NCBI GenBank assembly: GCA_965367815.1
Contig: CBDUKN010000015.1
Location: 1-64,000 of the forward strand
Source of the DNA: an uncultured Thermoprotei archaeon
GTDB taxonomy: Archaea; Thermoproteota; Thermoprotei; Thermofilales; B15-G2
Direction of reading: 5' to 3'
Length of the DNA stretch: 64,000 nt
Shown piece after piece: positions 1-64,000 of the stretch (positions are counted from its first letter, which is position 1; every line of letters starts with the position of its first letter). Made by a program: the position numbers and the translations under genes. A model generated the notes under the pieces. It did not search any database and was not told where the DNA came from. It worked only from the letters and a program-made list of their open reading frames with translations.

Positions 1-6
1 CTTGAG

Positions 7-810
7 TTGTCTATATACTTCTTGAAGGAAGGTGATGCGACTGAATGGGGTAATCCATACAAGCTCGAGTATCAGTTACTTCCCCCAAGTATCTTAAAGC
101 TTGATATGAAAACTGGAAAGGTTTTCTCGAGAAGTTTAGAAATAGGAAGAAGAAATGTCAATTACGACCCAGAGCTGGGTATGAGTCCTGCGCTATGGTG
201 GTTCGAGAATTACAAGAAAGATGTGATTGAGGGTAAAAAGGTCAAATCGCTTGCTTACAGGATTTCACATAATAACATTTACGCTGGAATTGGTCTTAAT
301 TGGCCAAATTGTAAGGAAGCTTATCAAGATGGTACACCTATACGAGATTACACGACACTGTTTCAATATCCTTCTGGTGGTATACTTAAAGTAATTTACA
401 ATGAAACTGATTGTGTTGTGCCGATAGATAGAGGTTATGTTACATGGTTTGTTGGTAAACGCTCACCACTTCCATTTGTTTCCGAAGCTAACCGTGGTTT
501 AGCTGCGGCTGTTGTTGATTGGATTAAAGGTATGCCTGCTACACGAATATTTGCAGATTATCCAGGATCTAACACTGCTCACGACCATGTTGTCAGATTT
601 GTGAACCACTATCTTCAGAAAAAAATCATAGACTTTGGATTAGAGCGTGGTTATGGCCAACCTGTCAAGATAGATGGAGTCATAGCTTTTCACCCATGGT
701 TATACGAGAAACCCCTATTTGAAGATTACGCCCTTAAAAATGATAAGCCAGATGTTTGGTACATTCATTCTAGCTGTTCAGGGAAAAATGTTGAAGGTTT
801 AGAAGGTTGA
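7..810 (+). CDS. hypothetical protein, probably 5'-truncated by the window edge
   Basis: 267-aa open frame starting at the window edge; no motif recognised; convergent overlap with the next ORF. Confidence 0.6.
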   Translation: MSIYFLKEGDATEWGNPYKLEYQLLPPSILKLDMKTGKVFSRSLEIGRRNVNYDPELGMSPALWWFENYKKDVIEGKKVKSLAYRISHNNIYAGIGLNWPNCKEAYQDGTPIRDYTTLFQYPSGGILKVIYNETDCVVPIDRGYVTWFVGKRSPLPFVSEANRGLAAAVVDWIKGMPATRIFADYPGSNTAHDHVVRFVNHYLQKKIIDFGLERGYGQPVKIDGVIAFHPWLYEKPLFEDYALKNDKPDVWYIHSSCSGKNVEGLEG

Positions 811-1462
811 GGAAATTCTTGGATGGAGGATCACATAGCCATGAATTTTCAAGTTTTTTACATTGAGCTTTTTGAGCGTCAAGCTCACCGGGTCCGGGAT
901 TACCAGTAGTAGCAGGTCCTTCACGAGTACAACAGGTTCCCGGCGTACAATCCTCATTTCTTTCACAAGGTCCACACATGCATTCATAAATTGTATATTT
1001 TGACGTTGATTTTTCAGGTACCTCTCCACATTCTTTATACCTGTTCGGATAACCTTCCGATTCACACGTTTCATGTCCACACTCTTCTATACTTCCAGGA
1101 GTGCAACATTGAGTATAACAAACACATGCTTCCTCATAAGTTCCGCAGCTTTTCACCTCGCCCCTCGTAAAACCTAACTCCCTGCATTTATCATCACACC
1201 ACGAAGCATCGTCGTAGACCCCATAATAATACTCAGGACATTCGAAACAGTCTACACAGTCGCTATCACAATAATCAGAAAAACCATCCCCATCGTTATC
1301 GAGATTATCGAAACATTCATCAGGACATTTTTCACGTTCCTCCTGTCCTCCAGAGGGAGTAGAAGGTTTACATCTATATACCGTTTTATCACAATACCAA
1401 TCTTTCCCGTAGACAGAACAATCTTCGTCATCACAACAGAACTTATCAGGTTTTTGCTCCAC
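770..1462 (-). CDS. Cys-rich, probably extracellular protein with a DxDxDG Ca/metal-binding motif
   Basis: Very Cys-rich; CFDNLDNDGDGFSDYCDSDC motif; ends in WLCDPP; no intact signal peptide in this frame, so it may be a fragment. Confidence 0.6.
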   Translation of the reverse strand: MEQKPDKFCCDDEDCSVYGKDWYCDKTVYRCKPSTPSGGQEEREKCPDECFDNLDNDGDGFSDYCDSDCVDCFECPEYYYGVYDDASWCDDKCRELGFTRGEVKSCGTYEEACVCYTQCCTPGSIEECGHETCESEGYPNRYKECGEVPEKSTSKYTIYECMCGPCERNEDCTPGTCCTREGPATTGNPGPGELDAQKAQCKKLENSWLCDPPSKNFLNLLNLQHFSLNS

Positions 1463-1747
1463 CTAAACCCAGGGAAATAGAACCATGCTACACTTCTTCA
1501 TCGCTTAGAAAACAGTTCATCATCACTATGCTTATTATTCCATCTACCCCTGACTTTCATCGCCTTTATTTACCCATATACTGCCTAACAAGACAATTAA
1601 GTAGCATACACGACAAGAAAAACATTAAACTAAGTAAAATAATTCTTTGACTAAATATCTTTAAAGTAATAATCTTAAGTAAAAACATCTTTTACTCTTT
1701 TTAAGAAAAATAAATATCTCTCAATCTACTAATTTTTCATAAAGCAT

Positions 1748-2143
1748 ATGAGAGAAAGCTTAGATAGAAGTAAGAAGAATACTATACTAACAGCAATATC
1801 AATAATTCTAGCTCAGGCTATGTGCACACAACATATTGAAATCGCTGAGCTTGAGAGAGAAAAGGCTAATTTTTTAGCACTGTCTAGGTTGCTTTTCTCT
1901 ATTGTAGTAGCTTTGATAGCTTTACTGGGCGCTCTAGTAAGCTTAAAACACGGATATGTAGTACTTTTTGGAGTGTTTACTATTTTATTTATTGTACTGG
2001 TAATAGTTGCACCTTGTTATTATAGCAGATTAAAAAGAACTGTTGTTAAAAACTATAAACAGTTGCTTATCTGCTATATTATGCTAATAATACTAGGCAT
2101 TACTCTTGTATTTGTGAGTTTGCGCATGCTATTGGGATGTTAA
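1748..2143 (+). CDS. small membrane protein
   Basis: 131 aa, ATG start, three to four hydrophobic segments. Confidence 0.6.
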   Translation: MRESLDRSKKNTILTAISIILAQAMCTQHIEIAELEREKANFLALSRLLFSIVVALIALLGALVSLKHGYVVLFGVFTILFIVLVIVAPCYYSRLKRTVVKNYKQLLICYIMLIILGITLVFVSLRMLLGC

Positions 2144-2329
2144 ATGAGCTAGAGTGGAGGAGCCTGGAACTAAGTGGAAAATACTTATGTTTAAATGAAA
2201 CTTAGGGAAAAACTGCTTAAAGTAATTCCTCCACCAAAACTAAGTAAGTGCACTAGATGCAGTCAGTCCACGCCAAATATTCTCGGCAGGGCATGTGAAA
2301 TTAGAATTATGATTGAGAAAGCTCTATGA
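2141..2329 (+). pseudogene. C-terminal remnant of a TtuA/Ncs6-like tRNA thiolation protein
   Basis: Manual translation gives LNELEWRS.. then MKLREKLLKVIPPPKLSKCTRCSQSTPNILGRACEIRIMIEKAL*, resembling the degraded C-terminal CxxC..CxxC Zn finger of this family. Confidence 0.45.
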
Positions 2330-2755
2330 GGCTACTTCAGGTAACGTTGGAATATCTATGGCATGTTTATCAAATATTCTTGGACTAAAATTTAGGGCAT
2401 ATCTGCCTGCTCTCTCTAAGTACTTTAAGTCAAAGTACTGCAACTCAATGAGAATATATGGAGTAGTCCCAGCAAAAGGGGGCAGTATACTTGGAATAAA
2501 GGGGCTTGAAAATAAGCCTAAGTGGTTTTTGAAGTAAAGGTAGATAGAGTAGGGGAAATATCTTTTAAAGAAGCTATAGAAGGCTGCGTTTATGTAGCGA
2601 GACGCGAAGGACTGCTCATAGGCTTGAGCTCGGGTGCTGTTACAGCGGCTTTCTCAAATTACGTAGAGATCTCAGTCCAGGTGTCTATGTTTTCATTTAT
2701 CCTGACGACGCGTTTAAATATATTAGCTATTTCGAGAAATATCTGGGATAGGTGA
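2313..2755 (+). pseudogene. cysteine synthase family (PLP-dependent) remnant, internally deleted and frameshifted
   Basis: EATSGNVGISMA motif in fragment 1 and ARREGLLIGLSSGA motif in fragment 2; the PLP-lysine region is absent. Confidence 0.75.
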
Positions 2756-2759
2756 TTGT

Positions 2760-3137
2760 ATGCTTACTCCTTTCTGTGAAATACTGTCTAAAAAAGTTCT
2801 TCCCGTAATGAGAGTTCTTATAGCCAAAGAATTGATTGAAAAGTATAATTTTACTCAGCTTGAAGCAACCTGTATTCTCGGGATAAGTCAGCCTCTTTTA
2901 AACTACTATCTCACGGGTAAAAGAAAAGTGAAGCACTTTGATGAATTATCTAGTGTTCCAGTTATTGTAGAGCTGAGTAAGAAAATAGCTGAAGCAATAG
3001 CGTGTAACGAACTCACTATAGATTACTTCTGTACAGTGTGTAAGACTCTTCACGAGCACGCTACAGAAATACTAGCGAAGCTAAATATAGATATTAATAG
3101 TATTTTAATTCCTTCTAAAGAGATGAAACAGTGCTAA
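2760..3137 (+). CDS. archaeal HTH transcriptional regulator (COG2522-like)
   Basis: PFCEILSKKVLPVMRVLIAKEL..FTQLEA..LGISQPLLNYYLTGKR pattern and C-terminal CxxC. Confidence 0.8.
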   Translation: MLTPFCEILSKKVLPVMRVLIAKELIEKYNFTQLEATCILGISQPLLNYYLTGKRKVKHFDELSSVPVIVELSKKIAEAIACNELTIDYFCTVCKTLHEHATEILAKLNIDINSILIPSKEMKQC

Positions 3138-3443
3138 ATCCATATAAAAATTAGAGAAATTTCTTCTATTCAATATAATTTACTTAGATAATGCACAGAC
3201 CACTCGTAGTGAGACTTAATAGAGTACTTAAAGAGCTAGAAGAAATCATTACTAAAGTGAAGACTAGCAAAATTCCTATAAAAGTTCTAGAGAGAATTCT
3301 TTCAAAGAAGTACAGAGTAGTTAAAAGTTATTGAAGAAGACTACGCCGGAGTAGAAATGTAAAAAGTAGCCAACTAGCTGTCTTGAAGTTTAGCGCTAAG
3401 GTTTAAGTAAAAGCATTTTTAACAACTGATGCTTCAGTTAAAG

Positions 3444-4222
3444 GTGATTGAATACTTGAAGGCCCCCCTTAGAGCCCTAAAAATATCTATCTCTCTTAGC
3501 ACTCTTGGAGTTGCTGTAAAACTAGCTGGAAGTATAGCTACGGGTAGCATAGCTCTGCTGTAGACGCATTAGACTCTTCTCTCAATATTTTTTCAAGACT
3601 TATTGTAAGGAAATACTATATTAGAGCTAGAAAGCCTCCCGACATAAAGCACCCCTATGGACACTACCGATACAAAGCGTATGCTTCAGTACTAGTGCTC
3701 ATAGTCATGGTTTTTCTGGAAATCTTTGCGGCCACTGCCCTACACGAAGTATTAGAGAACAAGAGAACAGAGCTACTAGATCCTATTGCAGTAGTTTTTG
3801 CAGCGCTATCTTTCGTAATAAATAGCATTTCTGTATATAGTATCTCTGCATGTACTTGGAAGAAAGAAGTATACAGTATTGCCCTGAGAACTGAAGCGAA
3901 GCACATATCAATAGATGTAGCTGAGTCAGCTACAGTACTTCTAGGCGTTATTTTTGCTACAGTTATTTCGGGTATATGGGACGTAGTAGCAGCTTTAATA
4001 GTACTAGGGTTTATTGCTTACAACGGCCACCAGACGCTACTAGACTTAAAGACATTTATATTAGATGTGAGCCCATCAAAAGAAGAAATAGATAAAATAG
4101 TAAAAGTAATTAATTCAATTGCCGGACCAAATAATGCCCATGACAGGCAGCATAAGTACTATTCCTTCACAAGTAGAAGTATCAGGACTGATGAAACAAA
4201 AACTAGTAGTAAGGCTGTTTGA
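3444..4222 (+). pseudogene. cation diffusion facilitator (CDF) transporter, frameshifted near 3560 and C-terminally degraded
   Basis: GTG at 3444 reads ..GSIALL*; the shifted frame continues DALDS..KPPDIKHPYGHYRY, the CDF signature, into ORF 3695..4222. Confidence 0.8.
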
Positions 4223-5358
4223 AAAAGTAGAGTAGGGCTAATATCATAAAGTATTCCTCCAACAATTCCTCCGGGAGTTCTAGCAAGACCTAAAATAAAG
4301 CTTCTGACTCCCAGCACTACTGGAATTACTTCTCTTGAGATTTCCTCTCCTCTCTCAGTAATATATGCTGTAGCTATAGGTCCCCAAAAGCTCATAACAA
4401 ATCCCATCATTAAGGCAGCTATATAGAACAGATTAATATTTCTCGAAAATACATATATGCTGAAATAAACTATTCCAAACACTTCAGATATGAAAAGAAA
4501 TATTTTTCTAGTCTTAAATCTATCGGAAACATACCCTGCTGCCGCAAATCCTACAGCTCCTACAGTACTTGAAATAAAGCTTATTATAGCTAAGTCTGTA
4601 GGAGTAGCTCCAATTTCTTGCGCCAAGTATATTGAAGTATACATAGATGCTATACTCCAAGAAAAAGCGTCTACGGCAAATACTATTAAACTATTTCTTA
4701 ATTTCTTAAATCTAAGTATTTTCGCTATATCTTTGAGCCCTCTAAAGCCAGCCTCTTCGACTTTCCCCTTAATATCATTTCTTAACAAAGGGAACAAAAT
4801 AATTACTGCTAGAAGAGAAAGAGCAGCTGATACTGCAAAAACTGCTGTAAACGACTCTGTGTGCTCGTAAAGATAGCTACCTATGAAAGGTCCTATAGAA
4901 GACGCTATAGTTCCTATAGACGCTATTCCTCCTAAAGCCATTCCTCTCCTAGTTTGGGGAGTAAATCTAGCTACAATAGACGACCTCGCTATCATTATAA
5001 AAGAGAATCTTGCAGATGAAAAGAAGTAGGCTGCTATAAATGTGTAAAGCGCCCATATTCCTAAAGAAGACAGCACGTAGAATATCCTTGACACAAATAA
5101 AATAGTTCCTCCTAGAGCAAGTGAGCTGAAATAGCCTATAATAGGTATTAATGTGGAAAAAGGTATTCTCAGAAATAGATTAACTACACTTGTAGCAGTT
5201 CCTATGCCACCGTAAACTTTCATGTCTATACCTAAGTTGATTATAAAGTAGGGTAAAACTGGTGTTATAACTGTGGCGGCCAAGTTCATTAAAAATACAG
5301 AGGTAATAAAAAGCAGCGCTCCTACTTTCTTTGTAGCTCTCATAGAGCTACTACACAC
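4159..5358 (-). CDS. MFS transporter
   Basis: About 12 TM segments; RRGMALG and GYVSDRFKTRK MFS loop motifs. Confidence 0.9.
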   Translation of the reverse strand: MCSSSMRATKKVGALLFITSVFLMNLAATVITPVLPYFIINLGIDMKVYGGIGTATSVVNLFLRIPFSTLIPIIGYFSSLALGGTILFVSRIFYVLSSLGIWALYTFIAAYFFSSARFSFIMIARSSIVARFTPQTRRGMALGGIASIGTIASSIGPFIGSYLYEHTESFTAVFAVSAALSLLAVIILFPLLRNDIKGKVEEAGFRGLKDIAKILRFKKLRNSLIVFAVDAFSWSIASMYTSIYLAQEIGATPTDLAIISFISSTVGAVGFAAAGYVSDRFKTRKIFLFISEVFGIVYFSIYVFSRNINLFYIAALMMGFVMSFWGPIATAYITERGEEISREVIPVVLGVRSFILGLARTPGGIVGGILYDISPTLLFQTALLLVFVSSVLILLLVKE

Positions 5359-5389
5359 TTAAGCACTCATAGCCCCTCTATTTATATTT

Positions 5390-6991
5390 TTAGAGAGGCT
5401 TGCTTTCAGCAGCTACTGCGAAGATCACTAAGCCTGCTGGAATAAGAATAGCTGACTCCAGTAATGGAACTATTCTGAGATACTTGCTTCCATAAATTAG
5501 CAGGATTCCCACGGGGAGAGTAAAAGCCATTGCAATTAATGCTAAGATGACAGCTAGTTTGACGACTAATTGAAAAGCCCGAGAAATAGTTACCTCTGTC
5601 CAGGCTGAAGGCACTTCAGGCAAGTACTTCACTGTGAGCGACGAACATATCAGTGCAGTCGAGAAAGCAGAAGAAACTATGAGAATGAATATAGATAGTC
5701 CTAAATACATGTCACCTAAAGCTGCTGATACCAGTATAGCTAGCGCAAACGCAGCAATAGTTGCTATAGGGAATATTGATCCAGCTTTAGCTAAGGCAAG
5801 TTTTCTTCTAGTAATAGGAAGATAGTATAGTACTTTAGCCCCCTCGCCTTCAATATAGTATAATGTCTCTGAAGTTAGACCAATGATTCCTCCTGCTAAG
5901 CCACATACGCCTAGGAATATAGCTAGCCATATTCCGCTAGTTAAGCTTGGGTTACGAGTAGTAAGCTCAGGTAAGAACGCTATAAAGGGGAAAACTACAA
6001 AGTAAAGAATACTCGCTAGACGCCTCGGCTCTCTTAGTAGTAGTAGTTTTATGTCTTTTGAAATAAATCCTTTAATTGAGCTTTCAACAGATATTTCAGC
6101 GTAACGCTCTTTGACGACTCTGAGTTTAGTTAAGACAGGGGCTCTTACTTTGAGTACACCTGCTTGGACTCTCCCTGTTAAGACACCCAGCCTTGAGACT
6201 GCAAAGCGGTAAGAGATGCCTAGAAGAGCTACACTCAATACTGCGGAGAAAAATGCTCCCTGAGGATTGTTCTTGATAAACAACATTCCTATAAAGGGAA
6301 TATAGGCTGCTACGCTGAGCTCGGCTAGGCTCATTACTTCAGAAACATAGCTAATGAGCTGGCCTGCTGAGTAAAATGCAACAAATACTATTAGCCACGC
6401 TAAAGTAGCGAGCCCTCTTAAGATACTTCTTTTCCTTACAAGCTGAGCATATGTTCCTAGCCCTAAGCCTAAAGCATACCCAAATACTATGAGAATAATT
6501 GATGCAAGCAGCGCAGCAATTAATAAGACGGGATCTACAGCTTTAAAAGCAGCTGCTATTAGTGGAGGAATATATATGAAGAGTACTGATGCTCCACCCC
6601 AGTACAAAAATAGTGAAAGTAAGTAAGCCTCGGCTATAGTTCTTTCGTCGAGTGGAAACATTACTAATAGGTCTACTAGGCGCTCGCCGACATAGACTGA
6701 TGTGAAGCCTATGCTAGTTAAAAGAACTATGAATAAGCCCATTATCATTAAGCCCGAGTATATTCCGGAAAACAGAAGTTCTGCCGCGCTAGGAGGAGCT
6801 ATTAGTAGTACTGCGGAGATAAGTAATGAGATTAGAGTAAAAACAGCTGCCCCTACTAAATTGGCTCTGACGGCTGAGGGCTTATATTCTCCCAGCATGA
6901 AGCCGAATACTCCCCTTTTACCAAAACTTCTCCGCGATCGATAAGATACTTCACGAGCCAGTACTCTAGCCAATTCTAGCTCTAATGTCAT
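5390..6991 (-). CDS. ABC-2-type exporter permease (large, two halves)
   Basis: 533-aa polytopic membrane protein with KDIKLLLLREP motif; directly downstream of an ABC ATPase. Confidence 0.8.
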   Translation of the reverse strand: MTLELELARVLAREVSYRSRRSFGKRGVFGFMLGEYKPSAVRANLVGAAVFTLISLLISAVLLIAPPSAAELLFSGIYSGLMIMGLFIVLLTSIGFTSVYVGERLVDLLVMFPLDERTIAEAYLLSLFLYWGGASVLFIYIPPLIAAAFKAVDPVLLIAALLASIILIVFGYALGLGLGTYAQLVRKRSILRGLATLAWLIVFVAFYSAGQLISYVSEVMSLAELSVAAYIPFIGMLFIKNNPQGAFFSAVLSVALLGISYRFAVSRLGVLTGRVQAGVLKVRAPVLTKLRVVKERYAEISVESSIKGFISKDIKLLLLREPRRLASILYFVVFPFIAFLPELTTRNPSLTSGIWLAIFLGVCGLAGGIIGLTSETLYYIEGEGAKVLYYLPITRRKLALAKAGSIFPIATIAAFALAILVSAALGDMYLGLSIFILIVSSAFSTALICSSLTVKYLPEVPSAWTEVTISRAFQLVVKLAVILALIAMAFTLPVGILLIYGSKYLRIVPLLESAILIPAGLVIFAVAAESKPL

Positions 6992-6995
6992 TGTA

Positions 6996-7754
6996 TCACC
7001 TATAGAGAGCTCTAATCACGTCTTCGTACTCAGGGCTGTATCCAGTCACCTTGAGAAATACTTCTTCGAGCTCTTTTGCTCCGAAAATTTCTTTGAGCTC
7101 GCCTGGCTTACCTTCGGCGACTATCTCTCCTCTGTGTATAATAAGCACTCTATCTGCAATAGCTTCGGCAATAGGCAGGACGTGAGTTGAAATGAGCACT
7201 GGTACACCCGCGTCAGCTGCCTCTCTTATCCACGTCTTCACTATTTTAGCTGCAACAGGATCAAGTCCTGTAAACACTTCGTCTAAGACAAGCGCTTTAG
7301 GCTCTCTTAGCATCAACGATGCTAAGAGCACTTTTCTTTTAGTGCCGTAGCTTAAATCTCCGATGAACTTGTCTAAATGTTCGCTTAGGCCCAAGAGACG
7401 TATAATGTTGTTTACTTTATCTTCGCTCACTTTTATGCCGTATATTGATAAAATGAAGCCGAGGTACTCTTCTATTTTAAGAGACTCGTAGATAACTATT
7501 TCCTCGGGCATAAAGCCTACTATTTTTCTGGCTTCAAGAGGATTCTCGGCGACATCTATGTTGTTGACAAAAACTTTGCCTTTGTCAGGCTTAACTACTC
7601 CTATAGTCATTTTAAACAATGTAGATTTTCCACTGCCATTAGGTCCTAGGAGTACTACTACTTCACCTCCGTTGACCTCGAAGCTAACATTTTTTACTAC
7701 AGGGTTTTCATCAAAAGATTTCCATACGTCGTTGTAAATAATCTTGCTTTCCAC
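6996..7754 (-). CDS. ABC transporter ATP-binding protein
   Basis: GPNGSGKST Walker A, LSYG signature, LVLDE Walker B, STH switch. Confidence 0.95.
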   Translation of the reverse strand: MESKIIYNDVWKSFDENPVVKNVSFEVNGGEVVVLLGPNGSGKSTLFKMTIGVVKPDKGKVFVNNIDVAENPLEARKIVGFMPEEIVIYESLKIEEYLGFILSIYGIKVSEDKVNNIIRLLGLSEHLDKFIGDLSYGTKRKVLLASLMLREPKALVLDEVFTGLDPVAAKIVKTWIREAADAGVPVLISTHVLPIAEAIADRVLIIHRGEIVAEGKPGELKEIFGAKELEEVFLKVTGYSPEYEDVIRALYR

Positions 7755-7791
7755 AATAACAGTATAGAAAGTATTGATTTAAGGCTTTATC

Positions 7792-7811
7792 AGGTCGATA
7801 AACCTCGACCT
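7792..7811. promoter_or_regulatory. short inverted repeat, possible terminator or operator
   Basis: AGGTCGA-TAAACC-TCGACCT between the stop at 7829 and the start at 7754. Confidence 0.3.
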
Positions 7812-7828
7812 TAAGTAGAGCAATTTCT

Positions 7829-8851
7829 CTAAATCGTCCTCAGCACGTCTCTAATGCACTTCATTCTCTCCTTGTATATCTCCTCTATCTCTTTAGTGAA
7901 CCACGATGCTTTGCGAGAAATTTCTAGAAGTTTTTCAAGCATATGCAAACTTTTCTCTAAGTGACCCTTTATATCGCCTGGCTCATAGTCGTATCCATTG
8001 AAGAGCCTAGGCTGTCGCTCGCTCCAGTCGCCAGGCTGATCTGCTCCAGGAGCATAGTAGGGCAACATTTCTCTCAGAACCTCTATATCTACTACTGCTC
8101 CGAGACACTTAAGTTCATGGCGCTCACTCCACCAGCTTTCATCGGGGCCATATAGGGGCATGTCATAGTTATTGTAGGCTAGAGGCGTTAAGTCCTGGAG
8201 AGCAAAAACATAGATTTCCTCTACTCCTACTTCTTTAGCATACTCAACTATCTTTTTAGCACCCTTCTCTGAAATAAATCCGTAAAGCACTAGCTGAGAC
8301 ACTGTAGATGAGCTACGTGAAACAAAGTCTTTTAGAGCCTCTACTGCAGAGAGACCAGTAGCTACAGTATCTGCTAGCAGCAAGGCAATATTACTTCTAG
8401 GCACAGAGCTGTAGTCGCGGTAAACTACCTTAGGTTTACGCTCAACATGGTCTCTAAAAGACCCCTCCTCATACTTTACTCTAACATATGCTTCAGCGAA
8501 ACTTTTACCTAAGTGTTTTAGTGCCTCGTGCACCATATAGCCTTTCGATGCTCGAAGAATATGTAAGAGTACTATGGGCTCCTGTACCTCTATGATAGAA
8601 AATAGTGCTTTCAGTGCTTTTATAGCAGCCCTTCTGTTTAACTCAAGGAACTTCTCTCCGACAATTTCAGGCCTACATGCGATGCTCCTCGACTCGAGTG
8701 TATCTACTGAGTAGACTTCTGCCGGAAAATCTACTTTGGTTTTATATACTCTTACATTTTCTTCCTTAAAAACTAGCTCTGTTAAATCAACTTTAATGCA
8801 GTTTTCTTCAATTATTTTATCTAGCAATGACTCAGGTATATGTAAATGCAA
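7829..8851 (-). CDS. type I phosphoribosyltransferase-fold protein (UPRT-like, divergent)
   Basis: VLLHILRAS and LLLADTVATGLS resemble the UPRT ILRAG and PRPP-binding loops. Confidence 0.6.
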   Translation of the reverse strand: MHLHIPESLLDKIIEENCIKVDLTELVFKEENVRVYKTKVDFPAEVYSVDTLESRSIACRPEIVGEKFLELNRRAAIKALKALFSIIEVQEPIVLLHILRASKGYMVHEALKHLGKSFAEAYVRVKYEEGSFRDHVERKPKVVYRDYSSVPRSNIALLLADTVATGLSAVEALKDFVSRSSSTVSQLVLYGFISEKGAKKIVEYAKEVGVEEIYVFALQDLTPLAYNNYDMPLYGPDESWWSERHELKCLGAVVDIEVLREMLPYYAPGADQPGDWSERQPRLFNGYDYEPGDIKGHLEKSLHMLEKLLEISRKASWFTKEIEEIYKERMKCIRDVLRTI

Positions 8852-8911
8852 GTGCCCTCCCCAAAGGATGACTTAAACTATATAAGTCTAACTCAAGTCA
8901 CACAAATATTG

Positions 8912-9523
8912 ATGAAAAAGATTTTATTAGTTTCCATAATTGCACTAATATTAGTATTAACTGCTTTAGTCTGCTATATGAGATATGCTAAACTTAAAGA
9001 AAAACCATCTGAAATAAAAATGTTGAACTTGTTGCTGTACCTTCTACAATTAAGAAAACTTCAGTTAAGTTATCGTGGACTGTTTTTCGGCTAAAATTTA
9101 CAGCAAGTTCTTCGCCTACAGTACTAAAGAAACTGTTTCCGAAGAATACTCTAGTTAGTAAATATATCAGTTAACGTCGTCGGCTCAAATAGAGCAGTAT
9201 TTACCTTCAGATCCTACTGGCGCCCTGAAGCTAAGTACTTCTGGGAGTTATGGTATATTAAGCGAGACCTACCTCCGGGAAAACATGTGCTGAAAAAGTT
9301 TTACCCTAAGTGGGCTATTTTCTTAAAAGATACTGAAGTAGAGTTCAATATAACTTGCAGTAAAGGCGCTGCTTCGAGCGAAGCTCTCTTTATACTCTTA
9401 AAGCCAATTCAAGTATCGGCACCCACTCTAATTGAAGTAGAAAATGCGCCTAACATCACGTGGCTTAATGTTAACTTAAATGAATATGGTGCACTTTTCT
9501 TAGAGAAAACTCCTCCAGGAGGC
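8912..9523 (+). pseudogene. 5' part of an exported or membrane-anchored protein gene, frameshifted and interrupted by the TnpB element
   Basis: MKKILLVSIIALILVLTALVCY signal anchor at 8912; the last fragment ends ..EKTPPGG at the element's left junction. Confidence 0.65.
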
Positions 9524-9652
9524 TTTTGAGTGAGTATGTTTGTTTTCTTTTGTTCCACTAGTATGGGAGTCTATAGGGTATTCCTAGTCATTAATTATAG
9601 TTCTAGAGAATTCTCACTAAACTAAAATAATGGGAAGAAATAGTAATTTAGT

Positions 9653-9882
9653 ATGAGGAAACTAGTAGGAAAAATGATGTGTCCACGATGCAGAAACAAA
9701 ATTGATAGACTTTTAGTTTAGTTATCTTACCCTTTGAAGGAGAAGTATGGCTCGTAAGAAACAACAAGTGGAAAATAGAGTTAATCAGCGACACAGCCTT
9801 CCAGACAATAAAATGTCCTGCATGCGGCAAAGAAATAGAATACATTATATTAAACAAACAAAAATATCAAGAAAACAAATAG
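9653..9882 (+). pseudogene. small Zn-ribbon protein (CPRC...CPAC), frameshifted cargo gene
   Basis: MRKLVGKMMCPRCRNKIDRLLV* then, after an apparent 4-nt duplication (TTAGTTTAGTT), ILPFEGEVWLVRNNKWKIELISDTAFQTIKCPACGKEIEY. Confidence 0.6.
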
Positions 9883-10317
9883 AAGAAATATTCCTCAATC
9901 AAATAAAAACAATATAAAATCACCGCTTCCTCCTATTCCACCAGTATAGAAATCTGTAGAGTACTCCTATTAAGCTTTCCTCTACAATAACTATTACTGT
10001 GTCTTTGTCTTATTAATCTATGCTCCAATCACTCTACTACTCACCTTAAACTCTTCTGGTAGCCTATACTTAAGCTACTCTTCGCTTTCTTGTAGCGGTG
10101 GCTCTTTGTCGAAGAAATTAAACTAGTTTTTAAACACATAAACATTTAGAGAACATAGCTTACACTTATACTACTGTATCTTGAGAAATATTTATTGCTG
10201 AAACATGGAATACTTTCAGTATAGTAAAACTTTTCCTACACTACTTAAATAGCCTCAAACAACACTATACTTAAATGAAGCGAGAGTAGCATGAATCTCT
10301 CCCAGTGAGGTGGAATT

Positions 10318-11508
10318 ATGGAACTTTACGTAGCTTTTAAATTTAGAGTAAAGATTCCAAGAGAAAAAGCAGAAGAAATCTATAGGGTAATGAGGAGGTT
10401 TCGAGAGAATATGAAGAAAATCAGGGTTTTAGTAAAGTTGCTGAGAAAGCAGGGTTATAGTGAGGAGGAAGCGTTTAAAATTGCTATTGAGCGCTATAGA
10501 ATAAAGAACTTGATTATGCCGGGGAGTCAAAAACAAGTGAGAGCCTATATTACTTCAAAGTTACACAGAGCTGATTCACTAATTCTCTTAAAGCGTTTTG
10601 GCTACAAGTATACTTGCTATTTTGTAGAGAAAGATAGCAGAGTTTTCTTAAGAATTGGTGGTGAAATTGACGCATGGATTCCGGTGAAAAAAGGCATATT
10701 CAAGGCTATTAAGAAGAGGGAGAGCTGGGGGTGGAAGCCTGTCGAGCTAGTACTTAAGTTCCTCAATTTTACTAAGAGAAATGGACTCTTTGAAGTAATT
10801 GTAGTTTTCAAGGTTTCAGTAAAGAAGATTTCTATTGAGGACATTAGAGAAGCTTTAAGAAGTAGTAGACTCTCCTTGATTTCAGTTGACATCAACGCTA
10901 TTCATGGAGCGTACTTCGGGTTATTTAGAGTACAGGATAGTGAACTTAAATTAATTGGAGTAAGGAAAACGAATGTTAATTGGCGGCTAGTTGAATATCA
11001 TCTTAAGAGGAAGGCGGAGCTTCAGAGTAAGCTTAAGAAGAAAGGGCTTTCTTCTAGAGAATTTAGAGAGCTTAGGCAGCTTGAGAGAAAGATCGGCAAT
11101 TTAATAGTGTGCCCTAAAAGGAGAGGTCTTGGTATTCTACGTGAATTAATTAGAAGAGAGCAGAGTCTTGGGAGAAAAGTTGTTGTAGTAATAGAAAATA
11201 TTAGTGAAAAAGATGTGCAGGGGATGTGTAATAGTAGTCCAAAAATAAACAGAGCTATAAAATGGTTTATGAGTGGGTGGCAGAAGCGAATACAATTTCT
11301 GGCTAAAATTGAAGGAGCATATTTCATGACTGTAAATAAGGCGTTTTCTTCAAAAAAGTGTCCAGTATGCAGTAAAGTAATGAAGTTTATTGACAATAGA
11401 TGGCTTTACTGTAGTCAGTGTAATAGGGAGTATCATAGGGACGTAGCTGCTTTAGAGAACCTAGCGAAAAGAGCATTAAAGAAAATAAAGAAACATAATA
11501 CTTCTTAA
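10318..11508 (+). CDS. tnpB: RNA-guided endonuclease TnpB family protein
   Basis: RuvC-I SVDIN, RuvC-II VIEN, Zn finger CPVC..CSQC, RuvC-III HRDVAALENL; GAGGTG Shine-Dalgarno upstream. Confidence 0.9.
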   Translation: MELYVAFKFRVKIPREKAEEIYRVMRRFRENMKKIRVLVKLLRKQGYSEEEAFKIAIERYRIKNLIMPGSQKQVRAYITSKLHRADSLILLKRFGYKYTCYFVEKDSRVFLRIGGEIDAWIPVKKGIFKAIKKRESWGWKPVELVLKFLNFTKRNGLFEVIVVFKVSVKKISIEDIREALRSSRLSLISVDINAIHGAYFGLFRVQDSELKLIGVRKTNVNWRLVEYHLKRKAELQSKLKKKGLSSREFRELRQLERKIGNLIVCPKRRGLGILRELIRREQSLGRKVVVVIENISEKDVQGMCNSSPKINRAIKWFMSGWQKRIQFLAKIEGAYFMTVNKAFSSKKCPVCSKVMKFIDNRWLYCSQCNREYHRDVAALENLAKRALKKIKKHNTS

Positions 11509-11510
11509 GA

Positions 11511-11686
11511 GCCTCCTAGGGACAATTGTCCCTAGGAGGGACGTTATCTAGTCAGAACCCGACCCCGTGACGAAGCCCCTAGCCCCCGCGATGTGGGTGG
11601 GTGTTTTCAATGAAGAGAGGGGAATGGAAACCAGACTCCTCTCCAAGAAAACCCCACCAAAAACCGGAGAAACAGATCTAGGAGGC
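11511..11686 (+). ncRNA. putative omegaRNA (TnpB guide scaffold) at the element right end
   Basis: GC-rich region just after the tnpB stop: perfect 28-bp palindrome 11512-11539, long hairpin 11596-11658, and 11511-11519 complementary to 11678-11686. Confidence 0.7.
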
Positions 11687-12385
11687 AAGTTAATAGCTTA
11701 CTCTCTTGAAGAAAAATACTACATTATCGCCGGGTATGCTATAAAGTGCTGGACTCCTACAGGTATTATACCTAGCTATGGTGTTCATAGACTACTTATT
11801 CCGAGAACAGTAGTAAGGTGGAGAGCACATGTAAGTGGAGGACATGTAGTTAAAGGAGGATTTCTCGTAAAAATCTTCACTGGAATAAGAGCAGTCATAG
11901 TACTGGATAATTCTGGAGAAAAATACAGTCTCTTAATTTTGGGCTCAAATAAAACAGGCTCGCCTGAATACTCGGCGAAACTAACGCCTCAAGTAGCTTA
12001 CAGTTTACCAGTAGGAGAAAACTGTGAAGGAATACTATTAAACATTAGCGTCGATACCGCTCCTGCAGCAATAGAACTTAAGTTTACGGCTAGTGAGAAG
12101 ATAGCTTCCGGGAAACTGCATATAAGAATTAATTTAATTAACTCGAGCGGTAATGTCGTCTGTACAACTCCGGCTACGATTCTTGAGGGAAAATATTTCA
12201 AAGCAGTACTGTTAGCTCCGAAGAAAGGAGACTACATGATACAAGTCAATTTACAGTACTTGTCCCAGGATAAAGTCTCTCTAACTATGACTCTAAGTAA
12301 GGTGGAGAAAACAAGTCTAAGCTCCTTTAATTACAACAAAGAATGGAACGTATGGGTAGGAATATTAAAGTCGATTAAACAGTAA
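11687..12385 (+). pseudogene. 3' part of the host exported-protein gene split by the TnpB element
   Basis: In frame with 9287..9523 after excision; the first ~40 codons of track ORF 11567 are element sequence. Confidence 0.7.
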
Positions 12386-13301
12386 TCTCTTCAATAGAAT
12401 CAAAGGATTTAACTAGAAATACTTTCAGTTTATTTAGCTTCAAAAACTGCTTAAGCTCTATGTAAAATCTCTTTTCTTCACTTTCTTTAATTAAAGCCCC
12501 TGCAGCTACCGCGTGTCCTCCACCTCCCATTTTCTTAGCTATTACTGAGCAGTCGTACTTTCCTTTAGACCCGAAGTGGAGCTTAAGTCGACCTCTTTTC
12601 TCGGGGACTATTATGCATGTAAACATCGCTCCTCTTTTCTCAAGCTCTATTGATAGAGCCCTGCCGTGAATATCTAGCTTACTGCATATTCTCACAACCA
12701 TTACTGGCTCGACGCGAATCCTATCAGCCAACTTAATGGTGTTTTCTCTCGTTTCTCTATGTCTCTCAATCCATTTCCTTACTTCACTTAACTTCAGTAC
12801 TTCAAGACCCTGTTTAGCCAAGTTTTTAACTAAAAATATTTTCCCCCGATAGTCTGATCCCTTAACTGCATCATTTAGATCCCATGCTTCTTGAGAAACA
12901 ATATTTGCTGTGTCTGCTTCAACAGCTATTTCGACAAGCTTTTTTACTAAAGGGTTTTCCTCAAGACCCATTGCCTTAGCCATTAAGACAGCTGCAGCAG
13001 GAGCCTCTGGGTCGTGGTAAACTATTTTCGCTCTAGGAATATTCGACTTATGGTGATCAACATAGACAACTGTTTTAGGAGGACACGGCAAGTCTGCGAC
13101 AATATCCCATTTCACATACTTCATCCACCCGACTTTAAGGGGATAGTGTTCTAGCTCTCTAGGCCTCGCTAAAACTACTACAGCATCAGGGTGCTTAATG
13201 TAAGCTATAGTCGCCGAAACTATGCCGTCGACATCTTCCTCATGCGAAAGAATAAGAGGTTTTCGAAACAGCTTAGCGTAAATAACATCAATTAGCCTCA
13301 C
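12375..13301 (-). CDS. DHH/DHHA1 family phosphoesterase
   Basis: SHEEDVDG, YVDHH and GGGGHAVAAG motifs. Confidence 0.9.
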   Translation of the reverse strand: MRLIDVIYAKLFRKPLILSHEEDVDGIVSATIAYIKHPDAVVVLARPRELEHYPLKVGWMKYVKWDIVADLPCPPKTVVYVDHHKSNIPRAKIVYHDPEAPAAAVLMAKAMGLEENPLVKKLVEIAVEADTANIVSQEAWDLNDAVKGSDYRGKIFLVKNLAKQGLEVLKLSEVRKWIERHRETRENTIKLADRIRVEPVMVVRICSKLDIHGRALSIELEKRGAMFTCIIVPEKRGRLKLHFGSKGKYDCSVIAKKMGGGGHAVAAGALIKESEEKRFYIELKQFLKLNKLKVFLVKSFDSIEEITV

Positions 13302-13357
13302 ATGGTTTAAAAGAAGAGAAATATAAAAATTAAACTGAGAAAAATTTATGTTAAATT

Positions 13358-13591
13358 TTATTCTTTAATTACCTCTCTTCCCTGGTCAGTAATGATATAT
13401 TTGCCTTTCTCTGGTCTCTCAACGTATCCTGCTCTTACTAGAGCTCTCATTTTGCCTATTACGCTCTTAACTGGTACGCCAGATTTCTCTGCGATCTGCT
13501 TACAGGTTGCTGGCTCAGTGAATTCTGCAAGAGCTTTTAAGATTTTAATACCCTTTTCATCTAATACCTGAGATTTTGCACACACCATCAA
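13358..13591 (-). CDS. small winged-helix DNA-binding protein
   Basis: ILKAL..TCKQIAEKSG..MRALVRAGYVE..GKYIIT pattern. Confidence 0.8.
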   Translation of the reverse strand: MMVCAKSQVLDEKGIKILKALAEFTEPATCKQIAEKSGVPVKSVIGKMRALVRAGYVERPEKGKYIITDQGREVIKE

Positions 13592-13778
13592 TAAGTACTT
13601 TAAAACTCTAGGATTTAAATCTATCGTTTATTCTCATGTAGAGATATTTATATTAATCATCAATAACAGAGATATATCCTTTTGAAATTTCATTACACCA
13701 TAGTTTAATGGGAAATGCAGATAAATACTCTTATTTTTCAGGCGGTTAAACCTTTATCCTGTTTCCCGCCGATACCTT

Positions 13779-14534
13779 GTGTTTAGCAGATTAGAGGCTG
13801 CGGCTGAACTTATAGCTAAATCGCGCTACACAGTAGTCTTTACTGGAGCAGGAATCTCCGCTGAGAGCGGTATACCAGTGTTCCGCGGCAAAAACGGTCT
13901 CTGGCGCAAGTACCGCGCAGAAGAACTCGCTACACCTCAGGCTTTCACAAGAAACCCTAGCTTAGTATGGGAATGGTATAAGTGGCGCATGAGTATTGTT
14001 TTTCGCGCAAAACCTAATCCAGCTCATTTAGCTATAGCCGAGTTAGAGAAAAGGGGCTTAGTAAAGGCAGTTATTACTCAAAATGTTGACGGCTTGCACC
14101 AGGCAGCGGGTTCTTGCACAGTCATTGAGCTCCACGGAAACCTTCGTAGAGCTAGGTGCACTAACTGCAACTTTAAGCAGGAATTCAAAGACGTCCCCCG
14201 CGACCCTCTGCCTAAGTGCCCTAAGTGCGGGAGTTTACTGAGACCTGACGTTGTCTGGTTCGGTGAACCTCTGCCTGAAGACGCTTGGAGAAATGCTGTA
14301 CACCACGTACTGCTGTGTGACTGCATGATTATTGTGGGTACTAGTGGTGTAGTCTATCCAGCCGCCTATTTACCTTACTTAGCTAAAGAGCACGGGGCTT
14401 CGCTAATAGAGGTTAATGTAAGGGAGTCTGCTTTAACTCCTATAGTGGATGTATTTTTAGAAGGAAAAGCTGGCGAGATACTGCCGACTTTAGCTGAAGC
14501 TGTGTTAAAAAAGTACTTAATTTTAAATAATTAG
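13779..14534 (+). CDS. cobB: NAD-dependent protein deacylase, Sir2 family
   Basis: [22 protein letters not shown], CxxC..Cxx[10 protein letters not shown] and GTS motifs. Confidence 0.95.
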
Positions 14535-14552
14535 GTAATATTTAGTGGACTA

Positions 14553-15632
14553 ATGGATGAACTCTTTGAGCGTAAAGACGAACACATTAAAATTGCCGTA
14601 GAGAAGAACGTAGAGCTTGTTGGCGAAAGTCTCTTGGATGACGTATATTTAATCCACTACGCTTGCTCAGAAGTAGCTCCAAGCGAAGTAGACTTATCTA
14701 CACTATTTTTAGGTCGGCGCTTTAGAGCTCCAATAGTAATTGAAGCCTTAACTGGAGGAACTCCTCTTGGGAAGAAAATCAACGCTATTTTAGCCGATGT
14801 AGCCGAAGAGTACGGTGTACCTATTGGTGTTGGCAGCCAGCGAATAGCTATAGAGAAAAGCGAGCTAGAAGACTCCTTTAAAGTAGTTCGCGAAAAAGCA
14901 CCTAGCGCTTTTATTATCGCAAATATTGGTGCTGCTCAATTGGCTGGCGAAAAAGGCTTCGAGTATGCTTTTAGAGCAGTAGAAATGCTGGACGCCGATG
15001 CTCTAGCAGTGCACTTGAATTTACTTCACGAGCTTATTCAAGTTAAAGGAGACTCTAGCTTCAAGGGGCTGCTGGGCAAAATTAAGGTCTTGTCTAAAGA
15101 GCTGGGAGTCCCTATTATAGCTAAAGAAGTAGGCTACGGTATAAGCAGAGAAGCAGCACTAGCTTTAAGCGAGGCAGGTGTAAGCGCTATTGATGTAGCG
15201 GGCAAGGGAGGTACCTGCTGGAATATAATAGAGTCTATTAGAGCCGAAAAGAGAGGAAACATTCTGAAGAAAAGGCTCGCCGAGTGCTTTAAGGAATGGG
15301 GTATGCCTACAGCTATATCGATTTTAGAGATTAGAAGCGTGCTTCCGAAAATTCCTTTAATAGGCTCTGGAGGAGTAAGGTCTGGCTTAGATGTAGCGAA
15401 AGTACTTGCTCTTGGAGCAGATTTAGGCGGAATGGCTCTACCGTTTCTCAAGCATGCTTACAGCGGAGGCCTTGAAGCTGTTAAAAATTACTTGGAAATA
15501 GTTCTCCTCGAGCTGAGAATAGCTATAGCTTTAACTGGATGCCGCAGTATTAGAGAATTTAGGGAAAAAGAAGTATATGTTGTTTCCGACCGTATTTTAA
15601 GCTGGCTTAAACAGCGTGGAATTAGTCTTTAA
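14553..15632 (+). CDS. fni: type 2 isopentenyl-diphosphate delta-isomerase
   Basis: RKDEHI, ALTGG, GVGSQR, KEVGYG and DVAGKGGT motifs. Confidence 0.95.
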   Translation: MDELFERKDEHIKIAVEKNVELVGESLLDDVYLIHYACSEVAPSEVDLSTLFLGRRFRAPIVIEALTGGTPLGKKINAILADVAEEYGVPIGVGSQRIAIEKSELEDSFKVVREKAPSAFIIANIGAAQLAGEKGFEYAFRAVEMLDADALAVHLNLLHELIQVKGDSSFKGLLGKIKVLSKELGVPIIAKEVGYGISREAALALSEAGVSAIDVAGKGGTCWNIIESIRAEKRGNILKKRLAECFKEWGMPTAISILEIRSVLPKIPLIGSGGVRSGLDVAKVLALGADLGGMALPFLKHAYSGGLEAVKNYLEIVLLELRIAIALTGCRSIREFREKEVYVVSDRILSWLKQRGISL

Positions 15633-16439
15633 TAGTGACATGAAACCTGCAGTATTTATCTCCCTTCGCTATACACTCTATCTCCTTTGCCTCAACTTTG
15701 TCTATGTTTGATACTCCGCAAATAGCCGCAAACCATCCCGCTACCATTCCACGCATGAAATGGCTAGCCGGCCTGCCTTGATTCAAGTATAGTTCGCATT
15801 CAAAGTTTCTGTGTACGATACACTCCATTATCCTTTTCTTTAAATCAAGCACTGCTACCTCTACTAAGCCATAGCCTGCTACAGTACAAGTAGCTGAAGC
15901 TATTTTTAAAGCTTTATTTATGTCGCCCCCCGCTATTTTCAAATGATTTTGGTACATCTTCTGCCCTACCTGAAATCCCATGAAATACAACAAAACAGAG
16001 TACTCTTCACCTATTTTATCTTTAATGTCCTTAAATAAAGCCGTGTAGACAGGTTCTCTCAATATAAGAGCTCTCTCGTTAGCTATCATCGGCGGAAAAG
16101 AGTACTGGTCTACTATTACTCCGCTAGCTAGTTGATCTACTACTTTTACATCTTTAACGTAGTCTATTTTCTTAAGCTCTGCTACAACATCGTTTATATC
16201 TATTTCTCTGTTAGTTAAATCAACGAATATTATTGTAGAGGCTCCCTTTTCATGAATCGAAGTCCTCAGAAAAACTATAGGTATTTTTCGACTTGAAAAT
16301 ACTTTAGTTGCTTTCTCAAGTAGACCTACGGCTTTTACCGCCTCAGCTGAAAAACTATGTGAAAACCTTTAAGCTTGTGTTCTGGTAGAACAAAGAATCC
16401 TCCTACGGGGTAGCAGTAGGTTTCTCTTTGCTCCTCCAT
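15622..16439 (-). pseudogene. ACT-like plus V4R domain protein with a 1-nt frameshift in a homopolymer at ~16350-16354
   Basis: V4R motifs FEC..SHFMRG..EIECIAKGDKYCRF; the frame is open upstream of the track start; ATG at 16439 joins it if one base is added to the 5-nt run. Confidence 0.75.
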
Positions 16440-16510
16440 ACGTATAGTATTGTTAAAAAGAGAAGAATATATTTTTCGAGTGTAGGAGGCACTTCAATAG
16501 AATAGAAATG

Positions 16511-17764
16511 CTACTTTAAGCTGTTTAAAGCCTTCAACGCCTCTTCAACAAGCTTTTCGGCGCACCCTCTTTTTAAAATAGTTACAGGGAACTTTGCTTC
16601 ATAGCCTCCTTTATCGTATTCTTCTGCTGGAGGAACGTAGCCTAAGTAATCATTTGTGTAAGCGACTACAATTGTATTAGGGAATGGCGACTTCGATTTA
16701 AGTTCTAGCCCTATTTTAACGAGAACTTCTCCTGGCAAGAAGACTAGTGCAGTAGACTTAGACAGCTTTAGTGCGTAGACTCTGGCAGAAAGTTTTCCTC
16801 CAGTGCCGTATATTTTGGCCATGTAGAGTATTCTTTCTGCCTCAAATAGCTCAAAACAGAGTTTTGCTTCAGCTTCTCTGTCTCCCTTCTTTCTTGCTTC
16901 CTCAAGTTTCTCTCTAAGCTCAGATGCCTTTCTCTCAGTTTCCTTTAAGTCAGGGAACTCGGACATATCCAAGTCTACTTTAATAGAGACATAGTCGAAG
17001 CAGGGTTCTTCTCTAGCAGCAGCAAGTATTCTTCTAGCTGCTTCATAGGCTAGTATTTTTCCTAGTTTTTCTACGTCTTCAAAAGACCCTATTCTCTTAT
17101 ACACTTCGCCTGGAGCAGAGCCTATAACAGGATTTATGTCTCCACAGCATCCTTGGAGAAAAACAGCGTTTTGGCAGAAAATATGCTCTAAGTTCCTTAC
17201 AAGGGCTCCAGGGTAATCCGCACTTATAAGTAGATTGCTCGGCCCTAAGACAACTGCATGTGCAGTGACGTTTACAATGAATACGCTTTTGGGAGAAGCT
17301 TCTAGTTTAACTACATGGAGACGCGGATCAACAGGTCCTTTCTCGGGGTCTCTTCGGTTAACTACTTGGTCTTGTACGTCTCCTATAGCCCAGTCTACTC
17401 CACTAACATCATTTTCATCGAGAATAGCCGCTTTAATGCAGCCAGCAATTTTTTCAGACAAGTCTTTGATAACCTTGTCTGTAAGAACAGGACCTGAATG
17501 AGTATGAGAGGCAGTCATAGCTAAGTTTTCTTCACTTAGGCCCGTGTCTTTTATCTTATCTAATACTTTCCTGTAAAGAGGTCTATTAACTCCAATAAGA
17601 TCATGTGAAACTAAAGCAAAAACTTTCTCTCCTTCCTTAAATACTGTACAGCGAGCATAGAGCTCGTCGTGGACTCCTTTAGAAACATCTTTTCGAGCAG
17701 CATAGCCAGCCATAAAGACTCCGATGGGAGGAGTTATTACTACTTTATGGAAACCTATTTTCAC
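16511..17764 (-). CDS. neutral/alkaline ceramidase-like amidohydrolase
   Basis: ITPPIG..MAGY, HDELYAR, ASHTHSGP, AH, SADYPG, QGCCGD and PGE motifs. Confidence 0.85.
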   Translation of the reverse strand: MKIGFHKVVITPPIGVFMAGYAARKDVSKGVHDELYARCTVFKEGEKVFALVSHDLIGVNRPLYRKVLDKIKDTGLSEENLAMTASHTHSGPVLTDKVIKDLSEKIAGCIKAAILDENDVSGVDWAIGDVQDQVVNRRDPEKGPVDPRLHVVKLEASPKSVFIVNVTAHAVVLGPSNLLISADYPGALVRNLEHIFCQNAVFLQGCCGDINPVIGSAPGEVYKRIGSFEDVEKLGKILAYEAARRILAAAREEPCFDYVSIKVDLDMSEFPDLKETERKASELREKLEEARKKGDREAEAKLCFELFEAERILYMAKIYGTGGKLSARVYALKLSKSTALVFLPGEVLVKIGLELKSKSPFPNTIVVAYTNDYLGYVPPAEEYDKGGYEAKFPVTILKRGCAEKLVEEALKALNSLK

Positions 17765-17964
17765 GATTCTTCACCGCCTTCTCGGTATTTAATAATTGTG
17801 ATAAAATATTTATCAACAAAATACTCTACGACAGTAATTAAGGTGTTCTACTCCAAGTCTTCAGTAGTAGAAAACTTATAAAACTGTGTTATATAAAGCA
17901 TTAATTCTATTAGATAGGAGTACTAACCAAAGCTCTGACAGTATGCGTCTTAAATAGTCATAAG

Positions 17965-18204
17965 TTACTTTTTACAACAATTTTTTGCAAGACTTCTAAC
18001 AAGTATTTCAAAAAATTCTTTTCCCAGTACAGTTGAAAGCGCCTCTTTGAAAGTATTATAGTCCTTAAATATTTCATCAATATTATTTATATTGAGTTTA
18101 ACTTTCAAGTGAAAAAGAATAACATGCTTTAATTCAGGGTCATTCTCAAGCATCTGCAGAAACTTCTCTTTTATTTTAATAAAATTCTGTGAAGCCTCAG
18201 TCAT
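17965..18204 (-). CDS. small helical protein, DUF3227/NitrOD5-like; start probably at 18204
   Basis: MTEASQ..VILFHLK..FKEALSTVLG pattern. Confidence 0.45.
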   Translation of the reverse strand: MTEASQNFIKIKEKFLQMLENDPELKHVILFHLKVKLNINNIDEIFKDYNTFKEALSTVLGKEFFEILVRSLAKNCCKK

Positions 18205-18415
18205 TGCTATCACCCAGCCGTAAAAGACTATTAAGAGAGAACAAGCTTTACATAGGCAGAAGACATGTGCAATATGAAATATATGCATACACTTCTACAC
18301 TTTACACTAGATATATTAAATTTTTGCTTATGTTCCTCTTACTCGCCATAAATTGGAACAAATACAAATTCCTAAGCATAGTACAAATAATAAACTTCTA
18401 CTAGTTGATATTGAC

Positions 18416-19147
18416 TTAAAAAGAAACAAGCGCTTTTAAAATAGCTTCGCCTACTTCGCGTTCAAGCTTCTTCTTCTCACTAGTTTCTAGTACTTCTCCT
18501 CTCAGAAGATCATTTACAACTATTAAAGCAGACGCTGAACGAAAACCTCTGAGCCTCGCTAAAGTAAAGAGAAGAGCACACTCCATTTCAACAGCAATAA
18601 TTCCTATTTTTCTCCACTTAGTAATGTAGTCTTCTTCCGCGTGAAAAGCATCACTTGACCCAATAATTCCTCTCTTAAAACTTATTTTCTTTTCTTCTAG
18701 TTCTTCACATATGGCTTCAGTTAACTTAAAGTCTGGCACGGCTGGAAAACAGGCGTCGCCAATGTACATTCCTATAGTGCCTCCAGGCAAATAAGCTGCT
18801 CCCTCAGCTACAACAACACTACCTACTTTCAAATCATCATGAAAGCTTCCACAGGACCCAAGTCTGACAATAGTTTTTGCCCCAAGCATTAAGAGCTCTT
18901 CAAAAACAATAGCAGCCGAAGGAGCTCCTATACCGTGAGTAGCTACAGTAACTTCTACTCCCTCGTAGCGTCCCGTATAAGTCAGAAAACCTCTATTTTC
19001 GTTAACTAGCTTAGCGTCTTCTAGAAGCTCAGCTAGCACCAGGACTCTACCTGGGTCTCCGCAGCACACGACTTTTTTAGCAATATCTCCGGGTTTAGCT
19101 AGAATATGAAATGGCTTTGATGTACAGACATGCTTTATTTCCATCAT
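18416..19147 (-). CDS. purine nucleoside phosphorylase (NP-I, DeoD/MTAP type)
   Basis: GDPGR, NRG, HGIGAPS, RLGSCG, SSDAF and VEME motifs. Confidence 0.9.
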   Translation of the reverse strand: MMEIKHVCTSKPFHILAKPGDIAKKVVCCGDPGRVLVLAELLEDAKLVNENRGFLTYTGRYEGVEVTVATHGIGAPSAAIVFEELLMLGAKTIVRLGSCGSFHDDLKVGSVVVAEGAAYLPGGTIGMYIGDACFPAVPDFKLTEAICEELEEKKISFKRGIIGSSDAFHAEEDYITKWRKIGIIAVEMECALLFTLARLRGFRSASALIVVNDLLRGEVLETSEKKKLEREVGEAILKALVSF

Positions 19148-19246
19148 ATGACTTACTGATAAAGCAGAATTAATTAGTTTAAGCTGTCATAGCGCTCGAA
19201 TACATACTTAGTAAGTTTTATTTCATGTGTATAGAGTAGTAGAAAT

Positions 19247-20998
19247 GTGAGTCTTGTAGATAAACTAAGACTTCTCGAAGCAGTAGTAAGAACTCCTAGA
19301 TACTTCTTAGCAGGTTATACAGGCGGGAAATTAATTTACTTATCTACAGTAGAAGGAGCTACCGACATATGGGCTCTAGACCTTTCAACTAAACATAGAA
19401 GGAGGCTGACTGAAGGAGGAATAGCCGCTATAGCTAAACCTTCTGAAAAAACTCCTCTTGCAATATATACGCGCGACGTAACTAAAGGAGAAGAACAGCA
19501 CCAAGTTTTTGCAGTACACGTCGACAAGGAAGAGAAGAAACTCTTGTTTGATGCCCCTCCCATGAGGATTTTCGGTATAGCTTTTAATGGAGAAAGAGTA
19601 GCGTTTACTGGTGCCACACGCGCCGAAATGGGGCTTTACTTAGGAGACATTAGTGGGAGCTACGAGAAATTAGTAAAACTAGAGTCTCTGGCTATAGTGA
19701 CAGACGTCAACGAAGAATACATTGTTGGCTACGGCACATTCGCTAAGAACCCTAAGTCAATGGAACTATTTATTTACAGTCTAGAGGAAAACAGGCTTAA
19801 AGTATATACGCCCAAGGAAGGCAGTATAAACAAGTCTCCTCGCCTCAATAAGTCGAAAATACTCTTCGAGACAAATGCTTTCGGAGGCAATAAGCTAGCA
19901 GTCTACGACATCGAGTCCGACGAGCTGACAAGACCAGAATTCACATACAGCGACTATGCTGAATACTCTCCAACAGAAAACTCTGTTTTCGACTGGACGA
20001 AAGACGGCAAAATATGGGTCATCGGCGATAAAAATGGTAGAACAAGAGTATTCATCGATGGCCAAAAAGTGCCCTTACCCGAGGGAACTACTACAAATAT
20101 CACTATAGTAGGAGACAAAGTCTATGCCTCACATTCTTCACTCACTAAGCCATATCAAATATATGAAGTAGACTTGAAGACAAATAAGGTTAAAGTACTG
20201 ATTGAAAACGATCTCCCTCCTGAAGTAGAGAAAAAGCTAGGAGAAGTACTCTTCATTAATTACAAGTCGTTCGACGGCCTAGAAATACCAGCATACGTAG
20301 TTAAATCAAAAGCAGCGCCCGAGCCAGGGCCGACGATAATATATGTTCACGGAGGCCCCTGGTCGCAGGTAGCCGACTTATGGAATACTATGATCGCGTC
20401 ACTGGTAGTATGTGGCTACCATGTAGTAGCACCTAACTTCAGGGGCTCAACAGGCTACGGCGAAGATTTCAGAATACTAGATATCGGAGACCCTGGCGGC
20501 GGAGATCTTCAAGACGTAATCTACGCTAGAAAATGGGCTTTAGAGAACAAACTAGCCTCGAAGGTAGCGATAATGGGCTATAGCTATGGCGGCTACATGA
20601 CTTTCTTGGCTACAGCTAAGCACCCAGAGCTGTGGACATGTGGTGTAGCGGGGGCAGGTATAACGGACTGGGAAGAACTCTATGAGCTGAGCGACGCGCT
20701 CTTCAAACAGTTCATCAATATTCTCTTCGCAGGACGCAGAGACTTATGGAAAGACAGGTCACCGGCAACATATGTGGACCAAGCTAAGACACCTATTTGC
20801 ATAATCCACCCACAAAACGATACAAGAACCCCACTTAAACCTGTATTAAAGTACGTGCAGAGACTGCTCGAAAATAAGGTAACATTCGAAGTTCATGTAG
20901 TGCCGGATATAGGCCACGCTATAAATAAGCTAGAAGACATGCTAAAAATACTACTACCCGCAATACTCTTCCTCGAAAAATATCTCAAAAAAGAATAG
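19247..20998 (+). CDS. S9 family acylaminoacyl peptidase
   Basis: Beta-propeller N-terminus; HGGP, GYSYGG nucleophile, NDTRT and GH. Confidence 0.95.
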   Translation: MSLVDKLRLLEAVVRTPRYFLAGYTGGKLIYLSTVEGATDIWALDLSTKHRRRLTEGGIAAIAKPSEKTPLAIYTRDVTKGEEQHQVFAVHVDKEEKKLLFDAPPMRIFGIAFNGERVAFTGATRAEMGLYLGDISGSYEKLVKLESLAIVTDVNEEYIVGYGTFAKNPKSMELFIYSLEENRLKVYTPKEGSINKSPRLNKSKILFETNAFGGNKLAVYDIESDELTRPEFTYSDYAEYSPTENSVFDWTKDGKIWVIGDKNGRTRVFIDGQKVPLPEGTTTNITIVGDKVYASHSSLTKPYQIYEVDLKTNKVKVLIENDLPPEVEKKLGEVLFINYKSFDGLEIPAYVVKSKAAPEPGPTIIYVHGGPWSQVADLWNTMIASLVVCGYHVVAPNFRGSTGYGEDFRILDIGDPGGGDLQDVIYARKWALENKLASKVAIMGYSYGGYMTFLATAKHPELWTCGVAGAGITDWEELYELSDALFKQFINILFAGRRDLWKDRSPATYVDQAKTPICIIHPQNDTRTPLKPVLKYVQRLLENKVTFEVHVVPDIGHAINKLEDMLKILLPAILFLEKYLKKE

Positions 20999-21410
20999 CG
21001 AGCTCTTAGCAACATTAAGTACTCTTGAATATTAACTTCTTTATCAACATAATACAAAAATATAAGTTAAAATTTCCTGACATTATATCTGTCTGACATC
21101 TTTTTGGAGATTCAATTTAATTCAAAAAATCTTAGACAAATATTTTTGTTATCATTCAAAATATACTTAAAATATGAAATAATTTGTTGCATTAACATGC
21201 TCTATTCATATTATTTACGAAGTATTGCTCTTAAGTAAAATACTTGATTTAATTTTAAAAATCAAATCTGAGCAACTATTTTCATACACTACACTTCTTG
21301 ACTATAGCCATATTGTATAATATTCCTATTAAACTTTAAAAATAACGTAATAATATTGGCGTAATCTTTTTATATCCAACTGAACTAATAATTATAGAAA
21401 AGGGAAAAAT

Positions 21411-21714
21411 ATGGCAGATCCCCTATTGCTAGCTAAACTTAGGATGAGTCTAAGAAGAAGTCATATAAGGAGGAAAATTTTAGAATATCTATTAGCTAAA
21501 TATCCTGAATATGCATATATATGAAATATCAAGGAAAATAAATATAAAACCTGATTATATTAAAGAAGCTTTGGAAGGAGGAAAATACTTCAGTAAAGAT
21601 CTCTCACTTACTGCATTAAATGTAGTAGAGAAAAAGAAAGTTGGAAAAATACTAGTCTATAGAGTAAATCCTACTCTTATTAAGGCATTAAAAGAAGAGG
21701 TTAATGAGCTATGA
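21411..21714 (+). pseudogene. EarA/DUF1495-like winged-helix regulator, frameshifted at an AT dinucleotide run (~21515-21522)
   Basis: ATG 21411 reads MADPLLLAKLRMSLRRSHIRRKILEYLLAKYPEYAYI*; the shifted frame continues YEISRKINIKPDYIKEALEGG..SLTALNVVE..YR. Confidence 0.65.
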
Positions 21715-22715
21715 AAAGGACTGTAGTCTCTGTAAGAGGTATTTCAAAGTCATACAAAATTATGATAGAAAGAAAAGAGGTAATTAGGAAAGTTTTAGAT
21801 AATATATTTTTTGATGTAGAAGAAGGAGAGGTTGTGGGCATATTAGGTCCTAATGGAGCTGGTAAAACTACGCTATTTAAGATCATAAGTGGAGTCTTAA
21901 AACCTGATGAAAATGATGTATTTGTATATGGCTACAGTGTTGTAAAAGAGCCCGAAATAGTTAAAAAGTACGTTACCATGATTGGAGGACAAGGCGGCAT
22001 AGGATTATTTCTTCATTTAAATATAATTGATAATCTTAAATTTTTTGCAAAACTATACGGTATTCCTTCTAATTTGGCTAAAATTAGAATTAAAGAAGCA
22101 TTAAAGGTACTGAACTTGGAAGAATATAGTGAATTACCTGTACTTTATTTATCTAGTGGCTTAAGACAAAGAACACTATTAGCTAAGGCACTTGTAGTGC
22201 GATCTCCAATACTCATATTTGACGAACCTACTTTAGGGGTAGATCCCATAGTAGCAAATCAAATAAGAGAATTTATACGAAATTACTTGTCTTCCGAAGA
22301 AAAAATAACTATTTTATTCTCTTCCCATTATCCAGAAGAAATAGAGTTACTATGTGATAGAGTAATTATTCTTCATAATGGCAGAGTAATATTCTCTGAA
22401 TACATTCAAAATATAGTAGCAAAAACAAATACAATAAACGTTACAATAGAACTAGCTAAAGAAAACAATATTTCTTGGAGTACGTTATTAGCCAGTATTA
22501 AAGAAAGAGGAGTAGAAAATATTATAGTAAATTCAAATAAAAGTATAACAATAACAATTAAATACAGAGTATTTGATAAGGTAATTAAAGAGATTGTAAA
22601 CACAATTGAAAAGACTTTTAAGTTAAAAATACGTAGTATTAAGGTAAATAAACCTTCTTTAAGAGATATATATTTAAAATTATTAGAAAGTGATAAAAAT
22701 GATAAAAATTATTAG
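21711..22715 (+). CDS. ABC-2 exporter ATP-binding protein
   Basis: [22 protein letters not shown]. Confidence 0.95.
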   Translation: MKRTVVSVRGISKSYKIMIERKEVIRKVLDNIFFDVEEGEVVGILGPNGAGKTTLFKIISGVLKPDENDVFVYGYSVVKEPEIVKKYVTMIGGQGGIGLFLHLNIIDNLKFFAKLYGIPSNLAKIRIKEALKVLNLEEYSELPVLYLSSGLRQRTLLAKALVVRSPILIFDEPTLGVDPIVANQIREFIRNYLSSEEKITILFSSHYPEEIELLCDRVIILHNGRVIFSEYIQNIVAKTNTINVTIELAKENNISWSTLLASIKERGVENIIVNSNKSITITIKYRVFDKVIKEIVNTIEKTFKLKIRSIKVNKPSLRDIYLKLLESDKNDKNY

Positions 22716-23493
22716 AACAAGTTTACTGTTAATAAGGATTGATTTTCTTATACAAAGAAAATATAAATTAGAACTAATAACGAGTATTTTATCAAAAATG
22801 AGCATCTACATAATCTTCTTACTATTGGCTATTTTTACCGATTACTATACTGGTATGAAATTTTTCTATAGTAAGTTTATCTTAACTGGTATAGTAGTTG
22901 ATAGTATTCTTTCTTCAGCACTATATACTCCGTCTCTCGTATTTATTCAGGAATATAAAACAGGAAGACTAGACTTAAAAATGATTCTTCCTCTGAGCAT
23001 TAAAGAGCTTATATATGCTCTTACACTGAAAGGTATGCTTTGGAGTGTCGTAGAAAACTCTATTTTTATAGTTTGTTGGTTTTACTTTCTTATATATACT
23101 CTTGAGAAAAATGTAGTCTTATCACTTCACTTTATTATAGTGACTATTTTAGCTTTATATTCTTGTTTAGAACTAGGCTTTTTATGTTTAGGCATTACCC
23201 TTAGTCTAGAAATTAGAGGTTTTAATCCTATGGTATTACTTATCAGAACATTCTTTGTAATAGTTTCAGGAATATACTTCCCGTTAGAAATTTTACCAAC
23301 ATATCTTCGAGTATTTTCTTTAATTTCGCCATACTATTACTTGGCAAATATCATAAGAGGAATAAAGATGAATGTAAGCCACTTAATGATTATGATAATA
23401 ACGGCTATTCTCTATGCAATAATTGGTTCTTTTTCACTAAATACTGGTATAAAGAATATGATTCGTAAAGGGCTGTGGCAGAGGTGGTTGTGA
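22690..23493 (+). CDS. ABC-2 permease
   Basis: About 6 TM segments; SGIYFPLEILP motif. Confidence 0.85.
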   Translation: MIKMIKIIRTSLLLIRIDFLIQRKYKLELITSILSKMSIYIIFLLLAIFTDYYTGMKFFYSKFILTGIVVDSILSSALYTPSLVFIQEYKTGRLDLKMILPLSIKELIYALTLKGMLWSVVENSIFIVCWFYFLIYTLEKNVVLSLHFIIVTILALYSCLELGFLCLGITLSLEIRGFNPMVLLIRTFFVIVSGIYFPLEILPTYLRVFSLISPYYYLANIIRGIKMNVSHLMIMIITAILYAIIGSFSLNTGIKNMIRKGLWQRWL

Positions 23494-24602
23494 TTAGAAG
23501 AAAAGTTATAGAAGTTTATAATATTTCAAAGAAATTTAGAAAAAGCCCAAAATTAGAGCCCTCTGTTATCTTAGGAAGAGGACATTGGATCGTAGCTCTA
23601 ATAAATGCTATCAAGGAAAAGAACTATGAGTATGTAACTGTATTAAACAAGGTATCATTAACTGCGCATGAAAATGAAATTTTAGGAATAGTAGGTCCTA
23701 ATGGAGCTGGCAAAACTACATTATTTAAAATACTATCTGGCATGCTCTTTCCCGATGAAGGTTATGGAAATATATTGGGGCTAGACCTAGTAAAAGATTT
23801 TCAAGAAATTAAAAGAGTAGTTAATATTATAGGTACATGTGAATGGCTAACATTTTATGAAGATTTAAGTGTAAAAGAAAATTTAGAATTTATTCAAAAA
23901 ATATATACTTTCTCTGGAATAAAGCCCATAAGAGATGTGGATAGCGTTCTAGAAATACTTAATCTAAAAGAAAGAATTAGTGAAAAAGTCAGAAAACTAT
24001 CTTCTGGCATGAGACAAAAATTGGCGCTCGCTAAGTGCTTAATAATATATACACCTGTTATACTGCTAGATGAGCCTTTTAGAGGACTAGATATTCTATC
24101 TGTAAAAGAGTTAAAAGAAATAATAAAAAATACTTTAAGTAAGGAAGATAATGAAACTATATTAATAAGTTCGCATAAGTTAAGCTATATAGAAGATCTC
24201 TGTGAAAGAATACTTATAATGAATAAAGGAAGAATAGTATCATCAATTAGTGTTGAAAAAATAAAAGAATTTTCAAAAAAGTTTATGGTTGTAGAGCTAG
24301 AAGTATACGGTATTTATAGCGAAATTTTAAATAAGCTTAAAAAGATTTTTGGGCAAAGCATTGTATATGTTTTTTCTTTTAAATATCCATACACAAGAAT
24401 TGTTTTTAGAGTCCTACTGGCTAGAAAAGAATATAGTATTTCAGAACTCTTAGATAAATTATCCAAGTATAATATCCGCTATCTGTATATTGAAGTTGAA
24501 GACCCTGTTCTTGAAGACTATTTTACCTATTTGATCAAAACAGGAATAGGTGAGGAGGAATATGAGGATTATAGAGAGAGTTTTAGTCTTTCTGAAAATT
24601 GA
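23475..24602 (+). CDS. ABC-2 exporter ATP-binding protein
   Basis: [23 protein letters not shown]. Confidence 0.95.
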   Translation: MAEVVVIRRKVIEVYNISKKFRKSPKLEPSVILGRGHWIVALINAIKEKNYEYVTVLNKVSLTAHENEILGIVGPNGAGKTTLFKILSGMLFPDEGYGNILGLDLVKDFQEIKRVVNIIGTCEWLTFYEDLSVKENLEFIQKIYTFSGIKPIRDVDSVLEILNLKERISEKVRKLSSGMRQKLALAKCLIIYTPVILLDEPFRGLDILSVKELKEIIKNTLSKEDNETILISSHKLSYIEDLCERILIMNKGRIVSSISVEKIKEFSKKFMVVELEVYGIYSEILNKLKKIFGQSIVYVFSFKYPYTRIVFRVLLARKEYSISELLDKLSKYNIRYLYIEVEDPVLEDYFTYLIKTGIGEEEYEDYRESFSLSEN

Positions 24603-25371
24603 TTTCCAAAATTGGATTTACACGTTAAGCTCATTAGTAACAATATGCATAGAAGTATTAATCGATAACATTATATTTTTGCTTATACTCCTTAGCTATA
24701 AAAATGTTTTATCAATGTATATAGAAAACTATACAAATTATGTGCTTATTGGTCTTTTAGTATACGACATATTAATGACGATTGAAAAAGCTCTTTATAG
24801 TGCTCTGCAGAGAGGGTACTGGAACTGCATTTTTGATGCAATCTTATTCGCTCCAAACTCATTTCTGCCCTATGTAATCTCTCATTTAATTGAAAACTTA
24901 TTACTCTCAACAATTAGAGCTATAATACTTGTATTGAGCTTCTTTCTTCTCTTTGGTTTAACGCTTAAATTTAAAGTAATAGACCTAGTACTGGCATTTT
25001 TAGTAACAATTTTATCAATAATTGCGATGGTAGGCTTAGGTCTCATAGAGGCTAGTACTTTTATTCTCACTAATTCAAAAAGAGGGTCTCCTTTGTCTCA
25101 CCTACTTGACTTTGTTATAAAAATACTGTCTGGAGCTTATATACCTCTTCAACTAATACCAGCTTACATTAGGTTAGTTAGTTATTTTCTTCCGCACACA
25201 TATATTATCGAATTGTATAGATATATTTTTCTAGGAACATCAATAAACGTGAATCTATTTCTTCAAGTATTAACTGTACAAAGTTTAACATTGATAATAT
25301 TAGGATATATGCTTTTTAAGTTAGCGCTAAGACGTGCTAGAGAAAATGCAAGCCTTCTTCTATGGATTTGA
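24550..25371 (+). CDS. ABC-2 permease
   Basis: About 6 TM segments; SGAYIPLQLIP..LPHTY motif. Confidence 0.85.
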   Translation: MRRNMRIIERVLVFLKIDFQNWIYTLSSLVTICIEVLIDNIIFLLILLSYKNVLSMYIENYTNYVLIGLLVYDILMTIEKALYSALQRGYWNCIFDAILFAPNSFLPYVISHLIENLLLSTIRAIILVLSFFLLFGLTLKFKVIDLVLAFLVTILSIIAMVGLGLIEASTFILTNSKRGSPLSHLLDFVIKILSGAYIPLQLIPAYIRLVSYFLPHTYIIELYRYIFLGTSINVNLFLQVLTVQSLTLIILGYMLFKLALRRARENASLLLWI

Positions 25372-25610
25372 TCAGCTACTTAAAGTCTTTAGGTAGTGAA
25401 CAGTTCTAGTACATTATCGTTTAATTTATTAATTATAAAGAATATGAGTCTCTCTAAGACGAAGAATCTTGGAAGACTAGCTGTCACTATAAGTAAGCTA
25501 AAAAATATGTCAAAGATACCGCTACCAGCGGTATTTTTCACAGAAAGTATCTTTAAGGAAAACTAGTAGTCTCTTAATAGTATTAAATATTTTTTGGGCA
25601 TATTTATTTC

Positions 25611-26348
25611 ATGAGAATTGGCGCTCAGCTAATTATATGGGGTAGGCGTGTTGAAGAAGACTTAGCGTCAATAGTAAAAACAGTTGCTGAAATAGGCTAT
25701 GAGGGTATAGAAACATCGCCTAGAGTTCTAGTTAAGTACGGCGACTGGAAAAAACTCCTTAAAGACTACGGTCTTAGCCTCGTAGCCCTCCACATAGGTG
25801 TAGGTAATTTAAAGGAAGCAGAAGACGCTTTAAAAATGCTTTCAGAATTTAACGGCTTCTATTTAACGTTCAGCGGGGCAGGCGGCAAAACCAAGACTCA
25901 AAAAGAATACCTCGAAAGCTGCCGCTTCTTAAACGAAGTTGGCCGCCTAGCCAAAGACTATAATGTCACAGTATGCTACCACAACCACGATTACGAAATA
26001 GTAAACAATGCCTGGGGGCTGAAAATCATCATAGAAAACACTGACCCCGAGTTAGTCAGACTCTGCGTTGATACTTACTGGGTTAAGTGCGGAGGCCTCG
26101 AGCCAGTAGATTTCATTAAAACACATTTAGATAGAATAGCTTATCTTCACCTCAAAGACGGTACTGAAGAAGACATGAAGCACCGCAAGTTCAGGGAGCT
26201 AGGTAAAGGCTGTATCGATTTCGAGAAAATACTGGAGATCGTTTCAGAGAAACTCGACTGGGTTATTGTCGAGCAAGACCGCAGCGAAAAAGATCCTTCT
26301 CAAAGTATGAGAGAGAGCAGGGAGTATTTAAGGCAGCTAGGCTACTGA
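25611..26348 (+). CDS. sugar phosphate isomerase/epimerase (AP endonuclease 2 TIM barrel)
   Basis: GYEGIE, YHNHDYE, DTYW, HLKD and VEQD motifs. Confidence 0.9.
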   Translation: MRIGAQLIIWGRRVEEDLASIVKTVAEIGYEGIETSPRVLVKYGDWKKLLKDYGLSLVALHIGVGNLKEAEDALKMLSEFNGFYLTFSGAGGKTKTQKEYLESCRFLNEVGRLAKDYNVTVCYHNHDYEIVNNAWGLKIIIENTDPELVRLCVDTYWVKCGGLEPVDFIKTHLDRIAYLHLKDGTEEDMKHRKFRELGKGCIDFEKILEIVSEKLDWVIVEQDRSEKDPSQSMRESREYLRQLGY

Positions 26349-26617
26349 CATATATTAAGCAGCCTCGTTTACAAACACACTCACATTTAATTTATTCTCG
26401 CATAAGCTGGAGACACTACTTTAAGCAAAGTACTCTGCAAAAGAAATCTCTAAAGAACCTTATGTTAAGGCTATATATTCTTTAACGCTAAAAATAGTTA
26501 CCTTTATTTTTAAAATTAATCAAGTATGTAACAGAAGTAATAAATATCTATCTACAAAATTTAATAAAGTTGCTATTATTCAAAAAGTTTAAATGTTTTT
26601 GAATTAAATATCTATTA

Positions 26618-27497
26618 GTGAAAACTGCTATAAGAGTTAAGAACCTAGTAAAAAAGTACTCTCAAGTTACTGCTTTAAGAGGCGTGAGTTTAGAAGTCCG
26701 GGAAGGAACTATTTATGGTTTACTGGGTCCCAATGGTGCTGGTAAGACTACTACAATTAATATTTTGGCAACTCTTCTTAAACCTTCTTCATGTTCGAAA
26801 ATTGATAGATATTGTGCCTCAGCGCCTTTGCTTAGACTTAAGGCTAACTGGATACAAAAACGTTTATTTTCATGGAAGGCTTAAGGGAGTTCCTTCCTCT
26901 ATTTTAAAAAAGAGAATAGATGAGTTAGCTGAAGCACTAGATATGAAAAGACACCTGAAGAGAAGAGTTAGAGAGTATAGTGGAGGAATGATTAGAAAAA
27001 TCCAATTTATGCAAGCTTTAGTAACACGTCCTAAAGTACTGCTACTCGACGAACCTACATTGACTTTAGATCCCGTTTCAAGGAGAATCGTATGGGATCT
27101 CTTTAGGAGACTAGTCTTAGAGGAAAAAACAACTATTTTCATGGCTACACACAATACTATGGAAGCAGAGATTCTATGCGATAAAGTAGGTCTTCTGAAT
27201 CACGGTCTACTAGTTAAAGAAGGTGCACCTAATATACTCAAAGAACAGCTCGGAGTAGGTGTGCTCGAAATTAGAGTTAAGGAAGAGTACTTGAATAGAG
27301 TAGTTAACGCGATATCAGAGTACTTAGGGGAGAAAATAGCTCGAATAAGGTCTACTCTGTATGTATTTTTAGACAAAGAAGAATACTTTGAGCCGCTGAC
27401 CGCTAAGATTAAAGACTACTGTCTTGAAGTAGTTTACAGGAAAATTACTCTCGAAGACGTATTTATTAAAGAAGTGGGGAGGAAAATTGTTGGCTAG
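26618..27497 (+). pseudogene. ABC-2 ATPase with an internal deletion/frameshift near 26790
   Basis: Walker A in fragment 1 ends LLKPSS; fragment 2 resumes [19 protein letters not shown]; the intervening segment is missing. Confidence 0.8.
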
Positions 27498-28266
27498 AGT
27501 TCTTACTCTAGTTTATAAAGAGCTTTGTGCCGCGTTTTCGGAGAAGTCTAGGTTTTTTATAAGAATACTTATAGATGTACTTTACATAGTTATTGGAGGA
27601 GTAGCGCTTCAGGCAATGATAGGAAACAGAGAACTGTTTCCTGGAGTAAACTATATTGAGTACTTGGTTCTCGGTATGATTTTTCACAGAATATTTGCCG
27701 ATACTATGTCGGAGACTTCTATTTCATTGTTCTCTGATCAGAGAAGTGGTATGCTTGGACTGCTTTTAGTGGCTCTTGAAGACCCCAAGTACATTATTGT
27801 GGGCAAGTTTTTGTCGTCAACTATAATTGGAATTATCGGCGGTTTAACACTTCTCGCTTCTTTAGCTGTAGTAATGCCCTGTCTCTTAGCGAAAAGTAAT
27901 ATTTTGGCGCTAATAACTTGTATTGTATTTTCATCACTTGTATATGCTTCATTTAGTATGTTACTAGCAACAATAGCAGTTACACCTGAAAGACTGAACT
28001 TAATTTTAAACATCTTTGGAAACGTTGTAGCCTTTATGAGTAATGTATTTTATCCTCTTGAATACATTCCAGCAATTTTCCACCCAGTCGTCTACGCCAA
28101 TCCCATGACTTACGTTGTAACTTTAGCTCGATTTTATACGCTAGGAGTAAATGAACTGCCGTGGGATTCCCTTAGTTTAATTGCTATAATATTAATATAT
28201 ACTTTCGTAAGCATTATCATAAGTATTAAAAGAATATACAAACTTATAGAAGAAACTAGACTATAG
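27487..28266 (+). CDS. ABC-2 permease
   Basis: YIEYLVLG and SNVFYP..NPMTY motifs. Confidence 0.85.
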   Translation: MLARVLTLVYKELCAAFSEKSRFFIRILIDVLYIVIGGVALQAMIGNRELFPGVNYIEYLVLGMIFHRIFADTMSETSISLFSDQRSGMLGLLLVALEDPKYIIVGKFLSSTIIGIIGGLTLLASLAVVMPCLLAKSNILALITCIVFSSLVYASFSMLLATIAVTPERLNLILNIFGNVVAFMSNVFYPLEYIPAIFHPVVYANPMTYVVTLARFYTLGVNELPWDSLSLIAIILIYTFVSIIISIKRIYKLIEETRL

Positions 28267-28345
28267 TAGACTACATTTTTGAAAAACCTTTTAGCTACTT
28301 TCGGGTTTAGAGTAGTTAAATATACCTTGAGGCTAATAGTTATCT

Positions 28346-30280
28346 GTGAAGCCCAATAAAGCTGTTATTATTGGTTTTGATGCACCTATAGCTAAACGCG
28401 TATACGAATTTGCTTTAAAAGGCGAGTTGCCTACAATTAAGAAGCTTATCGAAGAGGGAGTCTATGCAGAGAACTGCTTAGTTCCACTGCCTACTATTAC
28501 CCCGCCCAACTGGACTACTATTGTTACTGGAGCGTGGATAGGTACTCACCAAGTCTCCTGCTTCAATATATGGTTCCCTGGATGGCCTCTCAACAAAACA
28601 GTCCCAGCATTCACCTCAAAGTTCTGTAGAGCAGAGTACATTTGGAATGCTTTAGAGAGAGCTGGCCTTAGAGCTATTGTCATTAACTGGCCTTCAACAT
28701 GGCCTCCTACAGCCAAAAACATGGTTCAAGTGGCTGGTACAGGCCTCACAGTAAACGAGTGGAGAATAGATCTTCCTGAAGGAACGCATGTCGCTGTAGC
28801 TTTAGCTGATGCACAAGTGTTCTGCACTGAGGACTTGCCGCTGGCAAATAAAATTGTTTTAAAGGAAGCTAGTGGATGGGCTAATCTTCCTGAAGCGAAA
28901 AAACTTCTTGAAGCAGAACTTAAGCTAGAGTACAGGAGAGCTAAATTCAAGGTAAGAGAAAAGACTTGGTACATGCTTGTAGTAGATGAAGGTGAAGGCT
29001 TCTCTAAAGTAGCTTTATGCGAGGAAAAAGACTACTCGAAGGCATTCGCAGTGCTCCGGCCCGGCGAGTGGTCCAAAACAATTTACCAGAAATTCGACAC
29101 AGAGCGCGGCGTAAAAGAAGCTGCTTTCAGAGTAAAGCTCCTTGAGCTCTCGCCTGACGCGTCTAAAGTAAGACTTCTAGTTACTCCGCTCTGCTGCACA
29201 GACCCCAAGGAGATACCCGTTTACCCTGAGGATATTAAGCTACCTTACGACGTAGGATTGCCTGCTACACACGGAGTATTTGACGCACTTAACTTAGGCT
29301 TAATCGACATTGATACCTGGATAGAGTGTATTGACATGGAGCACAAGTTCTTCGCAGAAATAGCCGTCATGTTGATGAAAAAGTACAGCGACTGGGCTCT
29401 ACTATGCATGCACTTCCACTGCCCTGACTGGGCTTACCACGCTTTCATAAATAAAATAGACCCCGCTACAGCTAGCCCAGAGGAGCTCAAAGACTATCAG
29501 AGAGCTGAGCTCGAGTTCTATAAGAGCCTCGATAGAGCAGTAGCACGAATACTTGAACAAACAGATGAAAACACTTTAGTTGTCATAGTATCAGATCACG
29601 GTGCTAAAGCTACTACCGCGAAGTACTCGGTTGCAGAAATACTAGAGAAAGCAGGGCTTTTAGCCTACAAGATAGATGAAGAAGGAAACAGGGTCATAGA
29701 CTGGAGCAGAACTAAAGCAGTTCCACAGAGATCATGCTATATTTTCATAAACCTCAAGGGAAGAGACCCACATGGAATAGTAGATCCCAAAGACTACGAT
29801 AAAGTGAGAGACGAAGTAATTAAGGCGCTGTACGAGTACACTGACCCCGCTACAGGCCGCAAACCAATAGTCTTCGCCCTCAAGAAAGAAGACGCCAGAA
29901 TAATAGGGCTCTACGGGGACACTATAGGCGACATAGTTTACGCAGTATCACCTTACTTCGGAGGACAACATGGGCCACATCTCCCTACAGCTGAATACAG
30001 CATAGGTTCGCTCAAAGGCCTACTAATAATGAAAGGACCTGGAATAAAGAAAGGCTATGTACTAAAGAGAACAGTCTGGTTAACAGACATCGTTCCAACA
30101 ATATGCTATCTCATGGAACTACCTATACCAAGAGACTGCGAAGGCGCGATAATATATCAGGCTCTCGAAGACCCCGACATCAAAATCAAGGAGTTAAAAG
30201 AGCTTAGAAAGAAGTGTGAAAAACTCAAGGAAGCACTAGAGAAAACAATGTACCTTACACACACCTACGAAATGCCTTAA
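28346..30280 (+). CDS. alkaline phosphatase superfamily (nucleotide pyrophosphatase/phosphodiesterase-like) protein
   Basis: IIGFDA, PTITPPNW (Thr nucleophile), DWAYH, SDHG, GQHG and DIVPTI. Confidence 0.9.
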   Translation: MKPNKAVIIGFDAPIAKRVYEFALKGELPTIKKLIEEGVYAENCLVPLPTITPPNWTTIVTGAWIGTHQVSCFNIWFPGWPLNKTVPAFTSKFCRAEYIWNALERAGLRAIVINWPSTWPPTAKNMVQVAGTGLTVNEWRIDLPEGTHVAVALADAQVFCTEDLPLANKIVLKEASGWANLPEAKKLLEAELKLEYRRAKFKVREKTWYMLVVDEGEGFSKVALCEEKDYSKAFAVLRPGEWSKTIYQKFDTERGVKEAAFRVKLLELSPDASKVRLLVTPLCCTDPKEIPVYPEDIKLPYDVGLPATHGVFDALNLGLIDIDTWIECIDMEHKFFAEIAVMLMKKYSDWALLCMHFHCPDWAYHAFINKIDPATASPEELKDYQRAELEFYKSLDRAVARILEQTDENTLVVIVSDHGAKATTAKYSVAEILEKAGLLAYKIDEEGNRVIDWSRTKAVPQRSCYIFINLKGRDPHGIVDPKDYDKVRDEVIKALYEYTDPATGRKPIVFALKKEDARIIGLYGDTIGDIVYAVSPYFGGQHGPHLPTAEYSIGSLKGLLIMKGPGIKKGYVLKRTVWLTDIVPTICYLMELPIPRDCEGAIIYQALEDPDIKIKELKELRKKCEKLKEALEKTMYLTHTYEMP

Positions 30281-30319
30281 CCAACTGCATCACTATTGTA
30301 TAATGTTTAATATAATAAA

Positions 30320-30685
30320 TTAACCTCTAGTTTTTAACTTAGATCTAATACTTTCTAAAAATTTTTCAAGCGAAAAATCATAGAGAGGCTCTACTTTATT
30401 CTTCACATGTCTATGGTGAGGATAAGTTACTATATTTGGATGGTGAGGAGCATTATCCCAGCCTTCTATTATTTCTCCTTTTCTGCTTATCCAGTAGTAA
30501 CTATAAGCCTCTATTTTATTTTCCTTTACTATTTGACGTATATATACAGTGCTAAAATCAATTAAAACTATTTTTATCCTAATTATATGTAATTTCTCTT
30601 GACTAATTATCAGAAATTCTTCAATACTTAGAATTATATCGCTATATCTCCTTAATAATCTCTTTAAGTGTCTTTCTAAGTTCAC
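30320..30685 (-). CDS. DUF6516/TumE-like toxin
   Basis: YSYYW..GWDNAPHHP..PHHRH signature. Confidence 0.75.
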   Translation of the reverse strand: MNLERHLKRLLRRYSDIILSIEEFLIISQEKLHIIRIKIVLIDFSTVYIRQIVKENKIEAYSYYWISRKGEIIEGWDNAPHHPNIVTYPHHRHVKNKVEPLYDFSLEKFLESIRSKLKTRG

Positions 30686-30953
30686 GTAATTCCTCCTCTA
30701 TGTTCTCTTTAAGTTCTACTAATGACTTCCACTCGAACCATATCTCATGTTCTTCAAAACTATCTCCCATAGTTTTTTCAAAATGCTCGAGCTTCATTTT
30801 ATGCTCTTCTTCTAACCTATATATTTTCTTTTTTATTTCGTTTAATTCTCTTTCTAAATGCTCTATCTTATTTTCAATAGAAGTAATAATTGCTGCCTTC
30901 ACCACATCAGGATATTTTTTAGCTAACTGCACTAGTAAAGCTTCATTAGTCAT
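30642..30953 (-). CDS. putative cognate antitoxin (TumA-like, helical)
   Basis: Upstream of and overlapping the toxin; LEEEHKM..FE..EHEIWFEW pattern. Confidence 0.65.
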   Translation of the reverse strand: MTNEALLVQLAKKYPDVVKAAIITSIENKIEHLERELNEIKKKIYRLEEEHKMKLEHFEKTMGDSFEEHEIWFEWKSLVELKENIEEELRELRKTLKEIIKEI

Positions 30954-31038
30954 ATTTAATCAAGTATTTTTGGCAAGTTAGTTATATATAAGTCTCTTTG
31001 ACTTAGATAAAACACGGCAGCTCTCTTATGACCTTAAT

Positions 31039-31287
31039 TCAATCTTTTCTAAATAAGCTTAAGATAAAGTCTACTGCTAGCAGTATTAGAGGCACTAAGA
31101 GAAATAGTAACATGAGGTTTCTTGCTTTCTTCTCTTTTTCTTCTAAATACTTTCTGTAAAGGTTTTGGTCTAATACGAATGTATGTCCACATGAAGGGCA
31201 TGTAGCAATGCCATTACTCGGTACAGTTGCTAAACCAAATACGTAGTTACATGAAGGACATTTAACCCAGATAACTTCTCTTTCCAT
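31039..31287 (-). CDS. Zn-ribbon protein with a C-terminal membrane anchor
   Basis: CPSC..CPSC followed by a hydrophobic tail. Confidence 0.75.
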   Translation of the reverse strand: MEREVIWVKCPSCNYVFGLATVPSNGIATCPSCGHTFVLDQNLYRKYLEEKEKKARNLMLLFLLVPLILLAVDFILSLFRKD

Positions 31288-31390
31288 CTAAGTTACATAA
31301 GCCTAACTAGTATATTTGCTTAGTCCTAGTTTAATTAAAGTAGACTCCTTGTTCGTAAATTCTTTAAGTGTAATTATATATATCTGCTGA

Positions 31391-32243
31391 ATGATTAAGA
31401 GAGAGAGCCATTATTTTAGCTGTGGTAATTATTATAGGTGTTATTGCTGCCTATATTTTGTATGAAGAGAAAATTTGGTTCTAGTATTTCAGCTGGTGTA
31501 CGCGATATTTATGTAAACATTAATAGGTGGCTCGATAAGAGGCTTGAGGGGTGGAAGCCTGAGAAATTTAAGCCTATGATGTTTAATGGACATCGTATTC
31601 TTGCGTCTGAAAGAACTATACTTGCTGTCCCAATGGATGTTAAACTGAAGTTCCTTGATATACTTCTCGAACTCAATGTAGATTCTATCTCTTTTAATAT
31701 CTACCCTGAAGTCTGCAATATTTCTTACAGTGAATATGATGAGCTCAAGTACATTCAATAAAACTGAGTTTTCAAGAATACCTGAATATGGAGCTTAAGT
31801 ATACGAAGATTTTTATTGAGTGCTATAGGCAAGACTACTATTGTATTGTTGTTAAGCTGTCTACTATGATGAAGCGTATAGGCGCCAACTATAGTCTTAG
31901 CGAGTGGCTTAGCCGATAAAGTCGGCCCTCTACTCGACTACGTTAGGGAGCATGAAAAAGAAGCATGGATATAGGAAACATTGTGGCTTACACAGAAAGA
32001 TCCTCGGACCGAGAGAACCTTACATATGGTTTAGGGACTGTTATTGGCAAGATGTATGCACTAAGTGGATTAGAGTTACGGCTTACTTGGCTCAAAAACA
32101 TGGAGCTAAAACGATTTTACCTTTCTTTACTGAGCAATTTGTTTACTATAATAAGTGTTACGGTAAATGTATCGAAGACTAGGCAAAAGAAATTCTGGAA
32201 GCTGTTAGGCAGGAAAGAGCACTGTGTTGTTCTACGCATATAA
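31391..32243 (+). pseudogene. fragmented exported protein gene of unknown family
   Basis: Signal-like start near 31391 followed by several short protein-like fragments in different frames. Confidence 0.45.
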
Positions 32244-32312
32244 GAAAATTATAGGAGAAGTTAAAGGTCGACCTGGATTAGTGTTAAAAGCAGATTGAAC
32301 AGTTAGTATTTT

Positions 32313-33386
32313 GTGAATCCAGCTAAGTACAGAGATAATTTCTTGCGCGCTGTTGAATTCCGGTACCCAGACTGGATCCCTTGCAGTGTTGATATTGCTC
32401 CGCCTGTGTGGAAGAAGTACAGGGAGAGACTTGAAGAAGTAGTGTTGAAGTATAAGAGTATTTTTCCTTGGTTTAAGAAGGGTTCTGTTAACTATGATTG
32501 GGTTGGTCACAGAGTTAAAGGCACTATTTTCGTAGATGACTGGGGCTGTGTCTGGGCTTTTAGTGAAGATGGTCTTCAAGGCCAAGTAGTTAAACACCCT
32601 CTTAGCGACTGGAGTAAATTAAAGGAGCTTAAAGTTCCTGACCCAGATAAAGGCGTGTGCATAGAAGGAGGGCCCACGATTCCATGGGAAGAAATTGGAG
32701 AAAATGTTGAGAAGACTAGAAGGGAGGGAGGACTTGTAGTTATAGGGCTTTCTCACGGATTCTTTTTCCAGCTGCTCTACTACTTGAGAGGGTTCACTAA
32801 CTTAATGAAAGACTTTGTAACTAAGCCTCCTCAGCTCTATGAGTTAATTAAGTTAGTTGAAGAATACTACATGGAGCTTGTTAAGCGAGCTGTTAAGCTT
32901 AAACCCGATATTATTACTTTTGGAGACGACTTGGGTTGTCAAGACAGAATGCCTATTAGCCCTAAGACTTTTCGCGAATTCATTTACCCTACTTACAGAA
33001 AGCTATTTACCTATATACGTTCTCACGGAATACATGTCAGGCTTCACAGCGACGGTCATGTAGTAGAAGTATTAGATCAATTAGTAGAGACTGGCCTAAG
33101 TATAATTAATATACAAGATAGAGTTAATGGAATAAACAACATTAAGAGAATATGCAAGGGTAGAGTCTGCATAGACTTAGATATTGACCGCCAGTATCTT
33201 TTGCCGCGAGGAACTCTTTCTGAAATAAGAGAGCATATTAGGAACGCTATTATTGAGCTAGGGTCTAGAAGAGGAGGACTTATGTTTACTGCCGGAGTAT
33301 ATCAAGATGTTCCTTTAGAAAATATAGATGCCTTATGCAGAGCTCTAGAAGAGCTTAGAACTTTGCATAAGACCCTTCCTTACTAG
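32313..33386 (+). CDS. uroporphyrinogen decarboxylase/MtaA-CmuA methyltransferase-like protein
   Basis: DDWG, LRGF, GDDLG, SPKTFREF, HSDG and IDRQ motifs. Confidence 0.85.
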   Translation: MNPAKYRDNFLRAVEFRYPDWIPCSVDIAPPVWKKYRERLEEVVLKYKSIFPWFKKGSVNYDWVGHRVKGTIFVDDWGCVWAFSEDGLQGQVVKHPLSDWSKLKELKVPDPDKGVCIEGGPTIPWEEIGENVEKTRREGGLVVIGLSHGFFFQLLYYLRGFTNLMKDFVTKPPQLYELIKLVEEYYMELVKRAVKLKPDIITFGDDLGCQDRMPISPKTFREFIYPTYRKLFTYIRSHGIHVRLHSDGHVVEVLDQLVETGLSIINIQDRVNGINNIKRICKGRVCIDLDIDRQYLLPRGTLSEIREHIRNAIIELGSRRGGLMFTAGVYQDVPLENIDALCRALEELRTLHKTLPY

Positions 33387-33551
33387 AAAAATTGTGTATA
33401 TTATGAATTTTAATTAAAATGCTTTATATATAATTTGATATATTTGATTTATTTCTTGGAGAATTAACGAAGTTTACGCGCGCCTACTTTAGTCTACGTT
33501 TCCCTACTCCTAGACAGAGTTAAATTCTGGCGAACTAGGGTCTATGCAGAT

Positions 33552-34586
33552 ATGCGGAAAGAAGCTGTTGTTGCAGATAATTTGACTAAGGTGTTTATAA
33601 CGAAGGAAAGGAAAGGGCTGTTTAAGAGGAGTTCTAAAAAGAAGATAGTAGCTGTAGATCACGTCTCATTTGAAGTGCGTAGAGGAGAAATTTTCGGGCT
33701 TCTCGGACCTAATGGTGCTGGCAAAACTACTACTATTAAGATTTTATCTACGCTTCTTCTACCCGATGAAGGTGAAGCCTGGGTTAATGGCTACCATGTC
33801 GTAAAGGAGGCTGATAGAGTTAGAGCAACTATAGGTGTTAGTCTTTATAGTGATAGAGGTTTTTACTGGAAGCTTACAGGTAGAGAAAACTTAAGGTATT
33901 TTGCATACCTTCATCATATTCCTCCGCGGGAAGCCGAGAGGAAAATTAATGAGCTTTTAGAGCTAGTTGGACTAAAGGAGCATGCCGACAAGCTTGTCGA
34001 AGAATACAGTACTGGAATGAAGTCTAAGCTTAATTTCGCTAGAGCTCTCTTAAATGACCCTGAGACACTGTTTCTTGACGAGCCTACAATAGGCCTTGAT
34101 CCTGCGTCGGCTAGGACTATACGTGAAGTAATTAAGAGGCTTAGCCGCGAGGACAAGACAATATTTCTTACTACACACAACATGGAGGAAGCCGATTTTC
34201 TGTGCGACCGTATAGCTATCATAAATAGAGGTAAGATAGTTGCTATAGGTACTCCTCGCGAGCTCAAAGAGAAGATTAGAGACAAGAATATTGTGGAAAT
34301 AGAGGCTGTTAACTTAACTGACAGTGTTGTAGAGGAAATTAAGGGACTTGAAGGCGTAGAGTATGTTTCAGTGACTTTAAGTGATCCAGCTAGCTTTAAG
34401 GGAACTATGCGTGTTACTTTCAACGGGACTTTTGACGAGTGCCTGCCAGATCTACTTAAAGTTCTCGTGGAGTCTAATGTGAGGCTTCTTTACGTGAAGC
34501 CTAGTGAGCCTAGTCTTGAAGACGTGTTTATTGCTTTAACGGGGGTGAGTTTCTATGAGGAACATACTAAGGGCTCTGAGAAATAA
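33552..34586 (+). CDS. DrrA-like ABC exporter ATP-binding protein
   Basis: [30 protein letters not shown]. Confidence 0.95.
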   Translation: MRKEAVVADNLTKVFITKERKGLFKRSSKKKIVAVDHVSFEVRRGEIFGLLGPNGAGKTTTIKILSTLLLPDEGEAWVNGYHVVKEADRVRATIGVSLYSDRGFYWKLTGRENLRYFAYLHHIPPREAERKINELLELVGLKEHADKLVEEYSTGMKSKLNFARALLNDPETLFLDEPTIGLDPASARTIREVIKRLSREDKTIFLTTHNMEEADFLCDRIAIINRGKIVAIGTPRELKEKIRDKNIVEIEAVNLTDSVVEEIKGLEGVEYVSVTLSDPASFKGTMRVTFNGTFDECLPDLLKVLVESNVRLLYVKPSEPSLEDVFIALTGVSFYEEHTKGSEK

Positions 34587-35400
34587 CCTGTTAGTAGTCT
34601 ACGCAGTCTACGTCAAGGAAATGAAGATCTGGCTGCGCTATCCCTCGTGGATCTTCGTCTTCATTACGCTTCCTTATACGCTTACGGGGCTGTTTTATGG
34701 CGTAGGCTATGCTATTGCGGGAGGGAAAGCTTTCGATAATTTTGCACAGAATACTGGAGTAAGAGATCCTCTCTTATACTACTTACTTGGCTCAATGATT
34801 CTTCTAGTAGCAATGATCATCATGGAAGACATGGGCGCTAGCATAAGATCTGAGCAAATGAGAGGTACTTTTGAGCTACATTATCTTTCGCCAGCAAATA
34901 AGCTTTTGTTGTGGACTTCTTACGTTCTTCCACATGGAACTATCTCATTCATAGTAATGGCGATTGCCCTTACTCCGCCGCTGCTCTGGGAGGCTAAGTC
35001 GCTGGACATCCTGTCTGCACTGTGGACAATAGTACTACTACTTATAGGAATGCTTCCTCTCTACGGTATAGGCTTGATAACTGCTTCACTTACAATAAGG
35101 TTCAAAGAACCATGGTCTATTGTAAACATAATTAAAGCTTTTATTTCCGTGTGCTCAGGTTTTCTGTACCCGCTGACTATTCTTCCTGAGTGGCTTCAAG
35201 TTGTTTCAAAAACTATTCCTACATCATATCTCATAGATCTACTTCGCGATGTTCTATTGTTTAATAAGAAGATCATGCTAGAGGACTTTCGTTTATCAGC
35301 ATTAATTCTGACAAGCCTCTTTTATCTTGCTTTAGGCTTTGGAGTTTACTTGAGGTGGGAAAACTATGCCCGTAAGACAGGAGATCTCTCTAAGTACTAA
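34555..35400 (+). CDS. ABC-2 permease
   Basis: EQMRGTFE and SGFLYPLTILP. Confidence 0.9.
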   Translation: MRNILRALRNNLLVVYAVYVKEMKIWLRYPSWIFVFITLPYTLTGLFYGVGYAIAGGKAFDNFAQNTGVRDPLLYYLLGSMILLVAMIIMEDMGASIRSEQMRGTFELHYLSPANKLLLWTSYVLPHGTISFIVMAIALTPPLLWEAKSLDILSALWTIVLLLIGMLPLYGIGLITASLTIRFKEPWSIVNIIKAFISVCSGFLYPLTILPEWLQVVSKTIPTSYLIDLLRDVLLFNKKIMLEDFRLSALILTSLFYLALGFGVYLRWENYARKTGDLSKY

Positions 35401-36205
35401 AATTAAAGAAATCGCTTTAGAGCTCTACGCAGCTGCCTATAACGGTATTAGAACCTACTTTAGATACCCCATGTGGATAATATCCGATTTAATTACGTCT
35501 CCTCTCTGGCTACTCCTATTCATTATACCAATGCTACTCTTTCTGCCTCCCGAGAAGTGGAGTGATCCTACTACGTATCAGTATTTTTACTGGGGCATGA
35601 TATTCTTAGATGTAATAAGTATGGCTTTGTGGAGCTTTGGAAGCGCTATTAGATGGGAGCAGCAGGCAGGAACTCTCGAATACCTTTACTTAACTAACGC
35701 CAGTAGACTAGTCTTGTTCGCTACAAGAATGTGCTCTAGGCTAATTAGCTTCACTATGAGTGCCCTTTACTTAGCGCTACTAATGACAGTAATGTTCGGC
35801 GCCCAGATAAAAGTAGCAGACCCCCTCCTACTCCTACTCTCTCTGTTTTTATCACTATTCACTGCCCTAGGCTTCGGGGCAATCTACGCGGCGCTTGTAC
35901 TTAAGCTAAAGCAAGTAGGTCCTCTCAACAATATACTGCAATACGTTTTAATTGGAGTAAGCGGAATATTTTTTCCAGTAGACCGACTTCCTTTAGAGCT
36001 GAAAGTTCTAGCATACTTATCGCCTTTCACTTACTGCGTAGACTTAGTGCGGGCCGCCGCAATGAAAACTACTACAATTATGCCTCTGTGGCACGAATTA
36101 GCTTTAATAGTTCTCTTAGCTGTTTTAATGAACTTTATTGGAATGAAAATACTCGGCTATATCGAAGCCACTGTAAAGAAAACAGGAAAGCTCGGAGTAT
36201 ACTGA
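35366..36205 (+). CDS. ABC-2 permease
   Basis: EQQAGTLE and SGIFFPV..SPFTY. Confidence 0.9.
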   Translation: MPVRQEISLSTKIKEIALELYAAAYNGIRTYFRYPMWIISDLITSPLWLLLFIIPMLLFLPPEKWSDPTTYQYFYWGMIFLDVISMALWSFGSAIRWEQQAGTLEYLYLTNASRLVLFATRMCSRLISFTMSALYLALLMTVMFGAQIKVADPLLLLLSLFLSLFTALGFGAIYAALVLKLKQVGPLNNILQYVLIGVSGIFFPVDRLPLELKVLAYLSPFTYCVDLVRAAAMKTTTIMPLWHELALIVLLAVLMNFIGMKILGYIEATVKKTGKLGVY

Positions 36206-36266
36206 AGTGTAAAACCGTCTTTCTTTTTAAGTTATCGAAATAAAGAGCCTTAGGCAAGTATTTAGG

Positions 36267-36842
36267 TTACTCTAGGACTAAGACTTCATATTTGTCTATG
36301 CTGGAGACTTTTACTCTGTATACTCCATTCTCGTATTCTACAGTAAATTTTCTCCCTGTCAAAGGGGGTACGCTCTACTGAATTCTCCTTCTCTTATAAC
36401 TACAGAGAGATCGGTTAACGGCACTACTGACGACGAGGGATGTACGCTTTCTGCAGTACTGGCCCATCCTCTAGTTATCGCAGTATTTCCTCTCATTATT
36501 AGTCTCCTGTCGTTAAGTCAAGTTCAGAAGATGCACTATTATCTGACCGCTTCTCTCATAGGCTTCTACCTGTATGAGTCCAGGTCCCCTGACTTCTAGC
36601 GGTGGAGGACCACCTGACCACAATACTGAGTTGACTATAAGTGTCTCTAGATCAGGCATTCCTGTTCTCCAGTAAATTCTGCCTACTTGCCCCGAGAAAT
36701 ATACTATGTGCGCTTCTTCTCTAACTATTACGGCTGGTGCATCGAGTTCTGCTCCAGGCTGAGGCGGGGACCGGCCATTCTCATATTCGTATCCGAAGAC
36801 TATTCCCGGCGCTACGACTCTAGCTAAAGCTTCTGCTTTCAT
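36267..36842 (-). pseudogene. C-terminal remnant of a glycoside hydrolase-associated protein (beta-galactosidase trimerisation-like tail)
   Basis: IVYF..IVNSVLW..IIVHLLN fragment, with further frameshifted fragments ending KVSSIDKYEVLVLE* at 36267. Confidence 0.5.
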
Positions 36843-36975
36843 TGAGTAACGAGACTAAAGAAACTCCAGTGAAAAATTAAAGTCATCACTATTTACGTGA
36901 CTCACAACCAAGTAGAAGTAGTACTCGGCCTAAATCAGCTCCATGTATTCGACAAAGCCTCAGAAAAGCTCTCTT

Positions 36976-37236
36976 CTAAACTTTATTAAATTTATTTAAA
37001 TTCCACGTTAATTCAAATCTATTATTGTCTATAGTCTTTAAAACAACATACTCTTTTTCCAGTAGCTCCTCTACAACGAGAGCAGCGAGCTCAGCTAGTT
37101 TTACATCGTCAGACACACTCCTTTTACTGCCTTTAAGCCGACACTTTTTCCTCTCTTCAAGCACGATTTTAAGAGCCTGTCTCAAATCCTCCCAAGACCT
37201 ATTTTTAACAACATTTTTCCACACGAGCTCCATCAA
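36976..37236 (-). CDS. small hypothetical protein co-transcribed with a nucleotidyltransferase
   Basis: 86 aa, starts 6 nt after the upstream stop codon. Confidence 0.6.
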   Translation of the reverse strand: MMELVWKNVVKNRSWEDLRQALKIVLEERKKCRLKGSKRSVSDDVKLAELAALVVEELLEKEYVVLKTIDNNRFELTWNLNKFNKV

Positions 37237-37242
37237 AATACT

Positions 37243-37911
37243 TCACCTTATTCCCAGTGCTTTCAAGCACTCTTCAAGCTTATCTAAAACATCTTCATCT
37301 CTCGCCCTTTTATATAGGTACTCTATATCTAACTTGTTCCAGTAAACTTTAACTAAAATAAAAGCCTTACTTCTATCCTCGTCAGACATCCAATACTTCC
37401 ATGCACACAAATACTTTACTACAAGCTCTTCTACAGACTCCAAATACACTTTAAATGAGCTAATTTTCAAGACATTGGGCTCTTTAGCTTCAATAAAACT
37501 TCTACCAACAATATCCACTCCTTTAGTAGCAAGAGGCTTAAGTTTAGGTATAAGCACTCTTCCTTCTTCTTCACATATTTCTTTTAAAAACTCTCTAACT
37601 ACAGTTGCTGAGTTCTCTCCTTCAACAATTATATCTACATCGAGAGTCCTATAAGTAGCACCAGTATAGACTTCTACAGCAAAACCTCCGACTATAATAA
37701 TTCTACCTAAACTTCTTTCTTCAAGCCTAGTATTAAGCCAGGCCAAGAAATACAGGAATCTTGAAGTCTCGTCTTTTATACTACTCATCCTAGGCAATAT
37801 TTTGCTAAAAAATTCTTTTTTAAGCTCTTCTATAAGTAAATTCACTATGGTAAGTATTTTTCTCAAATTTATTTTTCTTTCGTTAAAGTAATTAAGCAGA
37901 AACCCTAACAC
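37243..37911 (-). CDS. Pol-beta-like nucleotidyltransferase (DUF6036/AbiEii-like)
   Basis: IVGGFAV..YRTLDVD motif; real start probably downstream of the track start. Confidence 0.75.
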   Translation of the reverse strand: MLGFLLNYFNERKINLRKILTIVNLLIEELKKEFFSKILPRMSSIKDETSRFLYFLAWLNTRLEERSLGRIIIVGGFAVEVYTGATYRTLDVDIIVEGENSATVVREFLKEICEEEGRVLIPKLKPLATKGVDIVGRSFIEAKEPNVLKISSFKVYLESVEELVVKYLCAWKYWMSDEDRSKAFILVKVYWNKLDIEYLYKRARDEDVLDKLEECLKALGIR

Positions 37912-37920
37912 TATACGAAA

Positions 37921-38304
37921 ATGCCTAGTAAAAGAGAGCTACAAATATCTTTAAGCGAGCTCTTAAAGGACATGGAGCTAGACTCAATAGTAGTGCTTGT
38001 TGAGGGAGCACACGACTGTATATTCTTGAGGAGAGCCGGTTTCAATGGAGTAGTAATAGAGGTTTCACGAAAACCTATAATAGATCTCGCTTACCGGCTG
38101 ATGGAAAAGTACCGCAATCACACAATAGTTATTTTAACCGACTTTGACGAGCAAGGAGAAAAGAAAGCTAAAAGACTCTCCGGTATACTAAGTGAACTAG
38201 GCTTAAAAATTAACCATAGGTATAGAAAAGAGGTAAGAAAAATAGCTAGAGAGCTAGGAGTTAAAACTATTGAAGGCTTAGCTAGACTCTACAGTAGGCT
38301 TTAA
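37921..38304 (+). CDS. small Toprim-domain protein (UPF0292-like)
   Basis: VLVEGAHD and ILTDFDEQG. Confidence 0.85.
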   Translation: MPSKRELQISLSELLKDMELDSIVVLVEGAHDCIFLRRAGFNGVVIEVSRKPIIDLAYRLMEKYRNHTIVILTDFDEQGEKKAKRLSGILSELGLKINHRYRKEVRKIARELGVKTIEGLARLYSRL

Positions 38305-40119
38305 ATGCTTCAAGTAGGCTTCAGTTTTCCTTTCTAAAATACCTGCAATAGGACATATTCTGGCGCAGTTTCCGCATGTCGAGCACTTACTTAAATCTAT
38401 TAAAAGGCTTCTACCCCTGAAACTAATGCTCTTACTATAGCATACTTGTACACAAGCCTTACACGCTATGCAGTAGTTAGCCATACCATAGGCTTGAGCA
38501 ATTTTCTTCAGAAACTCTAGCAATTCTTTTTGAGGACCTCTTAACTCTATTTTGCTACCCGCTAGTACTCCGCTACACTTCCTATAAGAAATCATATTTC
38601 CCTTAGTCTTCACTTTAAGCACAGTTAATATATTCTTGAATGAACTAGAAGGCTTGCTTCTAAAAACAATTGCTGCTGTTTTCTCGGAGACAATTAAAGC
38701 TGCTATTTCTTTAATATTTTTCTCAGCCACTTTAGTTAAATTTAAGCCAATTCTTCTAGCTGTCTGCCAGGCATGAGGAGGGTATTTATATAGCCACCTC
38801 CACAAGCCGTAGTCAACCCACTTCAAGTCAATGTTTTTCTCTCTGCAATACTTCTTTAGCTTATTGACCCACCAAATATAACGCTCTCTGTAAAACTCTT
38901 CTATTTTCTTAAAGTCTACTGAATGCATTGTAGGGCACATAAAGCACCCTATTCGCACTAATCCCCTCGAGTAAAGCGGATTAACCTCGATTTTATTCAA
39001 GTAGAGGTAAGCGTAGACATCTAGCGTAGTCCAGTCAAGTATAGGTGACGCAATATACTTTACTCTACCAGGAGTACTTGACTTAGCGAAATATCCCGCA
39101 CGAGCTCTTTTTGGAGACTCATATTTTCTCTGTCCAGTAATAGAAACTACATCTGTCAGCGGATATTTTTTCGCAAGAAATTCATTTAAGGGAAGTATCT
39201 TGAGAACCAAAGTACACCACCGGTTGTCTCTAGCAGGAGGCCCGTGTCTCCTAAATATTTTCTCGAAGAGACTCCAGTCCGCCACTACTTCATGTACTTC
39301 AGCCCCTATCTTCGCTCCAATTCGTCTAGAATACTCAAGAGATTCCGCAAACTCTAGTCCAGTATTGCTTGTAACAGCTTCGCATATCCCTGCTTCACAA
39401 GCAATAGACAAAGTGACAGTACTGTCTTTTCCACCTGAGAAATTAACTATAGGCTTTAACCCTCCCTTAAAACAATACTTCTCAATAATCTTAATGGCTT
39501 TCTCTTTAAGAGACTCTACTCTACTTGAAAGGTACTCGAAGATCTCCGCAATATTTCGTTTCTCGGGAAACTCTATACTTTCTCTAGCCCAAGTTTCTTC
39601 CACAAATACTTTGTCTGCAGTTAAGTAAAGTACGCCAAAAGTTTTTTCAGCAACAAAGGGCACATACGCTTCTCCTTCCGGCAAATTTCCTCCGATAATG
39701 TCTGCCCTGCTTAAACAGCTCCCTTTAGGATAATCATCTTTAAGCTCAGCGTAGTATCCTAACTTTTCTTCAGCAATAAGCCCCGCTACACTGCCCCAAG
39801 GCTTAATAATAAAATCTCTCTCAACACAGTCGTATTCCAGTACAAAGCCCCTTTCTCCCCCAACAACAACTTCGTCAACTGAGTCTAGATGATATATTCT
39901 GTTGAGTAAAATAGGCTCTACTAGAACCTTGCCATAGTCTTTAACTCCAAGTTTCTCTTTTAGAAGTTTCTTTATCAATTCCACGTCGCCTTGTACTGCA
40001 GGTCTTGGATCATAAGGTGGACTAATATTTAGCGGCAGAGACTTCTCTCTACAAGAAGGACAGTAGCTAGTGAAAACCGGCAAATTACATCTACGACACC
40101 ACTTCAATTCCGGCTTCAC
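38278..40119 (-). CDS. PAPS reductase family protein with a C-terminal 4Fe-4S ferredoxin domain
   Basis: N-terminal CxxC..CxxC, FSGGKDS PP-loop, RWC, RIGCFMCP, two CxxCxxCxxxC motifs. Confidence 0.9.
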   Translation of the reverse strand: MKPELKWCRRCNLPVFTSYCPSCREKSLPLNISPPYDPRPAVQGDVELIKKLLKEKLGVKDYGKVLVEPILLNRIYHLDSVDEVVVGGERGFVLEYDCVERDFIIKPWGSVAGLIAEEKLGYYAELKDDYPKGSCLSRADIIGGNLPEGEAYVPFVAEKTFGVLYLTADKVFVEETWARESIEFPEKRNIAEIFEYLSSRVESLKEKAIKIIEKYCFKGGLKPIVNFSGGKDSTVTLSIACEAGICEAVTSNTGLEFAESLEYSRRIGAKIGAEVHEVVADWSLFEKIFRRHGPPARDNRWCTLVLKILPLNEFLAKKYPLTDVVSITGQRKYESPKRARAGYFAKSSTPGRVKYIASPILDWTTLDVYAYLYLNKIEVNPLYSRGLVRIGCFMCPTMHSVDFKKIEEFYRERYIWWVNKLKKYCREKNIDLKWVDYGLWRWLYKYPPHAWQTARRIGLNLTKVAEKNIKEIAALIVSEKTAAIVFRSKPSSSFKNILTVLKVKTKGNMISYRKCSGVLAGSKIELRGPQKELLEFLKKIAQAYGMANYCIACKACVQVCYSKSISFRGRSLLIDLSKCSTCGNCARICPIAGILERKTEAYLKHLKPTVESS

Positions 40120-40148
40120 GAGAATTCAGCCTCAACACAACTTAACTT

Positions 40149-40208
40149 AGCCTCAGGGGGTAGGGGCATGCCTCATACCTCGGTGGCTGCGGCTCCCTCT
40201 TCATCGGC
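40149..40208 (-). ncRNA. box C/D 2'-O-methylation guide sRNA
   Basis: Minus strand: GCC-G-ATGAAGA (C) GGGAGCCGCAGCCA CCGA (D') GGT ATGAGG (C') CATGCCCCTACCCC CTGA (D)-GGC, with a GCC/GGC terminal stem. Confidence 0.8.
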
Positions 40209-40376
40209 ATTAATTTTATCCAGTAAAGCTAGATTAGTTTTACTCTTCGAGAAGACCCGCGGTTCATAGGAATGCTATGTTTAAAGGAAACTATGTTACC
40301 TATCTTACATATATAATCTACCTTAAAGGAAGAAAGAGAACCAAAGTATTTATGGCAGAAAGTAATCCCTCCCAGA

Positions 40377-41693
40377 GTGTACAGAGAAATCTTCAAGATT
40401 GCGTGGCCCGTCGTCGTAGCTAACTTAATCAGAGTTTCTTTCTTTACAATCGACACTATAATGATAGGACATCTCGGCGCAGCTACTTTAGCTGCTGTCG
40501 GCCTAGGAGGCCAGATACTTGATATGTTTTCTATTATCTCGTCTGCTCTCTCGGTAGGTGTTTTAGCAATATGTGCTAGAAGAAAAGGTGAAGGTAGGGT
40601 AAATGAGGTATACAAGACTCTCGTAAACGCATTTATTTTAGCTATTTTGATATCCCTTCCCGCCTCTCTGGCTATGGCCCTATTTCCCAAGGAAATTCTC
40701 TCTATCTTTAAAGTAGAAGAAAGCGTCTTAGCCGAAGGAGCAGTATACTTGAGTATAAGCGCTCTCACGATACCTCTTTTCTTCATAGTAAGTACATTTG
40801 ATTCCGCCTTTAGAGGTGTAGGAGACACATTAACACCGATGATAGTCTCTAGTATCAGCGGCGGAGTAAAAGTAGCTTTGAACTATTTGCTCATTTTCGG
40901 GAAACATGGTTTTCCTGCTTTAGGTGTGGCTGGTTTAGCCGTATCATCTATTTTCGCTAGCATACTTAGCCTACTTATGTACTTCGCTATAGTCTACAGC
41001 CGCAAATTTGAAATCAAAAGAACAGCTTTAAGCGGTATACTCGACCTCGCTTTGTGGAAAAAAATAGCTTTAATAGGAGTCCCCTCTATGGTAGAAAACT
41101 TCTTTAGCCAGTTTGCGCGCCTACTTTACACCTATATGGTTGCTTTCTTCGGTACAACTGTTCTCGCCGCTAACGAAATCGGCATAAGGATAGAGTCTTA
41201 CTCGTTTATGCCCGGCTTTGCTTTTTCCGTAGCCTCAGCCTCTTTAGTAGGACAAAGTTTAGGAGAAGGAAACATAGATAAAGCTAAAAAGGTTTTCAAA
41301 GAGGCTTCAATAATTGCGGGCTCAATCATGTTTTTCGCCGCCTTAATATTCCTAGTGTTTCCCGAATATCTTTCTAGAATTTTCATAAGTGATCCCGAGG
41401 TAGTAGAGTATTCTGCTCTTTATTTGCGTATAATGGCTTTTCAGCAACCTTTTCTTGGAATCTACATGGTTTGTGCCGGAGGTATTAGAGGTAGCGGTGA
41501 TACTAAAACACCGCTCTACATCTCACTTATATCTACTTACAGCTGCAGAATAGGGCTAGGTTACTTGCTAGGCTTTATTTTAGGCCTAAACGCCGCTGGA
41601 GTTTGGCTTGGCGGACTCTTCGACTTTATAGTCAGGTCTATCCTTATTTACCTGGCTTATAAAAAAGGCGACTGGTGTAAAATAAAAATATAA
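40377..41693 (+). CDS. MATE family efflux transporter
   Basis: IAWP..IDTIMIGHLG..LAAVG, RGVGDT..PM and RGSGDTKTP. Confidence 0.95.
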   Translation: MYREIFKIAWPVVVANLIRVSFFTIDTIMIGHLGAATLAAVGLGGQILDMFSIISSALSVGVLAICARRKGEGRVNEVYKTLVNAFILAILISLPASLAMALFPKEILSIFKVEESVLAEGAVYLSISALTIPLFFIVSTFDSAFRGVGDTLTPMIVSSISGGVKVALNYLLIFGKHGFPALGVAGLAVSSIFASILSLLMYFAIVYSRKFEIKRTALSGILDLALWKKIALIGVPSMVENFFSQFARLLYTYMVAFFGTTVLAANEIGIRIESYSFMPGFAFSVASASLVGQSLGEGNIDKAKKVFKEASIIAGSIMFFAALIFLVFPEYLSRIFISDPEVVEYSALYLRIMAFQQPFLGIYMVCAGGIRGSGDTKTPLYISLISTYSCRIGLGYLLGFILGLNAAGVWLGGLFDFIVRSILIYLAYKKGDWCKIKI

Positions 41694-41696
41694 AGT

Positions 41697-42704
41697 CTAC
41701 TTGACTACTGCGTGTTTTTCCCAGCTTTTAACAACTTTTAGCGTTAAATCTAGTGTTTTTGCTCCTTCTTCTATAGGGACAGGCGTTTCTTCGCCTTTCT
41801 TAACGCACTCTATGAATATCCTATCTTCTTTCAGAATCAAGTCCTCTCTGCTATTATACTCAGTGTAGGGCTTTTCTTCACTTCTCCAGTAAAGCTTCAG
41901 CGACCCTGCATCGAATTCTGCGGTAGCTTTCTCAGCTACAAGGAACCATGAATGTCTGCCTCCATAACTGCTCGCCGCCACGTTTGTAGCTATAATTGAT
42001 GCTATTGCTCCACTAGACATTTTGATTAGCGCTATGTGACCATCTTCTACAGTATAGTTAGGGTTATCTACACTCCAGAACTTATTCATATACGAATATA
42101 CTTCGACTGGCTCTCCGAAAAGATATCGTAAGAGATCATAGGTATGAGTTACTTGTTCTACAATTTGACCTCCACTTTTTGTTTTATCACACCACCAGCT
42201 CTTTGTCCGGAGGAAGGAAGTCATATCACAGAGATATGTGGCATATACTATTCCTAGTCTTCCTAGTTCACCTTTCTCTATCAGCTTTTTAAGCTCCACT
42301 ATCGGAAAGGCGTGTCTAAGCTGGTAGCCTACCTGCGTGACCACGCCGTGTTTTTTACAGGCTTCGACCATACTCCACGCGTGCTCGCTCGTCAGCGCAA
42401 TAGGTTTCTCTATGAACACCGCTATACCTTTTTCTGCCGCTAAGTGCACTTCATCTTTGTGAGCAAAAGGTGGAATGCATATGTATACTGCATCTAAGTC
42501 TTCTTTCTCGTACATTTCTCTGTAGTCTTTGTAAGCATTACCGCCGTATTTTTCGGCAGCTTCTTTAGCTTTCTCAAAAACAATGTCAGCAAAGGCGACA
42601 AGTTCTACATCCCTTATTTTCGTGAGACTTTTTAGATGTTGGCTAGCAATTGCTCCGAGGCCTACAACACCTACTCTAACCACAAGGGAAACTAGCAGAC
42701 ACAC
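41697..42704 (-). CDS. Gfo/Idh/MocA oxidoreductase
   Basis: VGVVGLGAIA, EKP and SGG..EQVTH. Confidence 0.9.
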   Translation of the reverse strand: MCLLVSLVVRVGVVGLGAIASQHLKSLTKIRDVELVAFADIVFEKAKEAAEKYGGNAYKDYREMYEKEDLDAVYICIPPFAHKDEVHLAAEKGIAVFIEKPIALTSEHAWSMVEACKKHGVVTQVGYQLRHAFPIVELKKLIEKGELGRLGIVYATYLCDMTSFLRTKSWWCDKTKSGGQIVEQVTHTYDLLRYLFGEPVEVYSYMNKFWSVDNPNYTVEDGHIALIKMSSGAIASIIATNVAASSYGGRHSWFLVAEKATAEFDAGSLKLYWRSEEKPYTEYNSREDLILKEDRIFIECVKKGEETPVPIEEGAKTLDLTLKVVKSWEKHAVVK

Positions 42705-42788
42705 TATAAATAACTAAGGTTTAAGACGAAAACAGCATCAGACCGCTACTACTATAGCTGCAGAAAATAGAAAAATAAAAGAAGACCA

Positions 42789-43562
42789 TTAAGTTTCTAT
42801 TCTTGATAATTCTTTCATAATTTTTAAAGCTTCTTCAAGAGAGTCTGTAGCCATGAGCACTCTGCGCTCAGCTACAACTTGCTCTCCTGTAGTAGGATTA
42901 TAGCCTATTTTTTCAACTGTAGTCCAGTGAACTAGTGAGCCGTAAAGAGCCCAGCTAGGTTTCTTGCCGATATCTATTCCCTGCTCTTTAAGCTCATCTA
43001 TCATTTGACTTAAGTGCGGAGTTTCTTTATCTTTGTAGACCTTATGGTACAGTTGACATACGTAATTATTGAAGCCTATTCTGACGCGATATAAGTAGTA
43101 TTTTTCGAGTTCATGAAAATCTACTTTAACTATCCTCGAGTCAAAGTATAGTGGTCTCTTAAGTCGAAGCGAAAGGTTAGCCGAGGCTAACGAAGCAGTA
43201 ATGCTAACTATTTTCTCTACTCTACCGCCATAGGGCACATACTTTAAGAAAAACATACTTATTTCGTCGCTTGTAGTATAGCAGGCGTCACAGTTAAAGA
43301 ACCTCATTAACTCATAGCAAGTTTTTACTAAAGCCATATGTACTTTGGGATCACGAGGCTGCTCATAGTCCTTTAAAGCTTTACCGAAGCCTACTCCATC
43401 AAGCCTAACTACAAAAGGACAAGAAACTTTTTCTTTAGAATAAATTTCAAGGTTTTTAAAGTACTCTTCTAACTCAACGATATTGAGTTCAAGTACCTTC
43501 GCGGAAATACCGACTTGCCCCATACAATCACCGCCTACTGGTGTTACTTTCATCTTCAGCAA
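42789..43562 (-). CDS. tRNA(His) guanylyltransferase Thg1-like protein
   Basis: VVRLDG, SDEIS, GRVEK and FDSR motifs; exact start uncertain. Confidence 0.9.
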   Translation of the reverse strand: MLKMKVTPVGGDCMGQVGISAKVLELNIVELEEYFKNLEIYSKEKVSCPFVVRLDGVGFGKALKDYEQPRDPKVHMALVKTCYELMRFFNCDACYTTSDEISMFFLKYVPYGGRVEKIVSITASLASANLSLRLKRPLYFDSRIVKVDFHELEKYYLYRVRIGFNNYVCQLYHKVYKDKETPHLSQMIDELKEQGIDIGKKPSWALYGSLVHWTTVEKIGYNPTTGEQVVAERRVLMATDSLEEALKIMKELSRIET

Positions 43563-43901
43563 CTACAGTAATTTTGTTTTACCACGCAACGCTTATTCAA
43601 ATACCTATTGACGCCGAAAATAATTGTTTTCATAAAAGGCCTCTTCGATAAATTGCATTATTCTAAATTTACATATATTTACATTACTTACTTCTGTAAA
43701 ATATACTGCAATAACCTTACATGAAGATCCATGAAGTAAGGCAGTTGACAAGCCAAAGCTTATCAAGCTTAATAAACAGTGGTTCTAGAAGAAGTTGTCT
43801 CCCTTATAACGCTTATTTAAGAAAGATTTGACATGGATTTCTCGATCACTTCTCATATATAAAAAGCTAAACTATTTCTTTTAGACTGACGCTTAGTCTA
43901 T

Positions 43902-44759
43902 GTGCCTAAGAAAGTGATTATAGATACTGATATCGGCGACGACATAGACGATGCTTTAGCATTAGCTTTAGCCGTCTCTCCTCCCGAGCTAGAGGTTTTA
44001 GCCATAACTACTGTTTACGGTAGAGTAGATTTGAGAGCAAAGCTTGCCGCTAAATTACTTACCTCATTAGGCAGACGCGATATTCCTGTAGCTAAAGGTT
44101 CTTCAAAAACTCTCCAAAACTATCTTCCAACACATATCCCGTGTCAAGCTGATGCACTAGGCCCTAAGGAAGAATACGATATTGTCGAAGACGGCTTAGC
44201 TTTAATGGAAGAGCTTCTAGACACAGAAGAAGATGTAACAGTAATTACGCTTGGCCCTCTTTCTAATATAGGTTTTCTTCTGAAGAAAAGACCTGAATTA
44301 GCGAAGAAAACTAGATTTGTTGTAATGGGCGGCTGCTTTTTCGAAAATAGGGTAGAGTACAATATTAGGTGTGATCCCGAGGCGGCCTCTCTCCTACTAG
44401 AGTCGGGAGCCGACATCACTATGGTAGGACTCGACGTGACATTAAAGTGTGTTATGCCGGACACTATGGTTCAAAAGCTTAAAGAAAACCCTAGGCTTGC
44501 CGTTTTAAGAAGCTATCTTGAGGCATGGTCAAAGAGAGTTAAGCATAACCCTATACTACACGATCCTCTGACAGTGGCTGTCTCGTTTAGAGAAGACTTA
44601 GTTAAAGTGTCTCCTGCTAGAATTGCCGTCGTATTAGATGAACCTAGCAGAGGCTTAACTAGAGTTATTAAAGGAAACCCCAACGCTAAAATATGCGTAG
44701 AAGTAGATGCAGAAAAGTTCCTTCAGCTATATTCAGAGAGAGTTATTGCTAAGCACTAA
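43902..44759 (+). CDS. inosine/uridine-preferring nucleoside hydrolase
   Basis: DTDIGDDIDD, LGPLSN, MGG, EYNI and HDP. Confidence 0.95.
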   Translation: MPKKVIIDTDIGDDIDDALALALAVSPPELEVLAITTVYGRVDLRAKLAAKLLTSLGRRDIPVAKGSSKTLQNYLPTHIPCQADALGPKEEYDIVEDGLALMEELLDTEEDVTVITLGPLSNIGFLLKKRPELAKKTRFVVMGGCFFENRVEYNIRCDPEAASLLLESGADITMVGLDVTLKCVMPDTMVQKLKENPRLAVLRSYLEAWSKRVKHNPILHDPLTVAVSFREDLVKVSPARIAVVLDEPSRGLTRVIKGNPNAKICVEVDAEKFLQLYSERVIAKH

Positions 44760-44934
44760 AACTATTTTAACGAAGTAAATCTTAAAATAAAACTTCACTG
44801 CCTTAATAACTCTTTTCGAACCTTTTTAATTTTACTTTAAACTACTTGATGACTAAAGTACCTGGTCTTTAACACATAGAGCAGAACTCGCCGAACTATT
44901 GTAGCCTCATCTTCGATGATTTCGATATTTTATT

Positions 44935-45993
44935 TTATATCCACCAGAAGAATCCTTTAGTCTTTTTTATGTATCTTCCCGTTATTAGTATTTCGGTTCC
45001 GCATTTTGGACATTTTTTGTCCTTTAGATTGTATTTAATTACTTTTGCTCCGTATCGTTTTATTAAGAGTTCTCCGCAGTTAGGACAATAAGTGTTTTCA
45101 TAGGGGTGTCCTGGAACGTTACCAATGTATGGGTAATTTACTCCCATTTTCTTTGCTTGCTTGTAAGCCCACTCTAGTTTCTCTACTTTAGTAGGAGGCT
45201 CATGATACATGTAGTCTGGATAGTATCGTGTGAAATGTAGTGGTGTATCCGGCCCTAGTTCCTTGAGGTGTCTTTCGATAGTTTCTATTATCATGTTTTC
45301 GTCGTCTGTTGCTTTAGTGACTACAAGGTATACTATTTCGACGTGCACTCCCATTCGTTTAGCTTCTCTAGCGTTTCTCCAAACCACATTTATGTCTGCC
45401 GAGTTATATTTTCGGTAGGCTTCAGTGTTTCCCTTGACGTCTATTTTCAGTCCGTCGAGCCCTGCTTCAACGAGCATTTTTAAGGCTTCTAGAGTCATGT
45501 AGCCGTTGCTCACGTAGGTATTGTAGAGTCCTTTCCTTCTAGCTAATCTAAATACGTCTAAAGAGTACTCGAAAAGGAGAGTTGGCTCGTTGAATGAAAC
45601 ACATGTTCCTTCGTCGCCCCATTTTAGTGCTTTCTCGATTACTCTTTCGGGAGGTATACACGTGGCTCTCGCTGGGTTAGGTTCTACTCTTGATAGAGTC
45701 CAGTTTTGGCACCAGGGGCAAGTGAAGTTACACGACCATGTGCTGAAAGTAATTGCAGTGGAACCTGGCCAGAAGTGGAAAAAAGGCTTTATTTCTATTG
45801 GCCTTGACTCAAGTGCAGACAGGTCTCCGTAGACTAGAGTATATATGTCTCCTCCAATATTTGTCCTAGTTTTACAGAATCCTTTGCCTCCTTCCTCGAT
45901 AACACATCTTCGCTCACATACTAGGCATCGTGCTTTGCCTCCCCTCAGTTTCTCATATAAGACTGCCTTTCTTATAGTAGAGAACTGCTCCAT
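44935..45993 (-). CDS. amrS: AmmeMemoRadiSam system radical SAM enzyme
   Basis: CLVCERRC, PIEIKPFFHF, CNFTCPWCQNW, NEPT and NTYCPNCG. Confidence 0.85.
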   Translation of the reverse strand: MEQFSTIRKAVLYEKLRGGKARCLVCERRCVIEEGGKGFCKTRTNIGGDIYTLVYGDLSALESRPIEIKPFFHFWPGSTAITFSTWSCNFTCPWCQNWTLSRVEPNPARATCIPPERVIEKALKWGDEGTCVSFNEPTLLFEYSLDVFRLARRKGLYNTYVSNGYMTLEALKMLVEAGLDGLKIDVKGNTEAYRKYNSADINVVWRNAREAKRMGVHVEIVYLVVTKATDDENMIIETIERHLKELGPDTPLHFTRYYPDYMYHEPPTKVEKLEWAYKQAKKMGVNYPYIGNVPGHPYENTYCPNCGELLIKRYGAKVIKYNLKDKKCPKCGTEILITGRYIKKTKGFFWWI

Positions 45994-46099
45994 CGAAATA
46001 ATAGTGGCGACGAATGTATTTAAAGAGTATTAGCTAAAGTGTTCCTTTTATTTAATAGATAGATAAAGTTTTTACGCTGCATGTAGAGACATTTACTGT

Positions 46100-47008
46100 A
46101 TGTTCGACGTAGTTATCATAGGGGGAGGCCCAGCTGGTTTGACTGCAGCTATATACTGTGCTAGATTCAAGCTTAAGACACTAGTCTTAGAGAGAGAAGT
46201 AATTGGAGGTAAAGCGGCTTACGCGCCTCTTATTGAAAACTATCCTGGTTTTCCTGAAGGCGTTAAGGGATTTGATTTAGCTCAGAAAATGTACGAGCAA
46301 GCTACTCGAAGCGGAGCTGAAGTACTGTTCCCAGAGGAAGTAGTTGAAGTAGATTTCTCTTCTAAAGTAAAGAAAATTGTTACGCGGAGCGGGAAGACAT
46401 ACGAAGCTAAAGCTGTCATTATCGCTACCGGCCTGTCTAAGAAGCCTCAAATCAAGGGCGTTGAAGAGTACTTAGGAAGAGGAGTCTCTTTCTGCGCAGT
46501 CTGTGACGCTCCCTTCTATAAGGGGAAAACTGTCGCTGTAGTAGGTTCTGATGAAAAGGCTTTTGAGGAAGCTATTTACTTGCAGGAGTATGCTTCGAGA
46601 GTTATTTTAGTGACTCACTCGGAGAAAATCGAGGCTCCGAACGTTCTTGTCGACAAGTTTGTGGAGAAAGGAGGTGAAGTAATAGAAGGTAGAGTTCTTG
46701 AAGTTAAGGGAGACTCTAAAGTAGAGAAGATTTTAGTTAAAAAAGGAGAAGAAGTAGGCGAGCTGAAAGTCGACGGCGTGTTTATTGAGGTAGGCGAGAC
46801 TCCTTCAACAGATCTGTTTAAGAAAGCTGGAGTAGAAGTCGATGAAAAGAACTTTATTAAAGTAGATCCTTTGCAGAGAACTAGTATTGAAGGTGTTTTC
46901 GCGGCGGGCGACTGTACTGGTAGAGGGCTGCAAGTAGTTGTTGCAGCAGGAGACGGAGCTGTAGCTGCGCTTTCTGCATACAAGTACATTAAGAGCACTT
47001 TCAAGTAG
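46100..47008 (+). CDS. trxB: thioredoxin reductase
   Basis: GGGPAG, ENYPG, CAVCD and FAAGD. Confidence 0.9.
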   Translation: MFDVVIIGGGPAGLTAAIYCARFKLKTLVLEREVIGGKAAYAPLIENYPGFPEGVKGFDLAQKMYEQATRSGAEVLFPEEVVEVDFSSKVKKIVTRSGKTYEAKAVIIATGLSKKPQIKGVEEYLGRGVSFCAVCDAPFYKGKTVAVVGSDEKAFEEAIYLQEYASRVILVTHSEKIEAPNVLVDKFVEKGGEVIEGRVLEVKGDSKVEKILVKKGEEVGELKVDGVFIEVGETPSTDLFKKAGVEVDEKNFIKVDPLQRTSIEGVFAAGDCTGRGLQVVVAAGDGAVAALSAYKYIKSTFK

Positions 47009-47042
47009 TAAATTAAATTTAACTGTCCTATAGTAAGTTTTT

Positions 47043-47546
47043 GTGAAAATCTATATCACAGTCATAGGGAGCTCTGTTATACCAAATAAACGTGTATATG
47101 ATTTAGCATACAGGATAGGCTATGAGATAGGCAGAAGGAAAGCAATTTTAGTGTGTGGAGGTAGAGGAGGAGTAATGGAAGCTGCTGCAAAAGGAGCTAA
47201 AGAAGCTGGAGGAACTACTGTCGGTATTTTGCCTGGTTTTGATAGAAGCGAAGCTAACCCTTACATAGACATAGTAATACCTACAGGCATGTCTCATGCA
47301 AGAAACGCTATTAATGTTCTAGCAGGAGACTCCATAATAGTTGTTCACGGTGGTCCAGGGACTTTATCAGAAGTTGGCTTAGCTTTAGCTTATGGTAAAC
47401 CTGTTATTGCCTTAAGAACTAGCGGAGGTGTAGCTAGTCTCTTGGCAGACCGTCTGATAGGAAGCTTTAAAGTACATGGTGCAGATTCTCCCGGAGAAGC
47501 CGTAGAAAAAGCTATCTTACTATCTAAAGCCAGAGAAGGACTATAA
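47043..47546 (+). CDS. TIGR00725 / LOG-family (SLOG) protein
   Basis: CGGRGGVMEA, ARN and GGPGTLSE. Confidence 0.9.
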   Translation: MKIYITVIGSSVIPNKRVYDLAYRIGYEIGRRKAILVCGGRGGVMEAAAKGAKEAGGTTVGILPGFDRSEANPYIDIVIPTGMSHARNAINVLAGDSIIVVHGGPGTLSEVGLALAYGKPVIALRTSGGVASLLADRLIGSFKVHGADSPGEAVEKAILLSKAREGL

Positions 47547-47770
47547 TATAGCCGAAAACAATGTTTTAGCTACTGAAGCACGTAAATAAGACTAGAGTAC
47601 CACGCTATCCAAGGCCATAAGACTCCTATGCTAGAGAGCACTATTGGATAAAAGCCCTGCTACTATTTTACAGAAAAATGATTTATATGAATAATAGTTT
47701 GCATAGAACCTAAAGGAATGTTATAAGCTTTTTCGTAATATTAATATATGGCTTTGAACATAGCTTAGCC

Positions 47771-48511
47771 GTGAAAAATGCTCTCTTAGCAGCTATTTTA
47801 GGATTATCTATTGCCTGTATTGTACTCTTCGCTCTCAGAATGCATATACTTGGCTTTACTCTCTTCTCAACAGGATTCGCGCTAATATAGGTCTTTTACT
47901 TAAGTTCACTATTTCGAATTATTAAAGAAAAGTTAGGTGAAAAACATAGACTGCTCTTCTACTTAAAGTACGTGGGTGCGGTAACTATTATCGTGTACAT
48001 AGGGTTTCTAATAGACTATATCGTTAGAATAGAGATCAGCAAACTACATATTAGAATAATGATAATTAATCTTGCTTGGCGAACTATAGTCGTAGTAATA
48101 CTTTTTGTAGTCACAGTGCTCCTTTACAGTGTTTACAAATGGTATAGGTCTACTGGAGGCCGTATTAAGAAAAATGCTCTTTTAGTAGCATCTATTTTAG
48201 CTATTTTAGTGCTTATTTGGAGAATAGAAACTCTAATGGCTATTAGGGGGCCCTTCTGCTTTATTTTCGGGCCTTTTGTAATAGTGTTCCTTACGCTAAT
48301 AGTGTTCTTCGCAACTATACTCGCTATGAGTATGCCTAAGGGAGTACTTCAAGGAGTTTTAGCGTCCTATATGCCTCTAATAGCAGTGCTCGCAGTAATG
48401 CTTACTTGTTCACCTAAACAGGAACTCCTGCTTTGTTCCTTCACTACAGGTATTGTGCAATTATTGCTAAAAAGTAAGTCTAGATATAAAATGTATAGTG
48501 GAGTGAAATGA
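47771..48511 (+). pseudogene. membrane protein, frameshifted near 47887
   Basis: GTG 47771 MKNALLAAILG..GFALI*; the shifted frame runs into ORF 47972..48511. Confidence 0.6.
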
Positions 48512-49334
48512 GGTTACTCGGTGTAGCAATACTGGATAAAAACGACTTACCTGTTTTAGTGAGGACTTATAAAGAAGACCTCAATATTGACGATATTTCA
48601 AACATGCTTTCAGTCGCCTGTTCTTTCTTATCTCAGTCTTCTACAGGAAGTGGGAGAGAAGCCTTTGTGTCAACTGGCGCGACCTCAATATACTACTTTA
48701 AGTTAGGAGAAAGAGGATGTCTAGTAGTGGGAGAAAAAGCTGATCAAGAAAGTCTTCTAAAGTCGCTAGAGTTCTCGTTGAAATAGAGTTTGATAAAATA
48801 GAGGCTCCGCTAGAAGAAGTGATGTATGCAATCGATAGAGTAGTGGCCGCTGTTTTCGGCGAAGACGATTTCGTTAAACAGATTTTAGGTGAAGAAATTC
48901 TTCAAAAATATAGAGTAGTTTTCGTAAACGGCGACAACGTAATTTCATTGAACTTCAGCATAGATGAAAATCTTTTACGTGGAATTAAAAAACTTATTAG
49001 AAAAATTAAGAAAAATACTTCTATTCAAGAAAAGACTCTTTCAAGTGGAGAAAAAGTGTTTACAGTGTACCTTGGCTCTAATAAAACTCTATGTCTTATA
49101 GGATCCGAACTGAACGAAAAAGCTAAAAGTAAGATAGAGCGTATAGTGAAGATTTTCCGAAAAGATGCTCCTTCAGTGCTTTTGACGGGAGAGCTTAAGA
49201 AAATGTACAATGCTGTAAGGGCATCTTATAGTCTCTTAATAGATAATGGAGAAGACTACATGCTTTCTCGAGGAGAATCCTTGAGAAAAATCATCGAAAA
49301 AATGTATAGAGAGCACTATGCGGGAACTCTATAG
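48508..49334 (+). pseudogene. longin/roadblock-like domain protein, frameshifted near 48770
   Basis: MRLLGVAILDKNDLPVLVRTY..ISNMLS.. N-terminus; shifted frame VLVEIEFDKIEAPLEEV joins ORF 48819. Confidence 0.5.
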
Positions 49335-49372
49335 GAGAAACATTTATTACACGTGATACTAGTATTACATGT

Positions 49373-49816
49373 ATGTTAGAGTCCGAGAAGAAACCTATTT
49401 CAGTTAGAGGAGTAGATAGGAGCCTCTATGATGAAGCAATGAAAATAGCGCGTGAAACAGGACGAACTATAGGTGAGGTAATAAATGAAGCACTAAAGCT
49501 CCTTTTAGCTTTCTATGAAGGCGTCTCAGAAAAAGTAACTTTCGAGAGCGGGCCTCCCGGAGTTGAGGAAATTTCGGGAGTAGAAAAGCTCGTAGTTTCT
49601 GAGGAAGATTTGAGGTCGGCATCTAGGCCTGTAATATTCAAGAATATTAAAAAACTCAAGTTTGCTGAAAATGTTACTCAAGAAACTTTCAACAATAAAG
49701 TACATTTAATAGTAACATGCGACGAAGTAATTATTCCTCGAACACTATCTAAACTCGAAGTAGCTAAGAAGTGTCGTCTCGTTAAAAAGCTGCATTACGA
49801 GAAGGACCCGGAGTGA
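49373..49816 (+). CDS. conserved hypothetical protein with a ribbon-helix-helix-like N-terminus
   Basis: ISVRGVDRSLY..IARETGRTIGEVINEAL. Confidence 0.7.
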   Translation: MLESEKKPISVRGVDRSLYDEAMKIARETGRTIGEVINEALKLLLAFYEGVSEKVTFESGPPGVEEISGVEKLVVSEEDLRSASRPVIFKNIKKLKFAENVTQETFNNKVHLIVTCDEVIIPRTLSKLEVAKKCRLVKKLHYEKDPE

Positions 49817-49876
49817 GGGATCAGGCGGTACTTCGACCCCCTTATCGGGGGGCATTCCCGCCTCTCATCCCTCACT
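49812..49876 (-). ncRNA. structured hairpin ncRNA adjacent to a DUF3800-like gene
   Basis: Three nested stems (10, 6 and 5 bp); on the minus strand the middle loop is GGAA/AGUAC (loop E); TTTAAAA box about 25 nt upstream on the minus strand. Confidence 0.65.
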
Positions 49877-49914
49877 TAACTATTCTAATTGACCTTATTT
49901 TAAATTTTCTTTTA

Positions 49915-50454
49915 GTGAAGCTTGTAGGCTTTGTTGATGAAAGCGGAAGACCAGTATATTGCTGTCGCTTCACAGTTGTTTGCTTATGGTGTATCGTCGA
50001 AGAAGGCACTTCATACTATTCTGTAGGAAGACAAATAGCCTCCAATATAGCTAAACTAAGTCGCCTGACGAAAGCTAGAGAACTTAAGTACTCTTACTTA
50101 AAGAAAAGGAAGATGGAGCAAAAAGCTTTAGAAGAGATATCTAAGTTTTTTAATATATCCCATGTTTCTGAACACATTTTATCTAGAGTAGAGTCTATTG
50201 AAACTAGAGTAAAATTTTGCAAAAAATTATTAAGCAATGTTCTTTCTCAAGCTCCTAAAGTAGACCGTGCAGTAATAATTTTTGATGAAAGCCCTGTTCC
50301 AATAAATGTTCTTAGAAAAAGACTTATCGCTATAATTAGAGGCCATGGAGTACATGAAGTCGAAATTAAAGCTAAAAGCAGTATTAAAGTTAAAGGTCTT
50401 CAGCTGGTGGATATTGTAGCAGGATATATCAGAGAAAGAGGTAAGCTACTTTAG
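49915..50454 (+). CDS. DUF3800-like protein; start probably GTG 49915 rather than 49813
   Basis: VGFVDESG at the N-terminus, ELKYS, IIFDE and GLQLVDIVAG at the C-terminus. Confidence 0.75.
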   Translation: MKLVGFVDESGRPVYCCRFTVVCLWCIVEEGTSYYSVGRQIASNIAKLSRLTKARELKYSYLKKRKMEQKALEEISKFFNISHVSEHILSRVESIETRVKFCKKLLSNVLSQAPKVDRAVIIFDESPVPINVLRKRLIAIIRGHGVHEVEIKAKSSIKVKGLQLVDIVAGYIRERGKLL

Positions 50455-51411
50455 CTTGGATAGCATACTTTGAACTACTTTACCTATTTTATCTATATCT
50501 GCTTCTCTTAACGTAAGCAGAGGGAACTGTATTCCTCCGGCTCTATCTTTACCTCCTCCAGTCACTCCATGATTCTTCAAGTAATCTAGTATGTGTGAAA
50601 TTAAGTTACTTACTTTGACTTTATATGAACCTAAGTGCATCTTCTCTACAGTTTTGTCGGAACGCAGAGCTATTGCCACTACGAGCTTATACTTCTTTTC
50701 TAGCTCAAACATGTATTCTCTGTAGACCATTCGCTCAAATTTATCGCTTGGATTGTACCAGAAAAACGCTGCTTCGCCATATACTTTAGTTCTAGACTTG
50801 AATAGAGAGATTTTCTCTCTAGCTCTATCATATATTTTTGCTTCCTCCTCAATATAGCTGATTAAATCGTTCAACTTGTCTTCGACAAGCATTCGAAAAA
50901 CAGTTTTCCTGAAATAGCTACTGTCGGTGTTCGCTAAGTAGGCTTTGTGCAGAATCCAAGCAAAGTCGTCTTTTAAGCTTTCTCCTAGGTCTATTAAGTC
51001 TACAGCACTGAGCATTTTCTTCCAGCGGTCTTCAAGGTTTATATCGAGAAGCACTGAGACTAGACGAGCTACGCTGGGAAAAGGCTCTATCTTCACTAAG
51101 GCTTTAAGCCGCCCGCCTTCTGTCACTAAAAATAATCCTGTTTCAGTGTGATGATCAAATAGAAGAGACTCTTCAACTACAGTGTATCCTCTTGAGGGAG
51201 GAAGCTCAATTAATATGGCTCCGCCTATCTTCATTTCTACAAGATCTCTGGGCTTAGGAAACTCAACTGAATCGAAGTCGCACTTAAAGCCTTTTTCTTT
51301 AAGCCACTTAACTAAAATAGCTGAAGCTAGTATACCGTCCCAATCACCATCACTGATAACTTTAACCCCATGTCTTTCAACAAAATCAAGTAAATATCTT
51401 TCTGCAGACAC
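50446..51411 (-). CDS. DHH-superfamily phosphoesterase (divergent)
   Basis: SDGDWDG, LFDHH and GGGKDRAGG. Confidence 0.75.
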   Translation of the reverse strand: MSAERYLLDFVERHGVKVISDGDWDGILASAILVKWLKEKGFKCDFDSVEFPKPRDLVEMKIGGAILIELPPSRGYTVVEESLLFDHHTETGLFLVTEGGRLKALVKIEPFPSVARLVSVLLDINLEDRWKKMLSAVDLIDLGESLKDDFAWILHKAYLANTDSSYFRKTVFRMLVEDKLNDLISYIEEEAKIYDRAREKISLFKSRTKVYGEAAFFWYNPSDKFERMVYREYMFELEKKYKLVVAIALRSDKTVEKMHLGSYKVKVSNLISHILDYLKNHGVTGGGKDRAGGIQFPLLTLREADIDKIGKVVQSMLSKLK

Positions 51412-51420
51412 TAAACCACC

Positions 51421-52353
51421 TTAAGTTTCCTTAGCGCGCTCAATTAACTCAAATACTTCTTCAATAGAAGACAGAGTACAGTGCTTTAAGTAGAGTTCTG
51501 AAGCCCTTACCTCAACCTCTTTTTTATCGACAAGAGAAGGCCCAGGCTTCTCCACTATAAGTGATGCTGTAGCAGATCCTACTGCCGCAGCCCACACAGG
51601 GTCTTCTTCACTTAAATAGGCCTGAAGAAAACCGCCGGCATAGGCGTCGCCTGCGCCTGTAGACTGTTTAGCTGAAGTAGCATACGGCGGAACATAGTAA
51701 AGATTACCTTCACTAAACACGACAACTCCTTTAGCTCCGAGCCCCAGTGAAACCATTACTTTATGCTCCTCTGACAGCTTCGCAAAGTACTTAGGCCACG
51801 CTTCGCCAAGTAATACTTCTGCTTCATTAAGAGAAATTCTCAAGTGGTTAACATTGTGTAGTTTATCTAACAGCTCTTTATTTGAATAGAGCATTACTCT
51901 GCCGTCTTCACCAAACTTCCTTAAATAGCCCTGCGGATCAAGTGATAAAAACGAGTATTTTCTTTCAAGAATACTGAGCGGAAGCTCTTGAGCTACAGGA
52001 GACACATGAATATACTCGACTTCAGCAGGTACTTCAGTCAGATCAACACATTTGCTGACAAGGTACAGCTCTCTACTCTCGCCGCTATAAACTAGCCTAA
52101 ATCTAGTTGTTTTAACACCAGAGACTCTAGCAACATATTTCATATCTAAATGTTCTTCAAGAAAATTCCAGTATTCTGCCGGAAAATCGTCACCTACTGC
52201 AGAAACAAGACTAACTTCAGCGCCTAGGGAACTTAAAACAAGTCCAGTGTAGCTAGGCGGACCCCCTAGCGAAGCCACAGATTTGCCTGCATACACTATT
52301 TCATCTAGAGTAATATGCCCGGCGATGAAAACCCTCATAAGACCACTCTCCAA
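51421..52353 (-). CDS. PfkB family carbohydrate/nucleoside kinase
   Basis: GG, VGDDF, DPQG and STGAGDAYAGG. Confidence 0.9.
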   Translation of the reverse strand: MESGLMRVFIAGHITLDEIVYAGKSVASLGGPPSYTGLVLSSLGAEVSLVSAVGDDFPAEYWNFLEEHLDMKYVARVSGVKTTRFRLVYSGESRELYLVSKCVDLTEVPAEVEYIHVSPVAQELPLSILERKYSFLSLDPQGYLRKFGEDGRVMLYSNKELLDKLHNVNHLRISLNEAEVLLGEAWPKYFAKLSEEHKVMVSLGLGAKGVVVFSEGNLYYVPPYATSAKQSTGAGDAYAGGFLQAYLSEEDPVWAAAVGSATASLIVEKPGPSLVDKKEVEVRASELYLKHCTLSSIEEVFELIERAKET

Positions 52354-52428
52354 AAATAACTTAAAAACAAATATAATCGTTTAGTTTTTCTTCGTTGCCC
52401 GATCTTAAGTTAAAAGATATTGTCTTCG

Positions 52429-52713
52429 TCACCAGTATCTTATACTAAAGTCGTCAAATTCACCCTTATATTCCTCCCAGTGGACTTCAACCCGCTCTAC
52501 TCTAGCTAAAGGAGGCCCGCGGTGAGCCCACTCAATTACCTTTTTAACAGCGTCTTCTGGTCCCTCAAGAACAGCTTCTACTCTGCCGTCAGGCAGGTTT
52601 CTAACCCATCCCTTAACACCGTGCTCTCTAGCTACTCTACGCATATTAGCCCTAAAAAACACGCCCTGTACTCTTCCCGATATAAATAAGTGAGCTCTAA
52701 CCATTTTTGCCAT
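52429..52713 (-). CDS. acyP: acylphosphatase
   Basis: GRVQGVFFR and [12 protein letters not shown]. Confidence 0.97.
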
Positions 52714-52773
52714 AATTTCTCCCTAATTCTATACAAAATATCCATTTAAGTATTCTAGCCTACAATTCATATA

Positions 52774-53238
52774 GTGACAAAAATCGTATACACTATTGGA
52801 CACTCCAATAGAAGTCTCTTGAAATTCCTTAAGCTGCTTAAAGACTATAAAATAGTCGCAGTTGTAGATGTAAGGAGATTTCCTACTTCTAGGAGATTTC
52901 CGCACTTCAAGAAAGAAAATTTAGAGAAAGAGCTTGAGAAAAACAACATTAAGTATTTTTGGCTCGGAGAGTCTCTTGGGGGACTGCGCCCTATCACTTA
53001 TGAAGAATATATGAAAACAAAAGATTTTGAAAAAGGCTTAAAAGAATTAATTGAAATTATAGAAAAATATAGCCCTGCGGCGATAATGTGTAAAGAAAGG
53101 CTATGGTTCAAGTGTCACAGACGCTTTATTTCAGATAGGCTTATAGAAGAGGGATATCAGGTAATTCACATAATAGACGAGGAAAATACATACAAGCATA
53201 AAAGGAGATCAAGTAATAGTAAAAGTTTATTTAGTTAA
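52774..53238 (+). CDS. DUF488 family protein
   Basis: YTIGHSNRS, DVRRFPTS, LGG and MCKE..CHR. Confidence 0.9.
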   Translation: MTKIVYTIGHSNRSLLKFLKLLKDYKIVAVVDVRRFPTSRRFPHFKKENLEKELEKNNIKYFWLGESLGGLRPITYEEYMKTKDFEKGLKELIEIIEKYSPAAIMCKERLWFKCHRRFISDRLIEEGYQVIHIIDEENTYKHKRRSSNSKSLFS

Positions 53239-53469
53239 AATACGTCAGCAAGTAGAAGAGCTTGACGCACCTAAGATTTCAATTGAGTAGAATTTCTGCA
53301 GAAACATGTGAATAGAATATATTATCTAAGTGACGAAAAGCTTTTTTAATATCTGAAACATTTCCCTAGAACAATTTAATGCCTCCATCAATATTAACTA
53401 TAGTAATATTCTCTGGTCGATTTTTACTCAGATACATTTATATATTGGTTTCGAATAACTGGAAGCCCG

Positions 53470-54795
53470 ATGCCTGGCTCTGAGGAAGGAAAAAAGGGTG
53501 TAGGGCTTAAGCGAGAGCTTCGACTAATTGAAGCTGTAGCAATTGGTGTTGGAACAGTTGTAGGAAGCGGTGTCGTGAAATTACCTGGAGTACTTGCAGG
53601 AATTCTGGGAGCCTCACAGGTAATTGCTTGGATAACTAGTGGCGTTCTCTGCATTTTAGTAGCACTCTGCTTCGCTAAATTAAGCTCAATACTACCTAAG
53701 TGCGGCGGTCCCTATGTCTACTGTAGCACAGCTTTCGGCCGCCTTGTAGGCTTTGTTATAGCCTGGACTTACTGGATAGGACTCACTATGGCTATAGGCG
53801 CTCTAGCTATGTTCGTAGCCGATAGCTTAGGCATTATACTAGGCTTCTCAGACCCATATCTCATGACAATTACTGCCCTCGTAGTAATCGCTGTTCTCAC
53901 AGTATTCAATATAGTTGGAGTAAAAGTATCGGGTATAGTTCAAGACATACTTACAGTATTTAAAGTAGGCATATGGATAGTGTTCGTTCTCTTTGGAATA
54001 CTAGCGTTCAATCCAAGCAAAGTAGGTAATGTATAAGTACCTGAGACAGGTGCCTTAGTCACAGCAGTACTAATAGCCATATGGGCTTACCTGGGCTTCG
54101 AGGAGATAACAATGCCTGCCGAAGAAATGAAGAAACCTGAAAGAGATATTCCGCTAGCCATTGTCATAACAATACTCTTCGCTACAGGACTATACGTAGC
54201 TGTCTCAGTAATAGCCGCCGGCATAGTAGGTACTTCAGCTCTAGCCTCCTACGGTAGTAGAGGCGTAGAAATGGCTGCGAGAGCACTGTGAGGCGAAGTA
54301 GGGGGAACAATATTCTCGCTATTCATGGTATTCTCCGTCGCGGCTGTAATGAACGGTGTCCTGCTGTCAAACAGCCGTCTACTCTATGCTTTCTCAAGAG
54401 ACGGCTTACTTCACCCTAGGCTAACAGAAATACACAAAAAGTACAGAACTTCGTGAATTTCTATCTTAGTGCAGTCAGTTATAGCGGTAATAGTCGTATT
54501 ATCTTTTACAACTATAGTCGAAGTGCTCTCAATGATAGACTTCGTGCTACTAGTACCCTACACCTTCGTGTCTCCAGCACTACTAGTGCTCTCAATTAAA
54601 AAGAAGACATCAGCCTCATCAAACTTCAATCTACCTAGAGAAAAAGTAGTAGCACTGATAGCCTTCGTGTTCAGCACAACACTAGTAGTCAAGTTTGCTC
54701 TCGACCCTACGCACATTAAAGCAGTAGCCTACGGTCTTGCTGCTATAACTCTGGGAATACCAGTATACTTCGCGTCCAAGAAATCAAGAAAATAG
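53470..54795 (+). pseudogene. APC family amino acid permease with three in-frame stops
   Basis: GTVVGSG, GGPYVY and WAYLGFE..AEEMKKPERDIP in one continuous frame, broken by TAA 54034, TGA 54289 and TGA 54454. Confidence 0.9.
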
Positions 54796-54890
54796 TATAC
54801 CTTAGCTCTTCTTTACTTGAGTTTCTTGCCTTCAGCCGGAAGACTAAAAGATAGTCATTTAAATAAAGATCCTTTTTTAGATTACCTGTT

Positions 54891-56816
54891 ATGAAAAAAC
54901 TGCTCTTTATTGGCTTGGACTCCGCGCTAACATATTTTATCGAAAAATTCACCGAAGAGAAAGTAATGCCGTTTACAGCTAAACTAATGGAAAATGGCTG
55001 CTACTTCAAAGCACTGCCTTCACCTCCAACAGATACTCCAACAAACTGGGCTACCTTAATGACAGGATGCTGGGCTGGTACACACGGCTTGACAAGCTTT
55101 AATGTTCACCTACCAGGAGATCCTCTAACAAAACGCTACAGTACTTTAAACAGTAAGCTTTGCCAAGTAAAATTCCTCTGGGATATACTTGAGGAAAATG
55201 AATACAAGTGCGTTATAGTAAACTATCCTGTAGCCTGGCCTCCTACAATAAAGAAGGGGATAGTTATAGGAGGACCTGCTCCTTTAGGCTCGCACTGGAG
55301 AATAGGTTTCTCGAAATGCTTTGCCACGAAAACCCTTAAAGGAAAATATTCTCCACCTACGTTGAAAATAGAGTTTAAAGAAAGCAAAAACCCTGTTCTA
55401 GTCGAGAAAAGCGGAGTAAAGCCACTTGAAGCGAAAATAGACTTATTCATGCAGTTAGATAGAGATAAAATACATTACATAGTTAATAAAACTCCTAAAT
55501 ACACTCTAGGACTAATCGGTGAAAAAGAATACGAGAAAGCAGTTATACTTAAAGGAGTCAAAATCTTAGCTGAGCTCAAGGAAGGAGAATGGAGCCAGTG
55601 GATAATAGATACTATTGAGACGGATAAAGGTGAAACTAGAGCAGCAATTAAAGTAAAGCTCGTTCGCTTAGCAGGAGACGCCAGCGACGTGAGACTTTAC
55701 TGCACAGACTTCTTCGATACTAGAGGCTGGTCTTATCCTGAGAACTTAGCTGACGAAATAGTAGAGAAAATAGGTCCTTACACAGAAGGATTCGAGCACC
55801 CAGGCATGCACGAAGACCTAGGCTACATATCGTGGCTTGAAGACAACTACAATACTCTACTCGAGCAGGCTAAAATGCAGGCAGAGTGGTTCACTAAAGT
55901 AGCAAAGTACCTTAAAGACAAGGAAAAGTGGGATGCATTCATAATGCACTTCCACTTGCCTGACGGTCTAAACCACTGGCTATTAGGATACATTCACCCA
56001 GAACACCCGCTATACACTAAGGAGCGCGCCGAAATAGCTATGAGAATTTACCGTGAAGGATACCGCATAATAGACCACATGATCGAGAAAATTGTTTCGC
56101 TAGTAGACTTAGAGGAAACAGTAGTAGTTATTGCATCTGATCACGGTTCAATGCCTCACTGGAAATTCGTCAACCTCCTGCCAGCACTAATTAAGAGAAG
56201 TCTTATAGCATACAAGTGGAACCCCGAAGAAAACTGCTATGTAGTGGACTGGAGTAGAACAAAGGTATTTCCGTACTTCGAGCCAAGCTACCTTTGGGTT
56301 AACTTGAAGTCAAAGTACCCCCACGGCTCAGTAGAAGACAACGAGTACAACGAAGTAGTAGAGGAGACAATACAGGCTCTCTACAGCATAAGAGACCCCG
56401 AGACAGGCGAGTGTCCCATAGCAGTAGCTTTGAGAAAAGAAGATGCAGTCTACTTAGGTCAGTGGGGAAACCGCGTAGGAGACATAGTGTACTTCCTTAA
56501 ACCCTCTTACAGCTGCTGGAATACACCTAGATTCGATAAAATACCAGCTGAAGTCATGTGTCTGCCAGAAGTAGCTCCAGTGTCGACTAGACCAACAAAT
56601 GTCACAGGATACCACTCAACATACTTGCCTAATGCCCGCATAGGAGTATTCGAGATACCGGCGCCTGAAATAATCGCTGGCAAAGACTTCAAGAAAGGCT
56701 ACAGAAGACCCTCACCAGCCTTTATGGTAGATATCGCGCCCACGATATTAAATGCTCTTGGACTCGAAGTACCAGACTACATGGAAGGACACATTCTCAG
56801 AGACCTCTTTGAATAG
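54891..56816 (+). CDS. alkaline phosphatase superfamily protein, paralog of 28346..30280
   Basis: IGLDS, PTDTPTNW, DGLNH, SDHG, GYH and DIAPTI. Confidence 0.9.
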   Translation: MKKLLFIGLDSALTYFIEKFTEEKVMPFTAKLMENGCYFKALPSPPTDTPTNWATLMTGCWAGTHGLTSFNVHLPGDPLTKRYSTLNSKLCQVKFLWDILEENEYKCVIVNYPVAWPPTIKKGIVIGGPAPLGSHWRIGFSKCFATKTLKGKYSPPTLKIEFKESKNPVLVEKSGVKPLEAKIDLFMQLDRDKIHYIVNKTPKYTLGLIGEKEYEKAVILKGVKILAELKEGEWSQWIIDTIETDKGETRAAIKVKLVRLAGDASDVRLYCTDFFDTRGWSYPENLADEIVEKIGPYTEGFEHPGMHEDLGYISWLEDNYNTLLEQAKMQAEWFTKVAKYLKDKEKWDAFIMHFHLPDGLNHWLLGYIHPEHPLYTKERAEIAMRIYREGYRIIDHMIEKIVSLVDLEETVVVIASDHGSMPHWKFVNLLPALIKRSLIAYKWNPEENCYVVDWSRTKVFPYFEPSYLWVNLKSKYPHGSVEDNEYNEVVEETIQALYSIRDPETGECPIAVALRKEDAVYLGQWGNRVGDIVYFLKPSYSCWNTPRFDKIPAEVMCLPEVAPVSTRPTNVTGYHSTYLPNARIGVFEIPAPEIIAGKDFKKGYRRPSPAFMVDIAPTILNALGLEVPDYMEGHILRDLFE

Positions 56817-56879
56817 CTATATTTTCAGTATAGTTATTGTACACTAAATTTTTATTTCTATCAATATTATATATATTTC

Positions 56880-58046
56880 ATGGTAAATCAATTTAATTTA
56901 ATAAATTTACGTAAATTAACCACTCTGATAGTAATTGTAATAATCTTGTCAGCGTTAATAGTCTTCTTTTTGAGAAAAACTTCAAGTGAAGTAGTTCTTG
57001 ATGTTATAGACTTGAATAAAGCAGACCTCAAAACAAGACTCTTAGTAACGAGCCTCCAGGGCATAGCCAATAGAGACTCTCCTCGCCTATACGTAATATG
57101 GTGGAATTTGATCTCAGAGTACCTTCTGAAGCAGCGCTTTTTGCAGAGTATTTGAAGCAAATGAAGCCCATGGGGATCCTAATAGGCTATCCTCACTTAG
57201 GTTCTTTAGAGACGCCTACAGTGAAGTTTATAAGCACTTACGGCATAAGAGGTATTCTAGCGACATATGATGCTCCAAACTTCTCTATACACTCTCAAAT
57301 AGGAGAAAAGAAAAATAGATATCTTCAAGATTTTAGAGAAATTAGAAAAGTAGAGGATAAAATCTATATAGCTTTATTTGCATGCGACCTGGCTTTAAAC
57401 AGTATGCAGAACTTTTACTACAGTCTATGGAAACCAGAGAATAAAGGAAAAATACCTATTACTTGGTGGTTTGATCCAATAGTGGCTGACTTCTGCCCAG
57501 GAATAGTACTGTACTACGAAACTAGAACTGAACAAGACTACTTTTTGCAGTAAATACTTACGGGAGAATAACTCCGTCAGACTTCAAGTACCTAGATGAA
57601 CTACTTGAAATGTGCGACGAACAGCTAAGAAAATTTGATCTCAGAGTACTCGGTTTTTCAGATAGCTGCTTCAATATAACAGTTCTCCGTAAGTATGCTC
57701 AGAAACTCACTTATGTATACGGCTTCGGCTACGGCTATATACCTTCAAGTATTACTCCTAACTATTGGCTTGAAGAAGAAAAACCCTTTGTAGGGCTATA
57801 TTCCAAAGCAATGGTTACTGGAACACGCCTAGCCCTCTATAGGCTCCTTAAATACTTTGCAGACACGCATAAAGAAAGACCAGCCTTTTTGCTAGTGTAT
57901 CTATTTATAGGCGACTACATAACAGTAGACGATATCCTGTGGGTAAAAATAGACTAGACCAAGAATACCCAGGAGTCTTCAAGTGGGTCAGAGGCGACGA
58001 ATTTATGTCAGCAGTTAAAGCTTACTTAGAAAAAAGTTCTGGCTAA
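56880..58046 (+). pseudogene. GxGYxYP-type putative glycoside hydrolase, fragmented
   Basis: SLQGIANRDSPRLY, NFSIH and GFGYGYIP across several frames. Confidence 0.65.
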
Positions 58047-58047
58047 A

Positions 58048-58840
58048 TTAAAGTTCTTTAGTCTGCGCTAATCCAAGACACCAAAGCGACGTAGGGTAAT
58101 GAGGACTACCTCCTCCCGAGTACACTAACAAGAGCCTATTTTTATTTAAGGCAACGAAGAAGGGAGTCGCTACATGGTACTTGTCGAGAACTCCTTCAGA
58201 GCCACTAGGCTTGAATATAGGGTTTTTACTATATTTAGTGAAGTTCACTCCGTCTTCACTAAAGGCGACACCTATACTCCAGTGTTTTCCATTATAACCT
58301 TCACAAAGTATAAGAACTCCGTCTTCTAGTACATAGGCGCTGTGCCACTCAATGAAATGGCAGTCCCACTCACCGCTTTTTTCCAACTCTAATAGCTTCT
58401 CCTATTTTCTTCCATGTTAAACCGTCTTCACTTACGGCTAATCCTATTTGCCTCACTTCGCCGTTGAAACCGGTATAATACATTAAGTACCTTTTACCCT
58501 CGCGTAAAGTACAGCCGTGTCTGACAAACCACGAATCCCATGCTTTACCGGGCTTCACTATAGGGTTTCTATCGAAGAGCCTTCAGTCCAAAAGACCTTC
58601 ACTACTTTTTCTACAAAAAGCTAAACTAATAGTTTAGCCTTTAAGCACTCCTTCGCCACTCATAGTCGATAAATACACGTTATAGACTCCATTGCACTCA
58701 ACTAAATTAGGATCGTACACTTGTCTCTCATAGTAGCTTCCCTTCGGCCCCACGTCTAGAACTACTCCGATTCTCTCGAAGCCTTTTACCAGCATCTCCT
58801 GTAGCTGAAGCCAGCTTACTTCAAGCTTCCTAGTGTACAC
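58048..58840 (-). pseudogene. five-bladed beta-propeller glycosidase-like protein, fragmented
   Basis: Repeats YLMYYTG..RQIGLAVSEDGLTWKK and SIGVAFSEDGVNFTKYSKNPI in three frames. Confidence 0.75.
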
Positions 58841-58930
58841 TATTTAAACAGATTTTGCAGAATATAAGACCATGTACTTGAAAAATTAGTCATTTATACA
58901 TTATTCAAGCACATACACTAGTGGGAAACT

Positions 58931-60100
58931 ATGTATAGTCTCGGGAAAGTCTACCCCTTAATTATACCCTCTTTACTAAAAGAAAAAATACCCGATTTAG
59001 CAGGAGGAGCAGGTACGCCGAGAATGATATATGATCCTGAAAGGGGCTGCTGGCTACTTTTCTTCACAGGCTGGATTAACGCTAATCGTAGAGAAGTATT
59101 TGTAGCTGAAGTAAATAAGGACTTCACACTAGAGAACGTAAAGAAAATTCTAAGCGCATCACCTACAAGAGACGCTGTGAACGTAGCATATAATCCCTGG
59201 ATCGACGGCTACATTCTCTTGACCACCGAAGGAGGCTCACTTCACATAAGGCACTTTGATAAAGACTTCAATGAAGTATCACACAAGTGTCTAGTAGAGA
59301 AAGATATGCAAGATTGTGGCGCAGGCATACTCATGTTAATGGGTAAGTACACTGAAGAAAATCCTAATGCTGTTATTTTCTATCCTAGAAGAGAGAAAGT
59401 ATTAATGAGACTAGTTAATAGAGTCGATGACTTAAATCTACTTAAGCTGAGCGACGAAATAGTTTTCTCGCACTGGGCTGAACCAAACGATGTTATCGAC
59501 GCATTTAGAGTCAACGATAAGCTGGGAGTACTTGTAGAATACTATACGGATAAGCAGTCATGGAGAAGCCGAATAGCCATGACAGGAGACTACTTTACCC
59601 CCGAGCTCAGGGCGCTAAGCGCTCCGCTACCGGTTCCCTTTAATGACGCCTATAGTAATTTCGGGCATCCTTCCTTCACTACTGGTCCCGACGGCGTACC
59701 TAAAGTCTTGTTCAGCTTCTTTATGTCGCACGCGCCACCGTTCCCTATAACCGATTATAGTAGGCAGTGGAGGCATGAAATATGGGTCTGGGAGCCCGCT
59801 GTCAACATATTTGATCCGAGGACTTACGGCAGAATGTATGATAAAATAGTCTTCAGTAAGAAGACTAAGCCTCCCTTATACGACCTCATGAGTGCTGAGA
59901 AAATTATCCTCCAAGTTAAGCCTAGAGGAGCTATGCTCACATTAGAGGAATCTTCTTCTATTGAAGATTTCCTTGAAGGAAGTATCGCTGAGAGTAGACT
60001 ACTTGTTGAAAATAAAGCAGTAGTCGAGAATCCTCTCAACGCTTTAAGAATTAAAGCCGAAGAGAACGTCGTAGTTTACTTGACTGCAATATACAGCTAG
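58931..60100 (+). CDS. hypothetical protein, possibly a beta-propeller glycosidase-like fold
   Basis: 389 aa intact; GTPRMIYDP..WLLFFTGW and GHPSF blade-like motifs. Confidence 0.6.
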   Translation: MYSLGKVYPLIIPSLLKEKIPDLAGGAGTPRMIYDPERGCWLLFFTGWINANRREVFVAEVNKDFTLENVKKILSASPTRDAVNVAYNPWIDGYILLTTEGGSLHIRHFDKDFNEVSHKCLVEKDMQDCGAGILMLMGKYTEENPNAVIFYPRREKVLMRLVNRVDDLNLLKLSDEIVFSHWAEPNDVIDAFRVNDKLGVLVEYYTDKQSWRSRIAMTGDYFTPELRALSAPLPVPFNDAYSNFGHPSFTTGPDGVPKVLFSFFMSHAPPFPITDYSRQWRHEIWVWEPAVNIFDPRTYGRMYDKIVFSKKTKPPLYDLMSAEKIILQVKPRGAMLTLEESSSIEDFLEGSIAESRLLVENKAVVENPLNALRIKAEENVVVYLTAIYS

Positions 60101-60204
60101 TTAAGCGAAAACTATTAAACTATATCTTAATCCAGTTTTTGAAAACTCTTTTATAGGCATAGCTTCGCTGTTTAAGCAGCTAAAATGCTTAATAATTATT
60201 TGTT

Positions 60205-60765
60205 TTAAGTTACAAAAATAGTTAATGAGGCAAGTATTCCTACAATAGAGCCTGCGAGCACTTGTAGTGGAGTATGTGCTTTTACTTTTACTCTAGCCCA
60301 ACCCAGTAGAGGCACTAATAGAGAGAAAATTAGTGCTTGAGGATAGCCTATTAGAGTAAAATAGGATATTGGTAGTGTTAGAGAAGCCATATGAATACTT
60401 ATTTTCCATTTAAAAGACACTATGAATAGTATAAATGTTGATACAAAGGATACTAATTCTAACCCTGCTACAACCATGTAGCCTTTCCACTTGAAGAAAA
60501 CAGCCGCTGCTAAGTATGCGAGAAGACCTGGTATGAACAATGGTATACGGTCTTCGCGCTTCGAGACAAAAATATCTCCCTTTTTCAGCACCTTAGAGTA
60601 TATTAGAGGAGGGGCAAATGGAGCTACTACGTGTAGAGCAAAGAGTACTAGAATTAGTGAAGGAGATAAAGCTTCTATTATACTGAGAAACACTACTTCA
60701 GCAATACTTATTACCGGAAAAGACACTACTGCTGAAACTATGTGTGCAGCCTTCTCGCTGAGCAC
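60205..60765 (-). CDS. PAP2-like membrane protein
   Basis: KISIH and WARVKVKAHTPLQVLAG. Confidence 0.8.
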   Translation of the reverse strand: MLSEKAAHIVSAVVSFPVISIAEVVFLSIIEALSPSLILVLFALHVVAPFAPPLIYSKVLKKGDIFVSKREDRIPLFIPGLLAYLAAAVFFKWKGYMVVAGLELVSFVSTFILFIVSFKWKISIHMASLTLPISYFTLIGYPQALIFSLLVPLLGWARVKVKAHTPLQVLAGSIVGILASLTIFVT

Positions 60766-60854
60766 GCAGTGGAAAAGCTTAAAGCAATATATACCTTACC
60801 ACCTTTGCCGCGAAGAGCACAGAAGATATCTACCTGTTTCTACTATGTACATAG

Positions 60855-62279
60855 ATGTCCATAGAGCTAAATGTCAAAGAAGCAGGCTACATTAAAGGAA
60901 AACCCGTATTGGTTGACTTGGATTTGGAACTAGATGAAGGAGAACTCTTACTCATAGCCGGGCCGACAGGCTCTGGTAAATCTACTTTCTTGCTTCTACT
61001 TACAGGTGTTTTAACAAATCTTCTCTATGGCTACGTTGAGGGAACGGTTAAACTCTTCGACATAAATCCACTAGACCCCCGCGAGTTTAGTCTTGTGCCA
61101 AAGTACGTAGGCATCGTTCTCCAGTCACATGAACTACAAATAGCTATGCAGACTCCGCTCGACGAAGTCCTTTTTGTTTTAGAAAACCTTAGGTACCCTA
61201 ATCCGCTAGAAAGAGCCCAAACATATTTGTCTAGATACGGCTTGCTCAGCAAAGCTGAAGAAGATGTAGAGAATTTATCGGGAGGAGAAAAGAAGCGCTT
61301 GTGTTTAGCTTCATCTACTGTACATGAACCTAAACTTCTGATACTCGATGAGCCTACAGCTAACCTCGATCCCTGGGGAGTAGCTGAGGTAATAAAGTAT
61401 GTTCAAGAAATGAAAGACGAAGGTAAAACAATAATTATTACTGAACATAAGCCAGAGTACTTCGAGAGACTAGCAGACAAACTAGCTTTAATAAAAGACA
61501 AGACACTGAAGCTAGGAGAACAATATTTTAGAGAATACTATACCTCTTTAAACATCAAGTCTTGTCCTAAAATATCAGACCACACTTCTGTTTGTGTAGA
61601 AAATCTTTACTTCAAGTACTGCAAGACATGCCCCTATGTAATAGGTGGAGCTACTTTCACTTTAAAAGCAGGCGAAATAGTCGCTGTTATAGGCCCTAAT
61701 GGCTCAGGAAAAACTACTTTAGGTAAGCTTGTTTCAGGTCTACTTAAACCAACTTTAGGTGAAATAACTGTATATGGTGAAAAACCTTATCTTCTTCCGA
61801 GTAAAAGGCTTTTAAGAAAAGTTATTTATCTTCCTCAAGAGCCTGCCTACTTTTTCGTGAAATCCTCTATTGAGGGGGAACTCAAGTTGGCTTCAAAAAT
61901 ACTGGGTAGAAAATACCAAGACGTACTAAATGTACTTGACCCGTGGATTAAGTCTAGGCTTAAAGATTCTCCTTATGCACTCAGCTATGGTCAGAAAAAG
62001 TGGTTTTCGTACGTGCTTACATCTATTTATGAGTCGAAAGTAGTTGTCTTAGATGAACCTACCGCAGGCCTCGACCCTCTATTAGTGCGTAGGCTTTTTG
62101 AGTGGATGCTTTCTTTAAGAGAACAGGGACGAACACTGATAGTACTTACACACGACGTTAGAGTAGTAAAGAATATTGCTGACAGAGTTTTTGTAATGGA
62201 GAAAGGAAAGCCTATAGAAGTGGATAAGGAAAGAGGTGTTGAGTACTTAAGGAAGCCTGTAGAAGAGGTGTTGACATGA
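60855..62279 (+). CDS. ECF transporter ATPase with two fused ABC domains
   Basis: Two Walker A motifs (GPTGSGKST, GPNGSGKTT), LSGG/LSYG and two DEPT. Confidence 0.9.
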   Translation: MSIELNVKEAGYIKGKPVLVDLDLELDEGELLLIAGPTGSGKSTFLLLLTGVLTNLLYGYVEGTVKLFDINPLDPREFSLVPKYVGIVLQSHELQIAMQTPLDEVLFVLENLRYPNPLERAQTYLSRYGLLSKAEEDVENLSGGEKKRLCLASSTVHEPKLLILDEPTANLDPWGVAEVIKYVQEMKDEGKTIIITEHKPEYFERLADKLALIKDKTLKLGEQYFREYYTSLNIKSCPKISDHTSVCVENLYFKYCKTCPYVIGGATFTLKAGEIVAVIGPNGSGKTTLGKLVSGLLKPTLGEITVYGEKPYLLPSKRLLRKVIYLPQEPAYFFVKSSIEGELKLASKILGRKYQDVLNVLDPWIKSRLKDSPYALSYGQKKWFSYVLTSIYESKVVVLDEPTAGLDPLLVRRLFEWMLSLREQGRTLIVLTHDVRVVKNIADRVFVMEKGKPIEVDKERGVEYLRKPVEEVLT

Positions 62280-62995
62280 AAAAAAGTCCTTCGATACTAT
62301 TTGTCTACGGACTATTCTTGACACTTATGGCTTTTTTGCTGAAAAATATAAGTGCTTTAGCTCTTCTAGCTCTTCTCAACTTTACTGTAGGTCTAGCTTT
62401 AGGCGGGAAGAGATTTAAAATGCTTTTAGTAGCCTTTATTATAAGCCTTATAGGTGTATTGACTAATGCTCTTGTTTTTGCGGGCGGCGAGCCGCTGTGG
62501 TCTTGGGGCTTTATTGTAGTGAGAAAAGGCGCTATTAGAGGATTTATCGAAGTTTCTTTGAAGCTAACACTTCTTTTAAGCGCTACACTGATCTTTTCAT
62601 CACTTACTAATCCCAGAGAACTCTTAAAGTCTCTTGAATCAGAACTAGGTGTTCCTAAACAGCTTTCATTTATGGTTTCCCTATCTCTCAGACTTTTGAG
62701 AATATTTGAAAAAGATTTAGCTGAAATACAGCTTATTAGGCGTAGCAGAGGTCTTAGAGCAACCCCTATCACTTTATCGGACTGGGAGTCTTTGCTGACC
62801 CCTCTTCTCAGCATAGGGCTTGAGAGAGGACGGTGGATAGGTATTGCTGCAGAGCTAAGAGGGTTTTCTCTAAGAAAAGTAGAGAAAAAAGGCCTTAAGC
62901 TACAGTTAGGCGACGTAGTCCTGATAACCGCTATGCTGGCTCAAGCCGCTATAGCAGTCTTTTTGCAATTAAATCCTTTAATTCGTTGTCCGTGA
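62276..62995 (+). CDS. ECF transporter T component
   Basis: RSRG and ELRGF coupling-helix motifs; hydrophobic. Confidence 0.9.
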   Translation: MKKSPSILFVYGLFLTLMAFLLKNISALALLALLNFTVGLALGGKRFKMLLVAFIISLIGVLTNALVFAGGEPLWSWGFIVVRKGAIRGFIEVSLKLTLLLSATLIFSSLTNPRELLKSLESELGVPKQLSFMVSLSLRLLRIFEKDLAEIQLIRRSRGLRATPITLSDWESLLTPLLSIGLERGRWIGIAAELRGFSLRKVEKKGLKLQLGDVVLITAMLAQAAIAVFLQLNPLIRCP

Positions 62996-63030
62996 GGCTT
63001 AAATAGCTGCTTATATAACGGTGCACGAAT

Positions 63031-63558
63031 ATGAGCTACAGGTACACTACCGTAGATTTAGCTATTTTAGCAGTAGTAGCTGCTGTCTTCGGCGCAGTCT
63101 TTACTTTTGCCTGGACACCCTACTACGCGGTTAAAGCTATTGGAGGAAAATTCGCGGCGGTGCTCTTGACTTACGGTATATGGTACATGGCTGCTCCGCT
63201 AGCAGCCACCTTGATTAGAAAACCTGGCGCAGCTCTCCTCGGAGAAACACTAGCGGGTCTTGTAGAGTCTCTTTTACCACAAGTAGGAGGCTTCTCATGC
63301 TTCATCTATGGTCTAGGCCAAGGAATATTCTCTGAAATAGCCTACGCGGTATTCGGGTACAAGAAGTACGGCCTGCTCCAAGCAGTTCTTGCTGGAGCTC
63401 TGCCAGCACTGCCTTCACTAGTGCTAGATATACTGCTCTGGAGCTCGGTGTATCCACCACCAGTCTTCGCAGTACTCTTCGTTTTAGCAGCTGCTAGCGG
63501 CGCTATTTACGGCGCACTCTCTTACTTAATAGCGTCGAAAATTGCTGTAAGGAAATAG
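63031..63558 (+). CDS. ECF transporter S component (YkoE-like, thiamine/HMP-type)
   Basis: YGIW, IRKPGAALLGE and QG..SE motifs. Confidence 0.8.
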   Translation: MSYRYTTVDLAILAVVAAVFGAVFTFAWTPYYAVKAIGGKFAAVLLTYGIWYMAAPLAATLIRKPGAALLGETLAGLVESLLPQVGGFSCFIYGLGQGIFSEIAYAVFGYKKYGLLQAVLAGALPALPSLVLDILLWSSVYPPPVFAVLFVLAAASGAIYGALSYLIASKIAVRK

Positions 63559-63563
63559 TTAAG

Positions 63564-63998
63564 TTAGAATTTTTCTAGAACTTCTCCTGTATCTACATCG
63601 ACTATTTTTCTTTCAGATTCGGTTAAATGCAGTATGCTCGGAGGTACCTGATAGTATCTGCATGTGAAAATACTCACGAGTTTTCCTCCAAACATTACTC
63701 TATAGCCTCGAGGAGGAAAGGCTAAGTGGGATCTAACTATCGTGGAGATAGAGTTTTTCTTCATAAAGTCTTCAACTACTTTTGAGCCAAACACGTATAT
63801 TCCGTTACCTCTAAAGCTTAGAGAACACTCCTCTATGTTTTCGTCAGGATCATTCCACAGCATCTGGAAAGCAAGTGAACTTGAATCATAGTCTTCCGAA
63901 GGCTCTACTTTCTCTATTTCACTGATACTAGGTGTTCTCCAGCCGCTTTCTCCGAAAATAACTGGTATTCCTCCGTGAACCGCAAATATTTTTCTCGA
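63564..63998 (-). CDS. PPP-family Ser/Thr protein phosphatase (metallophosphoesterase), 5' end outside the window
   Basis: Frame open to the window end: IFAVHGGIP..MLWNDP..RG..FG..IVRSH..SIF. Confidence 0.85.
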   Translation of the reverse strand, partial: SRKIFAVHGGIPVIFGESGWRTPSISEIEKVEPSEDYDSSSLAFQMLWNDPDENIEECSLSFRGNGIYVFGSKVVEDFMKKNSISTIVRSHLAFPPRGYRVMFGGKLVSIFTCRYYQVPPSILHLTESERKIVDVDTGEVLEKF

Positions 63999-64000
63999 AT

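Follow-up and report, generated by a model that had tools for sequence, protein, structure and literature searches.

Organization of the locus

The window, by which we mean the whole stretch of 64,000 nucleotides analysed, carries a 2163-bp insert within a host gene of a hydrothermal-vent archaeon. The host gene is transcribed rightwards, with its 5' part at 9287..9515 (reading ...NEYGALFLEKTPP) and its 3' part at 11687..12385; both parts appear in the list of open reading frames, and they are joined in the metagenome protein P0002 and in metagenome contigs that do not carry the insert. The gene is an orphan, with no homologue in 40 relatives, either by DNA search or by protein search with the 3' half of the gene.

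From left to right, the insert contains a leftwards-oriented coding remnant at its terminus (9516..9590), a small rightwards-transcribed zinc-ribbon ORF (9674..9879), a second leftwards-oriented remnant of the same gene, designated ORFx (9936..10301), a short rightwards leader (10291..10317) with a Shine-Dalgarno-like GAGGTG motif, an intact rightwards-transcribed tnpB gene coding for 396 amino acids (10318..11508), and a putative omega/reRNA scaffold of 170 nt on the same strand (11509..11678). The leader marks the start of homology to the C21-type TnpB copies. A predicted guide (TAGGAGGCAAGTTAATAGCTTA, 11679..11700, forward strand) follows as the first non-conserved sequence past the scaffold in eight copies; its length is inferred.

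Filled and empty alleles

The heptamer AGGAGGC lies at both junctions (9517-9523 and 11680-11686), 2163 bp apart, as described in an earlier note on this DNA, and the repeat is longer than reported there. It extends to 10 bp with one mismatch, reading TCcAGGAGGC on the left (TCCAGGAGGC, 9514..9523) and TCtAGGAGGC on the right (TCTAGGAGGC, 11677..11686, with the host target from about 11679), both on the forward strand, and is nested in a 17-nt repeat of 76% identity. AGGAGGC has a frequency of about 0.1 per kb per strand (246 forward-strand copies in the 2.45-Mb genome; 11 in the window), so that a further copy would fall right at the other junction with a chance of about 1e-4. Because 2163 is 3 x 721, deletion of one unit fuses the host codons in frame, as had been foreseen, and this fusion is present in nature: P0002 (204 aa; five member sequences on four contigs) is the predicted product, reading ...EKTPLGGKLIAYSFEEK..., and Logan contigs from public metagenomes run from 9513 straight to 11677, leaving out exactly 2163 bp, with an ambiguity of two letters. 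One such contig was found in each of runs X1, X4 and X5, which come from three studies and are three of the four runs compared, out of 17 found, all of them DNA runs; X3, the fourth, has the filled allele only, and X1 has both (depth about 9 for the filled and about 16 for the empty allele). The earlier note had proposed a mobile TnpB element with ends readable from sequence, and had anticipated an empty allele in reads; the contigs and P0002 bear out both. The 2163-bp insert is still polymorphic in natural populations; its limits are 9516 and 11678, with a leeway of the shared TC or of the whole 10-bp repeat.

The two haplotypes differ elsewhere. The empty one has CTA (Leu) where the window has CCA (Pro) at its left junction, and the same X1, X4 and X5 contigs carry a second joint, 11727 to 12049, removing a 321-bp in-frame segment of the host gene (11728..12048, forward strand); P0002 lacks the corresponding 107 amino acids. 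Since the empty haplotype differs at further sites, it represents a separate strain, and recent excision is not proven. To account for the C/T difference at 9516 itself, one has to suppose a polymorphism, a mutation that arose later, or a crossing-over at TC. Over the 17 nt 5' of AAG, the filled and empty alleles have mismatches solely at 9511-9513 versus 11674-11676, and the 10 nt directly 5' of AAG are identical.

A chimeric left end

The left terminus of the insert is a 3' coding remnant of ORFx (...WNKRKQTYSLKSLL), homologous to the left ends at three other loci (C7, C25 and G001:C15), and runs X1, X4 and X5 show a further copy, which ends loosely there. In G001, a sister species, this sequence is the end of an intact ORFx of 145 amino acids. 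The left AGGAGGC aligns with TAGAAAC, GGAAAC, GGAAAT and GAAGAC in four other left ends, and also with the last codons and stop-codon region of the intact G001 ORFx; this homology makes the left copy of the repeat element-borne and the right copy host.

The second ORFx remnant is a 5'-truncated pseudogene with in-frame stops, which matches C2, C4, C5, C7, C8, C25 and G001 by blastn and tblastn. Its first 38 nt or so repeat 9551-9588 at about 79% identity, and in G001 the left terminus and the part of this second type are contiguous. Between the remnants, the zinc-ribbon ORF has two CPxC motifs and a frame shifted by a 5-nt duplication, TTTAG (9712-9716); in contigs of X3 and X4 the five nucleotides are absent and the frame reads 67 amino acids. 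No paralogue of it was found in the genome, and its likeness to the zinc finger of TnpB is weak (42% over 19 aa).

ORFx itself is an orphan, with no match in Pfam, NCBIfam or PHROG; its best match in the ESM Atlas (0.76) is under the useful range, and its AlphaFold model (pLDDT 40.7) is unusable. In G001 it stands alone on an insertion of about 440 bp, in intergenic DNA too diverged for the exact ends to be aligned. Two unrelated TnpB clades of this genome have ORFx remnants as their left end; in the left-end comparison of the larger clade, C26 and C5b are copies at contig ends and C8 is truncated at its 5' side. In the chimeric element described here, a decayed antisense ORFx, which is also the left end of a second TnpB clade in the genome, is joined to the tnpB gene and right end of a tiny, divergent TnpB clade. 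The remnants of another gene, and with them the chimeric structure, had gone unnoticed in the earlier note.

The TnpB protein

The tnpB gene has dN/dS values of 0.10-0.32, showing it to be under purifying selection in this sequence comparison. The RuvC residues D191, E293 and D375 and the four cysteines 348, 351, 365 and 368, which form a C4 zinc finger lying between RuvC-II and RuvC-III, do not vary among 10 homologues, in agreement with the earlier report that triad and finger are kept. The divergent N-terminus also noted there is seen again: the only Pfam domain detected is TNB (PF07282, 3e-10), with neither OrfB_IS605 nor the HTH domain found by Pfam, and the scores with NCBIfam TnpB models are 23-25 bits, where the cut-offs are 100-425. 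The guided_TnpB model gives 25.2 bits (cut-off 100), so that the family cut-off is not reached, and IS607_TnpB (24.6 bits, cut-off 350) and IS200_TnpB (23.1 bits) do not discriminate between the families; the clade is too divergent for these curated models. The AlphaFold model (pLDDT 83.8, pTM 0.76) nevertheless matches Cas12f and TnpB chains over its whole length, these being the top Foldseek matches, with probability 1.00 and TM scores of 0.50-0.60. They include Cas12f structures 8j1j (4.9e-13, TM 0.57) and 9nzs (6.1e-13, TM 0.59), ISFba1 TnpB (9.7e-12) and ISDra2 TnpB (1.5e-9). The 396-aa protein is, as modelled, a TnpB with a TnpB/Cas12f fold along its entire length.

Its relatives are few. 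The clade has 12 proteins among 5.8e9 clusters, and a search of 1.84e9 cluster representatives gave two at E<=1e-10 and 40 at E<=1e-3; it is present in none of 119 other genomes of the class and at five metagenome loci, and a related-locus search of genome contigs gave nothing. By its sequence it is a very small, divergent branch of a known family, with a predicted nuclease role.

The predicted right-end RNA and its boundary

The right end folds with a minimum free energy of -79.1 kcal/mol (z -5.9). The forward-strand fold has five helices, 11512-11523/11528-11539, 11540-11542/11551-11553, 11584-11590/11664-11669, 11596-11608/11647-11658 and 11619-11622/11640-11643. Across eight copies, 16 of the 38 base pairs have compensatory changes, and 97.5% of the aligned cells at paired positions are paired, against 34-59% for slid controls. 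No Rfam family matched 9000-12500, and searches of the C21-type loci returned only sub-threshold miRNA noise. All eight independent right-end copies finish in ...GAAACAGRNC (its last six letters, CAGRNC, at 11673-11678) and the likeness stops there, the flanks that follow diverging at once (TAGGAGG, TATTGAG, TGGAACT, TGGCCAG, ATCGGAG, AAGGTTC, GGCCTG and ACAAGCG). With the covariation, this defines a predicted RNA scaffold of 170 nt that ends at the element boundary, 11678. Alignment of the other copies thus places the end of the element at CAGRNC, ahead of AGGAGGC and not within it.

Predicted guide and target-adjacent motif

All five full left-end flanks finish in YTC (CCTC, CTTC, ATTC, TTTC and ACTC), and all eight right-end termini are RNC. 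These flanks come from the left-end family; within the TnpB clade the window copy alone has a defined left flank, and the C21-type relatives differ in their left region, whose start is uncertain and whose flanks are ...AAAAA and ...CAGCG. The stop in conservation, the element-borne left AGGAGGC, and the 10-nt identity between alleles together lead to the prediction that the guide starts near 11679 and that the TAM consists of pyrimidines (YTC; CCTC at this site).

The earlier note had instead proposed a G-rich TAM (AGGAG/GGAGG) and a guide from (C)AAGTTAATAG. Both are probably to be shifted: the eight right-end copies diverge before AGGAGGC, the left AGGAGGC derives from ORFx, and the 10 nt are identical in the filled and empty alleles, so that a TAM within them would expose the element's own locus to cutting too. 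Two considerations bear on the pyrimidine prediction. The shared TC could be element- rather than target-derived, in which case the certain host base is a pyrimidine at -3 only (5/5, p about 0.03), and, since the element is chimeric, the TAM with which its TnpB co-evolved may have been unlike the present left flank. In the published description of ISXfa1, an IS607 element, fixed right-flank nucleotides belong to the scaffold, which gives room for the later guide start. The same literature includes measured G-rich TAMs, TGGG and GGG, for IS607 TnpBs, and SisTnpB1 is described as a thermophilic archaeal TnpB with TAM TTTAA, active at 37-85 C; the view of this protein as a candidate thermophilic TnpB with an unusual TAM is therefore retained in weaker form, since neither G-rich TAMs nor thermophilic archaeal TnpBs are new.

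Mobilization and proposed explanation

The description of the element as transposase-less holds for the whole assembly, which is 99.4% complete in 37 contigs: there is no match to Y1_Tnp (PF01797), and no IS607-type serine TnpA in either element or assembly. The single Resolvase-domain gene (C2:79428-80144) has an N-terminal catalytic domain (residues 9-148), is invertase-like and adjoins no tnpB; there are also five tyrosine recombinases. DDE_Tnp_1, the sole DDE family searched, is also unmatched in the genome. Two TnpB copies lie at contig ends, and a copy bearing a transposase could have been left unassembled. The insert has no terminal inverted repeats, and neither the three left ends nor the last 80-81 nt of the right end form DNA hairpins (z +0.6 to +1.3 against shuffles); the sole strong hairpin lies well inside, at 11512-11539, about 140 nt from the right end. 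The host target resembles the junction of the element's own ends at 9 of 15 positions in the right half (reached by 0.5% of random sites) and at 9 of 15, with one gap, in the left half (2.6%, a weak mimicry); the combined value for both halves is 7.5e-5.

Our overall reading, to which we give a probability of about 70%, is a non-autonomous, chimeric TnpB/omega-RNA (OMEGA) element in an orphan host gene, with an inferred guide, TAM and circle route. The RNA would extend into the host flank and provide a guide from about 11679 (TAGGAGGCAAGTT...), and the TnpB-RNA complex would recognize the empty allele through a short pyrimidine TAM (YTC; CCTC) directly 5' of the insertion point. Cutting of the empty allele would favour re-copying of the element by homologous repair, an effect demonstrated for IS605 and IS607 TnpBs, and the filled locus would escape cutting because RNC (GATC) stands at the tip of the right end. 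Less firmly, the element may have moved as a double-stranded circle, which may have recombined with a host site like its own right-end/left-end junction (core TC[Y]AGGAGGC), with a recombinase perhaps supplied in trans; the lack of inverted repeats and end hairpins, the junction mimicry and the GG close to the right-end boundary in six of eight flanks speak for this route. A bolder and quite doubtful proposal is that ORFx is, or marks, a new mobilization module for TnpB elements, in which the circle would join host sites mimicking the junction over 10-20 nt while the TnpB-RNA (YTC) guards the insertion; if true, TnpB elements would have a third mode of mobilization in addition to the Y1 and serine transposases.

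Alternative explanations

An IS607-type origin, in which a serine transposase exchanges strands at a GG core within AGGAGGC and the repeat is absorbed into the scaffold, would give a G-rich TAM (...AGG/GGAGG) and a guide from about 11683-11687, and comes close to the reading in the earlier note. We consider it unlikely, even with identical nucleotides at both junctions, no inverted repeats or end hairpins, left ends that start RGG or RGA, and a GG within 5 nt of the right-end boundary in six of the eight flanks (11.7% expected; binomial tail 5.8e-5). Published IS607 elements agree with several of these points, having GG cores at their two ends, TGGG as target and TAM or GGG as TAM, and a right-flank nucleotide in the scaffold. 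Here, however, TnpA is absent and the lone serine recombinase is invertase-like, with its catalytic domain at the N-terminus; the first GG follows CAGRNC after anything from 0 to 3 nt, and is missing from two of the eight flanks. A TAM in the 10 nt common to both alleles would license cutting of the filled locus, and the NCBIfam scores (24.6 versus 23.1 bits) give IS607 no preference over IS200.

Mobilization as a member of the IS200/IS605 family (IS1341-group), by a Y1 HUH transposase acting in trans on single-stranded DNA and inserting 3' of YTC without duplication, would leave the repeat to coincidence or target preference. IS608-type elements have paired cleavage sites, which the YTC left flank (5/5) and the differing RNC right terminus mirror. 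TnpB-only copies are described as common in archaea. Against these points stand the unmatched Y1_Tnp in a 99.4%-complete genome, the lack of subterminal hairpins (the strong one is too far inside, some 140 nt from the end) and the chance of about 1e-4 of a 7-mer repeat at the junction, which together make this origin improbable. The remaining alternative takes the repeat as a true target-site duplication of 8-10 bp, produced by the staggered cut of a DDE-type or other transposase, with the element starting at TTTTGAG. A 10-bp direct repeat with one mismatch does flank the insert, the empty allele has one copy, and TnpB and Fanzor genes are reported inside transposons that make such duplications. 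But the left copy has aligned counterparts in other left ends and in the stop-codon region of the G001 ORFx, the C7 junctions (GGGAAAC versus TGGAGGC) are similar and not identical, and neither terminal inverted repeats nor a DDE_Tnp_1 match, in the one DDE family searched, were found; a duplication is very improbable.

Relationship to known systems

With filled and empty alleles in one community, the ends, target and candidate guide of the chimeric OMEGA element are fixed to within a few nucleotides. The element does not overturn current understanding of TnpB. It offers a compact, sequence-isolated 396-aa putative nuclease, apparently of a thermophile, which could widen the choice of heat-stable miniature editors if the predicted YTC TAM is confirmed. 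Its chimeric left end and absent partner transposase are relevant to the question by what means the numerous 'solo' archaeal TnpBs still move.

In its organization the element resembles published IS607 elements such as CboIStron and ISXfa1, in which tnpB is followed by a right-end guide-RNA scaffold, here a predicted one, that reads into the flank, and in which both junctions have an identical short sequence, the crossover is purine- or G-rich, the empty site is scarless, and inverted repeats and a classical duplication are lacking. It differs in that neither element nor genome has a serine TnpA, the shared sequence is 10 bp and not 2, the spacing between the scaffold and the first GG varies, a pyrimidine-rich TAM is predicted, and the protein, at 24.6 bits, falls far under the IS607_TnpB cut-off of 350. 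With the TnpB-only elements of the IS200/IS605 type (IS1341-group; ISDra2, SisTnpB1) it has in common the 396-aa size, the D-E-D triad and zinc finger, the fold, a short motif preceding the left end, and a tnpB that stands alone, unaccompanied by tnpA; SisTnpB1 is the published example that thermophilic archaeal TnpBs function as TAM-dependent nucleases. The genome nonetheless has no Y1 TnpA, end hairpins and the OrfB_IS605 and HTH domains were not detected, and the left end is the remnant of a foreign gene. The best structural matches, 8j1j and 9nzs, are Cas12f proteins, effectors of type V-F CRISPR systems, but there is no CRISPR array, and, as with TnpB elements, the gene is carried by a mobile insert that has a right-end scaffold.

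Junctions and natural empty alleles

The element (window positions 9516–11678, 2163 bp; TnpB plus a right-end RNA scaffold) lies inside a host gene (9287–9515 and 11687–12385), and the AGGAGGC motif that an earlier note had read at both junctions is present at 9517–9523 and 11680–11686. The repeat exceeds this 7-mer, with TCCAGGAGGC at the left (9514–9523) and TCTAGGAGGC at the right (11677–11686), and both copies sit within a 17-nt repeat (D18, 76% identity) with a spacing of 2163 bp. AGGAGGC occurs at about 0.1 per kb per strand in this genome (38.6% G+C), a frequency too low for chance to explain a further copy right at the other junction.

The host gene is an orphan, with no homologue in 40 relatives by DNA search or by protein search with its 3′ half. 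A search of 5.8 billion protein clusters gave a single uninterrupted form of its product, the metagenomic protein P0002 (204 aa, 5 members on 4 contigs), which reads ...NEYGALFLEKTPLGGKLIAYSFEEKYHII and resumes past a 107-aa gap. Window 8600–12600 matched 17 public runs, all of DNA and most of them metagenomes from hydrothermal vents or sediment, with no match to an RNA run among those searched; alleles were mapped in the Logan contigs of four of the 17 (X1, X3, X4 and X5). One contig each in X1, X4 and X5, from three studies, joins 9513 to 11677 and skips exactly 2163 bp, with two ambiguous letters (TC); X1 contains both alleles (depth about 9 filled, about 16 empty), and X3 only the filled one, in a contig of 4107 nt that shows 60 differences. 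The sequence of the empty allele is ...ACTCC followed by TCTAGGAGGCAAG..., with the repeat in the T form (Leu codon) where the window left junction has C (Pro). P0002 and the three empty-allele contigs thus confirm the proposal that the flanks are contiguous in nature, with a 2163-bp insert and an in-frame fusion. The empty haplotype diverges from the window at further sites as well; it is another strain and not proof of recent excision.

The host gene has other irregularities. A 321-bp in-frame segment (11728–12048; 107 aa) is missing from P0002 and from the same empty-site contigs, with two ambiguous letters at the joint, and is a second structural polymorphism in this gene. Upstream, an ORF in the host-gene frame (8846–9286) has a signal- or TM-like start (MKKILLVSIIALILVLTALV) and then several stop codons ahead of the GTG at 9287, and the host gene may be a remnant of a longer, already broken gene for a membrane or secreted protein. 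The 264-aa predicted protein P0001, called elsewhere by gene callers (11591–12385), begins within the right end and extends into the 3′ part of the host gene; if real, it would be a chimeric ORF that arose through the insertion.

The TnpB nuclease

The tnpB gene (10318–11508) encodes 396 aa, and a second copy with 67% amino acid identity is present elsewhere in the genome (C21:40454–41623). The protein is isolated in sequence: Pfam reports only the TNB zinc-finger domain (3e-10), NCBIfam scores are 25.2 (guided_TnpB), 24.6 (IS607_TnpB) and 23.1 bits (IS200_TnpB) against cut-offs of 100, 350 and 425, and the closest solved structure by sequence is a Cas12m (1.2e-4). Its clade comprises 12 proteins (63–100% identity) among 5.8e9 clusters, the named sources being hypothetical proteins of a Thermoprotei archaeon MAG. 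An exhaustive phmmer search of 1.84e9 representatives gave two matches at E<=1e-10, of which one is the protein's own cluster and the other has 34% identity; at E<=1e-3 there were 40. The clade has no member in the genome contigs database, was found in none of the 119 other genomes searched in this class, and occurs at five metagenome loci.

The RuvC acidic residues and zinc finger are kept, as had been read from the sequence, with D191, E293, D375 and four cysteines invariant, and pairwise dN/dS among six tnpB copies is 0.10–0.32, with one pair saturated. An AlphaFold model built from 22 sequences (pLDDT 83.8, pTM 0.76) has matches of probability 1.00 and TM 0.50–0.60 among Cas12f and TnpB chains, including 8j1j (4.9e-13), ISFba1 TnpB (8iaz, 9.7e-12) and ISDra2 TnpB (8h1j, 1.5e-9). 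Sequence and model together indicate a real, selected TnpB-fold nuclease on a divergent branch.

The right-end RNA

The right module consists of tnpB and 170 nt of G+C-rich sequence, and right-end-only copies are present at C17 and C2. Window 11505–11700 folds at −79.1 kcal/mol (z −5.9). Alignment of eight scaffold copies (the window, C21, C17, C2 and related loci L020, L021, L023 and L024) yields a consensus structure of five helices and 38 pairs, with 97.5% of cells paired and compensatory changes at 16 pairs; with slid partners 34–59% of cells pair, with 1–5 compensatory pairs, and the covariation seen is attained by none of 500 shuffles. The scaffold matches no Rfam family. Conservation stops at ...GAAACAGRNC (window 11673–11678), and the bases that follow are different in every copy. 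The solitary scaffolds without tnpB (C17:16595–16751, minus strand, 88% identical to that of the window; C2:143497–143640, 83%) each have their own flank, and may be either independent guide-RNA genes or relics left by deletion.

ORFx and a chimeric left end

Window segments 9516–9590 and 9936–10301 match repeats on six contigs of the same genome (C2, C4, C5, C7, C8 and C25) and on one of the sister species G001 (C15). These repeats are minus-strand remnants of ORFx, a 145-aa ORF that is open over 145 codons without an ATG at C2:142957–143391, and fully intact with an ATG start at G001:C15:933–1370 (L017). In G001 its neighbours are ksgA and a 92-aa gene, which are separated by only 145 nt in G000 (C18), so that the G001 ORFx occupies an insertion about 440 bp long that has no tnpB. 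The last ORFx codons align with the left terminus of the window element, AGGAGGC included (G001 ...WWNKRRQTYPLRSF-stop versus window ...WNKRKQTYSLKSLL, minus strand). The ORFx family is represented by only four protein clusters among 5.8e9, with no domain match or detectable family, and fold prediction gave no usable structure.

The terminus and the 9936–10089 part are contiguous in G001, so the left end in the window holds an extra internal segment (about 9553–9935), which is bordered by a diverged 38-nt duplication and encodes a small zinc-ribbon ORF (9674–9879) for which no paralogue was found. Its frame is broken or shifted in the window by a 5-nt tandem duplication, TTTAG (9712–9716); contigs of X3 and X4 do not have the duplication, and there the ORF is open with a frame of 67 aa.

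Upstream of 10291 the window copy has nothing in common with its closest tnpB relatives (C21, L020–L024), in which some 650 bp of different, G+C-rich sequence takes that place. Decayed antisense ORFx remnants are also found ahead of another TnpB clade (C4, C7, C8; about 480 aa) with its own right end, and the C2 copy combines ORFx with a window-type right end and no tnpB. By these comparisons the element is chimeric, joining an ORFx-type left end to a C21-type tnpB and right end.

Two other regions are noted. The closest tnpB relatives (C21:39990–40450; L021, L022, L024) have a conserved G+C-rich upstream region of about 450–650 bp with repeated hairpin-like motifs, which the window copy does not have. 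Set in an AT-rich genome, this region resembles a structured RNA; its Rfam matches do not rise above noise. At C7 a frameshifted TnpB element separates a HEPN/DUF86-like ORF from a nucleotidyltransferase-like one (C7:44023–44565 and 46804–47082); the two ORFs, both named by motif reading, are a candidate toxin-antitoxin pair that the element has divided.

Predicted guide and TAM, and possible mobilisation

A guide beginning near 11687 had been proposed and is not borne out: the scaffold ends at 11678, and the left AGGAGGC belongs to the element, which leaves the right one as host target, so the guide is predicted to start at about 11679. A caveat on this start comes from ISXfa1, whose scaffold is reported to include a fixed nucleotide of the right flank (PMC10711439). 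The filled right junction is identical to the empty allele over TCTAGGAGGC, and only the three preceding bases differ, AGA in the element versus TCC in the host; a nuclease that has to cut the empty site and spare its own locus would need a TAM reaching these bases, a third argument for the start at about 11679. YTC precedes all five left ends with a full terminus (CCTC, CTTC, ATTC, TTTC, ACTC), and RNC closes all eight right ends (GATC twice, GAGC once, GAAC three times, GGAC twice). From these features we predict a 5′-YTC TAM (here CCTC) and a guide of TAGGAGGCAAGTTAATAG..., noting that the TC may be element-borne and that, because the element is chimeric, its TnpB may expect a different TAM.

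Mobilisation in trans had been suggested, with a search of the genome for a Y1 or serine TnpA as a check. The assembly (99.4% complete) has no match to Y1_Tnp or DDE_Tnp_1; it has five tyrosine-recombinase genes and one serine-type Resolvase-domain gene, which is invertase-like, with an N-terminal catalytic domain, and adjoins no tnpB. As two TnpB copies lie at contig ends, a transposase-bearing copy may be unassembled.

The element has no terminal inverted repeats. It also has no DNA hairpins at its left end or right-end tip, which together with the missing Y1_Tnp match argues against the hairpin-guided single-strand route of IS200/IS605 elements. The host target resembles the element's own right-end/left-end junction, matching at 9/15 in the right half (reached by 0.5% of random sites) and at 9/15 with one gap in the left half (2.6%), and a joint match this good in both halves occurs at 7.5e-5 of random sites; GG follows the right end within 5 nt in six of eight copies, versus 11.7% expected. 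That the junction repeat is a true 8–10-bp duplication is less likely. The ends, target mimicry and GG enrichment fit a circular double-stranded form that would integrate via recombination at a shared core, and fit it better than the single-strand route.

Comparison with known systems

The junction and target pattern would follow the same shared-core logic as IS607, where it is established that the two ends share a GG core and that TGGG serves as both target and TAM (bioRxiv 10.1101/2023.11.20.567912). G-rich TAMs are established for IS607 TnpBs (bioRxiv 10.1101/2023.11.20.567912; PMC10711439), TnpB-only copies are reported as abundant in archaea, with associations to Y1 or serine transposases repeatedly lost and gained (PMC10691335), and SisTnpB1 is a characterised thermophilic archaeal TnpB (TAM TTTAA, 37–85 °C). 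A literature search found no description of this TnpB clade or of ORFx. With TnpB-only copies, G-rich TAMs and a thermophilic archaeal TnpB already known, the element is not a new kind, and is a sequence-isolated addition to known TnpB elements with well-defined ends; what stays unusual is the ORFx-built left end, common to two TnpB clades and also found alone as a small insertion.
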